Of a DNA stretch of 64,000 bases, positions 1 to 64,000 are shown piece after piece (positions within the stretch are counted from its first letter, which is position 1; every line of letters begins with the position of its first letter). The notes beneath the pieces are model-generated. The model searched no databases. It worked only from the letters and a program-made list of their open reading frames with translations, and was not told the DNA's origin. The position numbers and the translations under genes were made by a program. Location: the sequence record NC_016571.1, one strand, 5' to 3'.

Positions 1-5
1 AGACC

Positions 6-20
6 TATATTACCTAAGTG
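6..20 (+). promoter_or_regulatory. putative phage early promoter (TATATTAC-CTAAG-TG)
   Basis: Matches a motif repeated 10 times upstream of plus-strand genes; resembles the phiKZ early promoter TATATTAC. Confidence 0.7.
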
Positions 21-80
21 TAAATACAATAAGTATTAGTTAGGCTAATACATTCACCTGCAAATTTAAGGAACAACATC

Positions 81-431
81 ATGGCTAACAACTTCGCATT
101 CGTAAACCACTATGAAACCCGTAACGCTGCTGGCGTTGCTTTCATCAAATCTCGTCTGGTTGCTCTGATCAACTTCTCTTCTGAAGAGAAAGAAGATGAA
201 ATCGGTTCAGTAACTATGAACGCTATCCGCACGATCGCTCGTGTTGCTTTTGGTCGTATCCCATTCGGTCGCACTGAGTTCAAATCTAACTCAGTTGAAA
301 CCTTCCAGAACTGGTACAACGATTTCGCTGAAACTAACAATCTGAAATCCATCAAAGTTACTGGTGTATGGAACGAAGAAACTCAGATCGCTTTCGCTTC
401 TATCGCTGATAAGTACGAGGGCACTCTGTAA
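81..431 (+). CDS. hypothetical protein, probably early and highly expressed
   Basis: 116 aa ORF, RBS AAGGAA, strong codon bias, directly after promoter motif. Confidence 0.8.
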   Translation: MANNFAFVNHYETRNAAGVAFIKSRLVALINFSSEEKEDEIGSVTMNAIRTIARVAFGRIPFGRTEFKSNSVETFQNWYNDFAETNNLKSIKVTGVWNEETQIAFASIADKYEGTL

Positions 432-477
432 TAAACAACGTAGTTAACTTAACCAAATTCTAATAAGGAATATCGAA

Positions 478-654
478 ATGACTCCATTCATCAAATCTGT
501 AATCATCACTGTAATTGTTATGGCTCTGATCATCATCGGAAATGTATTCGGTACTCCTGCATTCATCGCTGCATCAGTAGCAGTTGCCGCTATCGCAGTA
601 GTTCTGTCTTACTATGTGTTTGATGGAATGATGGCGGCATTCAGAAAGTGTTAA
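478..654 (+). CDS. small membrane protein, 58 aa, two predicted TM helices (not in ORF track)
   Basis: ATG478 after TAAGGAA; MTPFIKSVIITVIVMALIIIGNVFGTPAFIAASVAVAAIAVVLSYYVFDGMMAAFRKC; followed by terminator. Confidence 0.75.
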   Translation: MTPFIKSVIITVIVMALIIIGNVFGTPAFIAASVAVAAIAVVLSYYVFDGMMAAFRKC

Positions 655-659
655 TAAGA

Positions 660-716
660 ATCCCATCCTAGTTTAATACTAGCGATGGGATAACTTGTTT
701 ACTTTATTTTATTTTT
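660..716 (+). terminator. stem-loop plus T-rich tract
   Basis: ATCCCATC-CTAGT...ACTAG-C-GATGGGAT (660-691), then TTTATTTTATTTTT. Confidence 0.65.
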
Positions 717-732
717 GTTTCAAGGATCCATA

Positions 733-1422
733 ATGGCTAAGAAAGTTTTACTTGCAGTTGACATGGATGACACGTTAACTGAAACTCGTCTTATAATACT
801 GAAAGATATTTATAACCGACTTATCCAAAATGGTCGTTTAGCTGAAGCGACCTATGTTAATCAAAATTATCACATCTCTCCTTTACTCTGGAGTAAAGAA
901 ATGTGTGATGTTGTTTATGAGTACGTAATTGAGTCTGGCGATTTCATGTGGTGTGCGTCGCCCGCTAAATTAGTTAGAGACGGTCTGGCTGATTTACTGC
1001 GTGCATTCAGCGACCACCAATGGGGACCTTATTTTAAATCAGTTGTCTGTACGCACCGAGGATTCCATAAGAGCGGGTTACTGGCGACAACTGACTGGCT
1101 GATTCGTCACAACTGTGACGATGTGTTCTCTGAAGTTCATGCGTTAGATCCCAAAGAACATCCTAACAAGATTGACTTCTTGCGGAAAGTTTATCCTGAT
1201 TACGAAATTCTGTTATTGGATGACAATCCATTCCATGATCCGCATCTGGTTCATCCATACTCAGATGAAGTTCTGATTGTTGAAACAGAGCACGCCCTTC
1301 CTGGTTACGTTAATCAGGAGAAGTTTACAGACCTGGACGATCTGAAAGTCCGTATCATCCGCAAGATGTTTGGTCGGCGTGGATACGAGAAACTCATTAA
1401 ACAGTATGCTGATATCGCATAA
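733..1422 (+). CDS. HAD-superfamily phosphatase, 5'(3')-deoxyribonucleotidase-like
   Basis: Motif I LLAVDMDDTL, motif II VCTHR, motif IV LLLDDNP; start moved to ATG733. Confidence 0.7.
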   Translation: MAKKVLLAVDMDDTLTETRLIILKDIYNRLIQNGRLAEATYVNQNYHISPLLWSKEMCDVVYEYVIESGDFMWCASPAKLVRDGLADLLRAFSDHQWGPYFKSVVCTHRGFHKSGLLATTDWLIRHNCDDVFSEVHALDPKEHPNKIDFLRKVYPDYEILLLDDNPFHDPHLVHPYSDEVLIVETEHALPGYVNQEKFTDLDDLKVRIIRKMFGRRGYEKLIKQYADIA

Positions 1423-1431
1423 GGAAACACC

Positions 1432-1914
1432 ATGGGTGTTGAAATAAGAATCCTCACTAATGATGATCTAAGAACTATTCCCACCAGAATCAGTTCAGGG
1501 ATTATTAAGTTGGTAAAAGGATTAACAGAAGTTGAGCAACCTTTAACCCGATTTGACTTTGAGCGTGTCCCAAGTGAGGTTGCTACCTATGGGCTAGATT
1601 TCTATCTTGCTCCTGGTAACATAATGACCATTGCTTTAAACACAGTCACATCTGAAGTATTGGGGATGGTCATTAATAAGATCAATGACGTAGATCACTT
1701 GAAGGTATCTGCGTTATGGTATCTGTATATCGTTCCAGAGTGTCGTGGTAAAGGTCTTGGTAGACAGCTTATGGAATCTTCGGAAGAGATGTCTCGTCGC
1801 TTAGGAGCCAACTCAATGCTTCTGAGCGTATTACCCGATAACCTCTCTGCAATCGAGTTCTATAATGAACTTGGTTATAAACCACAATTAATCAATTTAG
1901 CTAAGGATCTCTAA
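1432..1914 (+). CDS. GNAT-family acetyltransferase
   Basis: Acetyl-CoA motif A YIVPECRGKGLGRQLM; motif B N..AIEFYNELGY. Confidence 0.85.
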   Translation: MGVEIRILTNDDLRTIPTRISSGIIKLVKGLTEVEQPLTRFDFERVPSEVATYGLDFYLAPGNIMTIALNTVTSEVLGMVINKINDVDHLKVSALWYLYIVPECRGKGLGRQLMESSEEMSRRLGANSMLLSVLPDNLSAIEFYNELGYKPQLINLAKDL

Positions 1915-2624
1915 TGAACCAGACCTTTTATAAGGTAAACACCTTCGCATCTCCACTTTCTTATTCGCTGATTTTGGCTGCTGATGAACGTGGCGGGATT
2001 GGGCTTGATAATGACCTCCCGTGGAAACTGGCAGGCGTTAACAATAAGTCAGATATGCAATGGTTCCGTGATAAGACCAAAGGTAAGATCATCATCATGG
2101 GATATAACACCTGGGTGAGCATCGGCCGTAAACCTTTACCAGGTCGTTACAACGTGATCATTACTGAAAAGCACTATGACGAAGTCGGTAGTGATTTAAA
2201 GGCATGGGGTGAGGAATACTACAAAACAGAAAAGGGTCAAGCTTCACCGATTCACTCGGCTGTGTGTAAATCCCCTAGCCTTGCTGTCGCGTACCTTGAA
2301 AATACCTTAGGTTACGCAACCCGTGGTGGCGAGGTAATGGTTATCGGTGGTGCTCGTATCTATGAAGCTTTCATGGAGTACGCATCCCGCATTTATCTGA
2401 CCACTTTCGAAGGTGAGTTCAAAGCGGACACATTTGTTAAACTGGATCTAACTGATTTCGAATTACGGTACCGTGATACCATGGGAGTACTGGATCCTAA
2501 GTTTGAGATTTGGGATGTTACTGAGCAGGTTGCAAAACGTCCAGATTCAGAGATCATTCAAATCTCTTATGGTCTCAAAGAAGCCACAGGTTGGGTTGCT
2601 GATATTGTTAAGGATAAAGAATAA
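1914..2624 (+). CDS. folA: dihydrofolate reductase
   Basis: AADERGGIGLDNDLPWK, IIMGYNTW, PLPGRYNVIIT, VIGGARIYE, IYLTTFEGEFKADTF. Confidence 0.92.
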   Translation: MNQTFYKVNTFASPLSYSLILAADERGGIGLDNDLPWKLAGVNNKSDMQWFRDKTKGKIIIMGYNTWVSIGRKPLPGRYNVIITEKHYDEVGSDLKAWGEEYYKTEKGQASPIHSAVCKSPSLAVAYLENTLGYATRGGEVMVIGGARIYEAFMEYASRIYLTTFEGEFKADTFVKLDLTDFELRYRDTMGVLDPKFEIWDVTEQVAKRPDSEIIQISYGLKEATGWVADIVKDKE

Positions 2625-2833
2625 TGTTTGTTATTCCAAATGAGCACGTTACTGCTGTAAAGGCAGATGAAATCTTTATCGTCTCTAAAATGGGACATGG
2701 GCGTGCTTCCTTGTGTGGAAGTAAACTCACTCTGGATGTTCCAGGTGAGGGACTGTATCTGGGAATGCGCTTTACGGCTACCGCCAACAACAGGGTTATT
2801 CCTGTGAGTAAAAAGAAGCCATTGTTTAAATGA
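2624..2833 (+). CDS. hypothetical protein
   Basis: 69 aa, TAATG-coupled to DHFR, followed by terminator. Confidence 0.65.
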   Translation: MFVIPNEHVTAVKADEIFIVSKMGHGRASLCGSKLTLDVPGEGLYLGMRFTATANNRVIPVSKKKPLFK

Positions 2834-2838
2834 TAGTT

Positions 2839-2869
2839 GGGTGGGGAGCTTCGGCTCCTCATCCTTTTT
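2839..2869 (+). terminator. intrinsic terminator with UUCG loop
   Basis: GGGTGGGGAGC-TTCG-GCTCCTCATCC-TTTTT. Confidence 0.8.
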
Positions 2870-2893
2870 GTCTTCCTTATTATTTTTCGGACA

Positions 2894-2908
2894 GATATTA
2901 TCATCGTG
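2894..2908 (+). promoter_or_regulatory. putative phage early promoter
   Basis: GATATTAT-CATCG-TG after terminator, before 2946. Confidence 0.65.
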
Positions 2909-2945
2909 TATAAGCTCAATAAAATTTTAATCTAAGGGTAATGAG

Positions 2946-3161
2946 ATGGAAAAGTTAGTCAACATTTTAGCGAGTCGTGGAGTTCTGATTACACTGGCGA
3001 TTCTCATCGTGGTGATCAAGGGCGGAATGGCTGTATTCAGTAATCAGGGATTTAGTCTGGCTGACTTTGGTATTGGCGGGGTCTGGGCTTTCACTATTTA
3101 CTGTGTTCTTAAATTCGCTGTTAATTTCGCTAAAGGGTATATCACTGGTAAAAGAGGATAA
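2946..3161 (+). CDS. small membrane protein
   Basis: 71 aa, two hydrophobic segments, basic C-terminus. Confidence 0.7.
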   Translation: MEKLVNILASRGVLITLAILIVVIKGGMAVFSNQGFSLADFGIGGVWAFTIYCVLKFAVNFAKGYITGKRG

Positions 3162-3162
3162 C

Positions 3163-3819
3163 ATGTCCGAAGTTAAAGAAGTGGTTGAAAAGAAAGAACC
3201 TATAATCGCAGAAATTTCCATAAACAAGTCATTCAATCATGATGACATTGTGACCCTGACCGAAACAATCAGAAAAGGTGTGGATAGCTTCGACACGCTT
3301 ATCTTCTATATGAATAGCATGGGCGGTCAAATCAACACAGGTCTGGTATTCCGCGATATCGTCAATTCCTGGGATAAGAAAATAGTTTATATTTCTGAAC
3401 TATTGAATGCCAGTTTGGCGACTGCACTTCCCCAATGCGGTGATGTATTGCGTCTAGCTTATCCGACTTCCAGATTTATGCTACATGACAGCACTTATAC
3501 CTATAAAGGTACACGAGCCGATGTAGCTAACCAAATGGAATATACCAGTCATGCCGATGACGTGTGGGATAATGCCTACATGGAAGGCATTGGGTTGACC
3601 AAGAAGGAATATGCCAAACTAGTTGCTTTCGATAACGTTATGTATGCCAACAAGTTCATGATGTTGGGAACTAAAGGTGGCATCGATGGAATGATTCTTA
3701 AGCGACTCAATGTTGCCCAATATGTTTGTAATACGCGTACGGGTATCAAAATGATTGACGTTCGTTATCATACCCGCAACGATGTTCCTAATTTGCCCTT
3801 GTATAAAGAAGGTGAATGA
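3163..3819 (+). CDS. ClpP-like (S14 family) protease subunit
   Basis: FYMNSMGG (cf. ClpP YINSPGG), ASLAT (catalytic Ser), SRFMLHD (His), D.VMYA...GIDG; start moved to ATG3163 after GAGGA. Confidence 0.65.
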   Translation: MSEVKEVVEKKEPIIAEISINKSFNHDDIVTLTETIRKGVDSFDTLIFYMNSMGGQINTGLVFRDIVNSWDKKIVYISELLNASLATALPQCGDVLRLAYPTSRFMLHDSTYTYKGTRADVANQMEYTSHADDVWDNAYMEGIGLTKKEYAKLVAFDNVMYANKFMMLGTKGGIDGMILKRLNVAQYVCNTRTGIKMIDVRYHTRNDVPNLPLYKEGE

Positions 3820-4388
3820 TGGAACTACTTCACTGGTTAGCTGAACATCGAGTAGTGATTATTACCTCAATCTCCGCTTATCTACTGCTGGGTGTATTCT
3901 CACTCAGGTGGACGATAATGGGGCTGATTGGTTATCACAACGATCCCAAGGGTAACTGGATGCTACTGGTGTTCATCGTTCTTTGGTGGATACCTGCCGG
4001 TTATCTTTTATGGGCTGTTATTTGCGGATATCTAAATAGCAAGTTCGAACCCAATAACAAAGTTAAAGTAGTCGAACAGTCAAATCAACCAACTCTCTTT
4101 GTTTGTGTTGGTAAGGGAGGGAACTATGAAGCTCTCGGATTTGGCACCCCATTAGGTTCCATGGCTATTGCTCCAAATGACTTAATGTACTTTGGGCTAT
4201 CGCTGGGAGCCGGTACATGTCGAGATGAGAAACTGTCAGTCTATGCAGCAGATCAGCTCGGCGTGTTTTATTATGAAGGTTCAGTCACCAATGATGAGAA
4301 GCGAGTCTTCTACATAGATGTCGGGACCAACAAAATGTATCACAGAACTACCACAGATTTCTCACAACGCATGAAGCGTATTAAGTAA
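3816..4388 (+). CDS. membrane protein with C-terminal soluble domain
   Basis: Two N-terminal hydrophobic segments; 190 aa. Confidence 0.7.
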   Translation: MMELLHWLAEHRVVIITSISAYLLLGVFSLRWTIMGLIGYHNDPKGNWMLLVFIVLWWIPAGYLLWAVICGYLNSKFEPNNKVKVVEQSNQPTLFVCVGKGGNYEALGFGTPLGSMAIAPNDLMYFGLSLGAGTCRDEKLSVYAADQLGVFYYEGSVTNDEKRVFYIDVGTNKMYHRTTTDFSQRMKRIK

Positions 4389-4435
4389 TCTGTTAACCAA
4401 CCTCATTCATATCACCTATAGAAAGGAAATAACAA

Positions 4436-5998
4436 ATGTCTTCCATGTTAACTGAAATCTCTTTCACCAACAAAAACGACACCCGTGAAATCGTTGATGA
4501 AGTCGTAGAGAATGCATTTAGCTCTGTTTGTTCCACGATGGGTCCTAACGGGAACTACGTGGTGATCAACCAGCTTAACAGTCCGAAGGTAACTAAGGAT
4601 GGTGTATCGGTAGCAAGAGCGCTGGACTTCAATGAAGCCCGTCGCAACATGATCGCTAAGATCATTACTGAACCGTCAATTAAAACCGATGCTGAAGTAG
4701 GTGATGGTACAACTACAACTGTGTTCATCACTTATCACCTGTATCAGAAATTCAAAGACGCAATGTCGTTTGCAAATACCCGTTATCTGGATACCCTGAT
4801 CAAACAGGTACTTCAGTATATCGGTACTCTGATTCAACCAGGTGAAATCGAAAGCGAAATGTTCCGCAACATGTTGCTGACTTCCTCTAACTATGAAGAA
4901 GAGATCGTTGATAAGATTCTGGATATCTATCGCGAACATAAGAACCCGAACATCCATCTGGAAAAATCTCCGATGCTTCCAGCGGACGAAGTGAAGATGA
5001 CCAAAGAAATCTATTTCGAAGGTTCCTTCCCAATTGAAACTCAGGTTCCAGCAAACGGCGCATATGTAGTCGGACCAGAGAAAGTCGGTGTAGTTTTGAT
5101 CGATGGCTCTATCCGAGCTTATCCAACCCAGCTGATCAATGCATTACTGAATCGTTTCATTGATAACCCTGTTGTTCTGATGGCTCGTAACTTTGAACCT
5201 GAAGTGATCGCTGCTATCAATAACGAAAACCAACGTCTGGGTACCAGTCGTATCTTCGCTTATAAAGTGAATGCGGCAGGTCTGTTGGGCGCAGGCACAA
5301 TCGATGATCTGGGTCGTCTTCTGAACATCGGTCCAGTATTCGACGTCAACTCTGTTGATCCGGCTCTGGTGAAATATAACGACGTTACTCTGTGGTTGGG
5401 GCGTAAAGGGATCCTGCTGGATAAGTCTATTGAGGAGGTTGAGTCTCGTGCTGATTCTATCCTTGAAGGTCTGGATAACCGTTATGAAGCTCTGGGTATC
5501 ATTGAGCGTCAAACACCGATCGGTCGTGAGTTGAATCGTCGTATTGGTCGACTGCGTGCTAATAACGTGACCATCAAAGTAACTGGCGTAACTGTTTCTG
5601 ATGCGTCCGAACGTTGGGCTCGTTATGAAGACGTTATGAAAGCAGCGCGTACCGGACAACAGTTTGGTGTGATCCCAGGTATCGGTTATGGCTATCTGAT
5701 GGCTTCCAAATGGCTTGAGGCGAACGTTCCGCAACAATCTGATGAGAAGCTTGAGAAATGTCGTATCGGCTTGATTGAAGTGTTACGTGCGCAATATGAG
5801 CACTTGACAGGTCATGACGGTAGTGCAGAAAACCCAATCTTTATCGATCTGGTAACAGGACAGGAATCGGATACTCCGATGAATGTATACGATAACGCAG
5901 CGGCTACTATGATCGCTCTCGAAGGTGCTTGGCAAACCGCTAAGACCTTAGGTAAGATCAGTAACGTTATGGGTCGTTCTAATACAAACTACGCATAA
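4436..5998 (+). CDS. groEL: phage GroEL-like chaperonin (recalled as OBP gp246-like)
   Basis: STMGPNG, PKVTKDGVSVA, EVGDGTTT, YEDVMKAARTG, GVIPGIG; no GGM tail. Confidence 0.93.
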   Translation: MSSMLTEISFTNKNDTREIVDEVVENAFSSVCSTMGPNGNYVVINQLNSPKVTKDGVSVARALDFNEARRNMIAKIITEPSIKTDAEVGDGTTTTVFITYHLYQKFKDAMSFANTRYLDTLIKQVLQYIGTLIQPGEIESEMFRNMLLTSSNYEEEIVDKILDIYREHKNPNIHLEKSPMLPADEVKMTKEIYFEGSFPIETQVPANGAYVVGPEKVGVVLIDGSIRAYPTQLINALLNRFIDNPVVLMARNFEPEVIAAINNENQRLGTSRIFAYKVNAAGLLGAGTIDDLGRLLNIGPVFDVNSVDPALVKYNDVTLWLGRKGILLDKSIEEVESRADSILEGLDNRYEALGIIERQTPIGRELNRRIGRLRANNVTIKVTGVTVSDASERWARYEDVMKAARTGQQFGVIPGIGYGYLMASKWLEANVPQQSDEKLEKCRIGLIEVLRAQYEHLTGHDGSAENPIFIDLVTGQESDTPMNVYDNAAATMIALEGAWQTAKTLGKISNVMGRSNTNYA

Positions 5999-6001
5999 TG
6001 G

Positions 6002-6055
6002 AGCTGGCCCGGGGGAAACCTCGGGTCGGCTTTATCTCTCACCTTTCTTTTTCTT
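6002..6055 (+). terminator. 13-bp stem with GAAA loop, then pyrimidine tract
   Basis: AGCTGGCCCGGGG-GAAA-CCTCGGGTCGGCT right after chaperonin stop. Confidence 0.7.
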
Positions 6056-6064
6056 TAAGTTAAT

Positions 6065-6349
6065 ATGAATAGTTCAAACGTTCGTCAACTACTTAAGCAG
6101 CATTTGGAAGCAGACGACTTCATGGTTCAAGTGTACCTGAACAACAAGGATCCAGGCTTAAAGAATGAAGCGTTTTATTTATGCTTCCCTGTAGACTGTT
6201 CGGTAGATATTTTCAGAGTAGAAGGGAATCACTTAACTTATCACAAGAAGGAATTAAGCTCTGACTTAGAGACCGATGATATTGAGCTTCACTGCTTATA
6301 TATCGAGGAACATCATGCAGTCGAAAATAAAACTCAGGTGGGTACTTAG
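6065..6349 (+). CDS. hypothetical protein
   Basis: 94 aa ORF in operon orientation. Confidence 0.6.
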   Translation: MNSSNVRQLLKQHLEADDFMVQVYLNNKDPGLKNEAFYLCFPVDCSVDIFRVEGNHLTYHKKELSSDLETDDIELHCLYIEEHHAVENKTQVGT

Positions 6350-6370
6350 CTTAACCGAAGGAGTTTCACC

Positions 6371-6649
6371 ATGAACATGAAGAAGATAGCTGCGGCGAAG
6401 AGTGGGGGTAGAAAACTTCTGTTGAAGTCAGATACGTTGTTCCCTCTCATCTTCATGCTTATCGTGGTAACCTACGCTCTATCCCATGGTTACAGGATGT
6501 TTGCTGTTTTCAGTATGGGGTTGATCGTAGCAAGGATTGGGGAGATTATCTTTGAGATAAAGAGTAGTCTTTTCGATAAACCTTTTTTCCACTGTCTGTT
6601 GCTAATTGGAATTCCACTACAATACGGATGGAATGTGATTACCAACTAA
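6371..6649 (+). CDS. hypothetical membrane protein
   Basis: RBS AAGGAG; 2-3 hydrophobic segments. Confidence 0.65.
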   Translation: MNMKKIAAAKSGGRKLLLKSDTLFPLIFMLIVVTYALSHGYRMFAVFSMGLIVARIGEIIFEIKSSLFDKPFFHCLLLIGIPLQYGWNVITN

Positions 6650-6666
6650 ACAAGGGCAGGACTTGC

Positions 6667-7287
6667 ATGGCATCTCTTTACTTTTATTTCAGCACGATGA
6701 ATGCTGGGAAATCAACGGGACTGTTACAGGCTAACTACAACTACGGCGAGCGTGAGCTTGGAACGTTAGTTATGAAACCTGGAATTGATGACCGTGAGAA
6801 CGGCGCTATTATCAAATCACGTATTGGGCTGGAATCACCTTGCCTGATGTTTGGTAAGGATGAGAATCTTTATGATCTTGTCTATGACCGAATTAAGGCG
6901 GGTGAAGAAATTAACTGTGTATTAATTGACGAAGCACAATTCATGGAACCTATCCAGGTCACTCAGCTTGGGATGGTTGTGGATTGTCTTAAAGTCCCAG
7001 TGATGTGTTATGGTCTCCGTACTGATTTCCGTGGGGAACTTTTCCCCGGTAGTGCTAAGTTAATGGCTATCGCTAACGACATGTTCGAAGTGAGAACCAT
7101 TTGTTGGTGCGGTAAACGTGCTCAACAAGTCCTGCGTCTTGATGACCAGGGTAAGGTTATCCGTGAGGGCGATGTTGTCGTCACAGGGGGTAATGAGCGA
7201 TACGTTTCTGTATGTCGTGAACATCATCGGTTAGGGATTATCCGCAAGGCTTCTAAAGTCAAGCAGATTCATTTCCACGAAAATTGA
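6667..7287 (+). CDS. tdk: thymidine kinase (type II)
   Basis: STMNAGKST P-loop, LIDEAQF, GLRTDFRGELFPGS, Zn ligands CWCG and CREH; start ATG6667. Confidence 0.95.
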   Translation: MASLYFYFSTMNAGKSTGLLQANYNYGERELGTLVMKPGIDDRENGAIIKSRIGLESPCLMFGKDENLYDLVYDRIKAGEEINCVLIDEAQFMEPIQVTQLGMVVDCLKVPVMCYGLRTDFRGELFPGSAKLMAIANDMFEVRTICWCGKRAQQVLRLDDQGKVIREGDVVVTGGNERYVSVCREHHRLGIIRKASKVKQIHFHEN

Positions 7288-7291
7288 GATC

Positions 7292-7306
7292 GATATTATC
7301 TAAGTG
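7292..7306 (+). promoter_or_regulatory. putative phage early promoter
   Basis: GATATTAT-CTAAG-TG. Confidence 0.7.
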
Positions 7307-7340
7307 TATAGAACATAAACTATTTACTTGGAGATATATC

Positions 7341-7739
7341 ATGAGCGACGTATATAAAGAAGCAGTAGCTGGCGGTATCCGTGGCGCAGCATCTTACCTG
7401 GCTGATAAAGTTACAGGCAAGAAAACAGTTGAACCTGAAGTTGAATTAACTTTAGAAGAAATGGCTGACCACAAACGCAATGCCAAGAAAAACTACCGTG
7501 GTGGTTGTATTGGTGTGGCTGGTGCAGTACTCCTGGAACTGATGTCTCCTACTGGTTCTAAGACTTCAGCATTAGCCGCTGGCTTGGCCGGTGCATTTGT
7601 ACTACATCACTCTAAAGGTGTCCTGGATGCGGCTCCGCAGAACACTGTGATTGCTACTACAGCAGGTGCAAGCGCTGGTTGGATCTCTATGGTCGTTGGC
7701 CGTACAATGGCTTCCTACTTCCCTGGTAACGGTGAGTAA
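7341..7739 (+). CDS. Gly/Ala-rich membrane protein (glycine-zipper-like)
   Basis: ATG7341 after GGAG; GGCIGVAGA, ALAAGLAGA and TAGASAG helices. Confidence 0.75.
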   Translation: MSDVYKEAVAGGIRGAASYLADKVTGKKTVEPEVELTLEEMADHKRNAKKNYRGGCIGVAGAVLLELMSPTGSKTSALAAGLAGAFVLHHSKGVLDAAPQNTVIATTAGASAGWISMVVGRTMASYFPGNGE

Positions 7740-7745
7740 TAGAAC

Positions 7746-7788
7746 TGGCTACCTTCGGGTAGCCAACTTCTTATTCTTATTTTTTTTT
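7746..7788 (+). terminator. UUCG hairpin with displaced T-tract
   Basis: TGGCTACC-TTCG-GGTAGCCA, T9 about 14 nt later. Confidence 0.75.
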
Positions 7789-7805
7789 CTGTTCAAAGGT
7801 GCAAC

Positions 7806-8096
7806 ATGAAGATATCACATAAGTTAAGGGTGCTAATCTTATTGTTGGGTTTGGGAGTTACTTTTGTTGTATTAGGTAAAACAATCAAGCGTCATTATAC
7901 TGATGCCCAGCTGATGCAACATTGTATTAACGTAAACAAAGGAGACATACTTCCCTACCCTGAAGGATGTATGAAACCTATTCGGATAAAGAACGACATA
8001 TTCGAATTCATTAACGTTAATGGGCAAAAGGAAATGTATGTTGTTATAAAAATGAGAGATAGTACATTTCGTTATGCCAAGGTAAGAAATTCATAA
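7806..8096 (+). CDS. hypothetical protein with N-terminal TM anchor
   Basis: 96 aa; LRVLILLLGLGVTFVVLG. Confidence 0.65.
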   Translation: MKISHKLRVLILLLGLGVTFVVLGKTIKRHYTDAQLMQHCINVNKGDILPYPEGCMKPIRIKNDIFEFINVNGQKEMYVVIKMRDSTFRYAKVRNS

Positions 8097-8157
8097 TTAT
8101 CCTATGAAAGGTAATTTAAGCAGTTCCACTTTCTTTGCAATCATGGAAATATAAACA

Positions 8158-8820
8158 ATGCCAACTTTGAAAACTCCTTTTCAGTACCTGCTTGATCTGA
8201 CCGGTGCGTCTCGCATCAAAGCAGCTAAAGCAACTGGTGATGCAGCTGCTATCGCCAAAGCTGAACGTTTCTATCTGGGTCTGGATGAATCTGAATGTGA
8301 GTTCACTACTCCATGGCAGAATCCACTGGCCGGTAACAAATGGCAGGTTGATGTCACCGTTCGTACTCGTGGCTTCAAAATCCCTGGCCTGCGTTTCAAC
8401 ACCGGTACCCTGTCTCCAATGATCCGTCCTGGTGCAAACATCATGGCTAACAAATCCTCTCTGGATCTGTCTACCGTGACTGGACTGTATCACGTTTATG
8501 AAAGTGATGCTGATCACCTGCTGATTCACCCGAACAGCAATATCTACGAAGCCCTGAAAATGACCGGCTTTGTATTTGACACTTCTGCCTTTGAAGTGAC
8601 CTGGTATCCAGAACGTGATAAAGATCAGAAAGCTGATGGCTACGTTGATGTTAAACATCCGGTAGTTGCAGGTCGTCTGTTCCTGTCAGTAGTTCAGCGT
8701 GAAGTCTCTGGCGCACCTAACGTTCCTCCAGTTCTCCCGACTGATGCTAAAAACATCATTGAAGGCAAGTCTGAAGAAACCGAGGTCCAGTTGGTGAAGG
8801 CATCCAGCTTCAAACCGTAG
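8158..8820 (+). CDS. hypothetical, possibly structural, protein; N-terminal part of a frameshifted gene
   Basis: Strong codon bias; coding signal moves to the -1 frame near 8785. Confidence 0.75.
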   Translation: MPTLKTPFQYLLDLTGASRIKAAKATGDAAAIAKAERFYLGLDESECEFTTPWQNPLAGNKWQVDVTVRTRGFKIPGLRFNTGTLSPMIRPGANIMANKSSLDLSTVTGLYHVYESDADHLLIHPNSNIYEALKMTGFVFDTSAFEVTWYPERDKDQKADGYVDVKHPVVAGRLFLSVVQREVSGAPNVPPVLPTDAKNIIEGKSEETEVQLVKASSFKP

Positions 8821-9047
8821 TCACTCAGGAAGGTGAAACCCTCCCTCCAGTCGATGAAAGCGTTGATGCTGAAACAGCTGCTATCCAGGCACTGTTGAAT
8901 GAAGACAGCAAAAACGAAACCACTAAGCTGGCTGAAGACGCTGCGGACAAATCTGTAGCTGCTCAAGAAGCTGCTAAAGTTGTTCCTGCTCCTGCTCAGG
9001 AAGAAGCTCCGGCTGAAGCTCCTGTACAGCAGAAGAAAAAGAAATAA
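8775..9047 (+). CDS. start-less -1 frame continuation of the 8158 gene (acidic Ala/Pro/Glu-rich tail)
   Basis: Open from 8775 to TAA9047; PVGEGIQLQTVVTQEGETLPPVDESVDAETAA...APVQQKKKK; no ATG; followed by terminator. Confidence 0.7.
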   Translation, partial: RNRGPVGEGIQLQTVVTQEGETLPPVDESVDAETAAIQALLNEDSKNETTKLAEDAADKSVAAQEAAKVVPAPAQEEAPAEAPVQQKKKK

Positions 9048-9053
9048 TGTAAT

Positions 9054-9082
9054 CCCCTACCCCTCCGTAAGGAAGGGTAGGG
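9054..9082 (+). repeat. 29-nt hairpin element identical to 27688-27716 (terminator-like)
   Basis: CCCCTACCCCTCCGTAAGGAAGGGTAGGG. Confidence 0.85.
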
Positions 9083-9113
9083 TTTTATGTACTGTTGTAA
9101 AAAATTATAAACA

Positions 9114-9128
9114 GATATTATTATGGTG
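9114..9128 (+). promoter_or_regulatory. putative phage early promoter
   Basis: GATATTAT-TATGG-TG. Confidence 0.65.
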
Positions 9129-9171
9129 TTGTAACAAACATAAATTTATTAACCCACAGAAGGAAAAAGTG

Positions 9172-9666
9172 ATGTTTAATCTAATCAATACTGGTTCTTC
9201 CAAAGCTGATTACATTAATGCTGTAATTGCCGAAGTAGAGCGCATCGCTGCATTGTCAAAAGAAGAAGCTTCCAAGGTAGGTAAGACGGCTACAATCAAA
9301 CTGGTCCATGAAGTCCAGTTCGTTAAAACGGGTATCCGCTCCAATGCACATATCCGCGCTAACACCACTTTCACTCGTGAGAATGGAAAGATTGATTGTC
9401 AGTCTGAAACTTTCGATCTGGAAGATGGTATTAATTACTCTCATGATGTCTTTAACGAGATCATCGAGGATTGTACAGCTGCTGTTATCAACTGGATTGA
9501 TATGGCGATAATCTGCGGTAATGACTTATCCCCTGATGACATTAACCACGAATTCCAGCAACGCCTAATTGTCGGATTACGTAGTGGCGGTGTATTTGAG
9601 AAAGTCACCAGCTCTGTAGTAGCATCTCAGGGGGTTATCCAGTCGGTAACCATTACGGTGGTATAA
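9172..9666 (+). CDS. hypothetical protein
   Basis: Start moved to ATG9172 after AAGGA; the longer ORF would cross a terminator and a promoter. Confidence 0.75.
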   Translation: MFNLINTGSSKADYINAVIAEVERIAALSKEEASKVGKTATIKLVHEVQFVKTGIRSNAHIRANTTFTRENGKIDCQSETFDLEDGINYSHDVFNEIIEDCTAAVINWIDMAIICGNDLSPDDINHEFQQRLIVGLRSGGVFEKVTSSVVASQGVIQSVTITVV

Positions 9667-10203
9667 ATGGAATACAAACTTAGCCGGTACGGTGCCGTTT
9701 CCATGAATGGGGAAAACTTTGATGACCAGTCATTTACTGAGCCTCATGTCAAGTTGACTGTTCCTGGCGCAATTTCAGCGTGTACTGTAAAACTAGGTCC
9801 GTTGTTATATGTGACCACATTTTACCTTCGCGATGGTGAACAGCATTATGTAACGTTGTTTAAGTATCACGGTAAATGTAAACCACGTTGTGTAGAAATC
9901 AGTGAGCTTCTTGATATCCGATGTACCTCGGAAAAGAAACTCATGATCTTTATCTTCGGTGTTCTATTAGGATTCGATCACGATCGTTTATCCAACCGGG
10001 ACCGCAATACTTTACTGGCAGGTATTCGTTATAACCTTCCACCGGTATTTGTGGGGACAACTTTATTGCACGGTTTTGAACGTGGCTTTTATGTTAACAA
10101 TGACCAACTGACGATCTTTACAAAAGTCAGTAAAGATGCGGGCGTTTTAATTCGCACAGGTTATTCTTTATTCTCTCGTAATATCAAGGACTCTTTAAAA
10201 TGA
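9667..10203 (+). CDS. hypothetical protein
   Basis: 178 aa, abuts previous stop. Confidence 0.7.
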   Translation: MEYKLSRYGAVSMNGENFDDQSFTEPHVKLTVPGAISACTVKLGPLLYVTTFYLRDGEQHYVTLFKYHGKCKPRCVEISELLDIRCTSEKKLMIFIFGVLLGFDHDRLSNRDRNTLLAGIRYNLPPVFVGTTLLHGFERGFYVNNDQLTIFTKVSKDAGVLIRTGYSLFSRNIKDSLK

Positions 10204-11108
10204 TCGACCAAATTATCTCAGCGCTGAAAATCTCTCTGAATGAATGTAAGAAATTCGAGAACCCAGCGGAATACATTTATGAACTGAACATGGTTCTAAG
10301 TCGTTACAAAACAAACCTGTTCAACATGCTGGAAGATAAACACAAGTATCTTCATGATCCTCGTGAGTTCTTCCAATTCCGCATTTCAACTTCATGGCGC
10401 ACTAAACCTGGGTTTAGCCGTGTTACTACGTTGAAAGACAATTCTCCCATTATGCTTCAAGTAAATGGGTTCCAACCATTTGCAGGTGAGCGTAAGAACA
10501 AAGAGAAGATCTATAATAAGGCAGTCCGGATTGATGACGTTATTGATCTGGAACGTATCATGTCTCTGAAGTCTGACCACTATTATTGCGGTCTGATGCA
10601 ATCACCTGGATATGTTTCTGAAGAAGATGTGATTCTTACTCAGCTGGGTGCAGAGAAGTACGCTGAGATGTCAATGTATCTTAATCTGGATAAAACAGTT
10701 GATGACGTGATTGTGTTTTCCTTACAGCTGAACTCTGTTGTGCCTGACAGTGTGATGGCTAAACATAATGAAGCATCGGCAGCTGCAATTGCAGATAACC
10801 CAATGACTGCTAAGAAGCTGAGAACTCTTCAGGCATTGGCTAAGGTACACGAAGGAATGGAAGAACACCGCATTCCTAAAGATGTCAAGATGTATATGGA
10901 TGGTAAGATTCCTAATCTTGATAGCGATAAGGAAAGTATCCCGACCAATGTTGTTGATTCAATTTTTGGTGGTACAAAACAAGAAGCCGGTAGCATCTCT
11001 GCATCAGCTGTTAAAAAGACCGCACCCTTTCGGGCTAAAAATCATCTTAGGCTGGCCAATTTAAATGGTGGTGTAGGAGCCTCCCGTAAGAAGAATAAAT
11101 TCTGGTAA
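10200..11108 (+). CDS. hypothetical protein
   Basis: 302 aa, ATGA overlap, basic C-terminal tail. Confidence 0.75.
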   Translation: MIDQIISALKISLNECKKFENPAEYIYELNMVLSRYKTNLFNMLEDKHKYLHDPREFFQFRISTSWRTKPGFSRVTTLKDNSPIMLQVNGFQPFAGERKNKEKIYNKAVRIDDVIDLERIMSLKSDHYYCGLMQSPGYVSEEDVILTQLGAEKYAEMSMYLNLDKTVDDVIVFSLQLNSVVPDSVMAKHNEASAAAIADNPMTAKKLRTLQALAKVHEGMEEHRIPKDVKMYMDGKIPNLDSDKESIPTNVVDSIFGGTKQEAGSISASAVKKTAPFRAKNHLRLANLNGGVGASRKKNKFW

Positions 11109-11145
11109 CATTAACATATATCGAGAATCTCGATAAGGAATAGAA

Positions 11146-11739
11146 ATGCAAGTTCTCCTCCATCGTTACTTCAATCACCTCAAACCCGATAATGGCTTTT
11201 ATAACATCGGGGTCCATCCTCAAATGGATAACGTTTTAATCGTAACGTTAACAGATGAACAAGGCCGTGTTGGCATACCTGCTGACCGTTGGGCAATGGA
11301 CGTCTATACTGATAAACTATCGGCTATTATTACAAGCGCTGATAAATACGGGGTCTACTTCTCTCATTATTCCATCAGACGTATTAATGATGGTGATGAG
11401 GATGGTAGTTTCTCTTTATATGCTACATGGGAAGACCTGGGCATTCATCCGAGTGCTGTTACAAAAGACATTCTCAATCGTTACCGTTCATACCTTCGTG
11501 ATTACATCTATACGAAGTTCTTCAGACACATCTTGTCATTGGGTAGTCGTTCTCGCAGAATCGCACTACACTGGTTACACGACTCAGGGGACGATAATTA
11601 CAGCACAGTCATGTGGCGTATTGATTCTCGCTATAAACTGATTCGAGAAGGTAACCTTTATAACGTTTATCTTTGTGACCGTCATCGCATGGTTACTCGG
11701 ATAGAGGTTGAACGACTCACCGCGAATATGTTCCAATAA
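11146..11739 (+). CDS. hypothetical protein
   Basis: 197 aa, RBS AAGGAA. Confidence 0.7.
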   Translation: MQVLLHRYFNHLKPDNGFYNIGVHPQMDNVLIVTLTDEQGRVGIPADRWAMDVYTDKLSAIITSADKYGVYFSHYSIRRINDGDEDGSFSLYATWEDLGIHPSAVTKDILNRYRSYLRDYIYTKFFRHILSLGSRSRRIALHWLHDSGDDNYSTVMWRIDSRYKLIREGNLYNVYLCDRHRMVTRIEVERLTANMFQ

Positions 11740-11749
11740 CATAAAGAAC

Positions 11750-11779
11750 TCCTACTCTACCCAGTTGGGTAGAGTAGGA
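11750..11779. terminator. bidirectional terminator-like hairpin (CCTAC family)
   Basis: TCCTACTCTACCCA-GT-TGGGTAGAGTAGGA between convergent genes. Confidence 0.75.
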
Positions 11780-11798
11780 TTATTCTTGATTAAATTTT

Positions 11799-12437
11799 TT
11801 ATGGGTTCAGTGCTTTCAACTGACCTTCTAACTCAGCGATATATGCGTAGAGTTGCTGGTTCTCAACAGTAAGCTTTTCAGCACGTACCAAATCGGAAGG
11901 TTCTTCCACAATGGCCGTCTGTCTTGTCTTTTCCCATGCTTCGGCCTGTTCTTTAGAAACATACCCACGAGTAGGCATTGTTCCAAGAGATACCTTAGGG
12001 TTAGCAATCCCCATTGACTTCTTAACGTAGTTAGCGAAATGTTCAAGAGCTGCGTTAATACGATCACGAGTAGCTGGAGGACAAGCACCTAAGTCGGTGA
12101 TGATACACATACGTTCATAAATAACACCGTCGACCAATGGGAAAGATTTAATATACGTGGATAACACATATACTGGTTCTCTCCCACGGCTAGTCAATGA
12201 AACGACAACAGCGTCATCACTGATAGCTTTAGCGACCATATCTTTATAGGTAGTCTCATCAACACCGGCTGGTGCAAAGACAGTTTTGAAAAGATCAACT
12301 TTAAGAGCCTGCATCTCCGGAACAGTACGCACAGCTTCGACCGTATAGAAGATCTTTGGATCGACTACGTTGGTGAATGGAGGTAGTGCTTCGAAACTAC
12401 CTGCTGCGTACACTGCTGGGATGATGTTAGAACTCAT
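11799..12437 (-). CDS. putative virion structural protein
   Basis: 212 aa in the phiKZ-like core block; structural role inferred from context. Confidence 0.55.
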   Translation of the reverse strand: MSSNIIPAVYAAGSFEALPPFTNVVDPKIFYTVEAVRTVPEMQALKVDLFKTVFAPAGVDETTYKDMVAKAISDDAVVVSLTSRGREPVYVLSTYIKSFPLVDGVIYERMCIITDLGACPPATRDRINAALEHFANYVKKSMGIANPKVSLGTMPTRGYVSKEQAEAWEKTRQTAIVEEPSDLVRAEKLTVENQQLYAYIAELEGQLKALNP

Positions 12438-13765
12438 TCGACGATAACTCCATCTTTAACGAACTGATAACGAGTGATCATAGTAATTTTGGATTTACTT
12501 GAACGGCGCGTAATATAGAGCTTACCGTCTTTCATCACACGCTGAATACCTTTAGGTGGCATCCCGTCTGGAGTCACCACTTCACCAGCAGCAAGCATCT
12601 CTTCCAAGTCCATAATGAACTTGGCCGTATCTTTGGACATCATGCCCGCTTGAGAGTCGGTAGATGGTATTAGCTGATAGTCAGGGTAAATCTGAGATAT
12701 CTTAGTACGATCCCCGTGGTTCTTAGGTTTACCCACAAAACCCATTTTAGCAGACTTGTACAAATGCGGTACAATTTGCAGAGATTCTATGACCGCTGCT
12801 TCGCCCCACAGAGCACAATACTTGTTGGGTAATTCATCGCCATCTTTAAAAGTAAAGATTGGTGAGTAAGTAGAACCAACCACAGTTTCGTTGATCAGAC
12901 CCAGTTCATTCCAAAAAGGAACTACTGCGAACTCTAACGGGTTAAACAGATCAGGTATGATTTCTGCCCATTCGTCTTCGGTGTGTTTAGAGTTATTAAG
13001 GATACACTCCTTAATCTTCTCATACGTTTCTTCTTCAGCATCAGTCGGGTTACCATAATAGATAATGGTCCAGTGACCTTTGTTGAAGTTAGGTGTATTA
13101 ACCACATCGTAGATATCGAAGGACATGACAATACGAGCAGTGTAAGGATTGGTATTCTCACCAATCAGTCCCTGTACTCGTGCCTCGATCTTATCCGTTG
13201 TTTCCAGAGCCAGACGTTGAGCAACTTGTTTATAGTTGTTGTCTGCCAGGAAGTCAATATCAGCAATGGCAATCGGATGAATAACATAAATTTCACGGTA
13301 TGGGAATTCAACAGCGAAATATTCGTTAGCAATCCAAATCTTGAACTCATGAACCACGCCTGCAACGTCAAGCGTAAAGGAGATACTTGATGGCATCCAG
13401 ATAGCATTATTGGTCACCATCACGTTGACATCTTTCCACACCCATCCAGTTGTGTATGTCGCTTTCAGTAATTGTAAGCAACTCTGAGAGGAGTCGGTTG
13501 TTTTATTAGCTATGGCCTGTTGGTATAACCAATCCAACATGGTCAGAACCTTATCGGCATGAGCCTTAGGAATCTTCTCATACATGGAAGTTGCAGATAC
13601 ACCACGGAACGAGTAAAGATCAGCACCCTTTCCTTCCAGGAAATATAAATCAGGTTCTTTAGAATAGGTCTTTGATCTATTCGTCAGTTCACCGATAGGG
13701 GAGTTAGAACCATTGATAATTAAATCATGGAACTCGCAAAAGCAACTGTACAGATTTGTTGACAT
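12434..13765 (-). CDS. putative virion structural protein
   Basis: 443 aa, coupled to 11799 gene; role inferred from context. Confidence 0.55.
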   Translation of the reverse strand: MSTNLYSCFCEFHDLIINGSNSPIGELTNRSKTYSKEPDLYFLEGKGADLYSFRGVSATSMYEKIPKAHADKVLTMLDWLYQQAIANKTTDSSQSCLQLLKATYTTGWVWKDVNVMVTNNAIWMPSSISFTLDVAGVVHEFKIWIANEYFAVEFPYREIYVIHPIAIADIDFLADNNYKQVAQRLALETTDKIEARVQGLIGENTNPYTARIVMSFDIYDVVNTPNFNKGHWTIIYYGNPTDAEEETYEKIKECILNNSKHTEDEWAEIIPDLFNPLEFAVVPFWNELGLINETVVGSTYSPIFTFKDGDELPNKYCALWGEAAVIESLQIVPHLYKSAKMGFVGKPKNHGDRTKISQIYPDYQLIPSTDSQAGMMSKDTAKFIMDLEEMLAAGEVVTPDGMPPKGIQRVMKDGKLYITRRSSKSKITMITRYQFVKDGVIVE

Positions 13766-13817
13766 AGATTAACCTTTTAGATATAATAAGTCATATTCAA
13801 AAAGTGGTGGACACAGC

Positions 13818-14225
13818 ATGAACTTCTTTCTCAGGGAACTCATCAACAGGGTAATCAGTTACCTGATTCGAGTTTCAAAAGGTGAAACGTACGAAGAGAA
13901 GATTGAACAGCTTCTTAAAAAAGCGTTACTGTTTGCAGCAATGGCTCTCATACTTTCCGCTACCATGACATCTAAATGGCTTGTAGCTGGTTGGTATCTG
14001 GATGACTTGGAAAGCTCGTTCGGTAAGATCGATACTTTCATGGGCACCCAGCAAGAGAACATGAACCAACTGTTCCGTATCAATGGAGACCAATATAACA
14101 CCATCGTCAAACTCGAAAAAGAGAACAAGTCGATGTTAAGCGATATCCGGTTCTTACTTGCCAACCAGAAGCAACTCGAAGAAGAAAACGAGAAGCTGAA
14201 GGCGAAGCAAAAGAAAGGAAAGTAA
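13818..14225 (+). CDS. single-TM coiled-coil membrane protein
   Basis: ALLFAAMALILSATM TM segment followed by a heptad-rich C-terminus. Confidence 0.7.
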   Translation: MNFFLRELINRVISYLIRVSKGETYEEKIEQLLKKALLFAAMALILSATMTSKWLVAGWYLDDLESSFGKIDTFMGTQQENMNQLFRINGDQYNTIVKLEKENKSMLSDIRFLLANQKQLEEENEKLKAKQKKGK

Positions 14226-14270
14226 AATAAGACAAGGATGTCCATCAGTTGTTAAATAACAAAATCAGGT

Positions 14271-15704
14271 ATGAGAAAAATAATGAACATCGTCTATTAT
14301 ATCGTGAGTTCATTCCTCAAGGACAAGAACGTGGGGATTTCCGGTGGTCATGGATATTCCTACGATCCTGCCAATGAGAGCAAGCGTAAGCTTCAAAAAG
14401 ATGTACCAACAGTTTACGGTTACTTTGTAAATGGTAACTATCAAAATATCGCAGTGGATCAGATAGATATCTATAATGGTCGCGTTCTGAAACAACCTAA
14501 TGAAACAGAAGCATTCCTTTTACACTTAGAAGCAATCATTAACGAATGGTTGACTGACAAGAAAGAAGGCAATAAGCTTTTGGTTATCACAAACTGTGTC
14601 AAGGGACACAAGATGATAACTAATAACCGTCATCCAGAAGCAGTTAACGCTGAAGTATTCAAACGCGTTTATGATCTGTATGCTGAGCATAAGAAAGATA
14701 TTATCATTGATGTCGAGTATCATGCCAAAGGCGGTGAAGGTCCTAAAGCTGCGACGAAGCAAACTGAGTTAGGTGAAGCACTCTCTAGCCTTCCTTCTGC
14801 TGATGAAGTTACACTGGATAAGTTGGACCTTAAGTCTTACAAGGATCCAGAGATCGATTTCAACAAGTTAGTGACAGCCACCCGTTGGTACTTCAACACC
14901 GGTGACAAATCTGACTTTGAAGAAGTTGATGATCGTGGTTACCGTAAATATACTTTTGGTCGTGTTGACCCGGATAAGCAGTATTACGGGAAAGCTACAC
15001 CAGACGTTTATTATTCAACACTCTATACCAAGACACCAATTAAGGTTCTTGATAAGTTGTATAAGTTCTGTCAGAAGAATCGACCGAACCCTTACAACAT
15101 CATGAGCGCTGGAAACTTGCCACACATCAAGTCTAAAGAGATCGCTCGTGTTATTGACACCATCCCTGGTACCTTTGGAAAGAAAGAGCTCATCGCTCCT
15201 ATGACTCTTGGTAACACGGAGAACGCTGCATTAGTAGAGTTCATCGACCCACCAGGTTTAAGTTATCGTATTCGTGACTTCCATCAACAACTGGACATGA
15301 TTTATAAGTTCTTCCGTAAACGCGACGAGAACGGTGTGTACCAGAAGCACAAGTTTGTGGATATCACTGATTTGTTCTTTGTAACTGATGCTAAGGGTAA
15401 GACTAAAATTCACCCTGACTTCACCAACAACACTTTGAAAGTTCCAGTAGCCGTAGAAGCCCCTGGTTGTGTTAAGCCTGTTGTTATCAACCTCTCTATT
15501 AAGTATGACATCCCTGAGCGGAACTCACTCAATAGCCTGATTGTTAACAAGGTAGAAAACATCAAGGTCTACTTAGCTCTCGACTTTACCAATGATGCTG
15601 GTGTAGGATACTGTACTGTAGTTTCAACTCCAGAGTTTGACTACATCCACTCCAACAGTATTGCCAACTTACGCGTTTATTCCATGAAGGAATTAGGTAA
15701 ATAA
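14271..15704 (+). CDS. RNase H-like fold protein (phiKZ gp155-like), acidic catalytic residues apparently missing
   Basis: GISGGHGYSY, VITNC and HAKGGEG echo jumbo-phage RNase H motifs; lies near helicase and UvsX. Confidence 0.5.
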   Translation: MRKIMNIVYYIVSSFLKDKNVGISGGHGYSYDPANESKRKLQKDVPTVYGYFVNGNYQNIAVDQIDIYNGRVLKQPNETEAFLLHLEAIINEWLTDKKEGNKLLVITNCVKGHKMITNNRHPEAVNAEVFKRVYDLYAEHKKDIIIDVEYHAKGGEGPKAATKQTELGEALSSLPSADEVTLDKLDLKSYKDPEIDFNKLVTATRWYFNTGDKSDFEEVDDRGYRKYTFGRVDPDKQYYGKATPDVYYSTLYTKTPIKVLDKLYKFCQKNRPNPYNIMSAGNLPHIKSKEIARVIDTIPGTFGKKELIAPMTLGNTENAALVEFIDPPGLSYRIRDFHQQLDMIYKFFRKRDENGVYQKHKFVDITDLFFVTDAKGKTKIHPDFTNNTLKVPVAVEAPGCVKPVVINLSIKYDIPERNSLNSLIVNKVENIKVYLALDFTNDAGVGYCTVVSTPEFDYIHSNSIANLRVYSMKELGK

Positions 15705-15712
15705 TCATAAAT

Positions 15713-15743
15713 CCCCTACCCCTCCTAATGGAGTGGGTAGGGG
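15713..15743. terminator. bidirectional hairpin (CCTAC family)
   Basis: CCCCTACCCCTCC-TAAT-GGAGTGGGTAGGGG between convergent genes. Confidence 0.75.
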
Positions 15744-15761
15744 TTATGTTTGTCTTTATTT

Positions 15762-16850
15762 TTATCTTCCGTGAAGACTAATACGAGTCAGTTCTTCCAG
15801 TGCCGGAGTAATGCTACCACTGATTGTAGCTTTAGCGCGCTTAAAGATAGCCGCAGTGACTTCATCGATTGCATTGGTCTCAGTCTTACGCCATGCGGTA
15901 TCGAGGTTAAGAACACCGTTACAGGCAGCCTCTACAGCTTTGATCAATTCCTGAGTAACAGACACAGCACGATTGAGATCGCGATCACCTTCGTCGGTAT
16001 TAGCAGCCATCTTATCTAAGTTGACTGTCGCTTTATCTTTACACTCGGAAAGTGAAACACGGGCATTGATAAGGAAGCGGATGTTCTTCATCAAATCCTG
16101 ATTACCAGCCAAGGTTTCTTCCATCGTGGATTTAACGATGTCGATAGCAAACCCTAAACGATTACGTGTCTCTTCAGTTGGATCGATACGCTCGATCTCT
16201 TTCAGATGAGTCATAATCTGACCAGCAGCACGATCGACCACACCTTTAACACGTGCTTCGATATTGGTAGATACCATTACCAATTTATCTTTAACATCGG
16301 CGTTGTTATCAATTTCATCGGCTGCTTCTTTTACCGCTGTTTTCTCTTCAGGAGCAAGACGACGTACTTGGTTACGAAGCTCATCAGTCTTCTTCTTGCG
16401 GAAAGCATTGTAATCAGAGAGCGCTGAAATGTTACCAGGTCCTTTAGGTGACTCATCAGTACCCTTAATGGCCTGATCTTGACCAGCCTTTAGAATGGAC
16501 TCAGGGGTAGGTTTGTCACGCAGTTGCTTGAACATATTTTCGACGGCTTTGACATCAGCTTCTTTTGGCTTGAACCAAGAACGAATGTAAGCGATCAACT
16601 GCTTAATGAACTCTTTGATCTTCACACCAGCTTTCTTCACACCGTCCATGAATCCTTCCTGGCCTGCCATTGCTTCCAAATCCAAATCGTTCAGCTTGAG
16701 TACAGTAGTGGTGTATTCAAGATCATCACCCAGAGGTCCATCAAAGTTGATGTCTTCGTGAAGTGTTTCAAAACCAGAAGTGAGTCTCACGACATGATCG
16801 AAATCACTCATAAGAGATTCAAAGCCAGCAGTGTCAAATGTAATTTCCAT
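15762..16850 (-). CDS. putative internal head protein with propeptide
   Basis: AGFE/S, SGFE/T and AGQE/G sites, then the amphipathic helix GFMDGVKKAGVKIKEFIKQLIAYIRSWF typical of phiKZ-like head proteins. Confidence 0.65.
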   Translation of the reverse strand: MEITFDTAGFESLMSDFDHVVRLTSGFETLHEDINFDGPLGDDLEYTTTVLKLNDLDLEAMAGQEGFMDGVKKAGVKIKEFIKQLIAYIRSWFKPKEADVKAVENMFKQLRDKPTPESILKAGQDQAIKGTDESPKGPGNISALSDYNAFRKKKTDELRNQVRRLAPEEKTAVKEAADEIDNNADVKDKLVMVSTNIEARVKGVVDRAAGQIMTHLKEIERIDPTEETRNRLGFAIDIVKSTMEETLAGNQDLMKNIRFLINARVSLSECKDKATVNLDKMAANTDEGDRDLNRAVSVTQELIKAVEAACNGVLNLDTAWRKTETNAIDEVTAAIFKRAKATISGSITPALEELTRISLHGR

Positions 16851-16890
16851 GTGAGTACCTTAAAGAGGTGGGAGTTACCCCACCTGTTAA

Positions 16891-19011
16891 TTAAAAGAGA
16901 TCAGAGATAGTCGCGAACTTGAACTTAGGGTTGTGTTCGCAATAAGGAGCATCAAGTTCCATGTCAGCCATGTACATTGAATAACTCTCGAATCCGAGGT
17001 AACTATTCAGATCGAATGAACCCATTGCTTTCAGTGAGATACCTGCAACGTCAGTAGGTAATCTACCACCACCCAACAAGACATCTACCTGTTCTTTACT
17101 CCACTCCATGATGTCGATGGAACGAGAAGTAATGTTTTCTTCTTTACCCGTATCCAAGTCAACCATGTAAATGAAACATTCTTCATCCTGACCTTTACGA
17201 TAAATACGAGCGATGGTCTGCTTAAGTTCGTAAGATCTGAACGGGGCATTCATCAGAATGAGCTGGTTAGCCATTAATAACGGGTAACCTTCTTTCAGGG
17301 TGTTGTAGGTTGTAATGAGAGGGTTGAAATTAGGATCAGCCGCAAACTCATTAACTACCTTATCAATATCCTTACTGTTCTCACCATGCACCCAACCTGA
17401 CTTAATTCCCAGCGTGTCGAAGTAATTTGTCAGTTCTTTAATGACCTCGATGTAAGAGGTATAAATAACCGTCTTCTTCTTCACTGCATTGATCATCTCA
17501 GGGAGTTTAGCATGCTTAATGATGTCACGTACAGCTTCCATACGAGACTTGCTCAGAACGCGTCCCAGGGCTTCTCCGCGTATCTTCAAGCTGAGGTATT
17601 TAACCGCTGACTTGATATGACGGAAGTACTTCAGATCTTCACCACGTAATTCGTGTTCAATCTTGGTCTCCACCATTTTACAGTACTTGGATTTATCAGA
17701 GTCGGTAAAGTTGTTGTATCCATGCTTCTGGAAGTATTCAACAATTTCGATATACTTGTCGAGTTGGGCTTCTTCAACTTTATCCCCAGAGATATACTGA
17801 CGATACGATTTAATATATCTCCGCCAGTCGTTCTCATACTGAGGAAGGACTTTCTGATAGAACTGGATGCGTTCAGTGATGAAATCCATCATCTCAGCAC
17901 GGATACTATTCAGGGTGTATTTATCAGCGCCAGGGAACGATACAGGAACCAGGATAGGCTCAGGTGCTTTACCCATGCCCTCAACTTTGGTAATCGTATA
18001 CTTGATACGGCCAAGACGGTGTGCGAGCATCTCGTTAAGGAATGCGTTATCACGACCGTACATTTTGAGGAAGTCATCTCTGACATAATCATCGAAGAAC
18101 TTATCGATGATAGTAAACAGAGCGAATGTTTCACGACCCTGTGCTTTAATCGGAGTACCCGACATAAACAGAACGTCAGAAACAAATGGGTGTGTAGCGA
18201 GTTCAATCAGACCCTGAGTCTGTTGTGACTTGTGCTCATTATAGTTGTGAGATTCATCAACGATAATTTTGATTGGTTCTTTACCATCTTTAGACATCTT
18301 GTTGACAAGGTTGTCGTACTCACCACGTCTCAAGTTCTCTTTATAGATGATGAAGAATTCGCAGTCCAAATGGTTGAGAGGATCAGTACCATCAATAGAG
18401 GTCCATATTTTAGGAGCTTGCTTGAAGTACTTATTCGTCATCTCGTCAACCCAAGGTTTGTTAACCAAGTGTTTTGGTACCACGATGATGGTCTTATAGG
18501 GAGAGATCATTCTCGACCAAACTAGGCTGGTGTACGTTTTACCAGAACCCGGTTCTGCATCAAGTAAACAACCTCTTAACTGATATCCAAACTTGATACG
18601 AGAGTAATCCAGAAGGAACTCACGTTGATCAGGGAAAGGACTCAGTGTGAAATCACGCAGTGCTTTATTGAGATCATAAGGGGCATATTCCTGGAAGGTT
18701 GTTTGAATCCAAGTCTTTGCTTTGATCTCATCGAAGAGTTGCCGATACTTCAGCATTCCCACTCGATATCTGTTAACCTGTCGTTTATTCTTATTGTTGG
18801 TGAAGTGCTCTAAAATCCAAGCCAGTTCAACCATGAAGAAACGATGGATTCTAAACTTGCGGTTATTTACTTTCTTGACAATACGGTTAAAGATAACTGA
18901 CGTACCGAAGTTAGATCGCAGGTCTAATTCGAAGTCATTTAAATTTATACCACTTACCTGATAGTAAGAACCAACACTTTCAACACTTGGCGAAAAGCTA
19001 AAAAAGTCCAT
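16891..19011 (-). CDS. SNF2-like superfamily 2 helicase
   Basis: DAEPGSGKT, IIVDESH, MSGTPI, QTIARIYRKGQ; start moved to ATG19011. Confidence 0.88.
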   Translation of the reverse strand: MDFFSFSPSVESVGSYYQVSGINLNDFELDLRSNFGTSVIFNRIVKKVNNRKFRIHRFFMVELAWILEHFTNNKNKRQVNRYRVGMLKYRQLFDEIKAKTWIQTTFQEYAPYDLNKALRDFTLSPFPDQREFLLDYSRIKFGYQLRGCLLDAEPGSGKTYTSLVWSRMISPYKTIIVVPKHLVNKPWVDEMTNKYFKQAPKIWTSIDGTDPLNHLDCEFFIIYKENLRRGEYDNLVNKMSKDGKEPIKIIVDESHNYNEHKSQQTQGLIELATHPFVSDVLFMSGTPIKAQGRETFALFTIIDKFFDDYVRDDFLKMYGRDNAFLNEMLAHRLGRIKYTITKVEGMGKAPEPILVPVSFPGADKYTLNSIRAEMMDFITERIQFYQKVLPQYENDWRRYIKSYRQYISGDKVEEAQLDKYIEIVEYFQKHGYNNFTDSDKSKYCKMVETKIEHELRGEDLKYFRHIKSAVKYLSLKIRGEALGRVLSKSRMEAVRDIIKHAKLPEMINAVKKKTVIYTSYIEVIKELTNYFDTLGIKSGWVHGENSKDIDKVVNEFAADPNFNPLITTYNTLKEGYPLLMANQLILMNAPFRSYELKQTIARIYRKGQDEECFIYMVDLDTGKEENITSRSIDIMEWSKEQVDVLLGGGRLPTDVAGISLKAMGSFDLNSYLGFESYSMYMADMELDAPYCEHNPKFKFATISDLF

Positions 19012-19026
19012 AATGGAGTGCCTTAA

Positions 19027-20133
19027 ATGAGCGAGAAACAAAAGATGTCCGATATTCAAAACCAAGCCAATCTGATTAAGCTGGCTCAATTCCTTCGCCT
19101 GGATGTGTTAGATAATGAAGTAATGGTTATCGAACATCAAGAATGGCGTGATCGTTACAAAGTATCCCTGGCTGGAAATATCTGGTACGTCAAAACCCAA
19201 GCTGTCCCTCATTTCTGGTTGGCACTTGAGAAGGGCGACTATAACTCTATCGGTGAATTGTCAGAAGGTAAAGACGAGCTGGTTAAATTCCGTCATGCTC
19301 CGTCTATCCAACTCATCGATCGTAACTTTGATCAAACAGGTCCTTTGTCCGAACTGATGGGTGAAGACTTCATCAACATCGATCGTCGCATGTCTGGTCT
19401 GGTTAACGCTGGTGCAGCGAACATCCGTGACATTGCCAAAATGATCAATACTGAAATGGATCTGGTCAACAAAGATACTGACGTTGTTAAAGACTTCGAT
19501 GGTATTCTGACTTTCAACACTCCGGTCGGTAAAGACTTCAAACTGGAACTGTGTTTCGATAAAGTGAAACCTGTTGATGAAGGTAACGAAAAGATCGAGA
19601 TCCAACGCACCCCTATTACCAAAGAAGACCAGGATACATATCTGCGTGGGACTGGTAAGAAAGTCGTTGATCGTCTGAATGAAGTTACCAAGCTGGTACA
19701 GTCTCTTCTGAATACACCTAAGGTTCAGTCTAACCCAGAGCTGCTCGACTATGCTGTACGAGCTGTAGAAGTTACCCTGACTATGGCGTTCCTGAACCAG
19801 ACCATCACTTACATCTCCTTCGGTGGTGTTGATGATTGGCGCCCACAAGGCGAGACTACTCCTAACAATGAAGTCTGCATGAAAATCCTGGATGATGAAG
19901 TTGAACACCTGATCAAATTCCTGGATGACATTCCTAAACAGGAAGGTGTTGATGTGTACTCCATCGATATGGATACCTTTGCGATCTTCGGCCGTAACAA
20001 TGACAACCGTGTGGTAACTCCTGCCCTGCAAGGTTATACTGGTGACATTCTGAAACGTTACTCTCGTGGTTTCGAACGACTGTTAGCAATCCGCATGGGT
20101 CTGTCCGATAACGCGCACTTCTTCAAGGCGTAA
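19027..20133 (+). CDS. hypothetical, possibly virion, protein
   Basis: 368 aa with strong codon bias. Confidence 0.7.
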   Translation: MSEKQKMSDIQNQANLIKLAQFLRLDVLDNEVMVIEHQEWRDRYKVSLAGNIWYVKTQAVPHFWLALEKGDYNSIGELSEGKDELVKFRHAPSIQLIDRNFDQTGPLSELMGEDFINIDRRMSGLVNAGAANIRDIAKMINTEMDLVNKDTDVVKDFDGILTFNTPVGKDFKLELCFDKVKPVDEGNEKIEIQRTPITKEDQDTYLRGTGKKVVDRLNEVTKLVQSLLNTPKVQSNPELLDYAVRAVEVTLTMAFLNQTITYISFGGVDDWRPQGETTPNNEVCMKILDDEVEHLIKFLDDIPKQEGVDVYSIDMDTFAIFGRNNDNRVVTPALQGYTGDILKRYSRGFERLLAIRMGLSDNAHFFKA

Positions 20134-20153
20134 TTTCAACAAACAAACATATC

Positions 20154-20181
20154 GCTTAGCGAGGCCGAAACCTCGCTAAGC
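20154..20181. terminator. bidirectional hairpin
   Basis: GCTTAGCGAGG-CCGAAA-CCTCGCTAAGC between convergent genes. Confidence 0.75.
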
Positions 20182-20192
20182 ATTTATGCTGT

Positions 20193-20969
20193 TTACAGTT
20201 TTTTAGCTTCATCGATCTGCAATTGCAGAATACGAGTCAGTTCACTTAACTGGGCTACCATCATACCAGCAAAGGTAATGGTTTCTACCAGTTCAGAGAT
20301 AGTGTCGTTCAGTAGACGGCTTGCGCTGTCATCCAGAACCATATCGCCTGAGTCGATTTTCTTCTTCAGCAGGTTAACAACGTAAACCACCTGGTCAGCA
20401 GATTTAGACAGTACTTCTATATCACGTGATTTAAGTGTCTCAACAACACGGTTGAAGTTCTGATCAACTTCCAGAGCAGTACCGAAGTTAGGGTACATCT
20501 GGTTCAAGGCACGAGTATAAACCTTGGTGTCTTCAAAGACCAGCTTAGCTTGTTGTTTGGTTTCATTAACCATGATCATCGCATCGACATTGCGAATCGA
20601 GTAAGGAACTTTACCCGTTGCTGCAATAGACTTGATGCCACGATAAACAGCGTCAGTTTGAGACTGAGCTAATTTAACCAGAGGGACTGCTTTCAGCACG
20701 AAATCAACATACTCTTTAAACGACATTTTGTCGGCATTAAAGAATACTGGAGATGGGATATGTTTGATAGAAACATCAAAGTAAACATTTCTGGCGGTGA
20801 GCTGTTTCCAAACTTCTTCACCTTTTACGGTGTGAATAGTTTTGTTAAAGTTCTTCGCGTTGAAGGAGTCGATCCCCAAGCTCAGTTCTTTAAAGAAGGA
20901 TGTCAGACGCTCGCCAACTGTTAGCGCTTCTGCACCAACGATTGCATCAAGATCAAATGTAATAGACAT
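20193..20969 (-). CDS. putative virion head protein (phiKZ gp153-like position)
   Basis: Start ATG20969; N-terminal VGAE/A site; next to UvsX. Confidence 0.55.
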   Translation of the reverse strand: MSITFDLDAIVGAEALTVGERLTSFFKELSLGIDSFNAKNFNKTIHTVKGEEVWKQLTARNVYFDVSIKHIPSPVFFNADKMSFKEYVDFVLKAVPLVKLAQSQTDAVYRGIKSIAATGKVPYSIRNVDAMIMVNETKQQAKLVFEDTKVYTRALNQMYPNFGTALEVDQNFNRVVETLKSRDIEVLSKSADQVVYVVNLLKKKIDSGDMVLDDSASRLLNDTISELVETITFAGMMVAQLSELTRILQLQIDEAKKL

Positions 20970-21036
20970 GCTATGGCAAACTCCATTAGTGTGTTTTCGA
21001 AACGATTCATAACATTTAAACAAAAAGGGTATATAG

Positions 21037-22512
21037 ATGCTGACCGCATTGAATTTCTTAAAAGATTATGGTGCCGAATCCAACCTGCAAATCGGTTTGA
21101 ACGTATCACCAATCTTCGACATGCTGACCACTAGCATGATTAAAGGCAAGGATGGGGTTTGGTATCAGAACGGTGGACTGATGCCTATCAACGGTTTGGC
21201 TGGCGGTAACAACACCCAGAAAACTGGTAAGACTGTTAAAGACGTTGCAGCGCTGCTGTTCCGTTTTAAATCATCCGTCATTCTTTATGGTGATACTGAA
21301 TCTACTCTGGACATTTCTCGTCTAGCAGAAGAAGTGGATCGCCTGTTTGGTGAAGAAGGTTACTTCGCTGAAAACATCGAAGATATCCGTTTCCACTACA
21401 TGCCTAACTCCGCTGGTATCGATGGCACCGAACTACATAATAAAGTCATCGAGATCTATAAGACTATCCATGCACTGTCTGAATCAAAAGACAAAGCAGA
21501 ACAAGAAGCTTATAAGCAACTGTTCCTGGATACTCCTTTCTGGAGCGCTAAGGCTAATAAGCACGTTCAGGTAATGCAACCTATTCTGTTCATCTGTGAC
21601 TCCATCTCTGAAGTTCTGTTTGACAACCTGATGTTCAAACAGTTTGACGATGGTGATATGGATGAAGGCGGTAAGAAACGTACCCGTGACATGGAGATCG
21701 GTAACCTGCGTCGTATCTTGATGACAGATACCTGTATCCTTGGCCCACGTGTCGGTTTACGTTCTTACTGGATTGCTCAGTCCGCTGACGTTATTAACAT
21801 GGATGGTCGTCCTAAAGAAAAAGACTCCACCTTCCTGCGTCACAATAAGAAACTGGCTGCTCCGAAAGCGATGCTGAAATTACCACACATCGGTATCGAG
21901 ATCATTAAGGGTACAGTTCTTAAGCAGACAGACCACTCTGTAACTTATCCTCGCGGTAAAGATTCATTAACCTCTACCAACGCCAAGTCTAACCCAGAAC
22001 TGGTTCAGTACTTCACTACGGTCTTCCGTAACAAGTCTGGTTCATCTGGCGGTGATATTGCATTCGTTGCAAGTCAGGCTGAAGGTATCCTGGTTAACCT
22101 GTCAATGTACGACTCCCTGAAAGAGAACAAGTACTTTGGCCTGGATGGTAGTGCAGTGCGTCACTCTTGTGCATTACTGCCAGACGTTTCTATCACTCGT
22201 CCAACTGTTCGCGATATGATCGAAGGCCCAGATGCTAATCCTAAGCTTCAGCGTGCTATCGAGATTTGCTGGCAGCTGTGGTACGAACAAACATTCTGGG
22301 ACAACTTCCCTGAGGAATGGAAAATCACTCCAGCTCAACTTTACGAGAAAGGTAAAGAGCGCGGTCTGGATTGGGATGACGTTCTCGAAAACACAATCTA
22401 CTTCTGGCACGATAACCATGAAGTGATTAAGAAACATACATTAACTATCTACGAACTGATGGAAATCGTCGTGGGTGGTAAGAAACCATATTGGATCAAG
22501 GACAAGAAATAA
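21037..22512 (+). CDS. uvsX: UvsX/RecA-like recombinase
   Basis: Variant Walker A GGNNTQKT, YGDTESTL, Walker B ILFICDSIS; phiKZ gp152-like size and position. Confidence 0.75.
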   Translation: MLTALNFLKDYGAESNLQIGLNVSPIFDMLTTSMIKGKDGVWYQNGGLMPINGLAGGNNTQKTGKTVKDVAALLFRFKSSVILYGDTESTLDISRLAEEVDRLFGEEGYFAENIEDIRFHYMPNSAGIDGTELHNKVIEIYKTIHALSESKDKAEQEAYKQLFLDTPFWSAKANKHVQVMQPILFICDSISEVLFDNLMFKQFDDGDMDEGGKKRTRDMEIGNLRRILMTDTCILGPRVGLRSYWIAQSADVINMDGRPKEKDSTFLRHNKKLAAPKAMLKLPHIGIEIIKGTVLKQTDHSVTYPRGKDSLTSTNAKSNPELVQYFTTVFRNKSGSSGGDIAFVASQAEGILVNLSMYDSLKENKYFGLDGSAVRHSCALLPDVSITRPTVRDMIEGPDANPKLQRAIEICWQLWYEQTFWDNFPEEWKITPAQLYEKGKERGLDWDDVLENTIYFWHDNHEVIKKHTLTIYELMEIVVGGKKPYWIKDKK

Positions 22513-22874
22513 TGTCAGACTTCAGTTACGATTACTCGGTTCTTGTTGTAGCAGAGCCGGACTTTCTGAACAAAGGTAAAGATATCGAAGCTTACATGGA
22601 TAAGCTTAATAAGTTCTTAACCAAACGAGCCGGTGAAAGTACATTCCGTCCGGTAACAGTATCTGGTAACTACGGTTTGAACCTGGCTGTTAAGATCGAA
22701 GTAGATGATCGTAACAAAACTGCCTTCTCTAAATCAATTGCGGATCATTTGATTCAATTTGATGACATTGTTCTGATCACGAACTTTGAGAAGGATCCGT
22801 ACCTGGATGTGTTAACTGGTTTAGCGTCGGAACTCTCAAAGCCTGTAACTATTTACAACTATGAGATAAAGTAA
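22512..22874 (+). CDS. hypothetical protein
   Basis: TAATG-coupled; 120 aa. Confidence 0.7.
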   Translation: MSDFSYDYSVLVVAEPDFLNKGKDIEAYMDKLNKFLTKRAGESTFRPVTVSGNYGLNLAVKIEVDDRNKTAFSKSIADHLIQFDDIVLITNFEKDPYLDVLTGLASELSKPVTIYNYEIK

Positions 22875-23554
22875 TGTTAAAGAACCGCAAAGAGATTGAA
22901 AACGACATCCTGTCATTGGCAGAACGTTTTACTCAGGGCGGGGGAAACAAAGAACTTTATGCAGGGCTGTTTAAACAACTTGATGATGAGGGGTTTAAGC
23001 AGTTCTGGAATAAGGTTTGTGATAGTGGATTTATCCCGATGTTTGTGGATAACTTCGACATGAAGGAAGGCATCAACTATGACCATATGGTTAAGCTTGC
23101 TGTCTCCCTTGCTATCCCCCTGGAACAACAGTTGGTATTCACCGATCCAGATACAGGGTTAGAACATACCACCCCAGAGACAGCTCTGGTTGGTTGGGCA
23201 GAAGTTCGTAAACAGCGTCAGCTGCAAGCCAAGAAGTTTGGTGCATCCAAACATGACTATGAGACTGAAGACCTGACAGGGCAACCTACAGGCGCTTCTA
23301 AAGCAGGTGGTATCTCTAACCCAGAGATCCAAGTTCTGCTGAGTCTTGGTCTTCCTACATTGGCTAAAGAGTTAGCTGACGTTCGTGGTGGTGACGCAGG
23401 AGCGTATCGTGCATATAAGAACGATATCTTGACTTCTGGTGTTGCCACTACCGAATCTGCTCTACAACGTGGTACTGGTGTTAAGTCACTTCAGACTGCA
23501 CATTACCTGTTACGTGCTCAGCACCTGGATAACAACCTGGCGGACCGCGATTAA
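22874..23554 (+). CDS. virion RNA polymerase beta subunit, C-terminal fragment (phiKZ gp149-like)
   Basis: LTGQPTGASKAGGISNPE and KELADVRGGD correspond to RpoB [21 protein letters not shown] and QEMLTVKSDD. Confidence 0.8.
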   Translation: MLKNRKEIENDILSLAERFTQGGGNKELYAGLFKQLDDEGFKQFWNKVCDSGFIPMFVDNFDMKEGINYDHMVKLAVSLAIPLEQQLVFTDPDTGLEHTTPETALVGWAEVRKQRQLQAKKFGASKHDYETEDLTGQPTGASKAGGISNPEIQVLLSLGLPTLAKELADVRGGDAGAYRAYKNDILTSGVATTESALQRGTGVKSLQTAHYLLRAQHLDNNLADRD

Positions 23555-24009
23555 TGGAAGAGAAGGATCCTATTGTCCTTCTGTTAAACTACATGGCCTC
23601 GGAGCTACATACCGAGGTCATTATTAACAGAGACAGCACAGATTTCTGGGAGAAGGCGCAGGACTATATCTTTGATAACTCTTTGGTATCTTTCCGTGAA
23701 GGCATTGACACTTTGTCGGAAGCGATCAAGAAAGAAAAGGATATGTACAACTACCTGTCGGCATTGGTGTTCCGTACCTTTGCTCAGCCATTCACCCTAA
23801 CTGCACTTAAACAGTTTGCTGACGGTTTCGATGCCACAGCAAGTGACCCTATTCTGGGTGGGTTTAATTTCACCGCAGCAAAACTCACGAACATAGAGAA
23901 GCTTATGCTTTTCTTCACCGTCCACCGTAACAAGATCACCATTGCACTCTTTGAGCGCGATGAGTTGATTAACCTGGAAAAGAAAAGTAAGGGAAAAAGT
24001 AGCCGATGA
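23554..24009 (+). CDS. hypothetical protein
   Basis: 151 aa, coupled to upstream gene. Confidence 0.7.
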   Translation: MEEKDPIVLLLNYMASELHTEVIINRDSTDFWEKAQDYIFDNSLVSFREGIDTLSEAIKKEKDMYNYLSALVFRTFAQPFTLTALKQFADGFDATASDPILGGFNFTAAKLTNIEKLMLFFTVHRNKITIALFERDELINLEKKSKGKSSR

Positions 24010-24740
24010 ATATCGATTTGTTTACCAACGTGGGCTCCCTCTTTGATGAACGTCGAGGCATCATTACCAAAGTTGCCATTGAAAGTGGTAACACCAAGTT
24101 CGATTGGAACACTAACTTCAGCGAGATTTATGCACGTCGTCGTTTCGACTACTTTAATCAACCCGAGTTAGGTATTACGCAAGAGAAATATCTTGAGCGT
24201 TTTGCTAAGCGTTCCATTGAAGACTTTGCTGACCACACCCAAGCTTTCATTCGTCCAAGTAAACTAATTCACAACATGTTTAAAATTGTACGTGAGATAG
24301 AATTTGGCGTAGGACAAATGTTATCAGTATCAACTTTCTCGTTGACTGTCAATATTTATCCTTATGTGATCGAGGGTGAACTGTTAGATGAACTGGCTTC
24401 GACCATCCGTGGAGCGATTCCATTTAACATCTCTCTATCCTTTGTAGATTTCCCGTATGAGAAAATAACTCCTGCGGTACTTCATAGCTACCAGTACGTC
24501 TTCCTTTATGACTTCATGTGTACACCACACTACGAGGTATACTGGAAAGAATATCCGAAAGCGCAACCTTCCAATGTGAAGTTTATCATTCCGGATGTAC
24601 TGGCAAAGAGCCCTGAAGAACTTCCCGAAGAAATGAGACGCGAAGAGCCGATCGAATTACTTGGAAAGATGAATGCAACTCAAGGCGGTAAAATTACCTG
24701 GGTGCCATATCCTAAAACCATATTCGACTATAAAGAATAA
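24006..24740 (+). CDS. hypothetical protein of the core block
   Basis: 244 aa, ATGA overlap. Confidence 0.7.
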   Translation: MNIDLFTNVGSLFDERRGIITKVAIESGNTKFDWNTNFSEIYARRRFDYFNQPELGITQEKYLERFAKRSIEDFADHTQAFIRPSKLIHNMFKIVREIEFGVGQMLSVSTFSLTVNIYPYVIEGELLDELASTIRGAIPFNISLSFVDFPYEKITPAVLHSYQYVFLYDFMCTPHYEVYWKEYPKAQPSNVKFIIPDVLAKSPEELPEEMRREEPIELLGKMNATQGGKITWVPYPKTIFDYKE

Positions 24741-24745
24741 GGTCA

Positions 24746-24776
24746 ACCCCTGAGCCCTTCACGGGGCTCAGGGGGT
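24746..24776. terminator. bidirectional hairpin
   Basis: ACCCCTGAGCCC...GGGCTCAGGGGGT between convergent genes. Confidence 0.75.
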
Positions 24777-24796
24777 GTTTAACCTTTTGTTTGGTT

Positions 24797-25414
24797 TTAT
24801 GACTCTGGGTCCCAAGGAGTATCCTCGGAATCATCTTTGTCTTCAGTTGTTCCGGTAACTCGGATATCTTCCAATTCTGCAAAGGAAGCTTCAATCTCTT
24901 TAGAGTCAACGATCTGGTGGCCTTGATACAACTCTTCACCTTTGATCTCATCGTCTGGGTTAACAGACAGGTTAATCATAGGAGCCATTGGATCAAGAAT
25001 GATTGCTTGAGTGCCGTAGTTAGGAACAACAATGCGACCAGCTGTGATTTCATTAAGGGCGTTAGCAAACGTAGCAAAGTTAGCACGGTTGTCTTCCAGC
25101 TCTTTATCCTTCAGACGTTCTTTACGATCGTCACGTACGGCTTTCTCAAGCTGAGCCAGGATAGTGTTAATTGAGTCCAACAGCTTTGGATTGTTTGGTT
25201 TACTGATGTAGGTTTGGGTAGCGATATCCAGCACTAATGTTCTGTGCTTCTGAACGATGTTGATAAGTTCGTTCTCATTATCTTTATCCCCACGACCACC
25301 TGACAGAACAAACTGAATATCTTTAATCAGTTGGTCCTTGTCCTTCTCAGTCTTTAACTTTTCGTCTGACTGAGGAGCCGGATGAATTTCATCCCCGTAA
25401 TCTTCGTATGCCAT
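24797..25414 (-). CDS. hypothetical acidic coiled-coil protein
   Basis: Start ATG25414 after GGAG. Confidence 0.7.
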   Translation of the reverse strand: MAYEDYGDEIHPAPQSDEKLKTEKDKDQLIKDIQFVLSGGRGDKDNENELINIVQKHRTLVLDIATQTYISKPNNPKLLDSINTILAQLEKAVRDDRKERLKDKELEDNRANFATFANALNEITAGRIVVPNYGTQAIILDPMAPMINLSVNPDDEIKGEELYQGHQIVDSKEIEASFAELEDIRVTGTTEDKDDSEDTPWDPES

Positions 25415-25457
25415 GATATGCTCCAATACTTTTAATAAGACTATTATATTTCAGACA

Positions 25458-25472
25458 AATATTATCAAAGTA
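25458..25472 (+). promoter_or_regulatory. promoter motif variant
   Basis: AATATTAT-CAAAG-TA in a divergent intergenic region. Confidence 0.45.
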
Positions 25473-25525
25473 GATAAACGGAAATCTGTTTTAATAATAT
25501 TCGTTATAGTCTCGAGGAAATTAAA

Positions 25526-26080
25526 ATGTTCTTTCAAAAGTTATTAAACAAGATTCCATTCTTCCGCAATCGACAGATTAAGAAGATAAAAGAGGACCTT
25601 GTAGAAATTCAGCGCGACTTTGGTGAAGGGTTCTTTAACGACCGCTACATCATTAGTCTTCACAATATCCTAAATAACTCACTGATGGACTTCTCAGACG
25701 ATTTAGTGAGTGGGTCATTGAACAAGTTCAGCTCGTACACAAAGTCGTCTATGAGTGCTCTGAAGCTCATAGATAAGCCCGAATTGAAGAAGACTAGATT
25801 AGAGAAAAGTAACATCGTTTCTTTGACTAAGGAAACCGACTATTTCTCAGCCTGGTATTCTAATGAAGAATCTGTACGTGAGTTTATCGATAAAATGAGT
25901 CACTACATCGTAGCTCAGGTTTGGTTAGCAACCCCGAACCCAGACTACGAGGCTCAGGAAAAGATAGACCATTATATAAGCGAACTAAATAATGAAGTAT
26001 TTGACTCGCTAATCTACCGACTCCTTCTTGAGGATTTGGTTAGCATTGTATCATTCTACATAGAGAGTAAATATGAATGA
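25526..26080 (+). CDS. hypothetical protein
   Basis: 184 aa, RBS GAGG. Confidence 0.7.
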   Translation: MFFQKLLNKIPFFRNRQIKKIKEDLVEIQRDFGEGFFNDRYIISLHNILNNSLMDFSDDLVSGSLNKFSSYTKSSMSALKLIDKPELKKTRLEKSNIVSLTKETDYFSAWYSNEESVREFIDKMSHYIVAQVWLATPNPDYEAQEKIDHYISELNNEVFDSLIYRLLLEDLVSIVSFYIESKYE

Positions 26081-26483
26081 CAAAAAGAAAGCGTTGAGTT
26101 TTGGGAAGAACAAGAACTTTGTTCCCCCAGAGCAGCTTACCGATGTACCTAGCCGTCTTTTCAGAAAGATCACCCAGGTACTCGATATCAACATGGCCAA
26201 ATGGAAAACGTATCTGGATGATTACCTTCGTTGGATTCATCCCGACGACAGTGGTCCAGCTGCCGATGTTAAACGCAACCGTTCTACTGCTATGGGAAAT
26301 ATCCAAAGTACGTTATTCTTCTCTAAGACTCTGTCATGGAACAAGTTATTAATGGGATTGAAGATTGCCAAGATCGCAGAGATTGAAGTCATCTTTAAAA
26401 TCAAAACAGAATCTGGTGAGGAACACGTCATCACCGAAAAGACTATTCTGCGCAAATCCCCAAGGGGTAGTGGCGAAGACTGA
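26073..26483 (+). CDS. hypothetical protein
   Basis: 136 aa, overlaps previous stop. Confidence 0.7.
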   Translation: MNDKKKALSFGKNKNFVPPEQLTDVPSRLFRKITQVLDINMAKWKTYLDDYLRWIHPDDSGPAADVKRNRSTAMGNIQSTLFFSKTLSWNKLLMGLKIAKIAEIEVIFKIKTESGEEHVITEKTILRKSPRGSGED

Positions 26484-26489
26484 CGGAAT

Positions 26490-26542
26490 GTTACTCTACC
26501 TTCGGGTAGAGTAACCACACCCTACTTACTTTATTTTTTTTT
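26490..26542 (+). terminator. UUCG hairpin with displaced T-tract
   Basis: GTTACTCTACC-TTCG-GGTAGAGTAAC, then TTTATTTTTTTTT about 15 nt later. Confidence 0.75.
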
Positions 26543-26553
26543 CAGGAATTGAC

Positions 26554-27681
26554 ATGACTCTCTTACAACGCAATGGTACGTTCCAAGGTGTTGATTTAAA
26601 TAACACTTTGCAGCAAGCTAACCGCTCCATGGGTGAGGCGGTATCTGGTTTAGATAAACAGCTAGTTAACCCATTCAAATCTATTACCGATGGGATACAG
26701 TCCGGTGTTGCATTAGTTAGTGAAAAGGAATCACAATTACTAAGCAATATCTCCAGCTATAAATCAGCAGCCATCGATGGGATCAATAACTCACTGAAGA
26801 ACCTAACAGGTGGGTTATTTAACATCGGGGACATTGGCTCGATTATCACGTATCAGGATGGGTTTAAAGTAGACACTAACCAGTTACTTCGTTTAGGAAG
26901 TAAAGGGCTAGGCTTTAACATCAACTCAATGATGGACTTGAAACAAGAGATAGGTGATGGGTTCTTAAAGGAACTGGACTCCATGACCTTTGGATTAGCC
27001 TCTTCTGTATTTCGTGCAGACGGCACCAAGATCTCTTTAGCCGATGACTGGAAGTTTGGAGTAGGTAACTCCATCATTGACTTCTTAGGTAAAGATGACC
27101 CAGAAGGATTCGGTACAGTAGTCAACGTGGCTGCTATGAACTCTATCCTTAATACCATGATCAACCAAACCGTCACCACAGGTATGTGGCAGGGCTATGG
27201 TAACTATGGTAACATGTACATCTTCGAATCAGATTACCATGGCGCATTGATTGATTCATTATCTATCGCTATTGGACGTGGTGATGCTAAATCTATCCAG
27301 ACCATTTTGGATATCATTGCAGAAGAAGGTGTATTAAAGGTTAATGCCAAATACCCTGATTTGATTGAACAGATGCTGGGTAACTTCACGTTCGGTAATG
27401 ATGTTACTGCCGATCAGTATCCAGAGCTTACAGCGCTGCTCCTGAAGGTCTGTGTTACAGTTGCTGGACCTAACTGGTACAAATACCCTACTCAGTTTGG
27501 TGATGCCTATAAACTGTCTCTGGTTGGCTTTATCTCTGAAGATGCTAAGACGTTACTGAATGAAGAAGAACCTCTCATTCCTTTACTCTGTTCATCTGGT
27601 ATCTTTGTTGAACAACGAGCACAGGACGTGTTCTTATCTGATTTCCCTAAAGCCGTCGTATTCGACAAAACAACAACATAA
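26554..27681 (+). CDS. putative virion structural protein
   Basis: 375 aa next to baseplate and tail genes; role inferred. Confidence 0.5.
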   Translation: MTLLQRNGTFQGVDLNNTLQQANRSMGEAVSGLDKQLVNPFKSITDGIQSGVALVSEKESQLLSNISSYKSAAIDGINNSLKNLTGGLFNIGDIGSIITYQDGFKVDTNQLLRLGSKGLGFNINSMMDLKQEIGDGFLKELDSMTFGLASSVFRADGTKISLADDWKFGVGNSIIDFLGKDDPEGFGTVVNVAAMNSILNTMINQTVTTGMWQGYGNYGNMYIFESDYHGALIDSLSIAIGRGDAKSIQTILDIIAEEGVLKVNAKYPDLIEQMLGNFTFGNDVTADQYPELTALLLKVCVTVAGPNWYKYPTQFGDAYKLSLVGFISEDAKTLLNEEEPLIPLLCSSGIFVEQRAQDVFLSDFPKAVVFDKTTT

Positions 27682-27687
27682 ACATAA

Positions 27688-27716
27688 CCCCTACCCCTCC
27701 GTAAGGAAGGGTAGGG
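27688..27716. repeat. 29-nt hairpin element identical to 9054-9082; bidirectional terminator position
   Basis: Exact sequence identity, between convergent genes. Confidence 0.85.
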
Positions 27717-27737
27717 AGTATATGCTTTATTTTTTTT

Positions 27738-29939
27738 TTATCTGTTTAATGGACGACCAGTGAAGATACGAGAAATATCACCCACAATGGAGTCGTTCAC
27801 CACACCTGCAACAGTGGCCGGGTTAAACATGTTCTGAACGTCGTTAGTGAAACGAGTTAAACGTTTGTTCAAGTCATTATAACGAAGTACTGTGTCCAGG
27901 TAGTCAACACCAGCAACACGGTTTACCCAATCGTTATATTTACCGATGTCACCCAAGTAGCGAGAAGACTGCTTAGCAACGTTCAGTAAGTCAAGTGGGT
28001 TAGTCACACGTGCAATAGGAACAGACATTACTTTGTCCAGGTCAGCTACTGTTAAGTTAACACGGCAGTTACGTGGTTTCATATCAGTAGTCCAACCTAA
28101 TGGACCGATACCGAATTCAATTGAACAGTTCTGCACAATACCAGTACGGATGATCGACTTACCACGTTGGAATACTTTCAGTAAGAAAGGTGACGTATAA
28201 GTAGAACCACCTGTTGAGAATGGCACCACGAATGGCATGATCAAACTCAATGGCAAGAACACGTTAGTTGCAATGGAATAAGGATGGGCGTACGGAGCTT
28301 CAAAATAGAAACTGAAGCTTTCACTATGTAAGTTGGTAGTAGAGTCAGACCAGTGTTCTGGAATGTCTACTTTGGAGTTACCTAACAAAGCAAGTGGAAC
28401 GTTACCAATTACAGAACCTGCCGCTAAACCTGCTGCCGCATCTTTGATCTGGTTGACAAAGCCATCAATGATATCAATACCAGTAGCGCCGCCAGACATG
28501 TTAAACTTAAAGTCCTGTACCGCCTGGACCGTGTTGTTAAATGTCGCAGCAACCTGAGATTGAGTAGTGGATGATCCAAAGGAGTCAGATACAGAGCCAG
28601 TTCCTTCAGTACGGAACGTAACCCCATCTAAACCGCCATAGAACCCGTCCATAAGCAGTTGTCCGACTTGACCGAACCAACTAGACTCATCGATGTCATT
28701 AACGTCAGAGAACGATCCTGGGAGTGTTCCTGACAGATCAGGAGATGCACCTGTGTTAGCGCCATCACTACTACCTGGGTTATTATTAACCCCGTAGGAC
28801 TCCGCTCCGTATTTGGTTTGGAGATCTGTGATGGAAACACCTGGATTACCCGTAGCTTTAGCAGCGGATTCAGGTTTGATGTTAACACCGGCATCACGGC
28901 TAGTATATGCAGAGGCTACTTCAGGATAAGAGATTTCATCAAGACCACGAGAAGCACCAACTGTTTTCAACTCTTCCATCAAGTAGTCGCGCGTATTCGT
29001 ACCCGCAGCAAAACCACTGTTGGCGTTGACAAACCCAGAGTCCTTCATCAGACCAGTCAGTATGCCTTCGATCTCTCTATCTTTATCCTTAACTGTTTTA
29101 ATGCCAGCACGATCATCCAAGTCCTTCACTTTCTTCATGAAGTAACGGAACTTACGAACACCACGAGTGGAGATCTTAAGAATGTCGATCGTACCATCTT
29201 TGTTAATCGCATCAGGGAAGAGACTGTGCATGTAAGAGATGTTATCTTTAGCTGCACGAGAATCACTGACGTAACCTTTCTGCCCACCTGCACCGAAGTC
29301 ACGGTCGCCCGCTTTGGTATTACCCTGGTCAGGACGTTCATAAGGAAGAACTGTCAATGCGTAACCCGCAGCAACCATCAGGTCGTTAAAGATACCCTGA
29401 GCTGCTGTGAAGTACATCCCCTGAGTTGGTTTACAATAATACCATTTGTTCTTTGGTACCGTAGACAGGAACTCAAAGAAGTTAAAAGAGGTAGCCATGA
29501 TCTGGGCTGGCCAAAACGCAATAGCACCTGCTGCCTGACCGATATAGAACGCCCAAGTCGGAGCACGACCTTTGTTAGCCATTACTGCTGCTGAATAATC
29601 GAACATGTTGAGGATAAACGTAATCATCCCCGTGAACTCAGCAACGCCAGCTGTCAAGGTAACGCCTTGAGCATTATCATGGTGGATACGTTTATAGTAT
29701 CGTCCCATATTACCCAACCGGTTTTCAATCATCGGTTTGGGGTAGGGGTCTGTGTTACGACCAAAGCCTGGTAATGGGTTTATAAACTTGCTGTCACCGA
29801 TTGCAGTGGAAAAGAAACTCGTGTAGAGATCGTAGTCTGAACGAATCAGTACTTTCTCAGGATCACGCACACCATCGCTCATAATACGGAATGAACGGCT
29901 GATGATGTTCTCGTCCCTGTATGGAAGTTTTATACTCAT
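27738..29939 (-). CDS. putative baseplate/tail protein (phiKZ gp182-like position)
   Basis: 733 aa directly downstream of the long tail lysin; start ATG29939 after GAGG. Confidence 0.6.
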   Translation of the reverse strand: MSIKLPYRDENIISRSFRIMSDGVRDPEKVLIRSDYDLYTSFFSTAIGDSKFINPLPGFGRNTDPYPKPMIENRLGNMGRYYKRIHHDNAQGVTLTAGVAEFTGMITFILNMFDYSAAVMANKGRAPTWAFYIGQAAGAIAFWPAQIMATSFNFFEFLSTVPKNKWYYCKPTQGMYFTAAQGIFNDLMVAAGYALTVLPYERPDQGNTKAGDRDFGAGGQKGYVSDSRAAKDNISYMHSLFPDAINKDGTIDILKISTRGVRKFRYFMKKVKDLDDRAGIKTVKDKDREIEGILTGLMKDSGFVNANSGFAAGTNTRDYLMEELKTVGASRGLDEISYPEVASAYTSRDAGVNIKPESAAKATGNPGVSITDLQTKYGAESYGVNNNPGSSDGANTGASPDLSGTLPGSFSDVNDIDESSWFGQVGQLLMDGFYGGLDGVTFRTEGTGSVSDSFGSSTTQSQVAATFNNTVQAVQDFKFNMSGGATGIDIIDGFVNQIKDAAAGLAAGSVIGNVPLALLGNSKVDIPEHWSDSTTNLHSESFSFYFEAPYAHPYSIATNVFLPLSLIMPFVVPFSTGGSTYTSPFLLKVFQRGKSIIRTGIVQNCSIEFGIGPLGWTTDMKPRNCRVNLTVADLDKVMSVPIARVTNPLDLLNVAKQSSRYLGDIGKYNDWVNRVAGVDYLDTVLRYNDLNKRLTRFTNDVQNMFNPATVAGVVNDSIVGDISRIFTGRPLNR

Positions 29940-29949
29940 TGATAACCTC

Positions 29950-29980
29950 AAAGAAGAAGGGGACCGAAGTCCCCACCTTT
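29950..29980 (-). terminator. UUCG hairpin terminator on minus strand
   Basis: GGGGAC-TTCG-GTCCCC-TTCTTCTTT (minus strand). Confidence 0.65.
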
Positions 29981-29981
29981 A

Positions 29982-32900
29982 TTACATATTAACCATTCCG
30001 CCCCCATTAACGGATTGCTCAAGCAGTCTAACGATCTGCGCGAGTTTAGCGTCACTGGACTGTGCAATGGTTGCAAGTGCTGCATCTCGACTAGCCTGAG
30101 CTTGGTCGTTAACCGCTGCCGGAGAAGGCTGTGGGCTAGATGCTGGTCTTTCTGTTTGTTTAACAGGAGTGACTTTAACAGGAGCAGCTGCCGCAGCACC
30201 AGAAGAAGAACTTGCACCCGTAGGTGGTTCTTTATCGGAACTAGGACTAGCGCTTGCACTACTTCCACTCGTTGGAGAGGAACCTGTTGAACTGGCTGCA
30301 CTTGCTGAAGATGCATCGCTAGCCGGGTCTATTGTTGATGCAGAACCTGTTGGAGCTGGTCCGCCTACATTAGATGGTGCGTTGTTAGCATCTGTTTGGG
30401 CTATGAGGTCTTTAACTGCACCCGCCCCAGTTGGTTTAACGATATCCGCCGTAGTGTCTACGTGGTCTTTAGGGACGTTCTTATCTGGCTCAGCTGGAGT
30501 TTCAGTTTCAGGAGCTGCTGGTTGTTCTGCTGCTCCGCCACCACCGATATCCATATCACCACTACGAAGTTTATTCAGGTATTCGTTATAGTACTTACGA
30601 CGCTCGTCAGTTGCTGGAACTGCGTTACCACCGTTAATACCACGAACCGCTGTATCGAAGTCACCTGTCTTAGCAATAGACAACATCGCTTTGTTGTTCT
30701 TGAGGAAGTTAACAGCAGACTGTGCCATTACGTTTGGATCCTCAGAAACAAGACGAGGGTTCTTAACAACGTCAATCCCTGTTTCCCGTTTAAACTTCTC
30801 GTAGTTAGCTTTACCTGTCAATTGGAACAATCCACGCCCACGATATAACCAACCGTCTTCTGGTTTGGTGTTACCGAGAGAAGGACCCTTAGGAGCACGA
30901 CCGTAAACATACATCGCACGTTCTGCTGGAGACATCGCTGCAACTTTCTGTGCGGTAGCTTGGTCAGGAATGTTCTTGAAGTATTTAAGTAAGGTTGGGG
31001 CAGACCAGTTGGTATTTTCGACAGTCGCCTGATAACCGCCTGTTTCTTTCTTAGCCATAGCTAATGCAAGAGCCAGAACTTTGTTATCACGGAAACCTGC
31101 TTTCACTAAGTGATTCAGCATGAGCTGCTCACCTTGTTCCAGACTCATCTTAATACCTTTGTCTTCTCCTGCCATCTTGATGAATTCAGGGTTGAAGTTC
31201 TCGTTAGCTGTACCTGTAAAGGCACCCGCTGAACCAGCACCACCACCTGGAGCCGACATGGTTGCGTTTGGAGTATAACCACCGCTAGCACCACTTGCTC
31301 CACCGAACCCAGCAAAACCAGAATCATTACTGGTAGATGTTGCACCAGTTTGACCCCCAGCGAAACCACCGCCGTAAACTTCAGCAAGTACTTTGTCAGT
31401 ATCTGCTTTACGTTTGGCAGCTTGAGCACGTTGCTCTGGATCTTCGCCGTCTGCACCTTTACTCTTCTCAGCTTCCATCTCTGGATCTTTCAGTCTAGCT
31501 TCTTGCGCTTTGGCATCCAAGATTTTCAGATACTTATCAGCACGGTCAGCCCACTTACCAGATTTAGAGTTAGGGAATGGAGAAGCTTCAATTTCCCATA
31601 CAGTCATCTGCTTATCACCAACAGTCACAAGTTGTTCTGTTAGCTGACGAGCAATGATTGCTTTGTTGGTAGCAGTAAGTTGTTTCCACCCACGTTCAGG
31701 AACAACACCACGTGACTTCTTAATCTCCTTGAAGTAAGTCATCATGACAGGCAGGAAACGATCCCTGAACCATGTCAGCCAGTTAGTGGCCGCGATATCG
31801 CTATCTATACGGAATGAAGGTTTGAACAGTTCGAGAACTTGACCTGACTTACCAGTGAATCGAGCATCATCACCTATAACCATAATGAAGCTTTCGAGGT
31901 AACGTTCTAAACGCAACACAGCTTCAACACGCCAAGACATGTTATCGATGTTACCGTATGCTGCTAAACGAGCCATTACAAACGGATCCATTTCCTGGTC
32001 TTTCCCAGCGATCATGTCTGACACATCAATGGTCTTGACTTCAGCAGGAGTTTGGAACTTCTTACCTAATGCATCCTGAGATGCACGTGCGGCAGCAGCA
32101 CCAAGTGCGTCCTGAGCACCCATCTCAGCATTTGGGATATCCGTATTGGTTTTCCCACCTGCTTTGGTGGCAGCATCAGTCTGAACAGTCGTAGCGATTT
32201 TCTCAACGGACTCAATAGGGGAAGGAATCAACTCTCTTAACTGAGCTAACTTCTTGTCCACCATTTGTTTCGTTGAAGCATCGTCCATGGTTCCGGTACG
32301 ACTATCAATGCGAACGTTGATGTTGTATGGATAAGGGTCGAGTGTAGCGATGGATTGCTGTACACGTTCGATGATCTGAATTACGTCATACGAGTTAGAC
32401 TTGTCAAACTCAACAATGTCACCCATACGTGCAACGGAGATAGCTGCGGTGTAGATCAGATAGATTGGTTTAAAGCGAGCAACAAACCAAGTCTCGATAG
32501 CATCCTTATCTCTCCAGTTACCTGGGTCGGCATTCATGAACTGTGTGAGGAGTTCTTCGACCGGAGTGTCTTCTTTGAAGCTACCACGGTTATTACGAAT
32601 GACAACATAAGGATAAATAAGTTTCTCAAGTAACATGACACGACGCGCAAGGGAGTTATCAACACTAGGGAGACCGTACATGGCAAAACGTACTTCTTTT
32701 TGTTTTGTCATCTTGTTGTCTTTATCCGTAGCTGTCCCGTACCCGTCTTTGTTTCTAACTATCCCTTTAATCTCATCTTCATGAGCTTCCATTTCGTCAC
32801 GTTTAAAGAAGAACTTATTATCAGAAGAATAGAAGAGACCATAGTTGTTCAGAGTGGAAACAGTTTCAGAGTTAGCCTGACTCATAAGAGCATCAACAAC

Positions 32901-35900
32901 CATACCCTGAGGTAACCAATCGGTTAATGCTTCAACCGCTGCGTCACCACCTGTACGGTAGTGTCCGGTAACTGGATCACGTTCGCCAATGGAAACATCT
33001 GAACCGCGAGTTGCGGAAACCGGATCTTCTAAATCCGAGTCTTCATCATCGCTGAACATATCCAGGCCAACTGCACCAGCGCCCATCGCTAAGGAAGTCC
33101 CGATCAAACCACGACCGAATCCTCTACGACCACCACCTGCCCCACGTCTACTACCCGCACCTTTCTTCTTCTTACGCTTACCAGACTGGCCACGCTGGTC
33201 AGGAGGACCCATACCGTCGCCACCCATTCCACCTAAACCACCGGCGGCACGTTTACCCAGGAAAGCAGCACCCAGTGCTTTGAACCCCCACTTGAGCAAC
33301 TTATAGATAGGAGAAGTTAAACCAAGTACACCACTGAACAATGCAGACCCGATCTTACCAAGTCTTCCCATTGATGCAGCAAGTGAGCCACCAACCATAC
33401 CAACGCCAGACATTAATAGTCCGCCGATAGTACCGAGTGGGTTCTTGATCAAGTTCATGGCGAAACCACCAAGTCCTTTGGCCATACCTAATAAGGTACC
33501 GAACAATCCTTTCTTCTCGCCCTTCTCTTCTTTGTCGCCTTTCAGGTCACCCATTGATTCAGAGATATTGATGATAGCTTGGTTAACCTTATGCTTCTCA
33601 TCTTTCTCTTTCTTCTTAGCCTTCCAAGCCAAGGAGTTCAAACGGAACCCTGCACCTGCTCCGCCACCCGCGTCATCATCACCAGTAGAACCGGTAGGAT
33701 CAGATTCCATCGGGATGTCCATGTACTGAGACATCATGCGATAGATTTTATCTAAACGTTTTTCAACGCCAGACTGTCCACCGAAACCAGGCATCTTCAG
33801 ACCCCGAGAAGATTTCTCAGTCTCGTCACCTGCGGCTCCAGGTGCTGCGCGATTGTATCCAACACGGCTGAGAGCCCAATCCAATCCAAGCTTACCCATT
33901 GCCGCTGCACCGCCAGCCATAGTACTAGCCATAGTGCCCAGATTACGTACAGCAGTACCTGTAGAGGTGACCAGTCCGGAGTTATATTCATCCTCAGTAA
34001 CCAGTTGGTTACCTTCGTCATCATAGACTGGACCATTGATTTCATTCCAACCAGTTAACGGTTTGGTGTTACCATTCTCATCACGAGTGAAGTAACTTCC
34101 ATCTTTAAAGCCAGCTGCTTTCAATAATGGTTTCTTCGGATTAGCCTTGGAGTAGATGTCCTGTTGGTACATCATGTCCTTGCTCATCTGAATAGTGTTC
34201 TTGATACGAGTAAATGGATCAAGGAAGTTGAATGCTTTCTGACCACTTTCTCTTAAGAACCGTAAACCTTTGAGAGCAACTTCACGACCATCTGGACCGA
34301 AGATTTTACCTGCTAATTCTTTTGCCCCAATAGTGGTGCGCTCAGCAGTGTCATAGATAGGACCTTTAACTTCGTCCCAAGTCTGAATAACCTTCTTCGT
34401 TGATGCGTCGATGTAATGACCCATGTTCTTCTTAGCCGCTTTGAGGATTGGTTCCCCGGTAGCATCTAAGATATCCTCTTCCTCACCAGGACCATCGCCC
34501 ATTGCAGAAGAGATTTGGTTACGACCTTTCCATTGAACGTAAGCCCCAGCCATTAATCCAATACCACCAATACTGGCAGCCATTAATGGGTTAGATGCAA
34601 AGGAAGCACCAAGTGAACCTAACAGACCACCAATGATCAGTGGGTTGTTTCTCATGAGAAGGTCTACACCTTTACCCATGACGTCACCAGGCATTACCTT
34701 GCGGAACTTCTGAACCAGTGAGTCTTTAGCTGCATCTTCCTGACGTTGCTCAGTTTTGCTCTTAGGAGCACCACCAACCAACTGACCAGCTTTTGCTAAG
34801 TCCAGTAAATTACCGAACATGCCATTAAGCTCACCCATGCGATCTAAGATCCCACGGTTACTTTCCTTTATATCAGTAATCTCACCAGAGTAGGTATCGA
34901 AGTTAGCTGATGTAGAAGAAGTAGGTTCACCTGGACGAATAGCGCCAATGGTCTCATTAAGTTTACTCAGAGTTTCATTCAACTCCGGATAAGGGTTTTG
35001 AGTTGGAGCTGGTTTACCAGTGCCAGTGTTAAGGTTGATGTCTGAACGGTTCTTGCCAGTGACATCAGAACCAGGAGGCATCCCACGTAAAGCTGGGTTA
35101 TTCGGGTCATCCATATACTGAGCGAAACGATCATGGAATATCTGCATGTTAATGCGATCCATACCGTTCTCTGTATAAATGACACCCAGGTCACGAAGCA
35201 TCTGTTCGTTACCAGTAGAACGAAGTAAGTCAATACGCTCAGCAACGTTCGGGAAGTTCTGTTTAATGTTTGCTGCCGAAGCAGAAACAGTATTCAGTCT
35301 TTCACGACCTTCGGCTGTTGGCATGTTGATCATGCGCTTCATTCTGTCCATACCACTGGACTTATTAAAACCTTCAACGTCGTCAGTGCTAATACCAAAA
35401 TGACGCATCAGCATCGCACGGACTTCATCTTGGTTAGACTTACTCATCCCAGGAATTTCACCGAGATAATAGTAAGGGTTGAAACCTTTCTCTGTATCGA
35501 TGTCTTTGGCTACTTGCAAAGCGAATGCCTTACGAGCGCCGCCGGACAACATCTTATCAGGATCGAGTTCATCAACCAGCTGCAATGCAGAAGAAGAGAA
35601 ACGTTGGAAGTCAGCATGAGGCATTAGGTCAGCTGCAACTGCAATACGTTTATTGGTCGTTGTTTGGAACTGACCACGCATGTAGTTATAACTGGTGTCT
35701 TCTACATCATCATTACCAGTACGGAGTTTTTCAATGTTTGTGTTGATCTTAGTCAGCAAACCAGGAAGAACTTCGTTTAGGGTGATGTTGTTGATCTCTT
35801 TCCAGATACCTGGTTGAGTGAGATCCTTAACGTTCTTACGAGACATGACATATTGAGTGCCACGAGTCTTTGTAACGTCCGACATCAGTTTGTTGATTGC

Positions 35901-37280
35901 TTCCTTGCCTTTGTTACCGGCTGAGTTCATCGCCATCCACAGACCCTTAGGGACTGCTTTCTGACCAGGCTTTAATTGGCTAACGTAATCATCGTAATCC
36001 ATGTACTTCATTTCGTCCAATGGTTGCCAGTTGTCAGCCATTGAGTTCATGAGTCCCATGCCAGATGTGGAAGCGTAGGAAACGATATTACCCATGTCGG
36101 TAACTTGTTTCACTTGCGCCTTGATCCAAGAAGCATGTTCAGGATATTTACGAGATAGGTTCTCAACCATCTTCTTACCAGGACCCCTAGTAAAGAAGAT
36201 AGGTAACTGGTCTACAGCAACACCAGCGACCACCTTACCAATTACGTTACCGATTGCTCCGCGTGACATACCGCCATCACCGGACATCTCTAAACCTTGA
36301 GCAACTGTACCAAGTAGGTCACCCATTACACCGTAAGCGCCTTTACGGTTTTCTTCACTGAAACGATCACGCAGTAAACCAGTAACACCGCCCATACGTT
36401 TACCGGCAGTGGAAAACAGTTTATTACGGATATAGTTCTTAGAAGCGGTCAGGGTGGAAGTCTTCTCGTAATCACTCAATGCTGAGTTACGAGCGATCTT
36501 CTTCAGTTCAGCAACTTCAGCATGGATACCAGCTTCCATGAACTTATAGAACTTGGCATCCTGTACATAACTCCGGGCCAGCAAGTTGATCTTGGCTTGG
36601 TCCATCTTGGCTTGTACGTTTCTTTGGTAAGCCAGGATGTCTTTCATAGTTCCTTCTATGTTGACAAGCTGACGGTTACCTGCTCCGATAGAAGACTGTA
36701 AGGCCGCAGTAGCTGCGACGGTCATTCCGTTAAGAGACTCTGATAAAGCATTAAACATTGAGGACTGAGAAGTGACTGAACTATCAATTGCTTGATCTAC
36801 ATCGTCATCACTTGTGTAGTCCATTCTGTCTTTGAATCTGTCACTCGACTGTCCGTCCAGCGATTCCCAAGAGGAGAAGTCTTTCTGACTGAAAGAAACC
36901 AATCCACCACTCATAAAGCCTGGAAGCTTTGAACCCATTTTACGGTTCAGGCTGCCTGCAATGCTTTGTAAGGATTTGACGGATTGGGCATTTTCCTCTT
37001 TGAACTCAATAGCAAGTTCGTCGATACGGTCTTTTACGAAAGAGACTTTATCAAGGGCGTTATTGAACGAGCTAGGAAGGAGAGTTCTGGTTGTTCTCAT
37101 ACGAGCCGCACCAGAGCCCACTGTTTCATTAACGAGTCCAGATAAGAATCCAGTTGTTAACCCGCTAATGAAACCCTTCTTAGCGAACGGATCAGAACTA
37201 AAATCCGTGTCGAAGTCGAGTTCGCCTGCAAAGGGATCTGCATCCCAGTCCATGCCGAAATCGAAATCATCGCTTGCCAT
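29982..37280 (-). CDS. tape-measure-like structural tail protein with C-terminal GH19 lysozyme domain (phiKZ gp181 counterpart; recalled as OBP gp276)
   Basis: 2432 aa; Gly-rich hydrophobic segments; KKETGG and GNTKPEDGWLYRGRGLFQLTGKANY GH19 motifs; divergent from vRNAP genes. Confidence 0.85.
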   Translation of the reverse strand: MASDDFDFGMDWDADPFAGELDFDTDFSSDPFAKKGFISGLTTGFLSGLVNETVGSGAARMRTTRTLLPSSFNNALDKVSFVKDRIDELAIEFKEENAQSVKSLQSIAGSLNRKMGSKLPGFMSGGLVSFSQKDFSSWESLDGQSSDRFKDRMDYTSDDDVDQAIDSSVTSQSSMFNALSESLNGMTVAATAALQSSIGAGNRQLVNIEGTMKDILAYQRNVQAKMDQAKINLLARSYVQDAKFYKFMEAGIHAEVAELKKIARNSALSDYEKTSTLTASKNYIRNKLFSTAGKRMGGVTGLLRDRFSEENRKGAYGVMGDLLGTVAQGLEMSGDGGMSRGAIGNVIGKVVAGVAVDQLPIFFTRGPGKKMVENLSRKYPEHASWIKAQVKQVTDMGNIVSYASTSGMGLMNSMADNWQPLDEMKYMDYDDYVSQLKPGQKAVPKGLWMAMNSAGNKGKEAINKLMSDVTKTRGTQYVMSRKNVKDLTQPGIWKEINNITLNEVLPGLLTKINTNIEKLRTGNDDVEDTSYNYMRGQFQTTTNKRIAVAADLMPHADFQRFSSSALQLVDELDPDKMLSGGARKAFALQVAKDIDTEKGFNPYYYLGEIPGMSKSNQDEVRAMLMRHFGISTDDVEGFNKSSGMDRMKRMINMPTAEGRERLNTVSASAANIKQNFPNVAERIDLLRSTGNEQMLRDLGVIYTENGMDRINMQIFHDRFAQYMDDPNNPALRGMPPGSDVTGKNRSDINLNTGTGKPAPTQNPYPELNETLSKLNETIGAIRPGEPTSSTSANFDTYSGEITDIKESNRGILDRMGELNGMFGNLLDLAKAGQLVGGAPKSKTEQRQEDAAKDSLVQKFRKVMPGDVMGKGVDLLMRNNPLIIGGLLGSLGASFASNPLMAASIGGIGLMAGAYVQWKGRNQISSAMGDGPGEEEDILDATGEPILKAAKKNMGHYIDASTKKVIQTWDEVKGPIYDTAERTTIGAKELAGKIFGPDGREVALKGLRFLRESGQKAFNFLDPFTRIKNTIQMSKDMMYQQDIYSKANPKKPLLKAAGFKDGSYFTRDENGNTKPLTGWNEINGPVYDDEGNQLVTEDEYNSGLVTSTGTAVRNLGTMASTMAGGAAAMGKLGLDWALSRVGYNRAAPGAAGDETEKSSRGLKMPGFGGQSGVEKRLDKIYRMMSQYMDIPMESDPTGSTGDDDAGGGAGAGFRLNSLAWKAKKKEKDEKHKVNQAIINISESMGDLKGDKEEKGEKKGLFGTLLGMAKGLGGFAMNLIKNPLGTIGGLLMSGVGMVGGSLAASMGRLGKIGSALFSGVLGLTSPIYKLLKWGFKALGAAFLGKRAAGGLGGMGGDGMGPPDQRGQSGKRKKKKGAGSRRGAGGGRRGFGRGLIGTSLAMGAGAVGLDMFSDDEDSDLEDPVSATRGSDVSIGERDPVTGHYRTGGDAAVEALTDWLPQGMVVDALMSQANSETVSTLNNYGLFYSSDNKFFFKRDEMEAHEDEIKGIVRNKDGYGTATDKDNKMTKQKEVRFAMYGLPSVDNSLARRVMLLEKLIYPYVVIRNNRGSFKEDTPVEELLTQFMNADPGNWRDKDAIETWFVARFKPIYLIYTAAISVARMGDIVEFDKSNSYDVIQIIERVQQSIATLDPYPYNINVRIDSRTGTMDDASTKQMVDKKLAQLRELIPSPIESVEKIATTVQTDAATKAGGKTNTDIPNAEMGAQDALGAAAARASQDALGKKFQTPAEVKTIDVSDMIAGKDQEMDPFVMARLAAYGNIDNMSWRVEAVLRLERYLESFIMVIGDDARFTGKSGQVLELFKPSFRIDSDIAATNWLTWFRDRFLPVMMTYFKEIKKSRGVVPERGWKQLTATNKAIIARQLTEQLVTVGDKQMTVWEIEASPFPNSKSGKWADRADKYLKILDAKAQEARLKDPEMEAEKSKGADGEDPEQRAQAAKRKADTDKVLAEVYGGGFAGGQTGATSTSNDSGFAGFGGASGASGGYTPNATMSAPGGGAGSAGAFTGTANENFNPEFIKMAGEDKGIKMSLEQGEQLMLNHLVKAGFRDNKVLALALAMAKKETGGYQATVENTNWSAPTLLKYFKNIPDQATAQKVAAMSPAERAMYVYGRAPKGPSLGNTKPEDGWLYRGRGLFQLTGKANYEKFKRETGIDVVKNPRLVSEDPNVMAQSAVNFLKNNKAMLSIAKTGDFDTAVRGINGGNAVPATDERRKYYNEYLNKLRSGDMDIGGGGAAEQPAAPETETPAEPDKNVPKDHVDTTADIVKPTGAGAVKDLIAQTDANNAPSNVGGPAPTGSASTIDPASDASSASAASSTGSSPTSGSSASASPSSDKEPPTGASSSSGAAAAAPVKVTPVKQTERPASSPQPSPAAVNDQAQASRDAALATIAQSSDAKLAQIVRLLEQSVNGGGMVNM

Positions 37281-37309
37281 ATTTTACCCTCATTTAGGAT
37301 ATTTCAGTA

Positions 37310-38926
37310 ATGAGTAGAAACCCAACTAACTTTACCTTATTAGACCCTAATAAGGTACCCTGGCCATTGATGAAGCGAGTTACTGTCGCTGATACCTTTG
37401 AAGGCCAGACAAGTAACTTGCATGATGAAGGTCTTTATTCTACAACTATCTTCGGACGAGTTGGTACCGATGAACGTGATAAGACCGAATCCTACATCGA
37501 TGTAACTCTCCCTATTTTTAACCCTACGTATTTCAAAGCACTGGTCCAATTGAAAGGATTGTACGGAGAAATCATAAAGGGTAAGACATATGCCGTCTGG
37601 GATGAAGCGGAGAAGGATTTCATAAAATCTAACATCCTGGAAGGTGATACAGGTTATGCCTTCTTTATGTCTCACTTCTACGAGCTTGATCCCAAACAGA
37701 ACGAGTCATTTAAACGTAAACAGAAGATCGACCTTGTAGAAATTTTTAAAGATCGAGCGCTGTCGAGTAAGATACTCGTTATGCCAGCTGGTATCCGTGA
37801 TATCGAGATCGGGCCTGTTGTTTCTGAGAACGAGATCAACGACCTTTATCGTAAACTGATCTTCCGTAGTAAGTCTCTGAACGTTAAGAACATTGACTTA
37901 ACCGATCCAGTCTATGATAACATCCGTTGGGGATTACAAGAGTCCTTTAACAACATCGCAGACTTCCTCTTTAATATGCAGGAAGGTAAACGTGGTTTCA
38001 TGCAGCGTCGCATGGCACGTCGTTCTGTGTTTGGGGCTACGCGTAACGTAATCACCTCTCGTAAAGTTTCTGTTGAGAACTGTGATGATAACGTCACAGG
38101 CGATCCTAACTCAACCATCATCGGTTTGTATCAAGCTTTACTGGGCTTCAACCTTGTTGCTATCCACGAACTCACCAATGGCTTCCTGAGCGAAGTATTT
38201 ACTCCAGGCATGGCAATGGCTCGGTTGGTAGATCCAAGAACACTGAGAAGCACCTACGTTGATGTAGATCCACTGGTGGTAGATAAGTTCACCTCCTCTG
38301 ATGGCTTAACCAGTTTGTTCAACGGGTACAGTTCACCACAGCTTCGTAACCGCGATATCAAAGTAGCCGGTCATTACCTTGGGCTGGTTTATGATGATGG
38401 TCAGAACGTTATGCTTCTGCATGATATTGATGACCTGCCTGATGGTTTTGACAAGAAGCTTGTTCGTCCAGTAACTTATACTCAGTTCTTCTATATGCAG
38501 TGTGTAGGAGCAATTGAGAAGAAGATGTTACAAGTTACTCGATACCCAATTACTGGGATAGGTTCCATCTACCCGAGTCGTGTATTCGTCATGCCAACTA
38601 ACTCAACGTCAAGTTCGAGATCTCTGTTGGACATTGATGGGAACACTGTTCTCCAACGTTTCAATTACTTCCCTACCTACACGAAGAACCCAAGCTACTT
38701 TGACGGTATGTCCATTGCGAACATCCGTTTAGGTCTGGCAGGTGGTGACTTCGATGGTGACGCCTTATCGGCGAACTCCATTATGGCAGAGGACTCAATC
38801 CGTGAGATTGAGGAAGTGTTTGGTAAACGAGACTTTTATATCTCGGGTGCAGGTGACTTCTTATATGACCCTGTACAGGAACCTCATGAATTCCTTTTAC
38901 GTTCATTAACTAACGGGTTGGCATAA
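37310..38926 (+). CDS. virion RNA polymerase beta' subunit, N-terminal catalytic part (phiKZ gp180-like)
   Basis: GLYSTTIFGRVG; catalytic GGDFDGD. Confidence 0.9.
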   Translation: MSRNPTNFTLLDPNKVPWPLMKRVTVADTFEGQTSNLHDEGLYSTTIFGRVGTDERDKTESYIDVTLPIFNPTYFKALVQLKGLYGEIIKGKTYAVWDEAEKDFIKSNILEGDTGYAFFMSHFYELDPKQNESFKRKQKIDLVEIFKDRALSSKILVMPAGIRDIEIGPVVSENEINDLYRKLIFRSKSLNVKNIDLTDPVYDNIRWGLQESFNNIADFLFNMQEGKRGFMQRRMARRSVFGATRNVITSRKVSVENCDDNVTGDPNSTIIGLYQALLGFNLVAIHELTNGFLSEVFTPGMAMARLVDPRTLRSTYVDVDPLVVDKFTSSDGLTSLFNGYSSPQLRNRDIKVAGHYLGLVYDDGQNVMLLHDIDDLPDGFDKKLVRPVTYTQFFYMQCVGAIEKKMLQVTRYPITGIGSIYPSRVFVMPTNSTSSSRSLLDIDGNTVLQRFNYFPTYTKNPSYFDGMSIANIRLGLAGGDFDGDALSANSIMAEDSIREIEEVFGKRDFYISGAGDFLYDPVQEPHEFLLRSLTNGLA

Positions 38927-41900
38927 TGTTTAAAAGTGCAAAATTAGGAATGTTTGCGCTGGACGGTAATGAAGCAATGATGTACAATCAGTTTGTAAAA
39001 CTGTTTGGTACTCGTGAGAAGATCAATGATGTAACATCTCCCCGATATACTCCTGTCGGGGACATCATGCTTCCACGGAACTCGTTGATTCACTATCAAC
39101 AGCAGCACCCTGGAGAGGTTGGTCCAAGTAACACAGCTCCGTTTATTAGTAACTTTGATAAACGCATCAACATGTTCTTCAACGTTAACTACGAGGTCAT
39201 TCTGGGTTCTACAAAAATCCAGAACGTCCCGTTAACCAAAACCATCACTGGTTATGAAGGCAGCCACTTCATTTATAACCGTACGCGTAACTATACGACG
39301 GTTGTAGGTAAAGAAGGCGAGCTGTTAGTCAACAACTTGGCTATTGGGCAACTCCCAGTACTTTACAAACGTCGTACTGTATTTACTCCATATCAGAAAT
39401 GGTACAATGACCTTTACACTCTGGTCGGTTCCATTAATGAGTTCAGTAAGTATGGTCGACATCAGTTCATCGAAATTCAATTGCCTCGTACGTTCCCTAC
39501 GTATAAGACTCTTGAATTGATGTTCGACAAATACAAGAAGTTCTTTAACGAAGACGGTGAAGTTGTTCGTATGGACAAAATCCCACTGGCTCCTTTCCAA
39601 GCTGAGCAGTCTTTCTGGCTGTTAGACTTGTACGGATGTCTGATGGGCTTCGACAACTCCAATTACAGTTTGCTTGCTAAGCTCAATGAAGATGCTAAGA
39701 AGCAATTGGAAATTATCTTTACCTATAACGGTAAGTGCTGGATCGTTAACCTTCAAAACCTTATGAATCTCATTAGCTATTCTGATAAGGAAACTGATGA
39801 GAAACCAGGCAACTTAAAGATTAACTACTTCAAGCGCTTCTACGTTTCTTTAATTAGCCTGGTGACGCCTATCTTAGCCGAACCGGAGCAAGAGAGTGAA
39901 CAGGAAGCAGCTGTCGGCGACAACCGAGAAGATAAAGGATCCTCTACCAGAGGAAGTGACGAAGATGAAACATCGGCGCAAGGGGTTCCTGGGAAGGATA
40001 CCGCTGTGGATGGTGGTTCTGGGCCTAGTTCTTTGGCTGACCTTTACTCCAGCAGTAAGAGATCTACTGCTGTACAGGACAGTACCTCACGAGATGAGGG
40101 AAAAGAAACTAATAATGAAACACCTAGCCTCGAAGTCAGTATTGACGAAGAAGGAGAAGATGTTGGAGCCGATTCATGGGGACAGGACATAAGTGATGAT
40201 GTATTTGAGCAAGCCTCGGTAGAAAATGCCGCTATCGCTCAAACACGTCCTTATAGCCCAACTGCTTCCATTGAACGTGAACTTGATGAGCTTGCCCGTA
40301 CTGGTCAATTGACAAGTAAGGAACGTGAGTTCTTCGAGAAAGCAGCCAACACTTATAAAGACCTGGCCATTGGTGGGCGTACGATCGAAGAGATCATCGA
40401 CATCAAACCAGAAGACATGAAGCTCACTAATGATGACATCTCTCCAGATTCCATCGTAATACGTGACAAGGCAGCATTGAAGTCTCGTACCGAAGAACTG
40501 AAGAACGCCTACAACAGTAAGATGCTTCGTCGTAATATCATTGAAATGATTGTCTTTGCTCAGAACGGTAAAGTTGCCGTGACTGATTTGGATATGGAAC
40601 AAGTGGTAACAGCGGACTCTATGTTCGACGTATACACCATTCGCTACCAACCAATCAAAGGCAGTCAATCTACTCGTCGTATTCGTATCCCTACCGTAAT
40701 GGAAGATGGTACCTTTACGATGAACGGTGTTAAGTCATATGCTCAGTTGATGCGTATGGAAGCACCTATCAGAAAGATTAGTCCAACAAAAGTGGCGTTG
40801 ACTTCTTATTATGATAAGAAGGTAATGGTCGAGCGCTCTACTAAAGCTGTCGATGATTTCGGTCGTTGGCTGAAAGCGTCCATCATTGAACGTTCTTATG
40901 TTGACAAATCGATCCGTGTTAGTTTGGGTGGATTCAAACCACCTAAAGATCAGGTCTGTTATTATTACAGCATCCTGGCATCACGATTCAAAGCAATTGA
41001 AACTCCTCTGTATCACTTTGACTTCGACACTACCAACTTGGTCACCACCAAAGCTTGGGCTAAGCTCTGTAACGATAAGAGCTGGGTAATCGGTAAGCAA
41101 GGTGAACATCCAATCATCATTGACAACGCTGGTCTTGTTACCATCGATGGCGTGGAGAAAGGGTATATAGAAGAACTGCTCGGTCTGAACATTGTTAAAG
41201 CACCTATCCCGTGTGCTACCGTTAACGTGAACGGTTTCAAGTTCCCTGCCGTAGTCGTACTCTCTTACTGGACTGGTTTCAGTAACTTACTGAAGATGCT
41301 GAAAGCTGATTACCGTACGGTTGACCCTGACCAACGACCTCAGTTAGCAGCAGATGAGTATTTGGTTTCCTTTGCTGATGAACGTTTAATCTTTAACCGT
41401 CGTGACGAACTGACTACGTTGATACTGTCTGGATTGCGCAAGCTTCCTAACTTACACAACTTCTCACGTTCCCACCTGGATGACCCTAACGTTTGGTTCT
41501 CTCTGATTGGTGACCCTCGTGTCAAACCAACTCACTTCAAAGAGATGACCTTACTGTATGACATGTTCATTGAACCTATCATGAAGCGTCTTCTGGAAGA
41601 GAAAGGTTATCCGGTTGTGATGGACGAGTTAGTTATCGAGGCATGTAAGTTACTCCTCAATAACGAGTCTAAACACGAGATCGAAATTACCGAACAACGC
41701 TTTGTAGGTTATGAACGATTTGCTGGTCACGTTTATCGTGAGCAAGTTAAAGCAACTCGTCAATACCGTAACAAGCCAAACAACGGTAAGAAAACGTTTG
41801 ACCTTAACCCTGATGCGGTGATGATGAATATCATTACTGATTCCTCTTGCCAGGCTATGGAAGAGGTGAACCCGATTCACCAAATCAAGTCCCAAGAAGA

Positions 41901-43278
41901 ATATACCTTTGGTGGTACATTAGGTCGTAGTGACCGTGCGATGGTTCGTCGTACTCGTGGTCAATTGCCTAACTACGCAGGCATCGTTTCAGAAGCCGGT
42001 AAGGACTCCGGTAAAGTTGGCTTCATTGGTTATCTAACTTCTGATGCTAAGATCGTCGACCTTTATGGTAATGTTGATGTCAATGCGAAAGCAACTACAG
42101 TAGGTCGTGGCTCTGTTGTCATGAACGCACTGTACGGCACAACCAAGGATGATACCAAACGTACACTCTTCTCCGGCGTACAGCAGTCTCAGGTTATGGC
42201 TGCCGATAACTACGTTGTTAACCCACTGCGTACTTCTTATGACAGTCAGATTGCGTATCGTACTTCTGAGCTGTATTCTTCTGTTGCGAAACAGAAAGGG
42301 AAGGTAACAGAGGTTACTCCTTACGGCATGACCGTAACGTATGAAGATGGTACGGAAGGTAAGTTCCCGTTAGGTTATGAAATCGGTAAAGGTGCTGGTG
42401 AATATCACAAGCATAATAAAGTTACCGATATGGCTGTTGGTCAAGAGTTTGATAAAGGTCAGATTCTGGCTTGGAACGAACTCTTCTTTGACCGTGACAT
42501 GGTTGACCCGACTCGTGTAGCTTGGAAGTCAGGCGGTATGGCACGTATTGCGTTGATTGAAGATCAGTTCACCTTTGAGGACTCCATCGGTATCTCTAAG
42601 GACTTCTCGGAAGCTTCGACTTCTCCGTTCTTGAAACCAAATGACTTTAAAGTGTTGGGCGAACAGTCAATCAAACTGCATGTCAAAGTAGGCGATGTTG
42701 TTGAGTATGACCAGATCCTATGCGACATAGAGAACCCGGTCTCTTCTGTATTTGAGTATGATGATGCAGATAGCTTCGAAGGGTTAGATCGTATCGGGAT
42801 TAAACAGGTGAAGGCTAAGCAGTCAGGTAAGATTGCTAAGATTGAGGTCTTCTATAATGCTGGTGATTTGGATGACTGGGATGAGTCTCTCCGTACTTTC
42901 ATTAAGAAGTATGATGGGGTTCGTGCTAAGTCAGCTGAATATAAATCAGTAGCGGCTAAAACTGGTAACGTTGGAATCAACGCGTCAATTGGCAAGAGCA
43001 AGATTTACTTGAACACTGCCGTCGTGTACATCTACATTGAGAACACGATTAAGACGACTACTGCGGATAAGTTCGTTGTAGGTAACCAGATGAAAGGTAC
43101 AGTTGGATTCATTTATGAAAACCTAATCTATACTCTCGATGGTCGCCCTGTTCATATCACGTTCTCTTTGAAATCACTTCTTAACCGAATGGTTCTCAGT
43201 CTTCGCGATAAACTGGTTGCTAACGAAGTAAACAACGTTTACACCCAACGCATGATTTCCAAATACGGGAAATACTAA
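38926..43278 (+). CDS. virion RNA polymerase beta subunit, N-terminal/main part (phiKZ gp178-like)
   Basis: 1450 aa; [47 protein letters not shown]. Confidence 0.88.
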
Positions 43279-43279
43279 G

Positions 43280-44266
43280 ATGAAAAATAGCGAGAAGAAT
43301 GCATCGATAATTATGTCGATACAGAGAACGCTCGCTTCACTCTCACTCTATGGAGGCCGCATCGACGGCCTCTTTGGAGAGAAGTGTCGTGGGGCTATCA
43401 TCTTGATGCTGAATAAGGTCTATCCTAATTTCAGCACCAACAAACTTCCGAGTAACACATATGAAGCGGAATCCGTGTTCACGTTTCTCCAGACTGCTTT
43501 GGCTGGTGTTGGTCTTTATACCATTACTATTGATGGTAAATGGGGTGGTACTTCTCAAGGTGCTATTGACGCCCTCGTCAAGTCTTACCGTCAAATTACC
43601 GAAGCGGAGCGAGCTGGGTCGACGTTGCCATTAGGTCTTGCTACTGTGATGTCTAAGCATATGTCTATTGAACAGTTGAGAGCAATGCTCCCTACCGATA
43701 GACAAGGATATGCTGAAGTTTATATCGATCCTTTAAATGAGACGATGGATATATTTGAAATAAATACTCCATTACGAATTGCTCATTTCATGGCCCAAAT
43801 CCTCCACGAAACGGCGTGTTTTAAATATACCGAAGAACTGGCGAGCGGTAAGGCTTATGAGGGTCGTGCTGATTTAGGTAATACTCGACCAGGTGATGGA
43901 CCACTGTTTAAAGGTCGTGGATTATTACAAATTACCGGGCGACTGAATTATGTGAAATGCCAAGTGTATTTGAGAGAGAAGTTAAAGGACCCTACTTTCG
44001 ACATTACGTCGTCTGTAACTTGTGCCCAACAGCTCTCCGAAAGTCCACTTCTTGCTGCATTGGCATCGGGCTACTTCTGGAGATTCATCAAACCTAAACT
44101 CAATGAAACGGCTGATAAAGACGATATCTATTGGGTTTCTGTTTATGTCAATGGTTACGCTAAACAAGCGAATCCTTATTACCCTAACCGGGATAAGGAA
44201 CCCAACCATATGAAAGAACGTGTCCAAATGCTTGCAGTGACAAAGAAAGCACTCGGAATAGTTTAA
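43280..44266 (+). CDS. modular endolysin: N-terminal peptidoglycan-binding repeats plus GH19 domain (recalled as OBPgp279)
   Basis: IDGLFG and IDGKWG PG_binding_1 motifs; FMAQILHET; [20 protein letters not shown]. Confidence 0.93.
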
Positions 44267-44296
44267 TCAACAATACCACTAATAAAAGGAATATCC

Positions 44297-44461
44297 ATGT
44301 CTGCCGTAGACAACATCATCACGGTCTCTAACCTCTTTGAGGTAGTGGCTAAAGTTAAAGAGAAGGTCGGTTATGAGTTCCAGGCTCCGCTTGACGAAGC
44401 TACTCAGAACGAAGTCACTTCTCGCGCTATTAAAGATATCGTATTAGGGGAAGGCGAATAA
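44297..44461 (+). CDS. small hypothetical protein, 54 aa (not in ORF track)
   Basis: RBS AAGGAA; MSAVDNIITVSNLFEVVAKVKEKVGYEFQAPLDEATQNEVTSRAIKDIVLGEGE; TAATG-coupled to 44461. Confidence 0.75.
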   Translation: MSAVDNIITVSNLFEVVAKVKEKVGYEFQAPLDEATQNEVTSRAIKDIVLGEGE

Positions 44462-45978
44462 TGATCAAGCAAACTACTGTTTTGATGGCAACCCCTATTG
44501 CTCTGGCTGCTTCCGCTAAAGGCATTGATCTTAATGATCGTTGCGGCGATATCATCCAAGGTCTGAACCAGACCGTAGGTACCATCAAGAAACTGACTGA
44601 AGATAACATCGCTGTTGATCTTCCTGAGTTTACTTCTACTGACACCGAACATACCGATGTCATGGAAGCAACTACTGACGTCATTGCTGAACATATCCGT
44701 GCAGCACTGAACACCATCTCTAAGAAAGTTAAACCTATTCTTAAAGGTGTTGAAAACGTCATGAGTTCTCAGCTGGATCCTTCTAACGTTTCTGAAACCA
44801 TCTTTGGTTATCTGAACATCAGCATGGTTAACATTGAACCTGGCTTCTTGAACTCTCCTTTCTATCCGAAAGAAGTTCCTGCTACGTTTAATGGTATCGA
44901 TACCATTCGTCTGGCTGATTTACTGCCAGGCGCATACCCTCAGATGAATCCTAACGATCTGGTAGACCTGATCGCTGTTGATGTTGCTGAGCTGATGCCA
45001 TTCTTCTCTAATGCAGAAGAAATCCGCAATGTGTATAACGGTCTGTTCGTTGAGAAAGACTTCTGGTCCTTCTTCGGTGCTAATGCAATCGACAACGGCG
45101 TGCTGTCTATCCGCAACCAAAGCAACTATCGTTTCAGTGCTTTCCGTCCTCTGGTTATTGGTAGTCTCATTCTGAACCGTTTGGTTTCTGAAGACGATCC
45201 ACTCCCAGGTGTAACTGGCGTATCACTGGACAACTACCGTGCTGGTCTGCGTATGACTCGTGACCTGTTCAGCTACATGCTTGTAACTTTCCGTACTATG
45301 TGGGAAGAACGCGCAGGCGCTGGTGTAGTCATCGTTGATAACGAAGTGAAAACCAAAGTTGCTGATTTCGGTAACATGGTCGGTAAAGAAGTTCTGTCCG
45401 GTAATCTGACTATCGGTTACAACCGTGCTGTTCTGGAAATGTTTGCTAAAGGTGACGAACTGTCTCTGAGCGAATACGCTGTCGGTTATCTGTACGCTAA
45501 GAAACGCGGCTATCCGATTAAAGACATCATCACTGATGCTGGTCCGATCAAGAACGCATGGATCGAATATTGTAACGATGTTCGTGGTGCGCTGGTTCTT
45601 CAGAAGTCTTCTATTGCTAAGAACGCATTCATCGCTACGATGGAAGGTCTGTATGCTAAAGAAGAATTCAAACCTCTTATCGAGGTAATGGAATCTGACG
45701 TTCATCCTACCCAACGTCTGTTGCAGCGTATCCAGGCTCAAATCGATCTGGACCTGTTCTTCAACAACATCCCAATGCTGGATGCGATTGTTCGTAATGA
45801 GAACTCTCTGATGAACACTCATCTGGCGGCAGTTCTGGCAGGCGCTCTGGATTCTCCTATTGCAGAAGAAATCCTGATCCTGAACAGCAACAAACCAGCA
45901 GCTTCTATCGAACAGCAGCGTAAAGCGCTGTCCTGCTCTATCGACACTGTTATTCTTAAGCGTCTGATTAAAGCTTGA
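44461..45978 (+). CDS. putative virion head protein
   Basis: 505 aa, strong codon bias, sits between vRNAP and protease genes. Confidence 0.55.
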   Translation: MIKQTTVLMATPIALAASAKGIDLNDRCGDIIQGLNQTVGTIKKLTEDNIAVDLPEFTSTDTEHTDVMEATTDVIAEHIRAALNTISKKVKPILKGVENVMSSQLDPSNVSETIFGYLNISMVNIEPGFLNSPFYPKEVPATFNGIDTIRLADLLPGAYPQMNPNDLVDLIAVDVAELMPFFSNAEEIRNVYNGLFVEKDFWSFFGANAIDNGVLSIRNQSNYRFSAFRPLVIGSLILNRLVSEDDPLPGVTGVSLDNYRAGLRMTRDLFSYMLVTFRTMWEERAGAGVVIVDNEVKTKVADFGNMVGKEVLSGNLTIGYNRAVLEMFAKGDELSLSEYAVGYLYAKKRGYPIKDIITDAGPIKNAWIEYCNDVRGALVLQKSSIAKNAFIATMEGLYAKEEFKPLIEVMESDVHPTQRLLQRIQAQIDLDLFFNNIPMLDAIVRNENSLMNTHLAAVLAGALDSPIAEEILILNSNKPAASIEQQRKALSCSIDTVILKRLIKA

Positions 45979-46715
45979 TGGAAATTGAAAAGCTGACTAA
46001 AGACCTGGGGCGGGTTGAAGCCGCCCTTAAGGTCTTACCAGATGGTAGCGTAGTTGCACTGCAACGATTGAAGGCTTGTTTCCCTAAACGCTTTGAACAA
46101 TCTAACCTGGCCGACATCGGCGACACAGTCCAGACCATTTTAATGGTTGGTGTAATCGTTGGTGACTATTATGCTTTCTTTGGTGGAATGACCAAAGTAG
46201 TAATGAAGCCGGGTGATATCTACGAAGCGACTCTTGGGAATGATCGTTACTTTGTGCTTGACTTTGAACCAGGTGATGTAGTTATCGAAGCGTTGACTGT
46301 TCCTATGGACGCCAACATCGGTTATTACTATTACTTGGAGTTCACCAAGTATGCTCGCTTACCGTGGTACTTAACCCATGAAGACCTGTTAGGTGTTTAT
46401 GATGAGGCTAAGTTCTATACTGGTAAATCAATGGGCACCAGTAACCAGGCTATCCGAGTTCTCTATGCATTAACGTGCAGAGATCCAAAGAACTTAGATA
46501 TCCCGTTCCGTTACGGTAGCTCTATTAACGATCCCAGCGTTAAACCGAAGATAATCGGTATTAACAACCCTGGTCAGTTGTTGAACTCTACCTTTAGCCG
46601 TTTGGCTTCTGGTTACATGTCCGACAACATTATCTCTGGTATTCTTAATCCTGATACTAAGGTTACGAATCTGGAAGAAGTTATTCGTGGTCTACCAAGT
46701 CGAGGAAATTCATAA
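45975..46715 (+). CDS. putative virion RNA polymerase beta' C-terminal fragment (phiKZ gp176-like)
   Basis: IIGINNPGQLLNSTFSRLASGY...LEEVIRG resembles the RpoC C-terminus; lies immediately upstream of the prohead protease. Confidence 0.55.
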   Translation: MMEIEKLTKDLGRVEAALKVLPDGSVVALQRLKACFPKRFEQSNLADIGDTVQTILMVGVIVGDYYAFFGGMTKVVMKPGDIYEATLGNDRYFVLDFEPGDVVIEALTVPMDANIGYYYYLEFTKYARLPWYLTHEDLLGVYDEAKFYTGKSMGTSNQAIRVLYALTCRDPKNLDIPFRYGSSINDPSVKPKIIGINNPGQLLNSTFSRLASGYMSDNIISGILNPDTKVTNLEEVIRGLPSRGNS

Positions 46716-47566
46716 TGTCCCAAATTTCATTAGGGAACATCATCCTTGCTGGTACTGGTAAGAAAGGGATTCTGGCTCCAGAAGCAAATGGCACCTACCT
46801 GCTTAATGCAGGTGGGTTTAACATCCCTAACCATGCTGGCATTACTTATCCTGCCAACGAGTATGTACTGGATCAGATTAATGAGAACTCTGATTTGCAA
46901 CGCCGTGTTAAAATGGGCTATTGCAAAATGGAAGTTGAACATCCTGAACCATTCATCTATGTGATCGAGAACGGTGTCAAATACCGTCAACCTATCACTG
47001 ACGTACTCCAATGGATCAACCGTCTTCGTTCTTATGACCCAGCTAATATCTGCGGTCTGATTAGTGAAGTGTTGTTTAACTTCGATAATCCGAATGATGT
47101 ACGGGCACCGATTTGGAACCTGATTCGTTGTGAACCATTTGGTCCACGTCGTGAAGAGTTCCGTGAATCACTGGCTAACCCACGTCACAACACTGCGGTA
47201 TCCATCCGTACTCAGATCTCTCCGTTCCGTCCTGGGGATACTCAGAAGAACGTTGAGTTCTGGACTGGTTATGATTGGGTTTCTGAGCCTGGTATGGTCC
47301 ATGCTAATAAACACATGACTGCTGGTTGCGAATCCTTCCTGAATGACTTCGGTCTTAACGACAACATGCAGAAGTTCAGTACTTCTGAAATGATTGAACG
47401 TTTGGATGGTGCGCTGGCTGAAGCAGATAAGAATGCTGAAGCTCTTATCCGTGTTGGTGGTATGGAAGCCCTGGATGACTATCGTCAAATCCTGGGTGGC
47501 ATTAAGGCTAAATACAGCAAAGGTGATTCCATCATTGTTGGTAAGTCATTCACCGATATCTTCTAA
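46715..47566 (+). CDS. prohead (head maturation) serine protease, T4 gp21/phiKZ gp175-like
   Basis: MEVEHP (His), YDPANICG, TAVSIRT (Ser), GYDWVSEPG (Asp). Confidence 0.85.
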   Translation: MSQISLGNIILAGTGKKGILAPEANGTYLLNAGGFNIPNHAGITYPANEYVLDQINENSDLQRRVKMGYCKMEVEHPEPFIYVIENGVKYRQPITDVLQWINRLRSYDPANICGLISEVLFNFDNPNDVRAPIWNLIRCEPFGPRREEFRESLANPRHNTAVSIRTQISPFRPGDTQKNVEFWTGYDWVSEPGMVHANKHMTAGCESFLNDFGLNDNMQKFSTSEMIERLDGALAEADKNAEALIRVGGMEALDDYRQILGGIKAKYSKGDSIIVGKSFTDIF

Positions 47567-47571
47567 TTGAG

Positions 47572-47610
47572 ATAAGTAGGGGTCCTTCGGGATCTCTACT
47601 TATTTTTTAT
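47572..47610 (+). terminator. intrinsic terminator with UUCG loop
   Basis: ATAAGTAGGGGTCC-TTCG-GGATCTCTACTTAT-TTTTT. Confidence 0.8.
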
Positions 47611-47665
47611 GTCTGTTTCCATTATACGTTACGAACAACATTCTCCCACCTAAGGAAATAAAGAA

Positions 47666-48322
47666 ATGTCAGAACAAGAAAGCGCTCTCAAAGAAGCTGT
47701 TACCAGTCGTCACATTCACGCAGTAGAGCAAGCACTGGACGCACAGGTTCCTACTCAATGGACAGCTAAGTCCATCAACCTGGCTGACCTGCGCATCGCC
47801 ACACAAGCTCGTGAGCTGGTTATTCAGGGCTACACTTTGAACAGCACCTTTAAAGAGTTCAATGAAGTATGGCTCAGTCTGCATACCGAAGATAAGAAAT
47901 GCATTATCGTCGATCAGGTAGCAACTAAGCTTAAGTATCAGCTGGTTAACTTGTATGCTATCAAACTGGTTAAGTATCTGAACTCTATCATCGGTTTGGA
48001 TCTGGTTCCTCTGGCGCAACAAGACCCAGCAACGCGCACCTGGAAAATGGATGCGGTTATTCTGAACATCGCTTCCAACAAAATCACTGATCACGAGCAT
48101 CTGTTCCGCTTGATGCTGGTTAACCTGTTTGGTATCAGTGAAGATATCGTTGATTTCTCTCTGGCACCTACTTACGGTAAACTCCGTAACTACCTCAGCA
48201 AAACTTATGGTTGGGTTCAGCCTCTTGAACCAGCAGCAGCTGACGATGCAGTTCCTACCATCGAAGCTCTGTCATCCACTGTTGTTGTTTGTGCAACTCA
48301 GGGTAAACTGACTATCGGTTAA
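47666..48322 (+). CDS. hypothetical protein
   Basis: 218 aa, RBS AAGGA. Confidence 0.75.
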   Translation: MSEQESALKEAVTSRHIHAVEQALDAQVPTQWTAKSINLADLRIATQARELVIQGYTLNSTFKEFNEVWLSLHTEDKKCIIVDQVATKLKYQLVNLYAIKLVKYLNSIIGLDLVPLAQQDPATRTWKMDAVILNIASNKITDHEHLFRLMLVNLFGISEDIVDFSLAPTYGKLRNYLSKTYGWVQPLEPAAADDAVPTIEALSSTVVVCATQGKLTIG

Positions 48323-48329
48323 TGTTAAC

Positions 48330-48356
48330 GTTAGAGAGGGTAACACCTCTCTAACC
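48330..48356 (+). terminator. stem-loop
   Basis: GTTAGAGAGG-GGTAACA-CCTCTCTAAC. Confidence 0.55.
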
Positions 48357-48380
48357 CCTTATGTTTGTTTGGAGATATTT

Positions 48381-48824
48381 ATGGATCATTGTACATCCTT
48401 GTTTACTCTTACCGATGATGGTAAACATTACTCACTTAACTTATTCGTCGCTAAGAAAGAAACTATCGACCGCTGGGGGATTGACTTAGTTAAGAAACTC
48501 TTTAAGGCGTATGAAAATAAACAATTACTTCTAGCTACTGATATCGGTGCTATCAACGTTGGTAGTGTCGAGAAAGTAACTATTGGAGAATGGGGATCCA
48601 GATCTCCTGAAGAAGTAGAAGTAACCTCTGTTACTGCTTCCTTGTTAGTCGAGAAAACTGACATTAGCAATTATCTTTATAACAACAATATCCGAATCTC
48701 GGCACAGCTGGTTCCTACCGCTCACGGTCTTAGTTCCGTGGTCCATATCAGCAAGGTTGTCAACTTCGGTAAAAATTATAACCTTTCAACTGTAGTAGGA
48801 GCAAGCCATGCAACCCGTAAATGA
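48381..48824 (+). CDS. hypothetical protein
   Basis: ATG48381 after GGAG. Confidence 0.7.
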   Translation: MDHCTSLFTLTDDGKHYSLNLFVAKKETIDRWGIDLVKKLFKAYENKQLLLATDIGAINVGSVEKVTIGEWGSRSPEEVEVTSVTASLLVEKTDISNYLYNNNIRISAQLVPTAHGLSSVVHISKVVNFGKNYNLSTVVGASHATRK

Positions 48825-49578
48825 AGCATTGATGACTGATGAAGAATTCCTGGTTCACATTGAGAAGGTCATAGAACCTCAAGTAGCTGACTGCGGTAAT
48901 GTTCAATTGCGAGCAGCCACCATTGGTCGTCTGTGTACAATGATCCGGGCTCGCGATAAAGCAATGCACCTTCAGCTCCAAACCGCCAGAACTACTTTCG
49001 CTCGCATCTTAGATGCTAATGGTGATAGTGCCAAGCCTAGCACTGTGGATGATTACCTAAACCTTCGCAAACAGGTTGAGCGTAAACATGATGGCACTCA
49101 TGAAGTCACTCTTTCTATTGTCAATGTCCCATGTGGGGTGGATGGTAAGAAATGGTCAATGGGTGATGAGAAAACCAAGATCTTCCTCAAGACAACCCGT
49201 GAAGAGTTGACCCCGCTTCTTGACAAGATTGTACTTCGAGGTGCGATTGGTGAGACAGATCAGAATACTGTTCGCCAACGGGTGCGCTTAGCTGGGGCAG
49301 GTACTGATTTTGGGATTAGTGAATATTCTAAGATCGATCCAGCTAATGTAGCCGGTGTTTTACTCGGCTATCAGATATCAGGTATTCGTGATGGCTCTGG
49401 CGCATTGGTGATCACTGGTAATGTGAGACTTACCCCAGAGGCAGCAGCGATGATGGAATCTGGAAACTATGTATTTGGCATCCGCAGCACTGTCTCTATG
49501 GACGGTCTTCACAGAGTGATTGATGAACTTCACGCGTTCGATATGTTCCCAGTTCATGAATTGAATACATCTATTTAA
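48808..49578 (+). CDS. protein with a degenerate prohead-protease-like C-terminal domain
   Basis: RGAIGETD, IDPANVAGVL, VFGIRST and AFDMF align by eye with protease motifs but lack His and Ser. Confidence 0.55.
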   Translation: MQPVNEALMTDEEFLVHIEKVIEPQVADCGNVQLRAATIGRLCTMIRARDKAMHLQLQTARTTFARILDANGDSAKPSTVDDYLNLRKQVERKHDGTHEVTLSIVNVPCGVDGKKWSMGDEKTKIFLKTTREELTPLLDKIVLRGAIGETDQNTVRQRVRLAGAGTDFGISEYSKIDPANVAGVLLGYQISGIRDGSGALVITGNVRLTPEAAAMMESGNYVFGIRSTVSMDGLHRVIDELHAFDMFPVHELNTSI

Positions 49579-49587
49579 TTTGAAGTT

Positions 49588-49602
49588 GATATTATCTACT
49601 TG
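49588..49602 (+). promoter_or_regulatory. putative phage early promoter
   Basis: GATATTAT-CTACT-TG. Confidence 0.65.
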
Positions 49603-49672
49603 CTTATTTGATAGATATTAAAGTCTAGTACCAAACTACTAGTTAATCAACTGAACAACGAGGAATTCAGAA

Positions 49673-50617
49673 ATGACCACAACAGATCCAAAAACAAAAT
49701 TAAATAAATTCGAAGAAACTAATCTTCTCGAAGCGCTTCATAATAACTCCCGTCGTACAACATCTATTCTACACACTGGTAACGCCTGCTTCTTACAGTG
49801 CTGGTATCCTAACTTTGATTTGGGAATTCCTAGTATGAAAGGACCAGTGTGTCAGATCGTGTATAACGGCGGAAAGCGTTCACCATTTATGGATATGACT
49901 GATGCCGGTAAACTACTGGCATTGGCAAAACAAGTTCGCTCTCATGACTGGAAGATGTTCCCTGGTTATGAAGGTACTCATGAACTTAAAACAACCCGCG
50001 TTAAACTAACCTGGAATAAACTCTGGTTCGTCGATGCTCGTTGTCCTCGTTTCCAGACAGGTGATTTTATCCCTACGGATAAATTCCTGGTGAACTTGAT
50101 TGGTTCACTCATCATGTTTATTGCAGGTGGGAAGGGGGTTGATGAATATCCGGTTTCCGCAGTTGGTACCTATGCCGATATGACTCATAAAGATGAGTTG
50201 TTTGCGGTAACTGATTTCGGATACTCTTCCGTCAACTCAAAACCTTCCTGGTTGAAATACACCGCTACAAAATCTACTAAGTCTGGGTCATTAGTAATGA
50301 CTTATGGAGAAGTCCAATTCCATATTAAGAATACCTTTACCCGTGGGGTTGATTGGGAATTCTTTATTGGACAGATCGCCAAGGCGGTGATTGATGTAGC
50401 TTGTGGTGATCATCAGTACGTTGAGGTCTTCCTCGGTCATCCTGTACTTGATAAGTACAATACCTATGTTCGTAAGTATGTTGAGGGGGATCGTACCTTT
50501 ATGGTTATCAACTCCGACATTCATGCTTACAACAATAAAGTTATGTTCATGCTGGGAGAAAAGAATACTCAGCATTTGAAAGATTTCTTTACCACGATTA
50601 TCAACTACCACAAATAA
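49673..50617 (+). CDS. hypothetical early protein
   Basis: 314 aa, RBS GAGGA. Confidence 0.75.
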   Translation: MTTTDPKTKLNKFEETNLLEALHNNSRRTTSILHTGNACFLQCWYPNFDLGIPSMKGPVCQIVYNGGKRSPFMDMTDAGKLLALAKQVRSHDWKMFPGYEGTHELKTTRVKLTWNKLWFVDARCPRFQTGDFIPTDKFLVNLIGSLIMFIAGGKGVDEYPVSAVGTYADMTHKDELFAVTDFGYSSVNSKPSWLKYTATKSTKSGSLVMTYGEVQFHIKNTFTRGVDWEFFIGQIAKAVIDVACGDHQYVEVFLGHPVLDKYNTYVRKYVEGDRTFMVINSDIHAYNNKVMFMLGEKNTQHLKDFFTTIINYHK

Positions 50618-50696
50618 GAATAAAAAGGTTTACCCCGGGATGACCGGGGAGCCTTTGACAAGTGTCATAAACCAACCAATAAGCGAGGAGCTTATA

Positions 50697-51545
50697 ATGA
50701 AAGAAGCAAATGTAATCCCAACCCCAAATAAAGGCTACGTTAAGAACATCGGTACTTTCACATTGCCCGTTCCGTCCTACTGCATGGTGCTCTCGAAGTT
50801 TCAATTGTCATACGCTTTGGTGTATGACGAGAATATCCAGTTTGTACAGGACCACAATGTTTCTCCTGCTCTCACCAAAGACGACGCTAGAGCAATCCTT
50901 ATGGGCATCGCTGATGTAGAACGTCTTGAGAAAGAGAAACGTTATGACATCTTCAAGAAGAAGATTGTCAAAATAAGTGGCGGACGTGAATTCACCATAG
51001 CGGGTTTAGGGTATCGTTTAGGTAATGTTCATATCCATGGTCGTGAAGAGATGGCTCGTTTAAAAGATTTACTCACTGCTTTTGTTTGGGGTAAGTCGAG
51101 AAATGAAATGGGCCCATTCACTATAGACCTTGGTGAAATAAGAACACACGGAGAGATTGAACGTTTTGGTAATGTCTCCAAATACGTAACCTGGAGCATC
51201 CGTATTAATGATGGGCTTTGTGTTGAAGATCGTGGTCGCCTAGATATCGTGGGACCATACGACGGAATCCGTTATCACTTCGGAACCGAAGAAATCTTAT
51301 CAGAGATCATCAAAGGCGTTAAGACGCTACTTAATTCAGATGCAACCGAATACCGGTTCACTGAAGAAAAAGCTGTTAGCGTTGGACTGAGGCTCTTTAA
51401 AACCACCATCCATGATGGTTCTATTGCCGTGGGTATTTCAACAGATATTCTCTTGCCGAATCAAAGAACGTTTATGTTCTTAGGTAAAGAGAGTGGTGAG
51501 AAGTTCCTGAAGTTCCTTCGCAAAGGTAAGAAGTTATTTAAGTAA
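50697..51545 (+). CDS. hypothetical early protein
   Basis: ATG50697 after GAGGAG. Confidence 0.75.
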   Translation: MKEANVIPTPNKGYVKNIGTFTLPVPSYCMVLSKFQLSYALVYDENIQFVQDHNVSPALTKDDARAILMGIADVERLEKEKRYDIFKKKIVKISGGREFTIAGLGYRLGNVHIHGREEMARLKDLLTAFVWGKSRNEMGPFTIDLGEIRTHGEIERFGNVSKYVTWSIRINDGLCVEDRGRLDIVGPYDGIRYHFGTEEILSEIIKGVKTLLNSDATEYRFTEEKAVSVGLRLFKTTIHDGSIAVGISTDILLPNQRTFMFLGKESGEKFLKFLRKGKKLFK

Positions 51546-51636
51546 ATAGTAATTAAGGGGAGTGATCCGATCAAAAGCATCACTCTCCTGGACAGAGTTC
51601 CACAAACCCATAGTCAAACCTAAAGAGGACTAAACC

Positions 51637-52641
51637 ATGTTAAAAGCACGTCACTGTTATGCAACTGAAACTGCTTTCCACAACGCACTGTTCCGTGAAA
51701 AAGCAACTGCTCATGTCTTTGCGCTGAATCCGGCAGGAAGGGTGCAAGTCAAATTCCTTATCGGTAATGAAGAAACGGCCGTAACTGGTCGTGAGAATGT
51801 CTTCTTCATTATCGACAGCGCTGACCGCAACCGGATGTTTAATCTCCGTGATGCCAAAAATATACTCGATCTCATTGCGATCATCCGCGATAAGCGAGTC
51901 TCCACTTATCAGGGCGCAGGGTTAGTTTACGATACCTCGGTCGGTGGTAAGTACATTCGTCGATATCTTCGTACTTCTCATCAACAAGCTCATGAATCCA
52001 TCATCAGTAATGATGGGATGGTTCCTCTTGATCTCAAGAATGATCCTAAGTTTGCTGAGAAGCATTGGGAAGAAAGCCTGAATCGGTTTGAAGAAATCAT
52101 CCGAGAATTCATCAATGTTTGTGATGGGAAAAAGGTATCCATTAATAAATGGTTCCGTCAACGTCGTTATATGATGCTCCCTCTTCATAATGCGTTCAAT
52201 GGTCCATTCAAAGTTCATAGTCTGCGATTGAATTGGACTCAGGACATGAGAGTGAACAATATCGCATTCCAAGTCGGTGAGAAGACTGTATTATTCTACG
52301 CACTTCATAAAGAAAATACCTCTTCCCTTACCGATGTTACCGAGGGGTTCATTGACGCCATTTATCGTATTCTTGATGAATATAAAGTATTCGTAGATGA
52401 CGACGACATGTTCGTCAGTTCAACTCCAGTTATTCTGTCAGATGACAGAAAACACTTTATGGAATATGTCGGTGGCCGTGGTGTTGGAGGCGATTCTTAC
52501 GAAGGTGGTTTCAGAACCATTATTCTTAATGTCAACTCTGATGCTTCACCAGCATGGTCCAAAATCCATTTCCATTATGAACCTAATTTTATTTGTGATT
52601 TGGTTGATGGGTTACGCTTCTGTACTGATTTCGAGATCTAA
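51637..52641 (+). CDS. hypothetical early protein
   Basis: 334 aa, RBS GAGGA. Confidence 0.75.
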   Translation: MLKARHCYATETAFHNALFREKATAHVFALNPAGRVQVKFLIGNEETAVTGRENVFFIIDSADRNRMFNLRDAKNILDLIAIIRDKRVSTYQGAGLVYDTSVGGKYIRRYLRTSHQQAHESIISNDGMVPLDLKNDPKFAEKHWEESLNRFEEIIREFINVCDGKKVSINKWFRQRRYMMLPLHNAFNGPFKVHSLRLNWTQDMRVNNIAFQVGEKTVLFYALHKENTSSLTDVTEGFIDAIYRILDEYKVFVDDDDMFVSSTPVILSDDRKHFMEYVGGRGVGGDSYEGGFRTIILNVNSDASPAWSKIHFHYEPNFICDLVDGLRFCTDFEI

Positions 52642-52642
52642 C

Positions 52643-52888
52643 ATGAAAAAGATTCTCATTGCATTACTGGCTTTCTCTTCTGTAGCCATGTCTGCCGAGC
52701 ATCCGGTCAATATAACTGATGGTGAGTCTAAGTATGTTGAGACAGATCGATTTATTGTCACTGATTTACCCGAGCCCCTGTACAAGGTGATTACTGATAC
52801 CAGGACCGGTTGTCAGTTTTTACTTACTTATAGAAATGGGATTAGTCAGATCCCATTGGGTTGTTTCGAGGAGTATAAAAAGAAATGA
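52643..52888 (+). CDS. small exported protein (81 aa)
   Basis: Signal peptide MKKILIALLAFSSVAMSA; ITDTRTGCQFL motif; start ATG52643. Confidence 0.75.
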   Translation: MKKILIALLAFSSVAMSAEHPVNITDGESKYVETDRFIVTDLPEPLYKVITDTRTGCQFLLTYRNGISQIPLGCFEEYKKK

Positions 52889-53277
52889 CTGTAGCTAAGA
52901 TAACTACTCTTGAAGAGTTAATCGATATCGCTGAACCTAAGTCGATCTGCTTGCTCCTGGAAGTTGAGCACGGGTTTACCTATGGTGATGCTGACCGTGA
53001 TTGTAAAAATGTTCAACGTATCGAGCACATGCTTAATCGCATTGAGAGCGTCGGCACAAAGGGCGACTTAGAGATAATGACATTCTTAGTCTCTCGTCGA
53101 CCGATCCCTGAGGGTCACGCACAGATCATCCCTGTGTACGTTTTCATCGATCCCAAAGATGATTGGTCTAAGACTAAGTCATCTGACCTGACCATTATCA
53201 AACGCATTGATAATAAGGTCGAAGTCGCAGGTATCTCAGAAGAGTTCGAAATACCACTCCGTACTTTACTCGATTAA
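52885..53277 (+). CDS. hypothetical protein, paralog of the N-terminal domain of 53330
   Basis: LEELIDIAEPKSICLL, FIDPKD and IDNKV shared with next gene. Confidence 0.7.
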   Translation: MTVAKITTLEELIDIAEPKSICLLLEVEHGFTYGDADRDCKNVQRIEHMLNRIESVGTKGDLEIMTFLVSRRPIPEGHAQIIPVYVFIDPKDDWSKTKSSDLTIIKRIDNKVEVAGISEEFEIPLRTLLD

Positions 53278-53329
53278 TCCATAACCTCCAGAGAGTAGCG
53301 CGAAGCTACTCTCTGGTAAAGGAACTATT

Positions 53330-54064
53330 ATGTCTATTTTAAATTCAATTGTGAAATCAGCTGTTGATAAAAAGTGTGCTCCTTCTGATGAAGCCATTGC
53401 TAAAGTTAAAGCATGGGCTCACCAACACGGTCCTTTGTATTTAGAAGATTTCCTGGTGGCTGCTGAACCACGCGATTGCATTATCCTCACAATCATCAAT
53501 AAAGAAGCGGATGTCGATACCAAAGAGAAGATTGAAAAGATCTCCTCTAAGTTGAAACACTTCATTGACACGGTTAGTGAATCAGGACAGTTCCCAGAAA
53601 AAGTCAAGGTGGGGTATGCGCTGCGCATCTTTGATCCCAAAGGTCCAACTGTTGATTATAAAGTAGTCGATGTTGAAGACAACAAAATCTCCTTTAAACA
53701 AACGGATGGTTCTTTAATTCTTAGTGATCTGGTTATCGTTATAGACGACCGGGACCGTTTAAGCATTATGCGTTCTAAACTTCATCCTTCCGGTATTCGG
53801 ATGGCATGGGGTAAATCGCTGACCCATAAACTTATTACTAAACTCACCGAGGCTGGGTTGAAAGGGGATCATACAACTTTGATTCCTTTCTCCGAGAAAA
53901 CAAGAATACCAACTCATCGTTTATTGGACATCATGATGGGTTATGTGATTAGTCCAGAAGTTGATGAGATCAAAGCAATCGCAGATGCTCTGGATATTCC
54001 TTTCTTGGAATTAATCGGCGACGATCTTAAAGATATCGATCTCTCACCTCAAGTGGGTAAGTGA
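53330..54064 (+). CDS. putative transcription regulator with C-terminal XRE/Cro-C1 HTH
   Basis: FSEKTRIPTHRLLDIMMG...PEVDEIKAIADALDIPFLELIG. Confidence 0.7.
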   Translation: MSILNSIVKSAVDKKCAPSDEAIAKVKAWAHQHGPLYLEDFLVAAEPRDCIILTIINKEADVDTKEKIEKISSKLKHFIDTVSESGQFPEKVKVGYALRIFDPKGPTVDYKVVDVEDNKISFKQTDGSLILSDLVIVIDDRDRLSIMRSKLHPSGIRMAWGKSLTHKLITKLTEAGLKGDHTTLIPFSEKTRIPTHRLLDIMMGYVISPEVDEIKAIADALDIPFLELIGDDLKDIDLSPQVGK

Positions 54065-54065
54065 A

Positions 54066-54419
54066 ATGATCAAATATCAATTTATAGTTAATAAGGATAA
54101 CACAGTAACTATTGATAATCTTCTCGATTCCATGAATCCTAAAGCCATTGGAATAGTGACACTTGCTGGAGAAACAGAAGTAGTCAAATCCCTTAAGGAA
54201 AGACTCATTGCTTTTAATCCAAGCATGAAAATTGTTATGGGTGTTGCGACACGTGATGAGTCTCACATGGTAAAGGTATTCCATGGAACAAAGGTACCAG
54301 GAATGTCCAGGGAAGATATAGTCGGATCTGATATTGTTTTCTACGTGAATGAGTTAGATCAGATAAGAGCATTCCGTTCACCTCCCCAATTACCAACAGG
54401 TGTTAGATTCACTTTATAA
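54066..54419 (+). CDS. hypothetical protein
   Basis: 117 aa. Confidence 0.65.
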   Translation: MIKYQFIVNKDNTVTIDNLLDSMNPKAIGIVTLAGETEVVKSLKERLIAFNPSMKIVMGVATRDESHMVKVFHGTKVPGMSREDIVGSDIVFYVNELDQIRAFRSPPQLPTGVRFTL

Positions 54420-54447
54420 TTTTCTACCGGCTATATTAGTTCAAGTA

Positions 54448-54462
54448 GATATTATTAACGTG
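54448..54462 (+). promoter_or_regulatory. putative phage early promoter
   Basis: GATATTAT-TAACG-TG. Confidence 0.65.
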
Positions 54463-54525
54463 CAATCAATGCGAAGAAGACGAACACGTACTTCTTTTCA
54501 ACCATTTAGTATAGAGGATATTAAT

Positions 54526-55458
54526 ATGTTTCCAACTCCGGAAAAATCACAAGCAAAGCGTCTTGAGCTGATGTATCACATTGAAGATCAAATCAAGAAA
54601 CGTCGTGAACTGAAAGCCAAAGTCGCCAGTGGTGAAATCACTGAGGAAGAATGGCAAGCTTCCATGGACAAGATTCGTGCGGAAATCAACTGTCCTATTC
54701 GCAACAACATCAACCAGAAATTTGGCTCAATGGGAACCGGATTGGATGGTCGTGGTGACCCCATCTTGACTTCTGAAGTTCGAGTTAAAACTGATACCTA
54801 TGGTCGCCCAATTACGTACACCACGCTTCCTGAAATCATTGATGGTGACATGCCGGATATCTGGATCTGTGTTGACGGTAACAAAGTCGATACCCAGATG
54901 GCTGAAAATAAAGCCCATCTATTCCGTGAGTTAATTCACCACGCGTATGCTGGTGAAGTTCAGGTACACTTCTCATCAGGACCAACGGCAATTTCAATGA
55001 TACTGAATGAACCCCTGGTTCTCGAAGCTCAACATAACGGCTTCTGTATTAAGAAATGTCCAAAGGCTCTGACCCACAACGGACTCTATCTCCATTATCC
55101 GCCTTCACCAGAAGAGAAGAAAGTTTCTATTCTGGATCTGGTTGTTGATGAAGATATTAATAAAGTCGCGATCTTTGCGATTACCTACCCTGACAGCACC
55201 CCAGAGGAACTGGAAGCTCAGTCTCACTGTGTTGCCAAAATGATGCAGGATATTCGTACCATCAATCGCAAGACTGAAGTGGCCATCGTTCCTATTGACA
55301 TTCCGGTTCGTCAGGCCGATGTTATTGTTGATGGTCTGATGATGGGTTACATGTTGACATCATGGGTGACCATCAATGTCGTGGGTGACACGGCTAGTGT
55401 AAGTAAAGCGCGTGGGCATTTCCCATCAGTAGTAGGGTATAAAGTAGTAGGTTTATAA
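54526..55458 (+). CDS. hypothetical protein
   Basis: ATG54526 after GAGGA, downstream of promoter motif. Confidence 0.75.
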   Translation: MFPTPEKSQAKRLELMYHIEDQIKKRRELKAKVASGEITEEEWQASMDKIRAEINCPIRNNINQKFGSMGTGLDGRGDPILTSEVRVKTDTYGRPITYTTLPEIIDGDMPDIWICVDGNKVDTQMAENKAHLFRELIHHAYAGEVQVHFSSGPTAISMILNEPLVLEAQHNGFCIKKCPKALTHNGLYLHYPPSPEEKKVSILDLVVDEDINKVAIFAITYPDSTPEELEAQSHCVAKMMQDIRTINRKTEVAIVPIDIPVRQADVIVDGLMMGYMLTSWVTINVVGDTASVSKARGHFPSVVGYKVVGL

Positions 55459-55518
55459 AAATACTACACCTCCAATTCAACGTTAATCAAACTCATTCGT
55501 AAAGTAAAGGAAAATAGC

Positions 55519-55977
55519 ATGACTAAGTTAAACAAAGGTTTCGGTAAGATCATGGACGCTCGTGTTGAAGATCTGGTTAAGAACGCCGAAGTCCACAAAG
55601 ACACCCACCACATCAGTTTCAAAGTTCCAACTGCGCTGAGTGAAAAGAAAGACATCTCCTTCGGTTCCGAAGTTGAAGTTCTGACTCACGCGGTTGATCT
55701 GATCAACGGTTACGGCTTAGCTGTAGAAGCTGCAACTACCCAGATCGCTCACGAACAGTTCCCTGAAACCAAACAGGAAACGTGGGATGGTCGTCTGGGT
55801 CTGTTTGATGGCCTGACTATGAATTCCGACATCCGTCTTCGTGAAGTCGTTGGTGAAGACACTCTGTTCGGTACAACACAGACCTTCATCGATCACCCTC
55901 ACTCTCAGGATATGGTTAACTGGTATTCCAACTTCCAGGAAGTCAATGCCGATCGTGCTAAGAAGCTGTTCGACTAA
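55519..55977 (+). CDS. hypothetical protein, highly codon-biased
   Basis: 152 aa, RBS AAGGA, own terminator. Confidence 0.8.
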   Translation: MTKLNKGFGKIMDARVEDLVKNAEVHKDTHHISFKVPTALSEKKDISFGSEVEVLTHAVDLINGYGLAVEAATTQIAHEQFPETKQETWDGRLGLFDGLTMNSDIRLREVVGEDTLFGTTQTFIDHPHSQDMVNWYSNFQEVNADRAKKLFD

Positions 55978-55997
55978 TATCTGACCCGATGATGGTT

Positions 55998-56050
55998 CCT
56001 CCTCTGGTTTACACCAGGGGAGGTTCATATTTAATTTCATTATTTTTAGT
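55998..56050 (+). terminator. stem-loop plus T-rich tract
   Basis: CCTCCTCTGG...CCAGGGGAGG, then TTATTTTT. Confidence 0.55.
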
Positions 56051-56059
56051 CGGGTGGAT

Positions 56060-56611
56060 ATGGAATACAAGAAGACAAATAGAGTAATGTTGGGAGATGA
56101 TAACACTGTCGATGCGATAACCACATCAAGTGAAATCATTAATGACTCTATTGAAGAAGATAAACCTATCTATAAAGGTGATTGCGAAATAAGGTTTTAT
56201 CTGGGAGGCCGACCGGTCATACTTCATAATGACACCACTACCAGCGATAACATAACTTCGTTGAATGAGTATATCAACAAGCTTAATCGCATTATGGAAA
56301 TGTCATTAGAAGTTTGTGCTGAGATGGACTATAACCCTGATGAGACTTTCTTAGTAAGGGAATTCTTAAATCCGTTTGTTCCTACGGATAGGCTATTCGG
56401 TGGCACGTTGCTAATACTGTATGGTGCTCGGTATAAACAAGTTACCTTTGATATTGCTGACTGTAGTAACAAACTCCGTCGTACATTTAAACCTGATCAA
56501 TTCAGAGTGTTCACCCAAAAGCTTTGCGAAGCAATTCGTAATGCTATCGGTGAATGTTGGGATATAAAGGATCTCATTAATGAATCTAAACAAAGTCAAA
56601 CGCGAGTATAA
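56060..56611 (+). CDS. hypothetical protein, EFLN paralog family
   Basis: FYLGGRPVILH, REFLN, FDIADCSNKLR. Confidence 0.75.
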   Translation: MEYKKTNRVMLGDDNTVDAITTSSEIINDSIEEDKPIYKGDCEIRFYLGGRPVILHNDTTTSDNITSLNEYINKLNRIMEMSLEVCAEMDYNPDETFLVREFLNPFVPTDRLFGGTLLILYGARYKQVTFDIADCSNKLRRTFKPDQFRVFTQKLCEAIRNAIGECWDIKDLINESKQSQTRV

Positions 56612-57149
56612 GAAAGCCCGCCGAACAATGTACGGTCAGGCTCCTGATATGCGCGGTGTTACTTCTCTGGCTCAAGTCACTAAGCGTTCTGAAGGGCCAG
56701 TGGTTTTAATAACTAAGGAGCTTCACGGTCAAATCACTTTTTACCTGGGTGGTCGTCCTGTTACCATCCATGGGAAGACGGCTGTTAATAAAGCGGGGCG
56801 TAAGGATAAGGAACCTGAGATCTATCGTGCTAAGATAGAGCTGTTACGTAAGGTTATCTTTGAAGCCTTCGTTCATCTGAAATCTAAAGATGAAGCGCAG
56901 TTCATGTCTCGTGAATTCCTTAATCATGAAGACGATGATAATGACTATGGTTCGTCTATTATGATTCGTGTTCCTGAGTTCCAGAACAAACACGAGTTCT
57001 GTACATTTGAAATTGCGTCTTGTCATTTCAAAATCAGAATGAATCCAAATCGTCAAGAGTTAATCAGACACTTGAAATTCATGATTAAAACTATTGACCT
57101 ACATATGTTCGATTACGAACAAGCTTATCAGGTATGGAAGGGACAATGA
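56580..57149 (+). CDS. hypothetical protein, EFLN paralog family
   Basis: FYLGGRPVTIH, REFLN, FEIASCHFKIR. Confidence 0.75.
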   Translation: MNLNKVKREYKKARRTMYGQAPDMRGVTSLAQVTKRSEGPVVLITKELHGQITFYLGGRPVTIHGKTAVNKAGRKDKEPEIYRAKIELLRKVIFEAFVHLKSKDEAQFMSREFLNHEDDDNDYGSSIMIRVPEFQNKHEFCTFEIASCHFKIRMNPNRQELIRHLKFMIKTIDLHMFDYEQAYQVWKGQ

Positions 57150-57535
57150 CACAACAACTTTCGGTATCAGAGGAGTTCAATAAGAAAGCTTCCTTGTTAT
57201 TGGTCAGGGCGATTGAGTCTGAATGCGATACTTCTTTATCGGTATCCATAACCAGGGCGCACAGACTTCATAAGGATATCCTTCGCGAATTCCGTAACAT
57301 CGAGAGAGCGTTGTTTAGCACCGATATGTCTCGTAAACCTGTGGGACTTATTCTTCACACATCACTGGTTAAACGGGACACCGGTTGGACGCTTTCTATT
57401 TCTACACGTAAAGCACCAGGGTCTAACGTGGTCACTATCACCGACCAAACTAAAACCCTTTTGCGTAAATGGCTGAAGTCTGGCTTTAAACCTACAACGA
57501 TGGCTTCTTGGAGATCCACTTATCATGGTCTTTGA
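57146..57535 (+). CDS. hypothetical protein
   Basis: ATGA overlap, RBS AAGGGA. Confidence 0.65.
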   Translation: MTQQLSVSEEFNKKASLLLVRAIESECDTSLSVSITRAHRLHKDILREFRNIERALFSTDMSRKPVGLILHTSLVKRDTGWTLSISTRKAPGSNVVTITDQTKTLLRKWLKSGFKPTTMASWRSTYHGL

Positions 57536-57917
57536 AGATTACATTAAGTTTGCTAAGTTCCGCATTCATACGCTGAACGACATTAAAAGCAAACGTACTC
57601 CTAAGGCGATACTACACGACATCGATAAAGAGATGACGCGTATTTGTAACAGTATCAAGAAAGGCTATACCTTAGGTTCTATTAGACAGGATGTCATGAA
57701 TGGGCTGTACAGACCGTATCGTTATTTCGATATCACATGGACAGCTATTAATAATGATCGTGACCTGAGTGTTGTTATCACTCGCGGTACATCATCAATC
57801 ACCATCACTGAAGAGAACTGGAGTAAGTTCTGCATGTGGTGTAACCATTGGAACGTTGAGCGCCCTGCAACAATGGAAGCATGTGATGATGTTAACTATT
57901 ATAATCGGTGGTGGTAA
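57525..57917 (+). CDS. hypothetical protein
   Basis: 130 aa. Confidence 0.65.
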   Translation: MVFEDYIKFAKFRIHTLNDIKSKRTPKAILHDIDKEMTRICNSIKKGYTLGSIRQDVMNGLYRPYRYFDITWTAINNDRDLSVVITRGTSSITITEENWSKFCMWCNHWNVERPATMEACDDVNYYNRWW

Positions 57918-58325
57918 ATGGAAGATGGTTCCCTGAAACACCGCCGCATTGATACGTTACGAACAACGTGGAACTATCTTCGTCGTCGTATCGTTGATGC
58001 ACACCCAGCTCGTCGTCCTAAGGTAGAGGTGTATACTTCTGTTGATGCAGAGTTTAGACGTCTGGTTCGCGCCATTTATACGCGTAAGTTAAGTGTTCAA
58101 AGTTACAAGATTATCCAGTTCGGTAACATCAGCTTTGATCACGAATATATCGACTTACGCTCTCGTGACTCTCATCTCGTTCGTTTGTCTTTTAAAGATA
58201 TCGATTCCTTTAGTGACTGGGCATTTGCTGAGTGGCCTGATAAAGAAGTCCAAATGAAAAAGATGATTCGTATCGGTAATCAGACTTATGAAACCTATGA
58301 GACTGAAAAGCCTGGAGATCTTTAA
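57918..58325 (+). CDS. hypothetical protein
   Basis: 135 aa. Confidence 0.65.
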   Translation: MEDGSLKHRRIDTLRTTWNYLRRRIVDAHPARRPKVEVYTSVDAEFRRLVRAIYTRKLSVQSYKIIQFGNISFDHEYIDLRSRDSHLVRLSFKDIDSFSDWAFAEWPDKEVQMKKMIRIGNQTYETYETEKPGDL

Positions 58326-58927
58326 TGACCTGGGTGAAACGCACATATAAGCGTGACTGGTTACAACGTTCTCCTTATTTGAATACGGTATCTTTCCGAC
58401 ATGAGTTATCTAATCAGACTCGTTGGGAAATTAAACCAGAATCCATTGATAAGAATGAACGTAAGTTAACATGGGCTGATGATTATTATCCAGTGGAGGA
58501 GATGATCGCAACATTTGAGCTGGTCTTCTCCATTGGGTCTGAAATCATTAAACTTCATGCTAACGATTTCATCGGTCCTTCTGATGCTTTGAAGGACTAC
58601 GTTAGAAAAATAACTTTAATCAAGGAAGTCATAGGACACTTTATAAGGGACTACAAGAGCTTCCATGACAAAGATGCACCATTTATCATCAAGGAGTTCC
58701 TAAACTCGTCTGAGGGCCCTTCAGCGATCTATACGAGTACTATAGCCATCTCCTGCTCATCCACCCATTCTTTCTTCTTTGAGATTGGGAGCTGTGACGA
58801 TAAGGCAAGACTCTATATAGAAAAAGAAAAGGATTTTCTTGAGATGCTGATCAAACTACAAAAGTTTCTCAGCGGAGCGATAACTGATGCACAAGCAGCT
58901 CTCGATACGTATAAGGGTCGATTGTAA
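58325..58927 (+). CDS. hypothetical protein, EFLN paralog family
   Basis: FSIGSEIIKLH, KEFLN, FEIGSCDDKAR. Confidence 0.75.
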   Translation: MTWVKRTYKRDWLQRSPYLNTVSFRHELSNQTRWEIKPESIDKNERKLTWADDYYPVEEMIATFELVFSIGSEIIKLHANDFIGPSDALKDYVRKITLIKEVIGHFIRDYKSFHDKDAPFIIKEFLNSSEGPSAIYTSTIAISCSSTHSFFFEIGSCDDKARLYIEKEKDFLEMLIKLQKFLSGAITDAQAALDTYKGRL

Positions 58928-58943
58928 TTCAGTTGGATAAATG

Positions 58944-58976
58944 TTTGGGTATACATTATCTCTGTGTATACCCAAA
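58944..58976 (+). promoter_or_regulatory. promoter motif nested in a 12-bp perfect inverted repeat
   Basis: TTTGGGTATACA-TTATCTCTG-TGTATACCCAAA, containing TACATTAT-CTCTG-TG. Confidence 0.65.
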
Positions 58977-59002
58977 CTAATTTAACTATTAAGGAATTTA
59001 CC

Positions 59003-59581
59003 ATGAGTCGTATTTGGAACATCGTAATAGGTCTGAGCTTTTTAGCAGCTGCTTTAATCGTGGGAATGAACCCTTCCCATGCTGCTACCCCACCAGTAGG
59101 TTGGCATCTGGCAGACCCGGAAGTAAAAGAACTTTCTCATCTGAAGATCATCTCTAACCGAGGTGATCTCGGCGGTGAATTATCATTGATCTGTAATAAA
59201 GATACCAAGAAGATATCACTCACCTATAGCTTCGACGGTAAGCAATATGACTTTTATATTGTTCGTAACTTCGGTGACAGTAATCCAACAGCTGAAGGAA
59301 AGCTGCTGGTCGGTGCGGGCGATGCTTCTCAAGGTGATGTATTCTGGCATCTGATGAGGAATGATCAAGGTTTCTCTATCGATCGTTTCCCAGTAGGGAC
59401 TAAGAAGATTTGGGATGACTCTGTAGCCAAAGCTGTTAAGAGTAATGGCGATGTCACTCCTCCTGATATCAAACAGGAAGGTGAAGAGTTCTTTATCTCT
59501 GGCCCTAAAACCAATACGTTGTTAAATCATGTGGGTGCTTACTGCCCACTTGTTCCAGGCGATAATGCTCCTGTACTTTAG
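59003..59581 (+). CDS. exported two-cysteine protein 1
   Basis: Signal peptide ending SHA; LSLIC and AYCP; ATG59003 after AAGGA. Confidence 0.8.
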   Translation: MSRIWNIVIGLSFLAAALIVGMNPSHAATPPVGWHLADPEVKELSHLKIISNRGDLGGELSLICNKDTKKISLTYSFDGKQYDFYIVRNFGDSNPTAEGKLLVGAGDASQGDVFWHLMRNDQGFSIDRFPVGTKKIWDDSVAKAVKSNGDVTPPDIKQEGEEFFISGPKTNTLLNHVGAYCPLVPGDNAPVL

Positions 59582-59600
59582 TTGAAAAAGTTTACAGGAA

Positions 59601-59615
59601 TATATAATCAAATTG
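59601..59615 (+). promoter_or_regulatory. promoter motif variant
   Basis: TATATAAT-CAAAT-TG. Confidence 0.5.
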
Positions 59616-59679
59616 ACTATAAGCCTTGCGGCCTTTGTTTATTTTCAGCCCTGGTTTATCCGATATCATTGAGGTAGTT

Positions 59680-60318
59680 ATGAAGAAGATTAATTTAGTA
59701 TGGGCAGCTGCGGCAGCTCTTTTGGTTATCGCATTCCTGTACACTACTGAAGGTAAGGCAGCGTCCTACGACGTTAAAGAGAATGTGGCGGTAGTTGCAG
59801 CAGAACGTGCTGACCGTGTCGGTATTCAGGCTGACAAAGTAATGAATGGTATTACCGATGTTACCATCACTCAAAGTAAAGACGGTAATGTTCAAAAGTT
59901 CATCCTCCAGTGTGATGCGACAACTAAGTCGATCAATATGTTCTATTACCTGAACGACACGCTGGGGACTAAGGCTAAAAGCGCTACCAACTTCCGTGTT
60001 ACTGTTTACGGTAACGGGGATGAAGGATTTATCAAAGGTGGTGACGTTACTGTATTCGATGGACAACTAACTACGGATAACCTCCGTAAAGGTCTTGAGA
60101 AACTTAATGCCTTAGGCGGTGCTGGATTTATTAACTTCGAAATCGTGGAAGCTCATGACGGTATCGATAATCCAATCGCTTACTCTTATCTGATTCCTTC
60201 TTCTTATGGACAACGTATCCTCCAAGCTGTTGATGGGGTGCAAGGTTCCGAAGGTTGTGATATTGACGGTGGGTTCGTTTCGATGTACTCACTGAAATCT
60301 CTGAAAGACTCAATCTAA
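59680..60318 (+). CDS. exported two-cysteine protein 2
   Basis: Signal peptide ending GKA; FILQC and EGCD; ATG59680 after GAGG. Confidence 0.8.
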   Translation: MKKINLVWAAAAALLVIAFLYTTEGKAASYDVKENVAVVAAERADRVGIQADKVMNGITDVTITQSKDGNVQKFILQCDATTKSINMFYYLNDTLGTKAKSATNFRVTVYGNGDEGFIKGGDVTVFDGQLTTDNLRKGLEKLNALGGAGFINFEIVEAHDGIDNPIAYSYLIPSSYGQRILQAVDGVQGSEGCDIDGGFVSMYSLKSLKDSI

Positions 60319-60321
60319 ACT

Positions 60322-60351
60322 AACTCCTACTCCTTAACGGGAGTAGGAGTT
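60322..60351 (+). terminator. hairpin (CCTAC family)
   Basis: AACTCCTACTCC-TTAACG-GGAGTAGGAGTT. Confidence 0.7.
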
Positions 60352-60380
60352 ATTCATTTGTTTATTATAGGAAAAGTACC

Positions 60381-60866
60381 ATGAAACTTATCAAAGTCGT
60401 ATTTGCATTCATCGCTCTGTCCATGTTCAGTTCAACTGCCCTGGCTCAGTATAAAGAAGAACCAATCGTATTCTTCTTTGCTAATTGGAATTCCGATCAG
60501 CGCGTGGCCGCCTCTATTGAGTGCGTGAATCCAAATGCCCCTCAGGGCTTCAAAGTTACAATTGCTGATAGTAAGAAAGTAGTCCATCCGGAATACAAAC
60601 TTTACTTCGGCGTAAACAATGGTAAACAGTTCCCTGACCGTTGGGAGCCTATTGAAAACTATTCTCCATCGATCCAGACATTCATGCTGGCAATGGTGCA
60701 AAACCGCGATCTGTTCATTGACCGTAATAACCGTGATGCTGGTATGCGTTGGGGTATTGGGCGTAATGCAGCAGAAGCCAAACAGTACGCTGTTAACATG
60801 AAAGCTCGTCCTATTCTACAGGACTTCCGTAATGCGGTGGTTCTTCATTCTTGTCGTGCGCAGTAA
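60381..60866 (+). CDS. exported two-cysteine protein 3
   Basis: Signal peptide ending ALA; ASIEC and HSCR. Confidence 0.8.
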   Translation: MKLIKVVFAFIALSMFSSTALAQYKEEPIVFFFANWNSDQRVAASIECVNPNAPQGFKVTIADSKKVVHPEYKLYFGVNNGKQFPDRWEPIENYSPSIQTFMLAMVQNRDLFIDRNNRDAGMRWGIGRNAAEAKQYAVNMKARPILQDFRNAVVLHSCRAQ

Positions 60867-60875
60867 GGATTCAAT

Positions 60876-61469
60876 ATGAAAAACTTCTTTAAAGACTGGG
60901 GCTCCATTCTGGGGATCAACTTCGGATACCTGGCTATCTTGATCATCGGGCTTTCATCCATTAATTCTGCTTTCGCTAAAACTCCATTAGTCGTTGAAGC
61001 AATGGACAAGCAAACCTTCAGCATGGTTGGGATCAAAGAAGTCAAACCAGAAGGTGAGCTGGGGATTATCTTTGTCTGTCATAAAGATGAAGATGAAGCA
61101 ACTGTGGTTATTCAACAACCTGTGATTGATAATGAAGTTCCAGTGATCACCGGTTTCACTTTTGTTAAATATGATCAGAGTGGTAGTGAGTCAGTTATCG
61201 TACCTTACTCCACTGTGGTTAAGGGTATCTGGAACATCCGTACAGCTATCCGAGTTATGCGCGATCCTTCCTATTCTGGAACTTATGCTATTCGTTTCCA
61301 TAAAGCGGATGGTGGGTATGTTGAAACCCGTAAGTTCTACGATAGTGAACTCAAACGACTCTGGGGTGATCGCAAGTTAAAAGGCTGTGATACCTCGCAT
61401 GTCAAAGAAGCCAGCTCCTGGGAACATGTGGGTGAAGTAGACTATAACGTCTATAAGAAATACCAGTAA
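60876..61469 (+). CDS. exported two-cysteine protein 4
   Basis: Signal peptide ending AFA; IIFVC and KGCD. Confidence 0.8.
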   Translation: MKNFFKDWGSILGINFGYLAILIIGLSSINSAFAKTPLVVEAMDKQTFSMVGIKEVKPEGELGIIFVCHKDEDEATVVIQQPVIDNEVPVITGFTFVKYDQSGSESVIVPYSTVVKGIWNIRTAIRVMRDPSYSGTYAIRFHKADGGYVETRKFYDSELKRLWGDRKLKGCDTSHVKEASSWEHVGEVDYNVYKKYQ

Positions 61470-61515
61470 CTTATTTGTTTCATCTAAACTAATTCAAATA
61501 TAGAGAGATATTAAA

Positions 61516-62223
61516 ATGCGTAACATAATTAAAATGATTTCTGCGTTGGTACTGACGTTGTTCCTGGTGGGTTGCGATTCTGAACCTAAGTTTGACACCG
61601 ACCACACCAAAACTCCTAACACTGCTATCACTAAGGCAGTGGAGACTTCTCGTGGTGAAGTGTTACACGAAGCTATTTACGCTACTCGCGTTACTGGTAA
61701 GTCGGCTGTATTGGGTGAGGGTCTATACACTTACGGGTTTGTTATCGAATCACAATCCCGTCAGCCTGTGATGGTTAGCCTTACCTGCTCAGTTGATCTG
61801 GATGGGTCAGCAATGGCACACACCATTTTGGATAACGAGGGTAATCCTATTCGTGGTGATCAGACCATCAGTATCATGAAGTATCGCAAAGATATTAAAG
61901 ATATCCGTGAGATGGATGAGTCATCTAAACCTCTCTTCTCATTGGCTAACGGTGATACTGATATTATTACCCCTCTGACCAAGATCAAAGACTTGGACCC
62001 TGAGACGCCAATTGCATTCACTGTCGAGAAAGAACAGTCTGATGGTTATTCGTATAGTGTTGGTTGGAGCCCATTAATTCGTGCGGGTGATTTGGCTAAA
62101 GAAGTTGCCAAACTTCCACTGAAATATTGCGCAACTCTGTATATCGCAGCAGGCGAAGAAGACGTGGTTACTGGTTATACCAATAAGGAAATCGTTGGTC
62201 TGGCTAAAGCAGCGCAACAATAA
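61516..62223 (+). CDS. lipoprotein, two-cysteine protein 5
   Basis: Lipobox LFLVGC-D; VSLTC and KYCA. Confidence 0.8.
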   Translation: MRNIIKMISALVLTLFLVGCDSEPKFDTDHTKTPNTAITKAVETSRGEVLHEAIYATRVTGKSAVLGEGLYTYGFVIESQSRQPVMVSLTCSVDLDGSAMAHTILDNEGNPIRGDQTISIMKYRKDIKDIREMDESSKPLFSLANGDTDIITPLTKIKDLDPETPIAFTVEKEQSDGYSYSVGWSPLIRAGDLAKEVAKLPLKYCATLYIAAGEEDVVTGYTNKEIVGLAKAAQQ

Positions 62224-62231
62224 TGTGATAA

Positions 62232-62285
62232 GGTAAGGGAGCTGCGGCTCTCTTACCAAGTCGCCCCACCTATCTTTTATTTTTC
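62232..62285 (+). terminator. hairpin with displaced T-tract
   Basis: GGTAAGGGAGC-TGCG-GCTCTCTTACC, then TTTTATTTTT about 18 nt later. Confidence 0.65.
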
Positions 62286-62308
62286 ACCTGCATATAAATA
62301 CTCAAGCA

Positions 62309-62323
62309 GATATTATTATGTTG
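62309..62323 (+). promoter_or_regulatory. putative phage early promoter
   Basis: GATATTAT-TATGT-TG. Confidence 0.65.
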
Positions 62324-62360
62324 ATATCTGTAAATTAATTTAACTTGAAGGAAAGTATAG

Positions 62361-63062
62361 ATGGAAAATGTTATCACCGAGGATGAAGCCAAGGTCTTAG
62401 CAGATGCTGATTGGCAGAAACTGTTCAATTACAAAATGCAAAAAGATTTACTCCGTTGGTGCATATATTCCATTTCCCTCAATGACGTTGCTCATAACTT
62501 AGGGCACGTTCGTGATGTGTGCGAACTGGGTCGGCACATCTGCCATGAAATGGGACTGGATGAACGCACCACCTTGCTTGTTTATCTTGGATGTCTATTA
62601 CACGACATCGGGTGTCGCTATGAACGTAAGCATCATCATTTGATAGGATATGGACTCAGTTACGATCTCATCAATCGGTACTGGCCGGGTGAGTTCACTG
62701 ATGAAGAACTATTGACTGTCGCTACCGCGATACTGGAACATCGTAGCTCTAATCCCAATAAACCCACCAACCTGGTCAGTGAAATTGTTTCTGTTGCGGA
62801 CAGTGGCGCGCCTAACTTTAATAAGTATATTCGCCGGGCAGTTCAGTTTCGCTTAAAGACTCATATGGATCCGGAACTCCTTGTTGAAGATGTCTACAAA
62901 CATCTGCTGGAAAAATTTGGAGTAGAAGGTTATCACTGGGTAAGTTATCCAGATATTGGGATGGAGTTCTTTAAGCTTGAATGGGCAGAGTTCTCCACTA
63001 AGCTTTACGATGAATCTCTTACCCTTGGAAAGATCAAGGAAACCTACGAAGAGTTACGTTAG
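62361..63062 (+). CDS. HD-domain metal-dependent phosphohydrolase
   Basis: AHNLGHVRDV, LLHDIG, HH, ILEH and VADS metal-ligand pattern. Confidence 0.85.
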   Translation: MENVITEDEAKVLADADWQKLFNYKMQKDLLRWCIYSISLNDVAHNLGHVRDVCELGRHICHEMGLDERTTLLVYLGCLLHDIGCRYERKHHHLIGYGLSYDLINRYWPGEFTDEELLTVATAILEHRSSNPNKPTNLVSEIVSVADSGAPNFNKYIRRAVQFRLKTHMDPELLVEDVYKHLLEKFGVEGYHWVSYPDIGMEFFKLEWAEFSTKLYDESLTLGKIKETYEELR

Positions 63063-63070
63063 GAGGTGCT

Positions 63071-63532
63071 GTGAGCAATCACTCAGCTGATTTTATTCTG
63101 CTGGGAGGGATAGTACTAATCGTTGTTGCTATCGGCTCAACACTAGCATGGTGGATGATACATGACCAACCAGTAGGAAGCCAGCGGTTTAGCTGGCATC
63201 AACTCACTAAGAATAATTTCAATGTGACGTTGATAGACGAGTTGGGAAAAACATGGATCATGGATATTCATTATAATAACAACATCGAAGCTCCCAGTTG
63301 CACGATGAAAGGGGACCGAGGTTTAAGGATACAACTTCCTGTTGGATATTCTCGAAGCGAGTTTATTATATTCGCGAAAGAGATATCTGGAATAGCTGAT
63401 TGCTTTGCTCTGTTAGTCAAGGGCGTGGTCAGTGAAAAGGAGTTACACAAATTAAACTTCGGTCATGACGATATTGCCACTTATAGAGACTTCAAACGTC
63501 ATCTATTATTGAAAGCATTAAAACGAGTATGA
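63071..63532 (+). CDS. N-terminally anchored membrane protein
   Basis: GTG start after AGGAGG; TM FILLGGIVLIVVAIG. Confidence 0.7.
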   Translation: MSNHSADFILLGGIVLIVVAIGSTLAWWMIHDQPVGSQRFSWHQLTKNNFNVTLIDELGKTWIMDIHYNNNIEAPSCTMKGDRGLRIQLPVGYSRSEFIIFAKEISGIADCFALLVKGVVSEKELHKLNFGHDDIATYRDFKRHLLLKALKRV

Positions 63533-63936
63533 ATGTAATTCTATTTGGTGGACTTTTCATAATGGCTGTTCTGATTGGTACAGTCATCATGGGAACTTAT
63601 AAGCGAACTGTAAAGTGCAAGACTCGTGGGCATGAGTTCACAATCACTTATAAGGACCGAACTCTTTATATCACCGCATCACGTGAAAAGAGAATTCCTT
63701 CGTATAAACGAGTGGGTTCTTTTGAGTTCATCACTATCCCTGTGGGTAGAGGTCATGAAGGGATCACTCAAATAGAGAACTTCATGCAACGGTATCGAAC
63801 TTCTATATTAGCTAAGGGGTTATTTAACTTCTCAGCTAAGAGACACCCAATAAAGTTGTTTCAGTTTGATCCCGAATATGCCAGAGAGTTAGTGGAAATA
63901 CAACATAAGCTTCACTGCTTTTGCAAAATGAAATAA
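63529..63936 (+). CDS. N-terminally anchored membrane protein, likely paralog of 63071
   Basis: TM VILFGGLFIMAVLIG; ITIPVG vs IQLPVG. Confidence 0.7.
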   Translation: MNVILFGGLFIMAVLIGTVIMGTYKRTVKCKTRGHEFTITYKDRTLYITASREKRIPSYKRVGSFEFITIPVGRGHEGITQIENFMQRYRTSILAKGLFNFSAKRHPIKLFQFDPEYARELVEIQHKLHCFCKMK

Positions 63937-63946
63937 ACAACATAAA

Positions 63947-63999
63947 CTCCTACTCACCCATCTGGGTGAGTAGGAGAATCAACTTATGTTAATTTTTTT
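63947..63999 (+). terminator. hairpin (CCTAC family) plus T-tract
   Basis: CTCCTACTCACCCA-TC-TGGGTGAGTAGGAG, then TTATGTTAATTTTTTT. Confidence 0.75.
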
Positions 64000-64000
64000 A

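Follow-up and report, generated by a model that had tools for sequence, protein, structure and literature searches.

OBP_286, annotated in the genome of Pseudomonas phage OBP as "hypothetical protein", is a real gene, and its product is very probably a catalytically dead copy of the protease that matures the heads of this phage. OBP (NC_016571) is a 285-kb phiKZ-related phage. The window, that is, the whole stretch of 64,000 nucleotides analyzed here, corresponds to genome positions 220758-284757. All coordinates below are positions in the window, and all features described lie on the plus strand. The open reading frame of OBP_286 runs from an ATG at 48808 to a stop codon ending at 49578 (48808..49578, 256 amino acids). 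It has a GGAG ribosome site upstream and is equal to the annotated gene, which it matches at 100% in tblastn. The parent family is represented nearby by OBP_283 (46715..47566), an S80 protease of the active type. It is annotated as "head maturation protease" and matches Pfam Peptidase_S80 (E = 8.8e-73) and PHROG 3014. The initial annotation had described OBP_286 as a dead copy of the prohead-protease fold, and profiles, predicted fold, and residue columns agree on this point.

Many genes of the giant phiKZ-related phages are unexplained. Inactive versions of the head protease first came to notice in this group in 2017, and OBP can now be counted with their carriers. Pseudo-proteases of this kind might adjust the maturation of the capsid or take part in the conflict between phage and host.

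Homology to S80 proteases and predicted fold

In plain BLASTP, the match between OBP_286 and OBP_283 did not reach significance (E = 0.12) and covered the DPAN segment only. OBP_286 alone gave no match in Pfam or PHROGs. Because pairwise comparison is not significant, the case for homology rests on profiles and structure. A HMMER search of 1.8 billion representatives with a three-sequence profile returned 19 relatives, which were aligned as the OBP_286 family. Five of these are long forms of 256-270 residues, and the others, of 145-190 residues, are without the N-terminal part. Weak to significant Pfam S80 matches of their own are found for seven of the 19 members. Two, P0020 (34.4 bits) and P0019 (27.3 bits), lie above the curated Pfam S80 cut-off of 23.4 bits, and P0002, an ortholog 62% identical to OBP_286, has a collinear S80 match below the threshold. 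In tblastn, P0020 matches genuine proteases from giant phages of Serratia and Erwinia at approximately 30% identity.

The comparison set consisted of 21 diverse S80 proteases, also aligned. hhalign paired the 19-member family with this set at 95.3% probability (E = 2.1e-8, 148 columns), and residues 87-248 of OBP_286 were aligned with residues 17-190 of OBP_283. The HMM of the OBP_286 family also finds annotated real proteases, namely those of Klebsiella phage Eowyn (E = 6.8e-6) and SPN3US (E = 3.9e-9). Similarity to Peptidase S80 (PF20034) is thus found at the level of the family profile. Searched against PDB sequences, the same family profile gave only chance matches to S100 proteins.

An AlphaFold2 model of OBP_286 computed from the 19-sequence alignment has a pLDDT of 82.7; the model from the three-sequence alignment (pLDDT 56) was too poor for use. 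The protease-fold domain occupies residues 87-249 (49066..49554) and corresponds to protease residues of about 17-190. Foldseek against the PDB returned three chains of T4 gp21 (PDB ID: 5JBL) as the sole matches with a probability of 1.0. In a VIA-align comparison with 48,161 chains, which does not depend on Foldseek, 5jbl_A ranked first (Z 8.6, rmsd 3.0 Å over 125 residues, model residues 87-249). The second-ranked match had a Z of 5.5, and the lower matches were to helices of the N-terminal arm. The protease of Varicella-zoster virus gave a Z of 4.5. The model has the herpesvirus/T4 gp21-type protease fold, and the profile and Foldseek comparisons with prohead proteases that the initial annotation proposed as a check bear out its assignment. 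Neighbors of the model in BFVD include many prohead proteases as well as small uncharacterized proteins of the giant phages Eowyn, 201phi2-1, Phabio, Psa21, and RAY. In the ESM Atlas, S80 clusters come first by both features (0.91) and structure (TM 0.52).

Catalytic site, retained core, and N-terminal arm

Residue columns were read from hhalign and from an independent MAFFT L-INS-i alignment that included T4 gp21 and phiKZ gp175. Four motif pairings with OBP_283 had been put forward from the sequence, and both alignments reproduce all of them. AIGETDQN pairs with CKMEVEHP, which places Gln152 (codon 49261..49263) at the catalytic histidine column (OBP_283 His76, SPN3US gp245 His77, T4 gp21 His85). 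KIDPANVAGVL pairs with SYDPANICGLI. VFGIRST pairs with TAVSIRT and places Gly224 (codon 49477..49479) at the catalytic serine column (OBP_283 Ser163, gp245 Ser153, T4 gp21 Ser140). In the last pair, LHAFDMF with WTGYDWV, Asp245 falls on Asp187 of OBP_283. This is the column of the third triad residue (gp245 Asp178), and the aspartate is kept in 18 of the 19 family members. Glu149 and Arg226 of OBP_286 are aligned with Glu73 and Arg165 of OBP_283; like the aspartate, these two positions do not vary among the sampled proteases.

The triad of SPN3US gp245 consists of His77, Ser153, and Asp178 (PMC5694885), and the S153A mutation in this protease abolishes self-processing (PMC7411985). The corresponding His76, Ser163, and Asp187 of OBP_283 are invariant among 21 homologues. 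In the OBP_286 family, the histidine column holds glutamine in 11 members and histidine in four, the rest being Arg, Thr, Tyr, or Cys. The serine column holds glycine in eight, alanine in four, serine in six, and threonine in one. Histidine and serine occur together in none of the 19 family members, as against all 21 sampled proteases. The single retentions are four histidines paired with Ala or Gly and six serines paired with Gln. These may be flips instead of relics, since the codons of Gln and His, and those of neighboring pairs among Gly, Ala, and Ser, are one base apart. As judged from its residue columns, OBP_286 cannot use the Ser/His mechanism and is predicted to be a protein that no longer cuts.

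Nine columns of the family alignment are invariant or nearly so. The best-conserved positions (GE, IR, and FD) are those that are conserved around the active site of the proteases. The retained Glu, Arg, and Asp may be structural instead of ligand-binding.

The extra N-terminal helical region seen initially is present in the model. It comprises residues 1-86 (48808..49065), with two long helices (residues 11-29 and 36-70) and a disordered linker; the pLDDT is below 50 at residues 61-78. This extension was not found fused to other domains. Since it is missing in most members, the arm is not essential to the basic function of the family. It begins with a 15-mer, MQPVNEAL(M/L)TDEEFL (48808..48852), which hardly differs among the five long-form proteins and is nearly kept in the fragment P0011 (MQPLNEALLTDEEFI), whereas the proteins elsewhere are 34-62% identical. 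Synonymous changes are present in this stretch, and the constraint therefore acts on the protein. We considered whether the 15-mer is a shared targeting signal, but this was rejected: it is carried by no other OBP open reading frame and is not fused elsewhere. A dispensable, fast-evolving protein with a near-identical 15-residue tip offers a concrete handle for experiments. The long forms also share a conserved C-terminal tail, L-x-T-[ST]-I.

At its other end, OBP_286 stops about eight residues past the last aligned position (protease residue 190), and it thus lacks the C-terminal propeptide of the protease. OBP_283 runs to residue 283 and has conserved G-x-E sites at Glu206 and Glu251. In SPN3US gp245, the C-terminal propeptide is removed by self-cleavage and probably serves to bring the protease into the prohead (PMC7411985). 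No conserved S/A/G-x-E cleavage motif was found in the OBP_286 family, N-terminus included, and counts of this motif were neither consistently raised nor consistently lowered among its members.

Gene neighborhood, distribution, and rate of evolution

OBP_286 is the third gene after the protease, not the second as had been stated, with OBP_284 and OBP_285 in between. OBP_284 (47666..48322) is conserved and always follows the protease. It could not be assigned to any family or fold. Identity among the OBP_284-like genes is 51-71% in the nearer relatives and falls to 29-38% in Aeromonas phage D3 and in the relative L028; a further relative, L029, has a weaker related match. OBP_285 (48381..48824) is a small gene with a 17-nucleotide overlap with the start of OBP_286. 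Of the 11 genomes and contigs whose sequences were compared here, only OBP and the metagenomic contig L016 have it at this site. It was considered as a further copy of the protease fold and set aside, having no detectable relation to either protease family.

Two terminator-like hairpins separate these genes. The first (47569..47606), a 17-bp hairpin followed by a T-run, lies directly after the stop codon of the protease. The second (48330..48355), with the same TTATGTTTGTT tail, lies 3' of OBP_284 and before OBP_285 and OBP_286. The tail, TTATGTnTGTT, has eight copies in the genome, seven of which follow a hairpin. A reading of the hairpin and TTATG as a phiKZ-style late promoter was dropped because, of the seven copies that follow a hairpin, three are situated between convergent genes; for the same reason, the tail is better read as that of a terminator. 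The hairpins set OBP_286 apart from the protease and head operon. Neighbors detected by mass spectrometry carry virion-protein labels in the record, and OBP_286 has no such label. These product names suggest that OBP_286 is absent from virions.

The order of protease, OBP_284-like gene, and dead paralog is shared by OBP, Pantoea phage Survivor, Edwardsiella phage pEt-SU, Serratia phage Yubaba, and the metagenomic contigs L016 and L017. In these, the paralog lies one or two genes downstream of the protease operon, down to 29% identity. It was undetectable at the syntenic site in contig L030, in Aeromonas phage D3, and in the relatives L028 and L029. The OBP_284-like gene still follows the protease in all four (the match in L029 being weak). 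The protease of L030 is 75% identical to that of OBP, and OBP_286 is therefore dispensable. Other relatives lie elsewhere: the two copies of Eowyn are surrounded by small hypothetical genes, and both these and the single copy of Moabite are located away from the head genes. In phiKZ, the family HMM finds no ortholog, and a convergent gene comes after the protease.

Between OBP and L016, OBP_286 is 35% identical, compared with 90% for the protease and 70-87% for OBP_281, OBP_282, OBP_284, and OBP_287. By these identities, OBP_286 is fast-evolving and among the fastest genes of its locus. In relatives as distant as 26-29% identity, the reading frame is still uninterrupted and of full length. In a maximum-likelihood tree, a long branch (SH-aLRT 91) sets the dead family off from every sampled protease. 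Since the tree has no root and its branches are long, one old origin of the dead family is only possible. Rapid change and a patchy distribution would also be expected of a non-essential, scaffold-like protein or under relaxed constraint.

Possible function and comparison with known systems

OBP_286 very probably descends from an S80 prohead protease of the phiKZ gp175 type, with the His/Ser pair replaced by Gln152 and Gly224, and keeps the β-barrel core that matches the mature protease. For its action, we tentatively propose the following mechanism. The protein would act as a stoichiometric binder and not as an enzyme. The near-identical 15-residue tip would anchor it to a conserved partner, and the fast-changing, protease-like body would hold, uncut, a ligand of the kind recognized by the protease groove. 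Taken as a whole, this binder mechanism, including its lean towards an accessory, conflict-facing role, is plausible enough to put forward but stays short of an even chance. The evidence leans against a core role in head assembly and agrees better with an accessory role or one as a decoy, since the gene is dispensable, fast-evolving, without a propeptide, and insulated by hairpins, and its relatives elsewhere lie among small accessory genes. Dispensability, rate of evolution, variation in copy number, and the lack of a propeptide make an accessory, conflict-facing role as a trap or decoy around the protease, or around its recognition, appear slightly likelier than one as a built-in regulator of head maturation. 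Escape mutations from Type I CBASS map to prohead proteases (bioRxiv 10.1101/2023.05.21.541620). A more specific version, in which the 15-mer anchors a diversifying dead-protease bait that works as a decoy or sponge and shields, for example, the real protease or its products from host immune systems of the type that reacts to prohead proteases, is speculative and would on present reading be rather improbable. If it were true, S80 would have given rise to decoys of this kind in giant phages on at least two occasions, in the lineages of OBP_286 and of gp117.

It is common for a dead paralog to regulate its active counterpart. OBP_286 could be a built-in modulator of head maturation, slowing or restricting cleavage by co-assembly with OBP_283 or by binding to the substrates of this protease, or it could be a non-essential component of the prohead core. 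Its paralogy to the protease and the shared core residues fit such a role, and its stable place beside the protease operon in five lineages, kept at one or two genes downstream to 29% identity, could mean a functional link to head maturation. T4 gp21 is oligomeric (a pentamer), and the T4 core has non-essential proteins (PMC9958956). Several observations speak against this role, which we regard as possible but doubtful. OBP_286 has no counterpart of the C-terminal propeptide that probably directs the protease to the prohead (PMC7411985), its family has no conserved S/A/G-x-E motif, and it is only "hypothetical" in a record that labels its MS-detected neighbors as virion proteins. Moreover, terminator-like hairpins stand between it and the head operon, L030 does without it despite a 75%-identical protease, it has drifted to 35% identity with L016 where its supposed partner is at 90%, and the copies of Eowyn and Moabite are far from head genes.

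Some members of the family sit among small uncharacterized genes, which would suit a protease fold that was reused for an unrelated task, such as a structural oligomer or a host-takeover factor. The long branch that separates the family from all sampled proteases and its own conserved motifs (the L-x-T-[ST]-I tail and the N-terminal 15-mer) point the same way. Conservation of GE, IR, and FD around the former active site suggests, however, that the old surface is still in use, and we consider such a reuse unlikely. Loss of the catalytic residues, fast evolution, and patchy distribution could also mark a decaying, functionless remnant of a duplicated protease gene, an idea raised in 2017 for SPN3US gp117 (PMC5694885). 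A remnant is very unlikely in view of the frame, which is open and full length down to 26-29% identity, the nine (nearly) invariant columns, the 15-mer kept despite synonymous change, and a fold that is confidently predicted from the family alignment. Continued proteolysis through other residues is more improbable still, to the point of being hardly credible. The triad Asp245 and the neighboring Arg226 are kept, and some relatives keep His or Ser singly, but not one of the 19 members has both, OBP_286 has neither, no conserved alternative nucleophile is nearby, and Ser227 varies across the family.

Compared with Peptidase S80 (phiKZ gp175, SPN3US gp245, and OBP_283; PF20034), OBP_286 has the same fold, a collinear core, and the Asn, Glu, Arg, and Asp positions. 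It differs in having no catalytic His or Ser and no G-x-E propeptide, in its added N-terminal extension, in not being essential, and in evolving several times faster. T4 gp21 (Peptidase S77) is its best and only clear solved structural neighbor, at 18% identity, whereas direct sequence similarity between the two is not detectable. T4 gp68 was also considered as a dead paralog of gp21, and its sequence gives no support for this. The T4-type capsid-targeting-sequence (CTS) internal proteins share an N-terminal peptide that is common to several packaged proteins and is cut after Glu. OBP_286 is not of this kind: its 15-mer recurs in no other OBP open reading frame, it has no conserved cleavage site in the N-terminus, and it carries no virion label. 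Regulators of active paralogs among pseudoenzymes include the iRhom pseudoproteases and the trypanosome AdoMetDC prozyme (PMC5201418). By analogy, OBP_286 may resemble these in having lost catalytic residues while keeping the fold and the neighboring residues.

The closest precedent is SPN3US gp117, described as a diverged homolog of the head protease (Front Microbiol 2017, PMC5694885). Similar genes were noted in the Erwinia phages Kwan (gp144) and Stratton (gp135), in 201phi2-1 (gp206), and in PhiPA3 (gp143); a protease paralog in a phage genome was called "unprecedented", and gp117 was discussed as a possible protease remnant (PMC5694885). OBP is not mentioned in that work, and we found no later functional work on gp117-type paralogs in the literature. 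RefSeq labels these paralogs "head maturation protease", which is a problem of annotation. Both gp117 and OBP_286 are second, shortened S80-like genes beside a genuine protease in a giant phage. Both lack the C-terminal region of the protease, have an incomplete triad, and have no residue aligned as the catalytic histidine. Glu, Arg, and Asp are retained in both families, whereas a conserved His or Ser is found in neither of them. Unlike gp117, OBP_286 has lost the serine as well as the histidine, has an N-terminal helical arm, and is positioned just downstream of the protease operon. In SPN3US, the HMM of the OBP_286 family finds the real protease and not gp117. hhalign pairs the two families at 83% (E = 8.7e-6), a weaker match than that of either with the real proteases (E = 7e-9 for the gp117 family and 2e-8 for the OBP_286 family), and the two therefore look like separate offshoots of S80. 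Most simply, then, OBP_286 would belong to a second lineage of dead S80 paralogs, distinct from that of gp117.

The head protease of OBP and a possible further derivative

The genuine S80 head protease of Pseudomonas phage OBP, OBP_283 (window 46715-47566), contains two motifs, G-C-E206 (residues 204-206) and G-M-E251 (residues 249-251), that are invariant or nearly invariant across 21 S80 proteases. Both satisfy the S/A/G-x-E cleavage rule. They are likely to be self-processing sites that would free the C-terminal propeptide.

Outside the window, OBP_181 (OBP genome 166188-166646; L025:3189-3647) encodes a hypothetical protein of 152 aa. Over its first ~30 residues it matches the strand motif at the N-terminus of S80 proteases; the Pfam score of 24.3 bits exceeds the cut-off, and the profile from our alignment of 21 diverse S80 proteases gives an E value of 0.0025. 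No match to these proteases was observed beyond this segment. OBP_181 could be the third gene in OBP to derive from a protease, and a more degenerate one.

Genes surrounding the protease and its paralog

A gene resembling OBP_284 (window 47666-48322) follows the protease in all relatives examined. Close relatives share 51-71% identity with it, and the values for Aeromonas phage D3 and the relative L028 are 29-38%; the counterpart in L029 is a related match, weaker than these two. OBP_284 is conserved far above OBP_286, the non-catalytic paralog of the protease. No family could be assigned to it, and the ESM Atlas gives a poor model for it (pLDDT 0.37). OBP_284 may be the more important uncharacterised gene at the protease locus.

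The small gene OBP_285 (window 48381-48824), whose stop overlaps the start of OBP_286 by 17 nt, is present in only two of the 11 genomes and contigs whose corresponding site was compared, OBP and the metagenomic contig L016 (35% identity between the two). No relation to the protease families was detectable. Three consecutive genes of ~300-335 aa each, OBP_287, OBP_288, and OBP_289, occupy window 49673-52641. None was assigned to a family; the DUF7035 match of OBP_288 is sub-threshold. OBP_287 shares 73% identity with its L016 counterpart, but identities in the other relatives reach only 25-29%.

A recurring hairpin module

OBP_284 is flanked on both sides by hairpins. A module with TTATGTnTGTT immediately 3' of a GC-rich hairpin is found at window 47569-47617 and 48330-48368, and recurs at OBP genome positions 71875, 84780, 92637, 96247(-), and 215231(-). 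The tail has eight copies in the genome, seven of them preceded by a hairpin, and three copies sit between convergent genes. The module appears to be a terminator signature specific to this phage. The TATG within the tail resembles the core of the phiKZ late promoter, and the module may serve in both roles.

Related paralogs in other phages

Short members of the OBP_286 family (146-172 aa), distant from the head genes, are present in Serratia phage Moabite (NC_048792 236847-237257; locus L034) and Klebsiella phage Eowyn (NC_070650 29957-30475 and 249748-250188). The two Eowyn copies belong to different subclades; one retains the Ser and the other has lost it.

The gp117-type inactive paralogs, probably a separate lineage, occur in SPN3US (L032:3185-3670), Kwan (L037:298-729), and SPLA3 (L039:301-783). 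RefSeq and other records label them "head maturation protease", the name also given to the genuine enzyme. This is an annotation trap, in which each such genome appears to have two "head maturation protease" genes.

Follow-up and report, generated by a model that had tools for sequence, protein, structure and literature searches.

An array of exported two-cysteine proteins in Pseudomonas phage OBP belongs to a conserved module restricted to phages

Results and Discussion

Pseudomonas phage OBP carries five consecutive genes, OBP_302 to OBP_306, that encode proteins with export signals and exactly two cysteines behind the signal, and this arrangement recurs in related phages as a conserved module that is restricted to phages. 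The stretch of DNA analyzed (64,000 nucleotides, hereafter the window) stems from the genome of this phage (NC_016571, 100% identity), in which all five genes are labeled hypothetical. Our explanation for the array as a whole is that it constitutes a phage-restricted set of exported proteins that arose by tandem duplication, bind partners in the periplasm and have a role in superinfection exclusion. We assign a probability of about 0.3 to this complete explanation; its descriptive core is very probably correct, and superinfection exclusion is the leading guess for the role, held with low confidence. To our knowledge, virulent phages export few proteins into the host envelope, namely exclusion factors, antiholins and spanins, and almost nothing is known to us about the envelope compartment during jumbo-phage infection. 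The array adds a conserved, multi-paralog, phage-only exported set, two members of which yield confident structural models without a counterpart among solved structures.

Five consecutive genes encode proteins with export signals and two cysteines

All of the genes are on the + strand and have a Shine-Dalgarno-like purine run upstream. OBP_302 (59003-59581) encodes a protein of 192 aa with a predicted signal peptide of approximately residues 1-27 (cleavage SHA-A) and cysteines at positions 64 and 181. OBP_303 (59680-60318) specifies 212 aa with a signal peptide of approximately residues 1-27/29, Cys78 and Cys193. The product of OBP_304 (60381-60866) has 161 aa, a signal peptide of residues 1-22 (ALA-Q), Cys48 and Cys158; it is the shortest member of the array and has few residues ahead of its first cysteine. 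OBP_305 (60876-61469) follows with 197 aa, a signal peptide of approximately residues 1-34 (AFA-K), Cys68 and Cys171, and OBP_306 (61516-62223) encodes a predicted lipoprotein precursor of 235 aa with Cys91 and Cys205 in addition to the cysteine of its lipobox.

A hydrophobic N-terminal segment is present in all five proteins (maximum 15-aa hydropathy 2.2-2.7). By inspection of sequence and hydropathy, OBP_302 to OBP_305 have the features of signal peptidase I substrates, i.e., a lysine or arginine near the start, a core hydropathy of 2.2-2.7 and a small-x-small site after the core (SHA, GKA, ALA and AFA, respectively), and signal-peptidase-I-type features are found likewise in all of their orthologs. 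OBP_306 instead contains the sequence LVGC, which conforms to the lipobox pattern [LVI][ASTVI][GAS]C; Cys20 is the predicted lipid-modified residue and is followed by an aspartate at position +2. Of the 69 non-overlapping open reading frames in the window that are 80 aa or longer, only nine show an export-type N-terminus, and five of these nine are consecutive, a run with a probability of about 7e-4 under random placement. The earlier note on this DNA had described five consecutive genes with export signals, and this description holds: the genes are real, with four signals of the signal peptidase I type and the lipobox of OBP_306.

The cysteine layout given in the same note is equally borne out. 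Each of the five chains has exactly two cysteines after the signal, the sequences around the first (LSLIC, FILQC, ASIEC, IIFVC, VSLTC) and the second (AYC, EGC, HSC, KGC, KYC) are as listed there, and the spacings amount to 117, 115, 110, 103 and 114 residues in OBP_302, OBP_303, OBP_304, OBP_305 and OBP_306, respectively, with the second cysteine near the C-terminus in every case. In the AlphaFold models of OBP_302 and OBP_306, the two proteins that were modeled, the first cysteine resides on a beta strand (E59-65 and E85-92, respectively). The architecture is conserved in relatives: among 90 array proteins collected, the N-terminus is hydrophobic in every one and the two-cysteine layout is kept in 88, with a spacing of 99-126 residues (median 114). 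The two cysteines probably form a disulfide.

The array is a syntenic module of OBP-like jumbo phages

The module was found in at least 15 phage genomes and contigs and consists of three to six genes in the order A-[F]-B-[D]-[E]-C, where the letters denote families. In OBP, OBP_302 represents family A, OBP_303 family B, OBP_304 family D, OBP_305 family E and OBP_306 family C. Family F is missing from OBP, families D and E from phage N1M2, and family B from pEt-SU and Survivor. Every array found is opened by a family A gene and closed by a family C gene, with B or D present in addition. The phages that carry the module are OBP-like jumbo phages of Pseudomonas, Enterobacterales, Aeromonas and Shewanella. 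Its borders are the same in all relatives. Upstream lies OBP_301 (58325..58927, + strand), a conserved cytoplasmic-type protein of 200 aa that has no export signal and does not belong to an array family; its counterpart directly precedes the array in the relatives L002-L008, L011 and L014-L017. The downstream border is formed by OBP_307 (62361..63062, + strand), an HD-domain phosphohydrolase (phrog_3921, E 1.5e-68, plus HD/HDIG matches).

Across the relatives, the array genes share 30-55% identity, compared with 62-78% for the two flanking genes, for which ranges of 62-86% (OBP_301) and 66-85% (OBP_307) were also recorded, and when OBP is compared with its closest relative, OBP_302 and OBP_306 are 51-56% identical while their neighbors reach 73-86%. 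The array is thus diverging faster than its flanks, as is usual for proteins facing competitors or the host surface. Individual families differ in their spread. OBP_304 has relatives in Yubaba, AH04-like phages, Survivor and SXP01 (hhalign 92-95%), and OBP_305 is a near-orphan with one homolog (P0002, 75% identity) among 5.8 billion clusters.

Relatives of the array proteins make up only about 32 real clusters in a set of 1.84 billion representatives, and bacterial genomes yielded none (185,579 species genomes searched). A distribution over EL/OBP-like phages, which the earlier note had listed as a point to check, is not supported: the relatives retrieved by tblastn were confined to OBP-like phages, and phage EL gave none; at this level of detection, the module is also absent from most other phiKZ-like phages.

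The N-terminus of family C varies. A lipobox is present in the orthologs from OBP, L011, N1M2, AH04, SXP01, Kc263, Yubaba, pEt-SU, Survivor and L014-L017, and the orthologs from Aeromonas phages and more distant relatives have an N-terminal hydrophobic anchor that lacks the lipobox cysteine. Among the family C lipoproteins, about half have an aspartate at position +2, the others K, N, E, G or W.

Relatedness and predicted structures of the array proteins

As stated in the earlier note, the overall identity among the five proteins is low; pairwise identity is in fact at noise level. That note had also proposed an ancient duplication of all five and a comparison of all profiles and model folds as a check, and this idea stands in part. 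The families of OBP_303 and OBP_306 align across their mature regions with an hhalign probability of 99.1% (E 2e-18), and families B, C and F are mutually related (hhalign 96-99%). In addition, a Foldseek search of BFVD with the OBP_306 model retrieved array relatives only (B-, C-, F- and LAh10_7-like proteins), and the matches of this predicted structure to OBP_303-like proteins support the duplication. On the profile evidence, OBP_303 and OBP_306 are therefore ancient paralogs. For families A, D and E, neither pairwise comparison nor the alignment of family profiles with each other gave a significant match, and BFVD models of the OBP_302, OBP_304 and OBP_305 families were absent from the matches of the OBP_306 model.

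That OBP_302, OBP_304 and OBP_305 belong to the same superfamily is suggested by their alignments to a merged profile of families B, C and F. OBP_305 aligns over 114 columns with both cysteines matched (P 4.7e-4), OBP_304 from cysteine to cysteine (P 4.8e-3) and OBP_302 over the beta-meander of the first cysteine only (P 1.2e-3), none of the three alignments reaching the usual thresholds. Each alignment is weak, yet they are collinear and begin on the strand of the first cysteine.

Structural models exist for OBP_302 (pLDDT 79 overall, mostly 83-94 in blocks of the mature part) and OBP_306 (pLDDT 93.6, pTM 0.83), the mature part of the latter being predicted as a globular alpha/beta domain of 215 residues. 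A four-strand meander is common to both models and in register: their DSSP strings agree in 42 of 55 aligned columns, a value equaled in only one of 146 slid registers. The C-terminal half of OBP_302 has an order of helices and strands unlike that of OBP_306, and when the two proteins are aligned by secondary structure alone, z is only 2. Residues invariant in the respective families are G33, W34, G54, G57, G58, C64, D83, G104, G132, P154, E162, F164 and C181 in OBP_302; near-invariant positions in OBP_306 are G47, C91, D134, F141, S142, L160, S185 and C205.

We consider a single superfamily for all five proteins somewhat more probable than the reverse. The contrary reading is that only OBP_303 and OBP_306 are paralogs and that OBP_302, OBP_304 and OBP_305 are unrelated exported proteins gathered at a site where accessory genes collect, their common cysteine spacing being due to convergence or coincidence. 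The missing profile matches for families A, D and E, the failure of the OBP_306 model to find their models in BFVD and the deviating second half of OBP_302 all speak for it. However, the chance of such a spacing in one family is approximately 0.08-0.11, and for the three independent families represented by OBP_302, OBP_304 and OBP_305 the joint chance falls to about 9e-4. Further points against unrelated proteins are that the alignment of each of the three to the merged profile starts on the first-cysteine strand (P 5e-4 to 5e-3), that the alignments of families D and E extend to the second cysteine and that the strand register of the OBP_302 and OBP_306 models agrees. Moreover, the LAh10_7-like array family has no sequence similarity and nevertheless matches the OBP_306 model (E 2.5e-4), which indicates that the fold outlasts detectable sequence similarity. 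Taken together, an origin from unrelated proteins appears unlikely to us.

Comparison with known families

Pfam contains no family that matches OBP_302 to OBP_305 at E values up to 1, and the two sub-threshold matches of OBP_306 concern unrelated families. Among the PHROGs, nothing better than E 0.0025 was found for the five proteins, this best match being to a group annotated with unknown function and limited to the N-terminus. PADLOC gave no match at E values up to 0.1, and neither NCBIfam nor the sequences in the PDB gave any. The proteins do not carry a catalytic family signature. When the models were compared with the PDB by Foldseek, there was no match for either OBP_302 (best E 0.047) or OBP_306 (best E 0.43), with TM values of at most 0.22 in both cases. 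The five proteins thus match no known family, described anti-phage defense and exclusion proteins in PADLOC and the PHROGs included, and the models of OBP_302 and OBP_306 match no known fold. No paper on OBP_302 to OBP_306 was found in the literature searched.

Membership in the MliC/PliC-type inhibitors, which have a small eight-stranded beta-barrel fold and were named in the earlier note as a model for one of several possible functions, is unsupported because there is neither a Pfam match nor, for the models of OBP_302 and OBP_306, a PDB fold match, and we rejected it, judging OBP_303 to OBP_305 by sequence. The N-terminus of OBP_306 (about the first 30-60 residues; coverage 1-41 at most) shows weak PHROG matches to Rz-like spanins (E 0.026-0.23). 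Membership in the spanins was likewise rejected: the matches are confined to the signal and lipobox region, OBP_306 is predicted to be a globular alpha/beta protein and the endolysin gene OBP_279 is about 15 kb away.

Possible functions of the array

According to the explanation that we favor, an old tandem duplication would have created the set, which was then retained as a syntenic module. After synthesis in the infected cell, the proteins would be exported across the inner membrane via the Sec pathway. Signal peptidase I would cut OBP_302 to OBP_305, and OBP_306 would receive a lipid that tethers it to a membrane, which is probably the inner membrane. Behind the export signal, each would have a beta-rich domain with an early strand carrying the first cysteine and the second cysteine about 114 residues further on. 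Once oxidized in the periplasm, the pair would act as a staple between the C-terminal end of the domain and the first-cysteine strand of the beta sheet. The proteins probably have a periplasmic binding partner and would function by binding, not by catalysis, their candidate targets being envelope components or parts of incoming phages at the periplasmic face of the membrane; the tethered C protein may form a complex with soluble partners. Their likeliest role would be to shield the infected cell from secondary infection, by superinfection exclusion or a block of entry, in a mode like that of T4 Imm/Sp or T5 Llp without relatedness to these proteins.

In Enterobacterales, an aspartate at position +2 serves as the classic signal for Lol avoidance; the sorting rule for lipoproteins differs in Pseudomonas, where positions +3/+4 are decisive. 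Inner-membrane retention of OBP_306 is uncertain because position +2 varies within family C and the aspartate rule is not established for Pseudomonas. The lipobox-less hydrophobic anchor of the family C orthologs from Aeromonas phages would sit in the inner membrane.

Among known exclusion factors, T5 Llp and Cor resemble the lipoprotein OBP_306, with its canonical lipobox, in that they are phage proteins made in the infected cell, exported via the lipoprotein pathway and active in the envelope. They differ in being single small outer-membrane lipoproteins directed at one receptor each, whereas the mature domain of OBP_306 comprises about 215 residues, its +2 residue is an aspartate, its gene is part of an array of three to six paralogs and its orthologs occur in phages that infect several host genera; neither sequence nor fold similarity was found between OBP_306 and Llp or Cor. 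T4 Imm and Sp, the latter of which inhibits the tail lysozyme of the incoming phage, are made by a virulent phage and work where the inner membrane faces the periplasm, which is also where we would place OBP_306 and its soluble partners. In contrast to the globular and probably disulfide-bearing domains of the array proteins, they are small membrane proteins, and they are not encoded in arrays; searches in Pfam and PHROGs revealed no homology between the two groups. Known exclusion proteins are usually encoded by single small genes and not by arrays for domains of 140-215 residues, and this counts against an exclusion role.

That A and C, together with B or D, are conserved in phages of different host genera is harder to reconcile with receptor-specific exclusion than with a conserved target or a complex internal to the phage. 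Such a complex, in which tethered C and soluble A and B/D proteins remodel or hold the host envelope for the phage's own cycle and not against competitors, e.g., by intervening in peptidoglycan synthesis, cell division or trans-envelope machines in the course of the lengthy infection by a jumbo phage, appears rather unlikely to us, if the most plausible of the alternative roles. The families retained in phages of Pseudomonas, Shewanella, Aeromonas and Enterobacterales, their own invariant residues and the fixed gene order argue for distinct conserved roles together with a target that gamma-proteobacteria have in common, or else for mutual binding. Yet the copy number varies between three and six, whole families drop out and divergence is fast relative to the flanks; furthermore, most other phiKZ-like phages do not have the module (at the tblastn level), so jumbo-phage infection does not generally require it. 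Inhibition of periplasmic envelope enzymes (lysozymes, lytic transglycosylases, other peptidoglycan hydrolases or proteases) in the manner of MliC/PliC/Ivy or T4 Sp, with different paralogs covering different enzymes, we regard as improbable. Like these inhibitors, of which MliC is a lipoprotein and PliC soluble, the array proteins are exported, compact and putatively disulfide-stabilized, they lack a catalytic signature and one of them is probably membrane-tethered; the diversified set of paralogs and an acidic conserved loop of the B/C families (D134 to S142 in OBP_306), which could serve as a contact loop, would suit this function as well. On the other hand, MliC, PliC and Ivy are bacterial families, the array domains are larger and of mixed alpha/beta type in the models of OBP_302 and OBP_306, and there was no match to the known inhibitor families in Pfam, none of the OBP_302 or OBP_306 model to a solved structure, inhibitors included, and none of any of the five proteins to a PDB sequence.

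A part in lysis, as spanin-like components, antiholins or sensors of lysis timing, is the least probable of the roles considered. No holin or spanin is annotated beside the endolysin gene OBP_279 in the part of the OBP record inspected, OBP_306 is a predicted phage lipoprotein encoded alongside other envelope-directed proteins, as is the case for the spanins Rz/Rz1 and phiKZ gp141/gp141.1, and T4 makes use of a periplasmic antiholin domain (PMC12894885). Against this, the spanin matches of OBP_306 cover its signal and lipobox only, its mature part is a large globular domain and not a short proline-rich o-spanin, its +2 residue is an aspartate, and none of the five proteins has the N-terminal anchor and coiled coil of an i-spanin. 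In phiKZ, spanins and holin adjoin the endolysin gene in a lysis cassette (PMC12894885), while the OBP array is distant from its endolysin, and three to six paralogs are without parallel in lysis cassettes. It is also conceivable, though improbable, that the array represents a new class of envelope-acting phage machinery and not a variation on the known exclusion factors that consist of one protein, i.e., a periplasmic assembly of subunits of unsolved fold, in which C, tethered to the inner membrane, and its soluble paralogs jointly alter this membrane on its periplasmic side; such an assembly might, for example, render the membrane site of genome delivery of OBP-like jumbo phages unusable a second time.

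Should the array proteins indeed bind envelope components or parts of incoming phages, they would offer a view of how giant phages manage the host periplasm, with possible meanings for phage-phage competition, cell-wall control or the moment at which phages are released. The analysis places the five OBP proteins labeled hypothetical, together with about 90 relatives, in a defined framework of six ortholog groups with a fixed gene order, a two-cysteine signature and family-specific invariant residues, which is directly usable for structural and expression studies.

Promoter-like motifs and RNA hairpins around the array

Promoter motifs had been noted beforehand at positions 58952 and 59601. A scan for the sigma-70 consensus listed neither of them, and sigma-70-like motifs around the array did not exceed chance (12 sites in the region compared with a mean of 20 in shuffled sequences). 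Three strong RNA hairpins, all on the + strand, bracket and split the array. The first lies between OBP_301 and OBP_302 (58944..58976; 13-bp stem, -17 kcal/mol, z -6.8) and was not matched in stability by any of 200 shuffled sequences. A terminator-like hairpin with a T-rich tract, which was also picked up by a terminator scan, separates OBP_303 from OBP_304 (60321..60352; 14-bp stem, -22.5 kcal/mol, z -7.1), and the third is located 3' of OBP_306 (62232..62257; 11-bp stem, -20 kcal/mol, z -5.5).

Five consecutive genes for exported proteins with two cysteines

Pseudomonas phage OBP (NC_016571) infects P. fluorescens and is a jumbo phage with a genome of 285 kb. Five consecutive genes, all annotated as 'hypothetical protein', occupy a 3.4-kb stretch that matches this record at 100% identity and the G+C content of which equals that of the remaining window. 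OBP_302 (59003-59581), OBP_303 (59680-60318), OBP_304 (60381-60866), OBP_305 (60876-61469) and OBP_306 (61516-62223) are intact open reading frames, each preceded by a purine-rich ribosome-binding stretch. The earlier note had read export signals from all five genes, two cysteines in specified sequence contexts from every mature chain and a low overall identity, and all three observations were confirmed. Signal peptides were called from sequence features of the translated reading frames: a hydrophobic N-terminal segment is followed by a cleavage-type site of the small-x-small pattern in OBP_302 to OBP_305 (SHA, GKA, ALA and AFA, respectively) and by the lipobox LVGC in OBP_306. Exactly two cysteines are present after the signal in each protein, with spacings of 117, 115, 110, 103 and 114 residues in the order of the genes, and in pairwise comparison the identity of the five does not rise above noise (blastp, MAFFT). 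Nine of the 69 non-overlapping open reading frames of at least 80 aa in the window start with such an N-terminus, and five of these nine are consecutive; for random placement, a run of five has a probability of about 7e-4. The two-cysteine export array is real and well beyond chance.

Strong hairpins lie 3' of OBP_301 (-17 kcal/mol), the conserved gene upstream of the array, between OBP_303 and OBP_304 (-22.5 kcal/mol, with a T-rich tract behind it) and 3' of OBP_306 (-20 kcal/mol). Together, they separate the array from its neighbours and divide it into OBP_302-303 and OBP_304-306. Promoter motifs had been proposed at 58952 and 59601; a sigma-70 consensus scan listed neither place and yielded 12 sites per 8 kb, which is below the shuffle expectation of 20. 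Three short motifs common to upstream regions, CTAATTYAA, TTTGTTTAT and TAATTTAAC, show no enrichment across the window. Exactly three copies of the 9-mer TAATTTAAC are found there (58978-58986, 62336-62344 and 20670-20678), two of them preceding, by 16-17 nt, the start codons of OBP_302 and of OBP_307, the gene for an HD phosphohydrolase downstream of the array. As enrichment is also absent when one mismatch is allowed, this placement may be due to chance.

Distribution, gene order and shared architecture

A tblastn search against 50,697 phage records revealed relatives of the array in a single group of jumbo phages, i.e., Klebsiella phage N1M2, Serratia phages Yubaba and Sureiya, Kosakonia phage Kc263, Erwinia phage AH04, Edwardsiella phage pEt-SU, Pantoea phage Survivor, Shewanella phage SXP01 and the Aeromonas phages LAh10, D3, D6, D9, CF8 and others. 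The earlier note had proposed to check its presence across EL/OBP-like phages; in this search it was found in OBP-like jumbo phages and neither in phage EL nor in phiKZ. Its location is the same in every genome retrieved, with a homolog of OBP_301, a well-conserved gene for 200 aa, upstream and the HD phosphohydrolase gene downstream. Additional arrays are present on L011, a Logan contig of the closest relative of OBP, on four IMG/VR contigs and one JGI contig detected via the conserved HD neighbour, and on two distant contigs. Pattern scans of IMG/VR and JGI with the array proteins as query returned OBP itself, a word-indexed protein search gave 1-4 relatives per query, and two pattern scans of 185,579 species genomes retrieved no bacterial or archaeal relatives.

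The genes fall into six ortholog groups that occur in the fixed order A-F-B-D-E-C. OBP contains A (OBP_302), B (OBP_303), D (OBP_304), E (OBP_305) and C (OBP_306) without F, while its closest relative has all six. The order is A-F-B-D-C in AH04-like phages, A-B-D-C in SXP01 and A-B-C in N1M2 and Kc263; pEt-SU and Survivor have A, a D-like gene and C. Group E is a near-orphan: a single homolog was found in 5.8 billion clusters. The additional gene in the relative of OBP (L011:6218-6823) belongs to group F (AH04_2-like) and is situated between the orthologs of OBP_302 and OBP_303, a position at which OBP has only a 98-bp spacer (59582-59679). The D gene of SXP01 (PV593634) is unannotated in GenBank: an intact ORF for a 158-aa OBP_304 ortholog with signal peptide and two cysteines (L004:3464-3940) fills the annotation gap between two annotated array genes, and an identical protein occurs in Logan/ENA assemblies. 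In Kc263, the names 'adhesin' and 'putative exopolygalacturonase' attached to the orthologs of OBP_302 (L005:2608-3222) and OBP_303 (L005:3316-3939) were rejected, as no Pfam family supports them.

A hydrophobic N-terminus is common to each of the 90 collected array proteins; in 88 of them it precedes exactly two cysteines, spaced 99-126 residues apart (median 114). The spacing is 110-117 in group A, 115-118 in B, 112-123 in C, 110-119 in D, 102-103 in E and 115-116 in F; one unrelated family would fall into the range of 99-126 by chance with a probability of about 8-11%. From the conservation of the cysteine pair in exported proteins we infer that it forms a disulfide.

Family and fold

Scans of the five proteins and their relatives against Pfam, PHROGs, NCBIfam and PADLOC gave no family match, which places them neither among the MliC/PliC-type inhibitors that the earlier note had brought into play nor in a described exclusion or defence family. 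Searches of the PDB by sequence, with profiles for four of the families and with OBP_305 alone, were empty. No literature was found on these genes or on exported arrays in jumbo phages; the original OBP genome paper lies outside the coverage of this search.

With a HMMER profile of the OBP_306 family, approximately 32 genuine clusters were detected among 1.84 billion representatives, all with lengths of 200-245 aa. Three large proteins with marginal E-values and many short matching stretches were dismissed as noise, the PAS- and cadherin-repeat proteins P0036 and P0039 and P0037 with its weak matches to unrelated domains. The AlphaFold model of OBP_306, calculated from a 31-sequence alignment, is a confident one (pLDDT 93.6, pTM 0.83). 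Its N-terminal half is rich in beta strands, one of which contains Cys91, and its C-terminal half is of alpha/beta type, with Cys205 placed where a short helix ends. In Foldseek searches, this model had no match in the PDB (best E 0.43, TM <0.2) and ten significant matches in BFVD, a library of viral structure models; those that could be placed by accession or chain length are array proteins of groups B, C and F and of the LAh10_7-like type. OBP_302 was selected over OBP_304 and OBP_305 for a second model because its alignment was the deepest of the three (23 sequences; pLDDT 79 overall, mostly 83-94 for blocks of the mature part), and it likewise found no match in the PDB (best E 0.047, TM at most 0.22). 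The evidence on fold covers these two models. By its general type, the array can be grouped with the envelope-exported proteins of phages; nothing described so far corresponds to it in family, fold or organisation.

Common ancestry of the array proteins

An ancient duplication had been proposed for all five genes. For OBP_303 and OBP_306 this holds: profile-profile comparison of their mature regions gave probabilities of 98-99% with E-values of 7e-14 to 2e-18, group F matched both groups at 96-97%, and it is certain that the two are paralogs. Family-against-family profile comparisons of OBP_302, OBP_304 and OBP_305 yielded no significant match. Against a merged profile of groups B, C and F, all three gave weak, collinear local alignments that begin on the strand of the first cysteine. 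In the case of OBP_305 (P 4.7e-4) the alignment extends over 114 columns from the strand of the first cysteine to the second cysteine and includes both cysteines and two conserved motifs, in that of OBP_304 (P 4.8e-3) it covers 112 columns between the same landmarks with both cysteines matched, and in that of OBP_302 (P 1.2e-3) it is confined to 55 columns comprising four strands around the first cysteine. When this alignment, derived from sequence, is imposed on the models of OBP_302 and OBP_306, their DSSP strings coincide in 42 of the 55 columns and four strands fall into register, a level of agreement equalled by only one of 146 slid registers. When the two are aligned on secondary structure alone, the match is weak (z = 2) and the cysteines are out of register, such that the agreement is clear only under the sequence-derived alignment.

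Common ancestry is opposed by the second half of OBP_302, which is modelled with a helix at the position of a hairpin in OBP_306, and BFVD models of groups A, D and E were not retrieved with the OBP_306 model. On the other hand, the LAh10_7-like array group lacks any sequence signal and yet matches OBP_306 significantly in structure (E 2.5e-4; Foldseek, BFVD), showing that the fold can persist after similarity in sequence has become undetectable. On balance, we lean towards one ancestor for all five proteins and consider it improbable that OBP_302, OBP_304 and OBP_305 are unrelated to the other two. This question cuts across the functional readings and is not an alternative to them.

Location, divergence and possible function

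In group C, some orthologs are lipoproteins, about half of which have Asp at position +2; the others, from Aeromonas phages and distant relatives, lack the lipobox cysteine and start with a hydrophobic anchor. Several group D orthologs have anchors without an obvious cleavage site. Asp at +2 is the Lol-avoidance signal of Enterobacterales, and we know of no work that establishes the rule for Pseudomonas. Since the inner membrane is the only possible site for an anchor without lipobox, the periplasmic face of this membrane is the probable common denominator. Conservation falls on glycines, aromatic residues, acidic loops and the cysteine pair; no catalytic signature is among them, and the pattern suggests that the proteins bind. 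The array would represent a phage-only family of exported periplasmic binding proteins, probably stapled by disulfides, of which one would be tethered and the others soluble.

Between phages, array genes are 30-55% identical as compared to 62-78% for flanking genes, and the copy number of the array varies. Fast divergence together with a varying copy number is typical of proteins whose partner changes. Groups A and C, together with B or D, are kept across host genera. This persistence favours a target that is itself conserved, or array proteins that bind one another, and it speaks against a simple receptor mask. OBP and its closest relative share 51% identity in OBP_302 and 56% in OBP_306, while everything around these genes reaches 73-86%; the differences are spread along the whole chain and could reflect either accelerated evolution or recombination that replaced the alleles.

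Of the functions that may be considered, we tentatively prefer a role in shielding the infected cell from a second infection at the face of the inner membrane, with a probability of roughly 0.3; the proteins would resemble T4 Imm and Sp or T5 Llp in action and be unrelated to them. Mutual binding would also suit a periplasmic complex that serves the phage's own cycle, which we regard as possible though somewhat less probable, given the fast divergence in comparison with the flanking genes. Inhibition of periplasmic enzymes is compatible with predicted binding proteins at this location; with no known inhibitor family matched, it appears doubtful. A role in lysis is the most unlikely of these readings: OBP_306 has weak PHROG matches to spanins, and these are confined to signal and lipobox, while its mature part is predicted to be a large globular domain. 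Furthermore, the array is located approximately 15 kb from the endolysin gene OBP_279, whereas in phiKZ spanins and holin adjoin the endolysin (PMC12894885). The interpretation in the earlier note is supported in part. The array stands out as a well-delimited, conserved module with a new structure, and it belongs to a compartment that has received little study in the infection by jumbo phages; the functions considered here are inferred.

OBP_279 itself (L021:10038-11024) lies between genes for RNA polymerase beta subunits and virion proteins, with no annotated holin or spanin alongside, unlike the lysis cassette of phiKZ (PMC12894885); none is annotated in the inspected part of the OBP record. 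Three more open reading frames in the window (3816-4388, 6371-6649 and 7806-8096) have strongly hydrophobic N-termini and could encode membrane or lysis proteins of OBP. Upstream of the array, OBP_297 (56580-57149) and OBP_301 (58325-58927) both match phrog_25192 (E 2e-6 and 8e-3, respectively) and are alike in their C-terminal halves, so that a further paralog family, of cytoplasmic proteins, appears to be present among the small genes in this region. Directly 3' of the HD phosphohydrolase gene, OBP_308 (63071-63532) and OBP_309 (63529-63936) each have a hydrophobic, anchor-like start and no match to a library family; both occur in the same place in relatives with 34-82% identity and may belong to the envelope-directed neighbourhood of the array.
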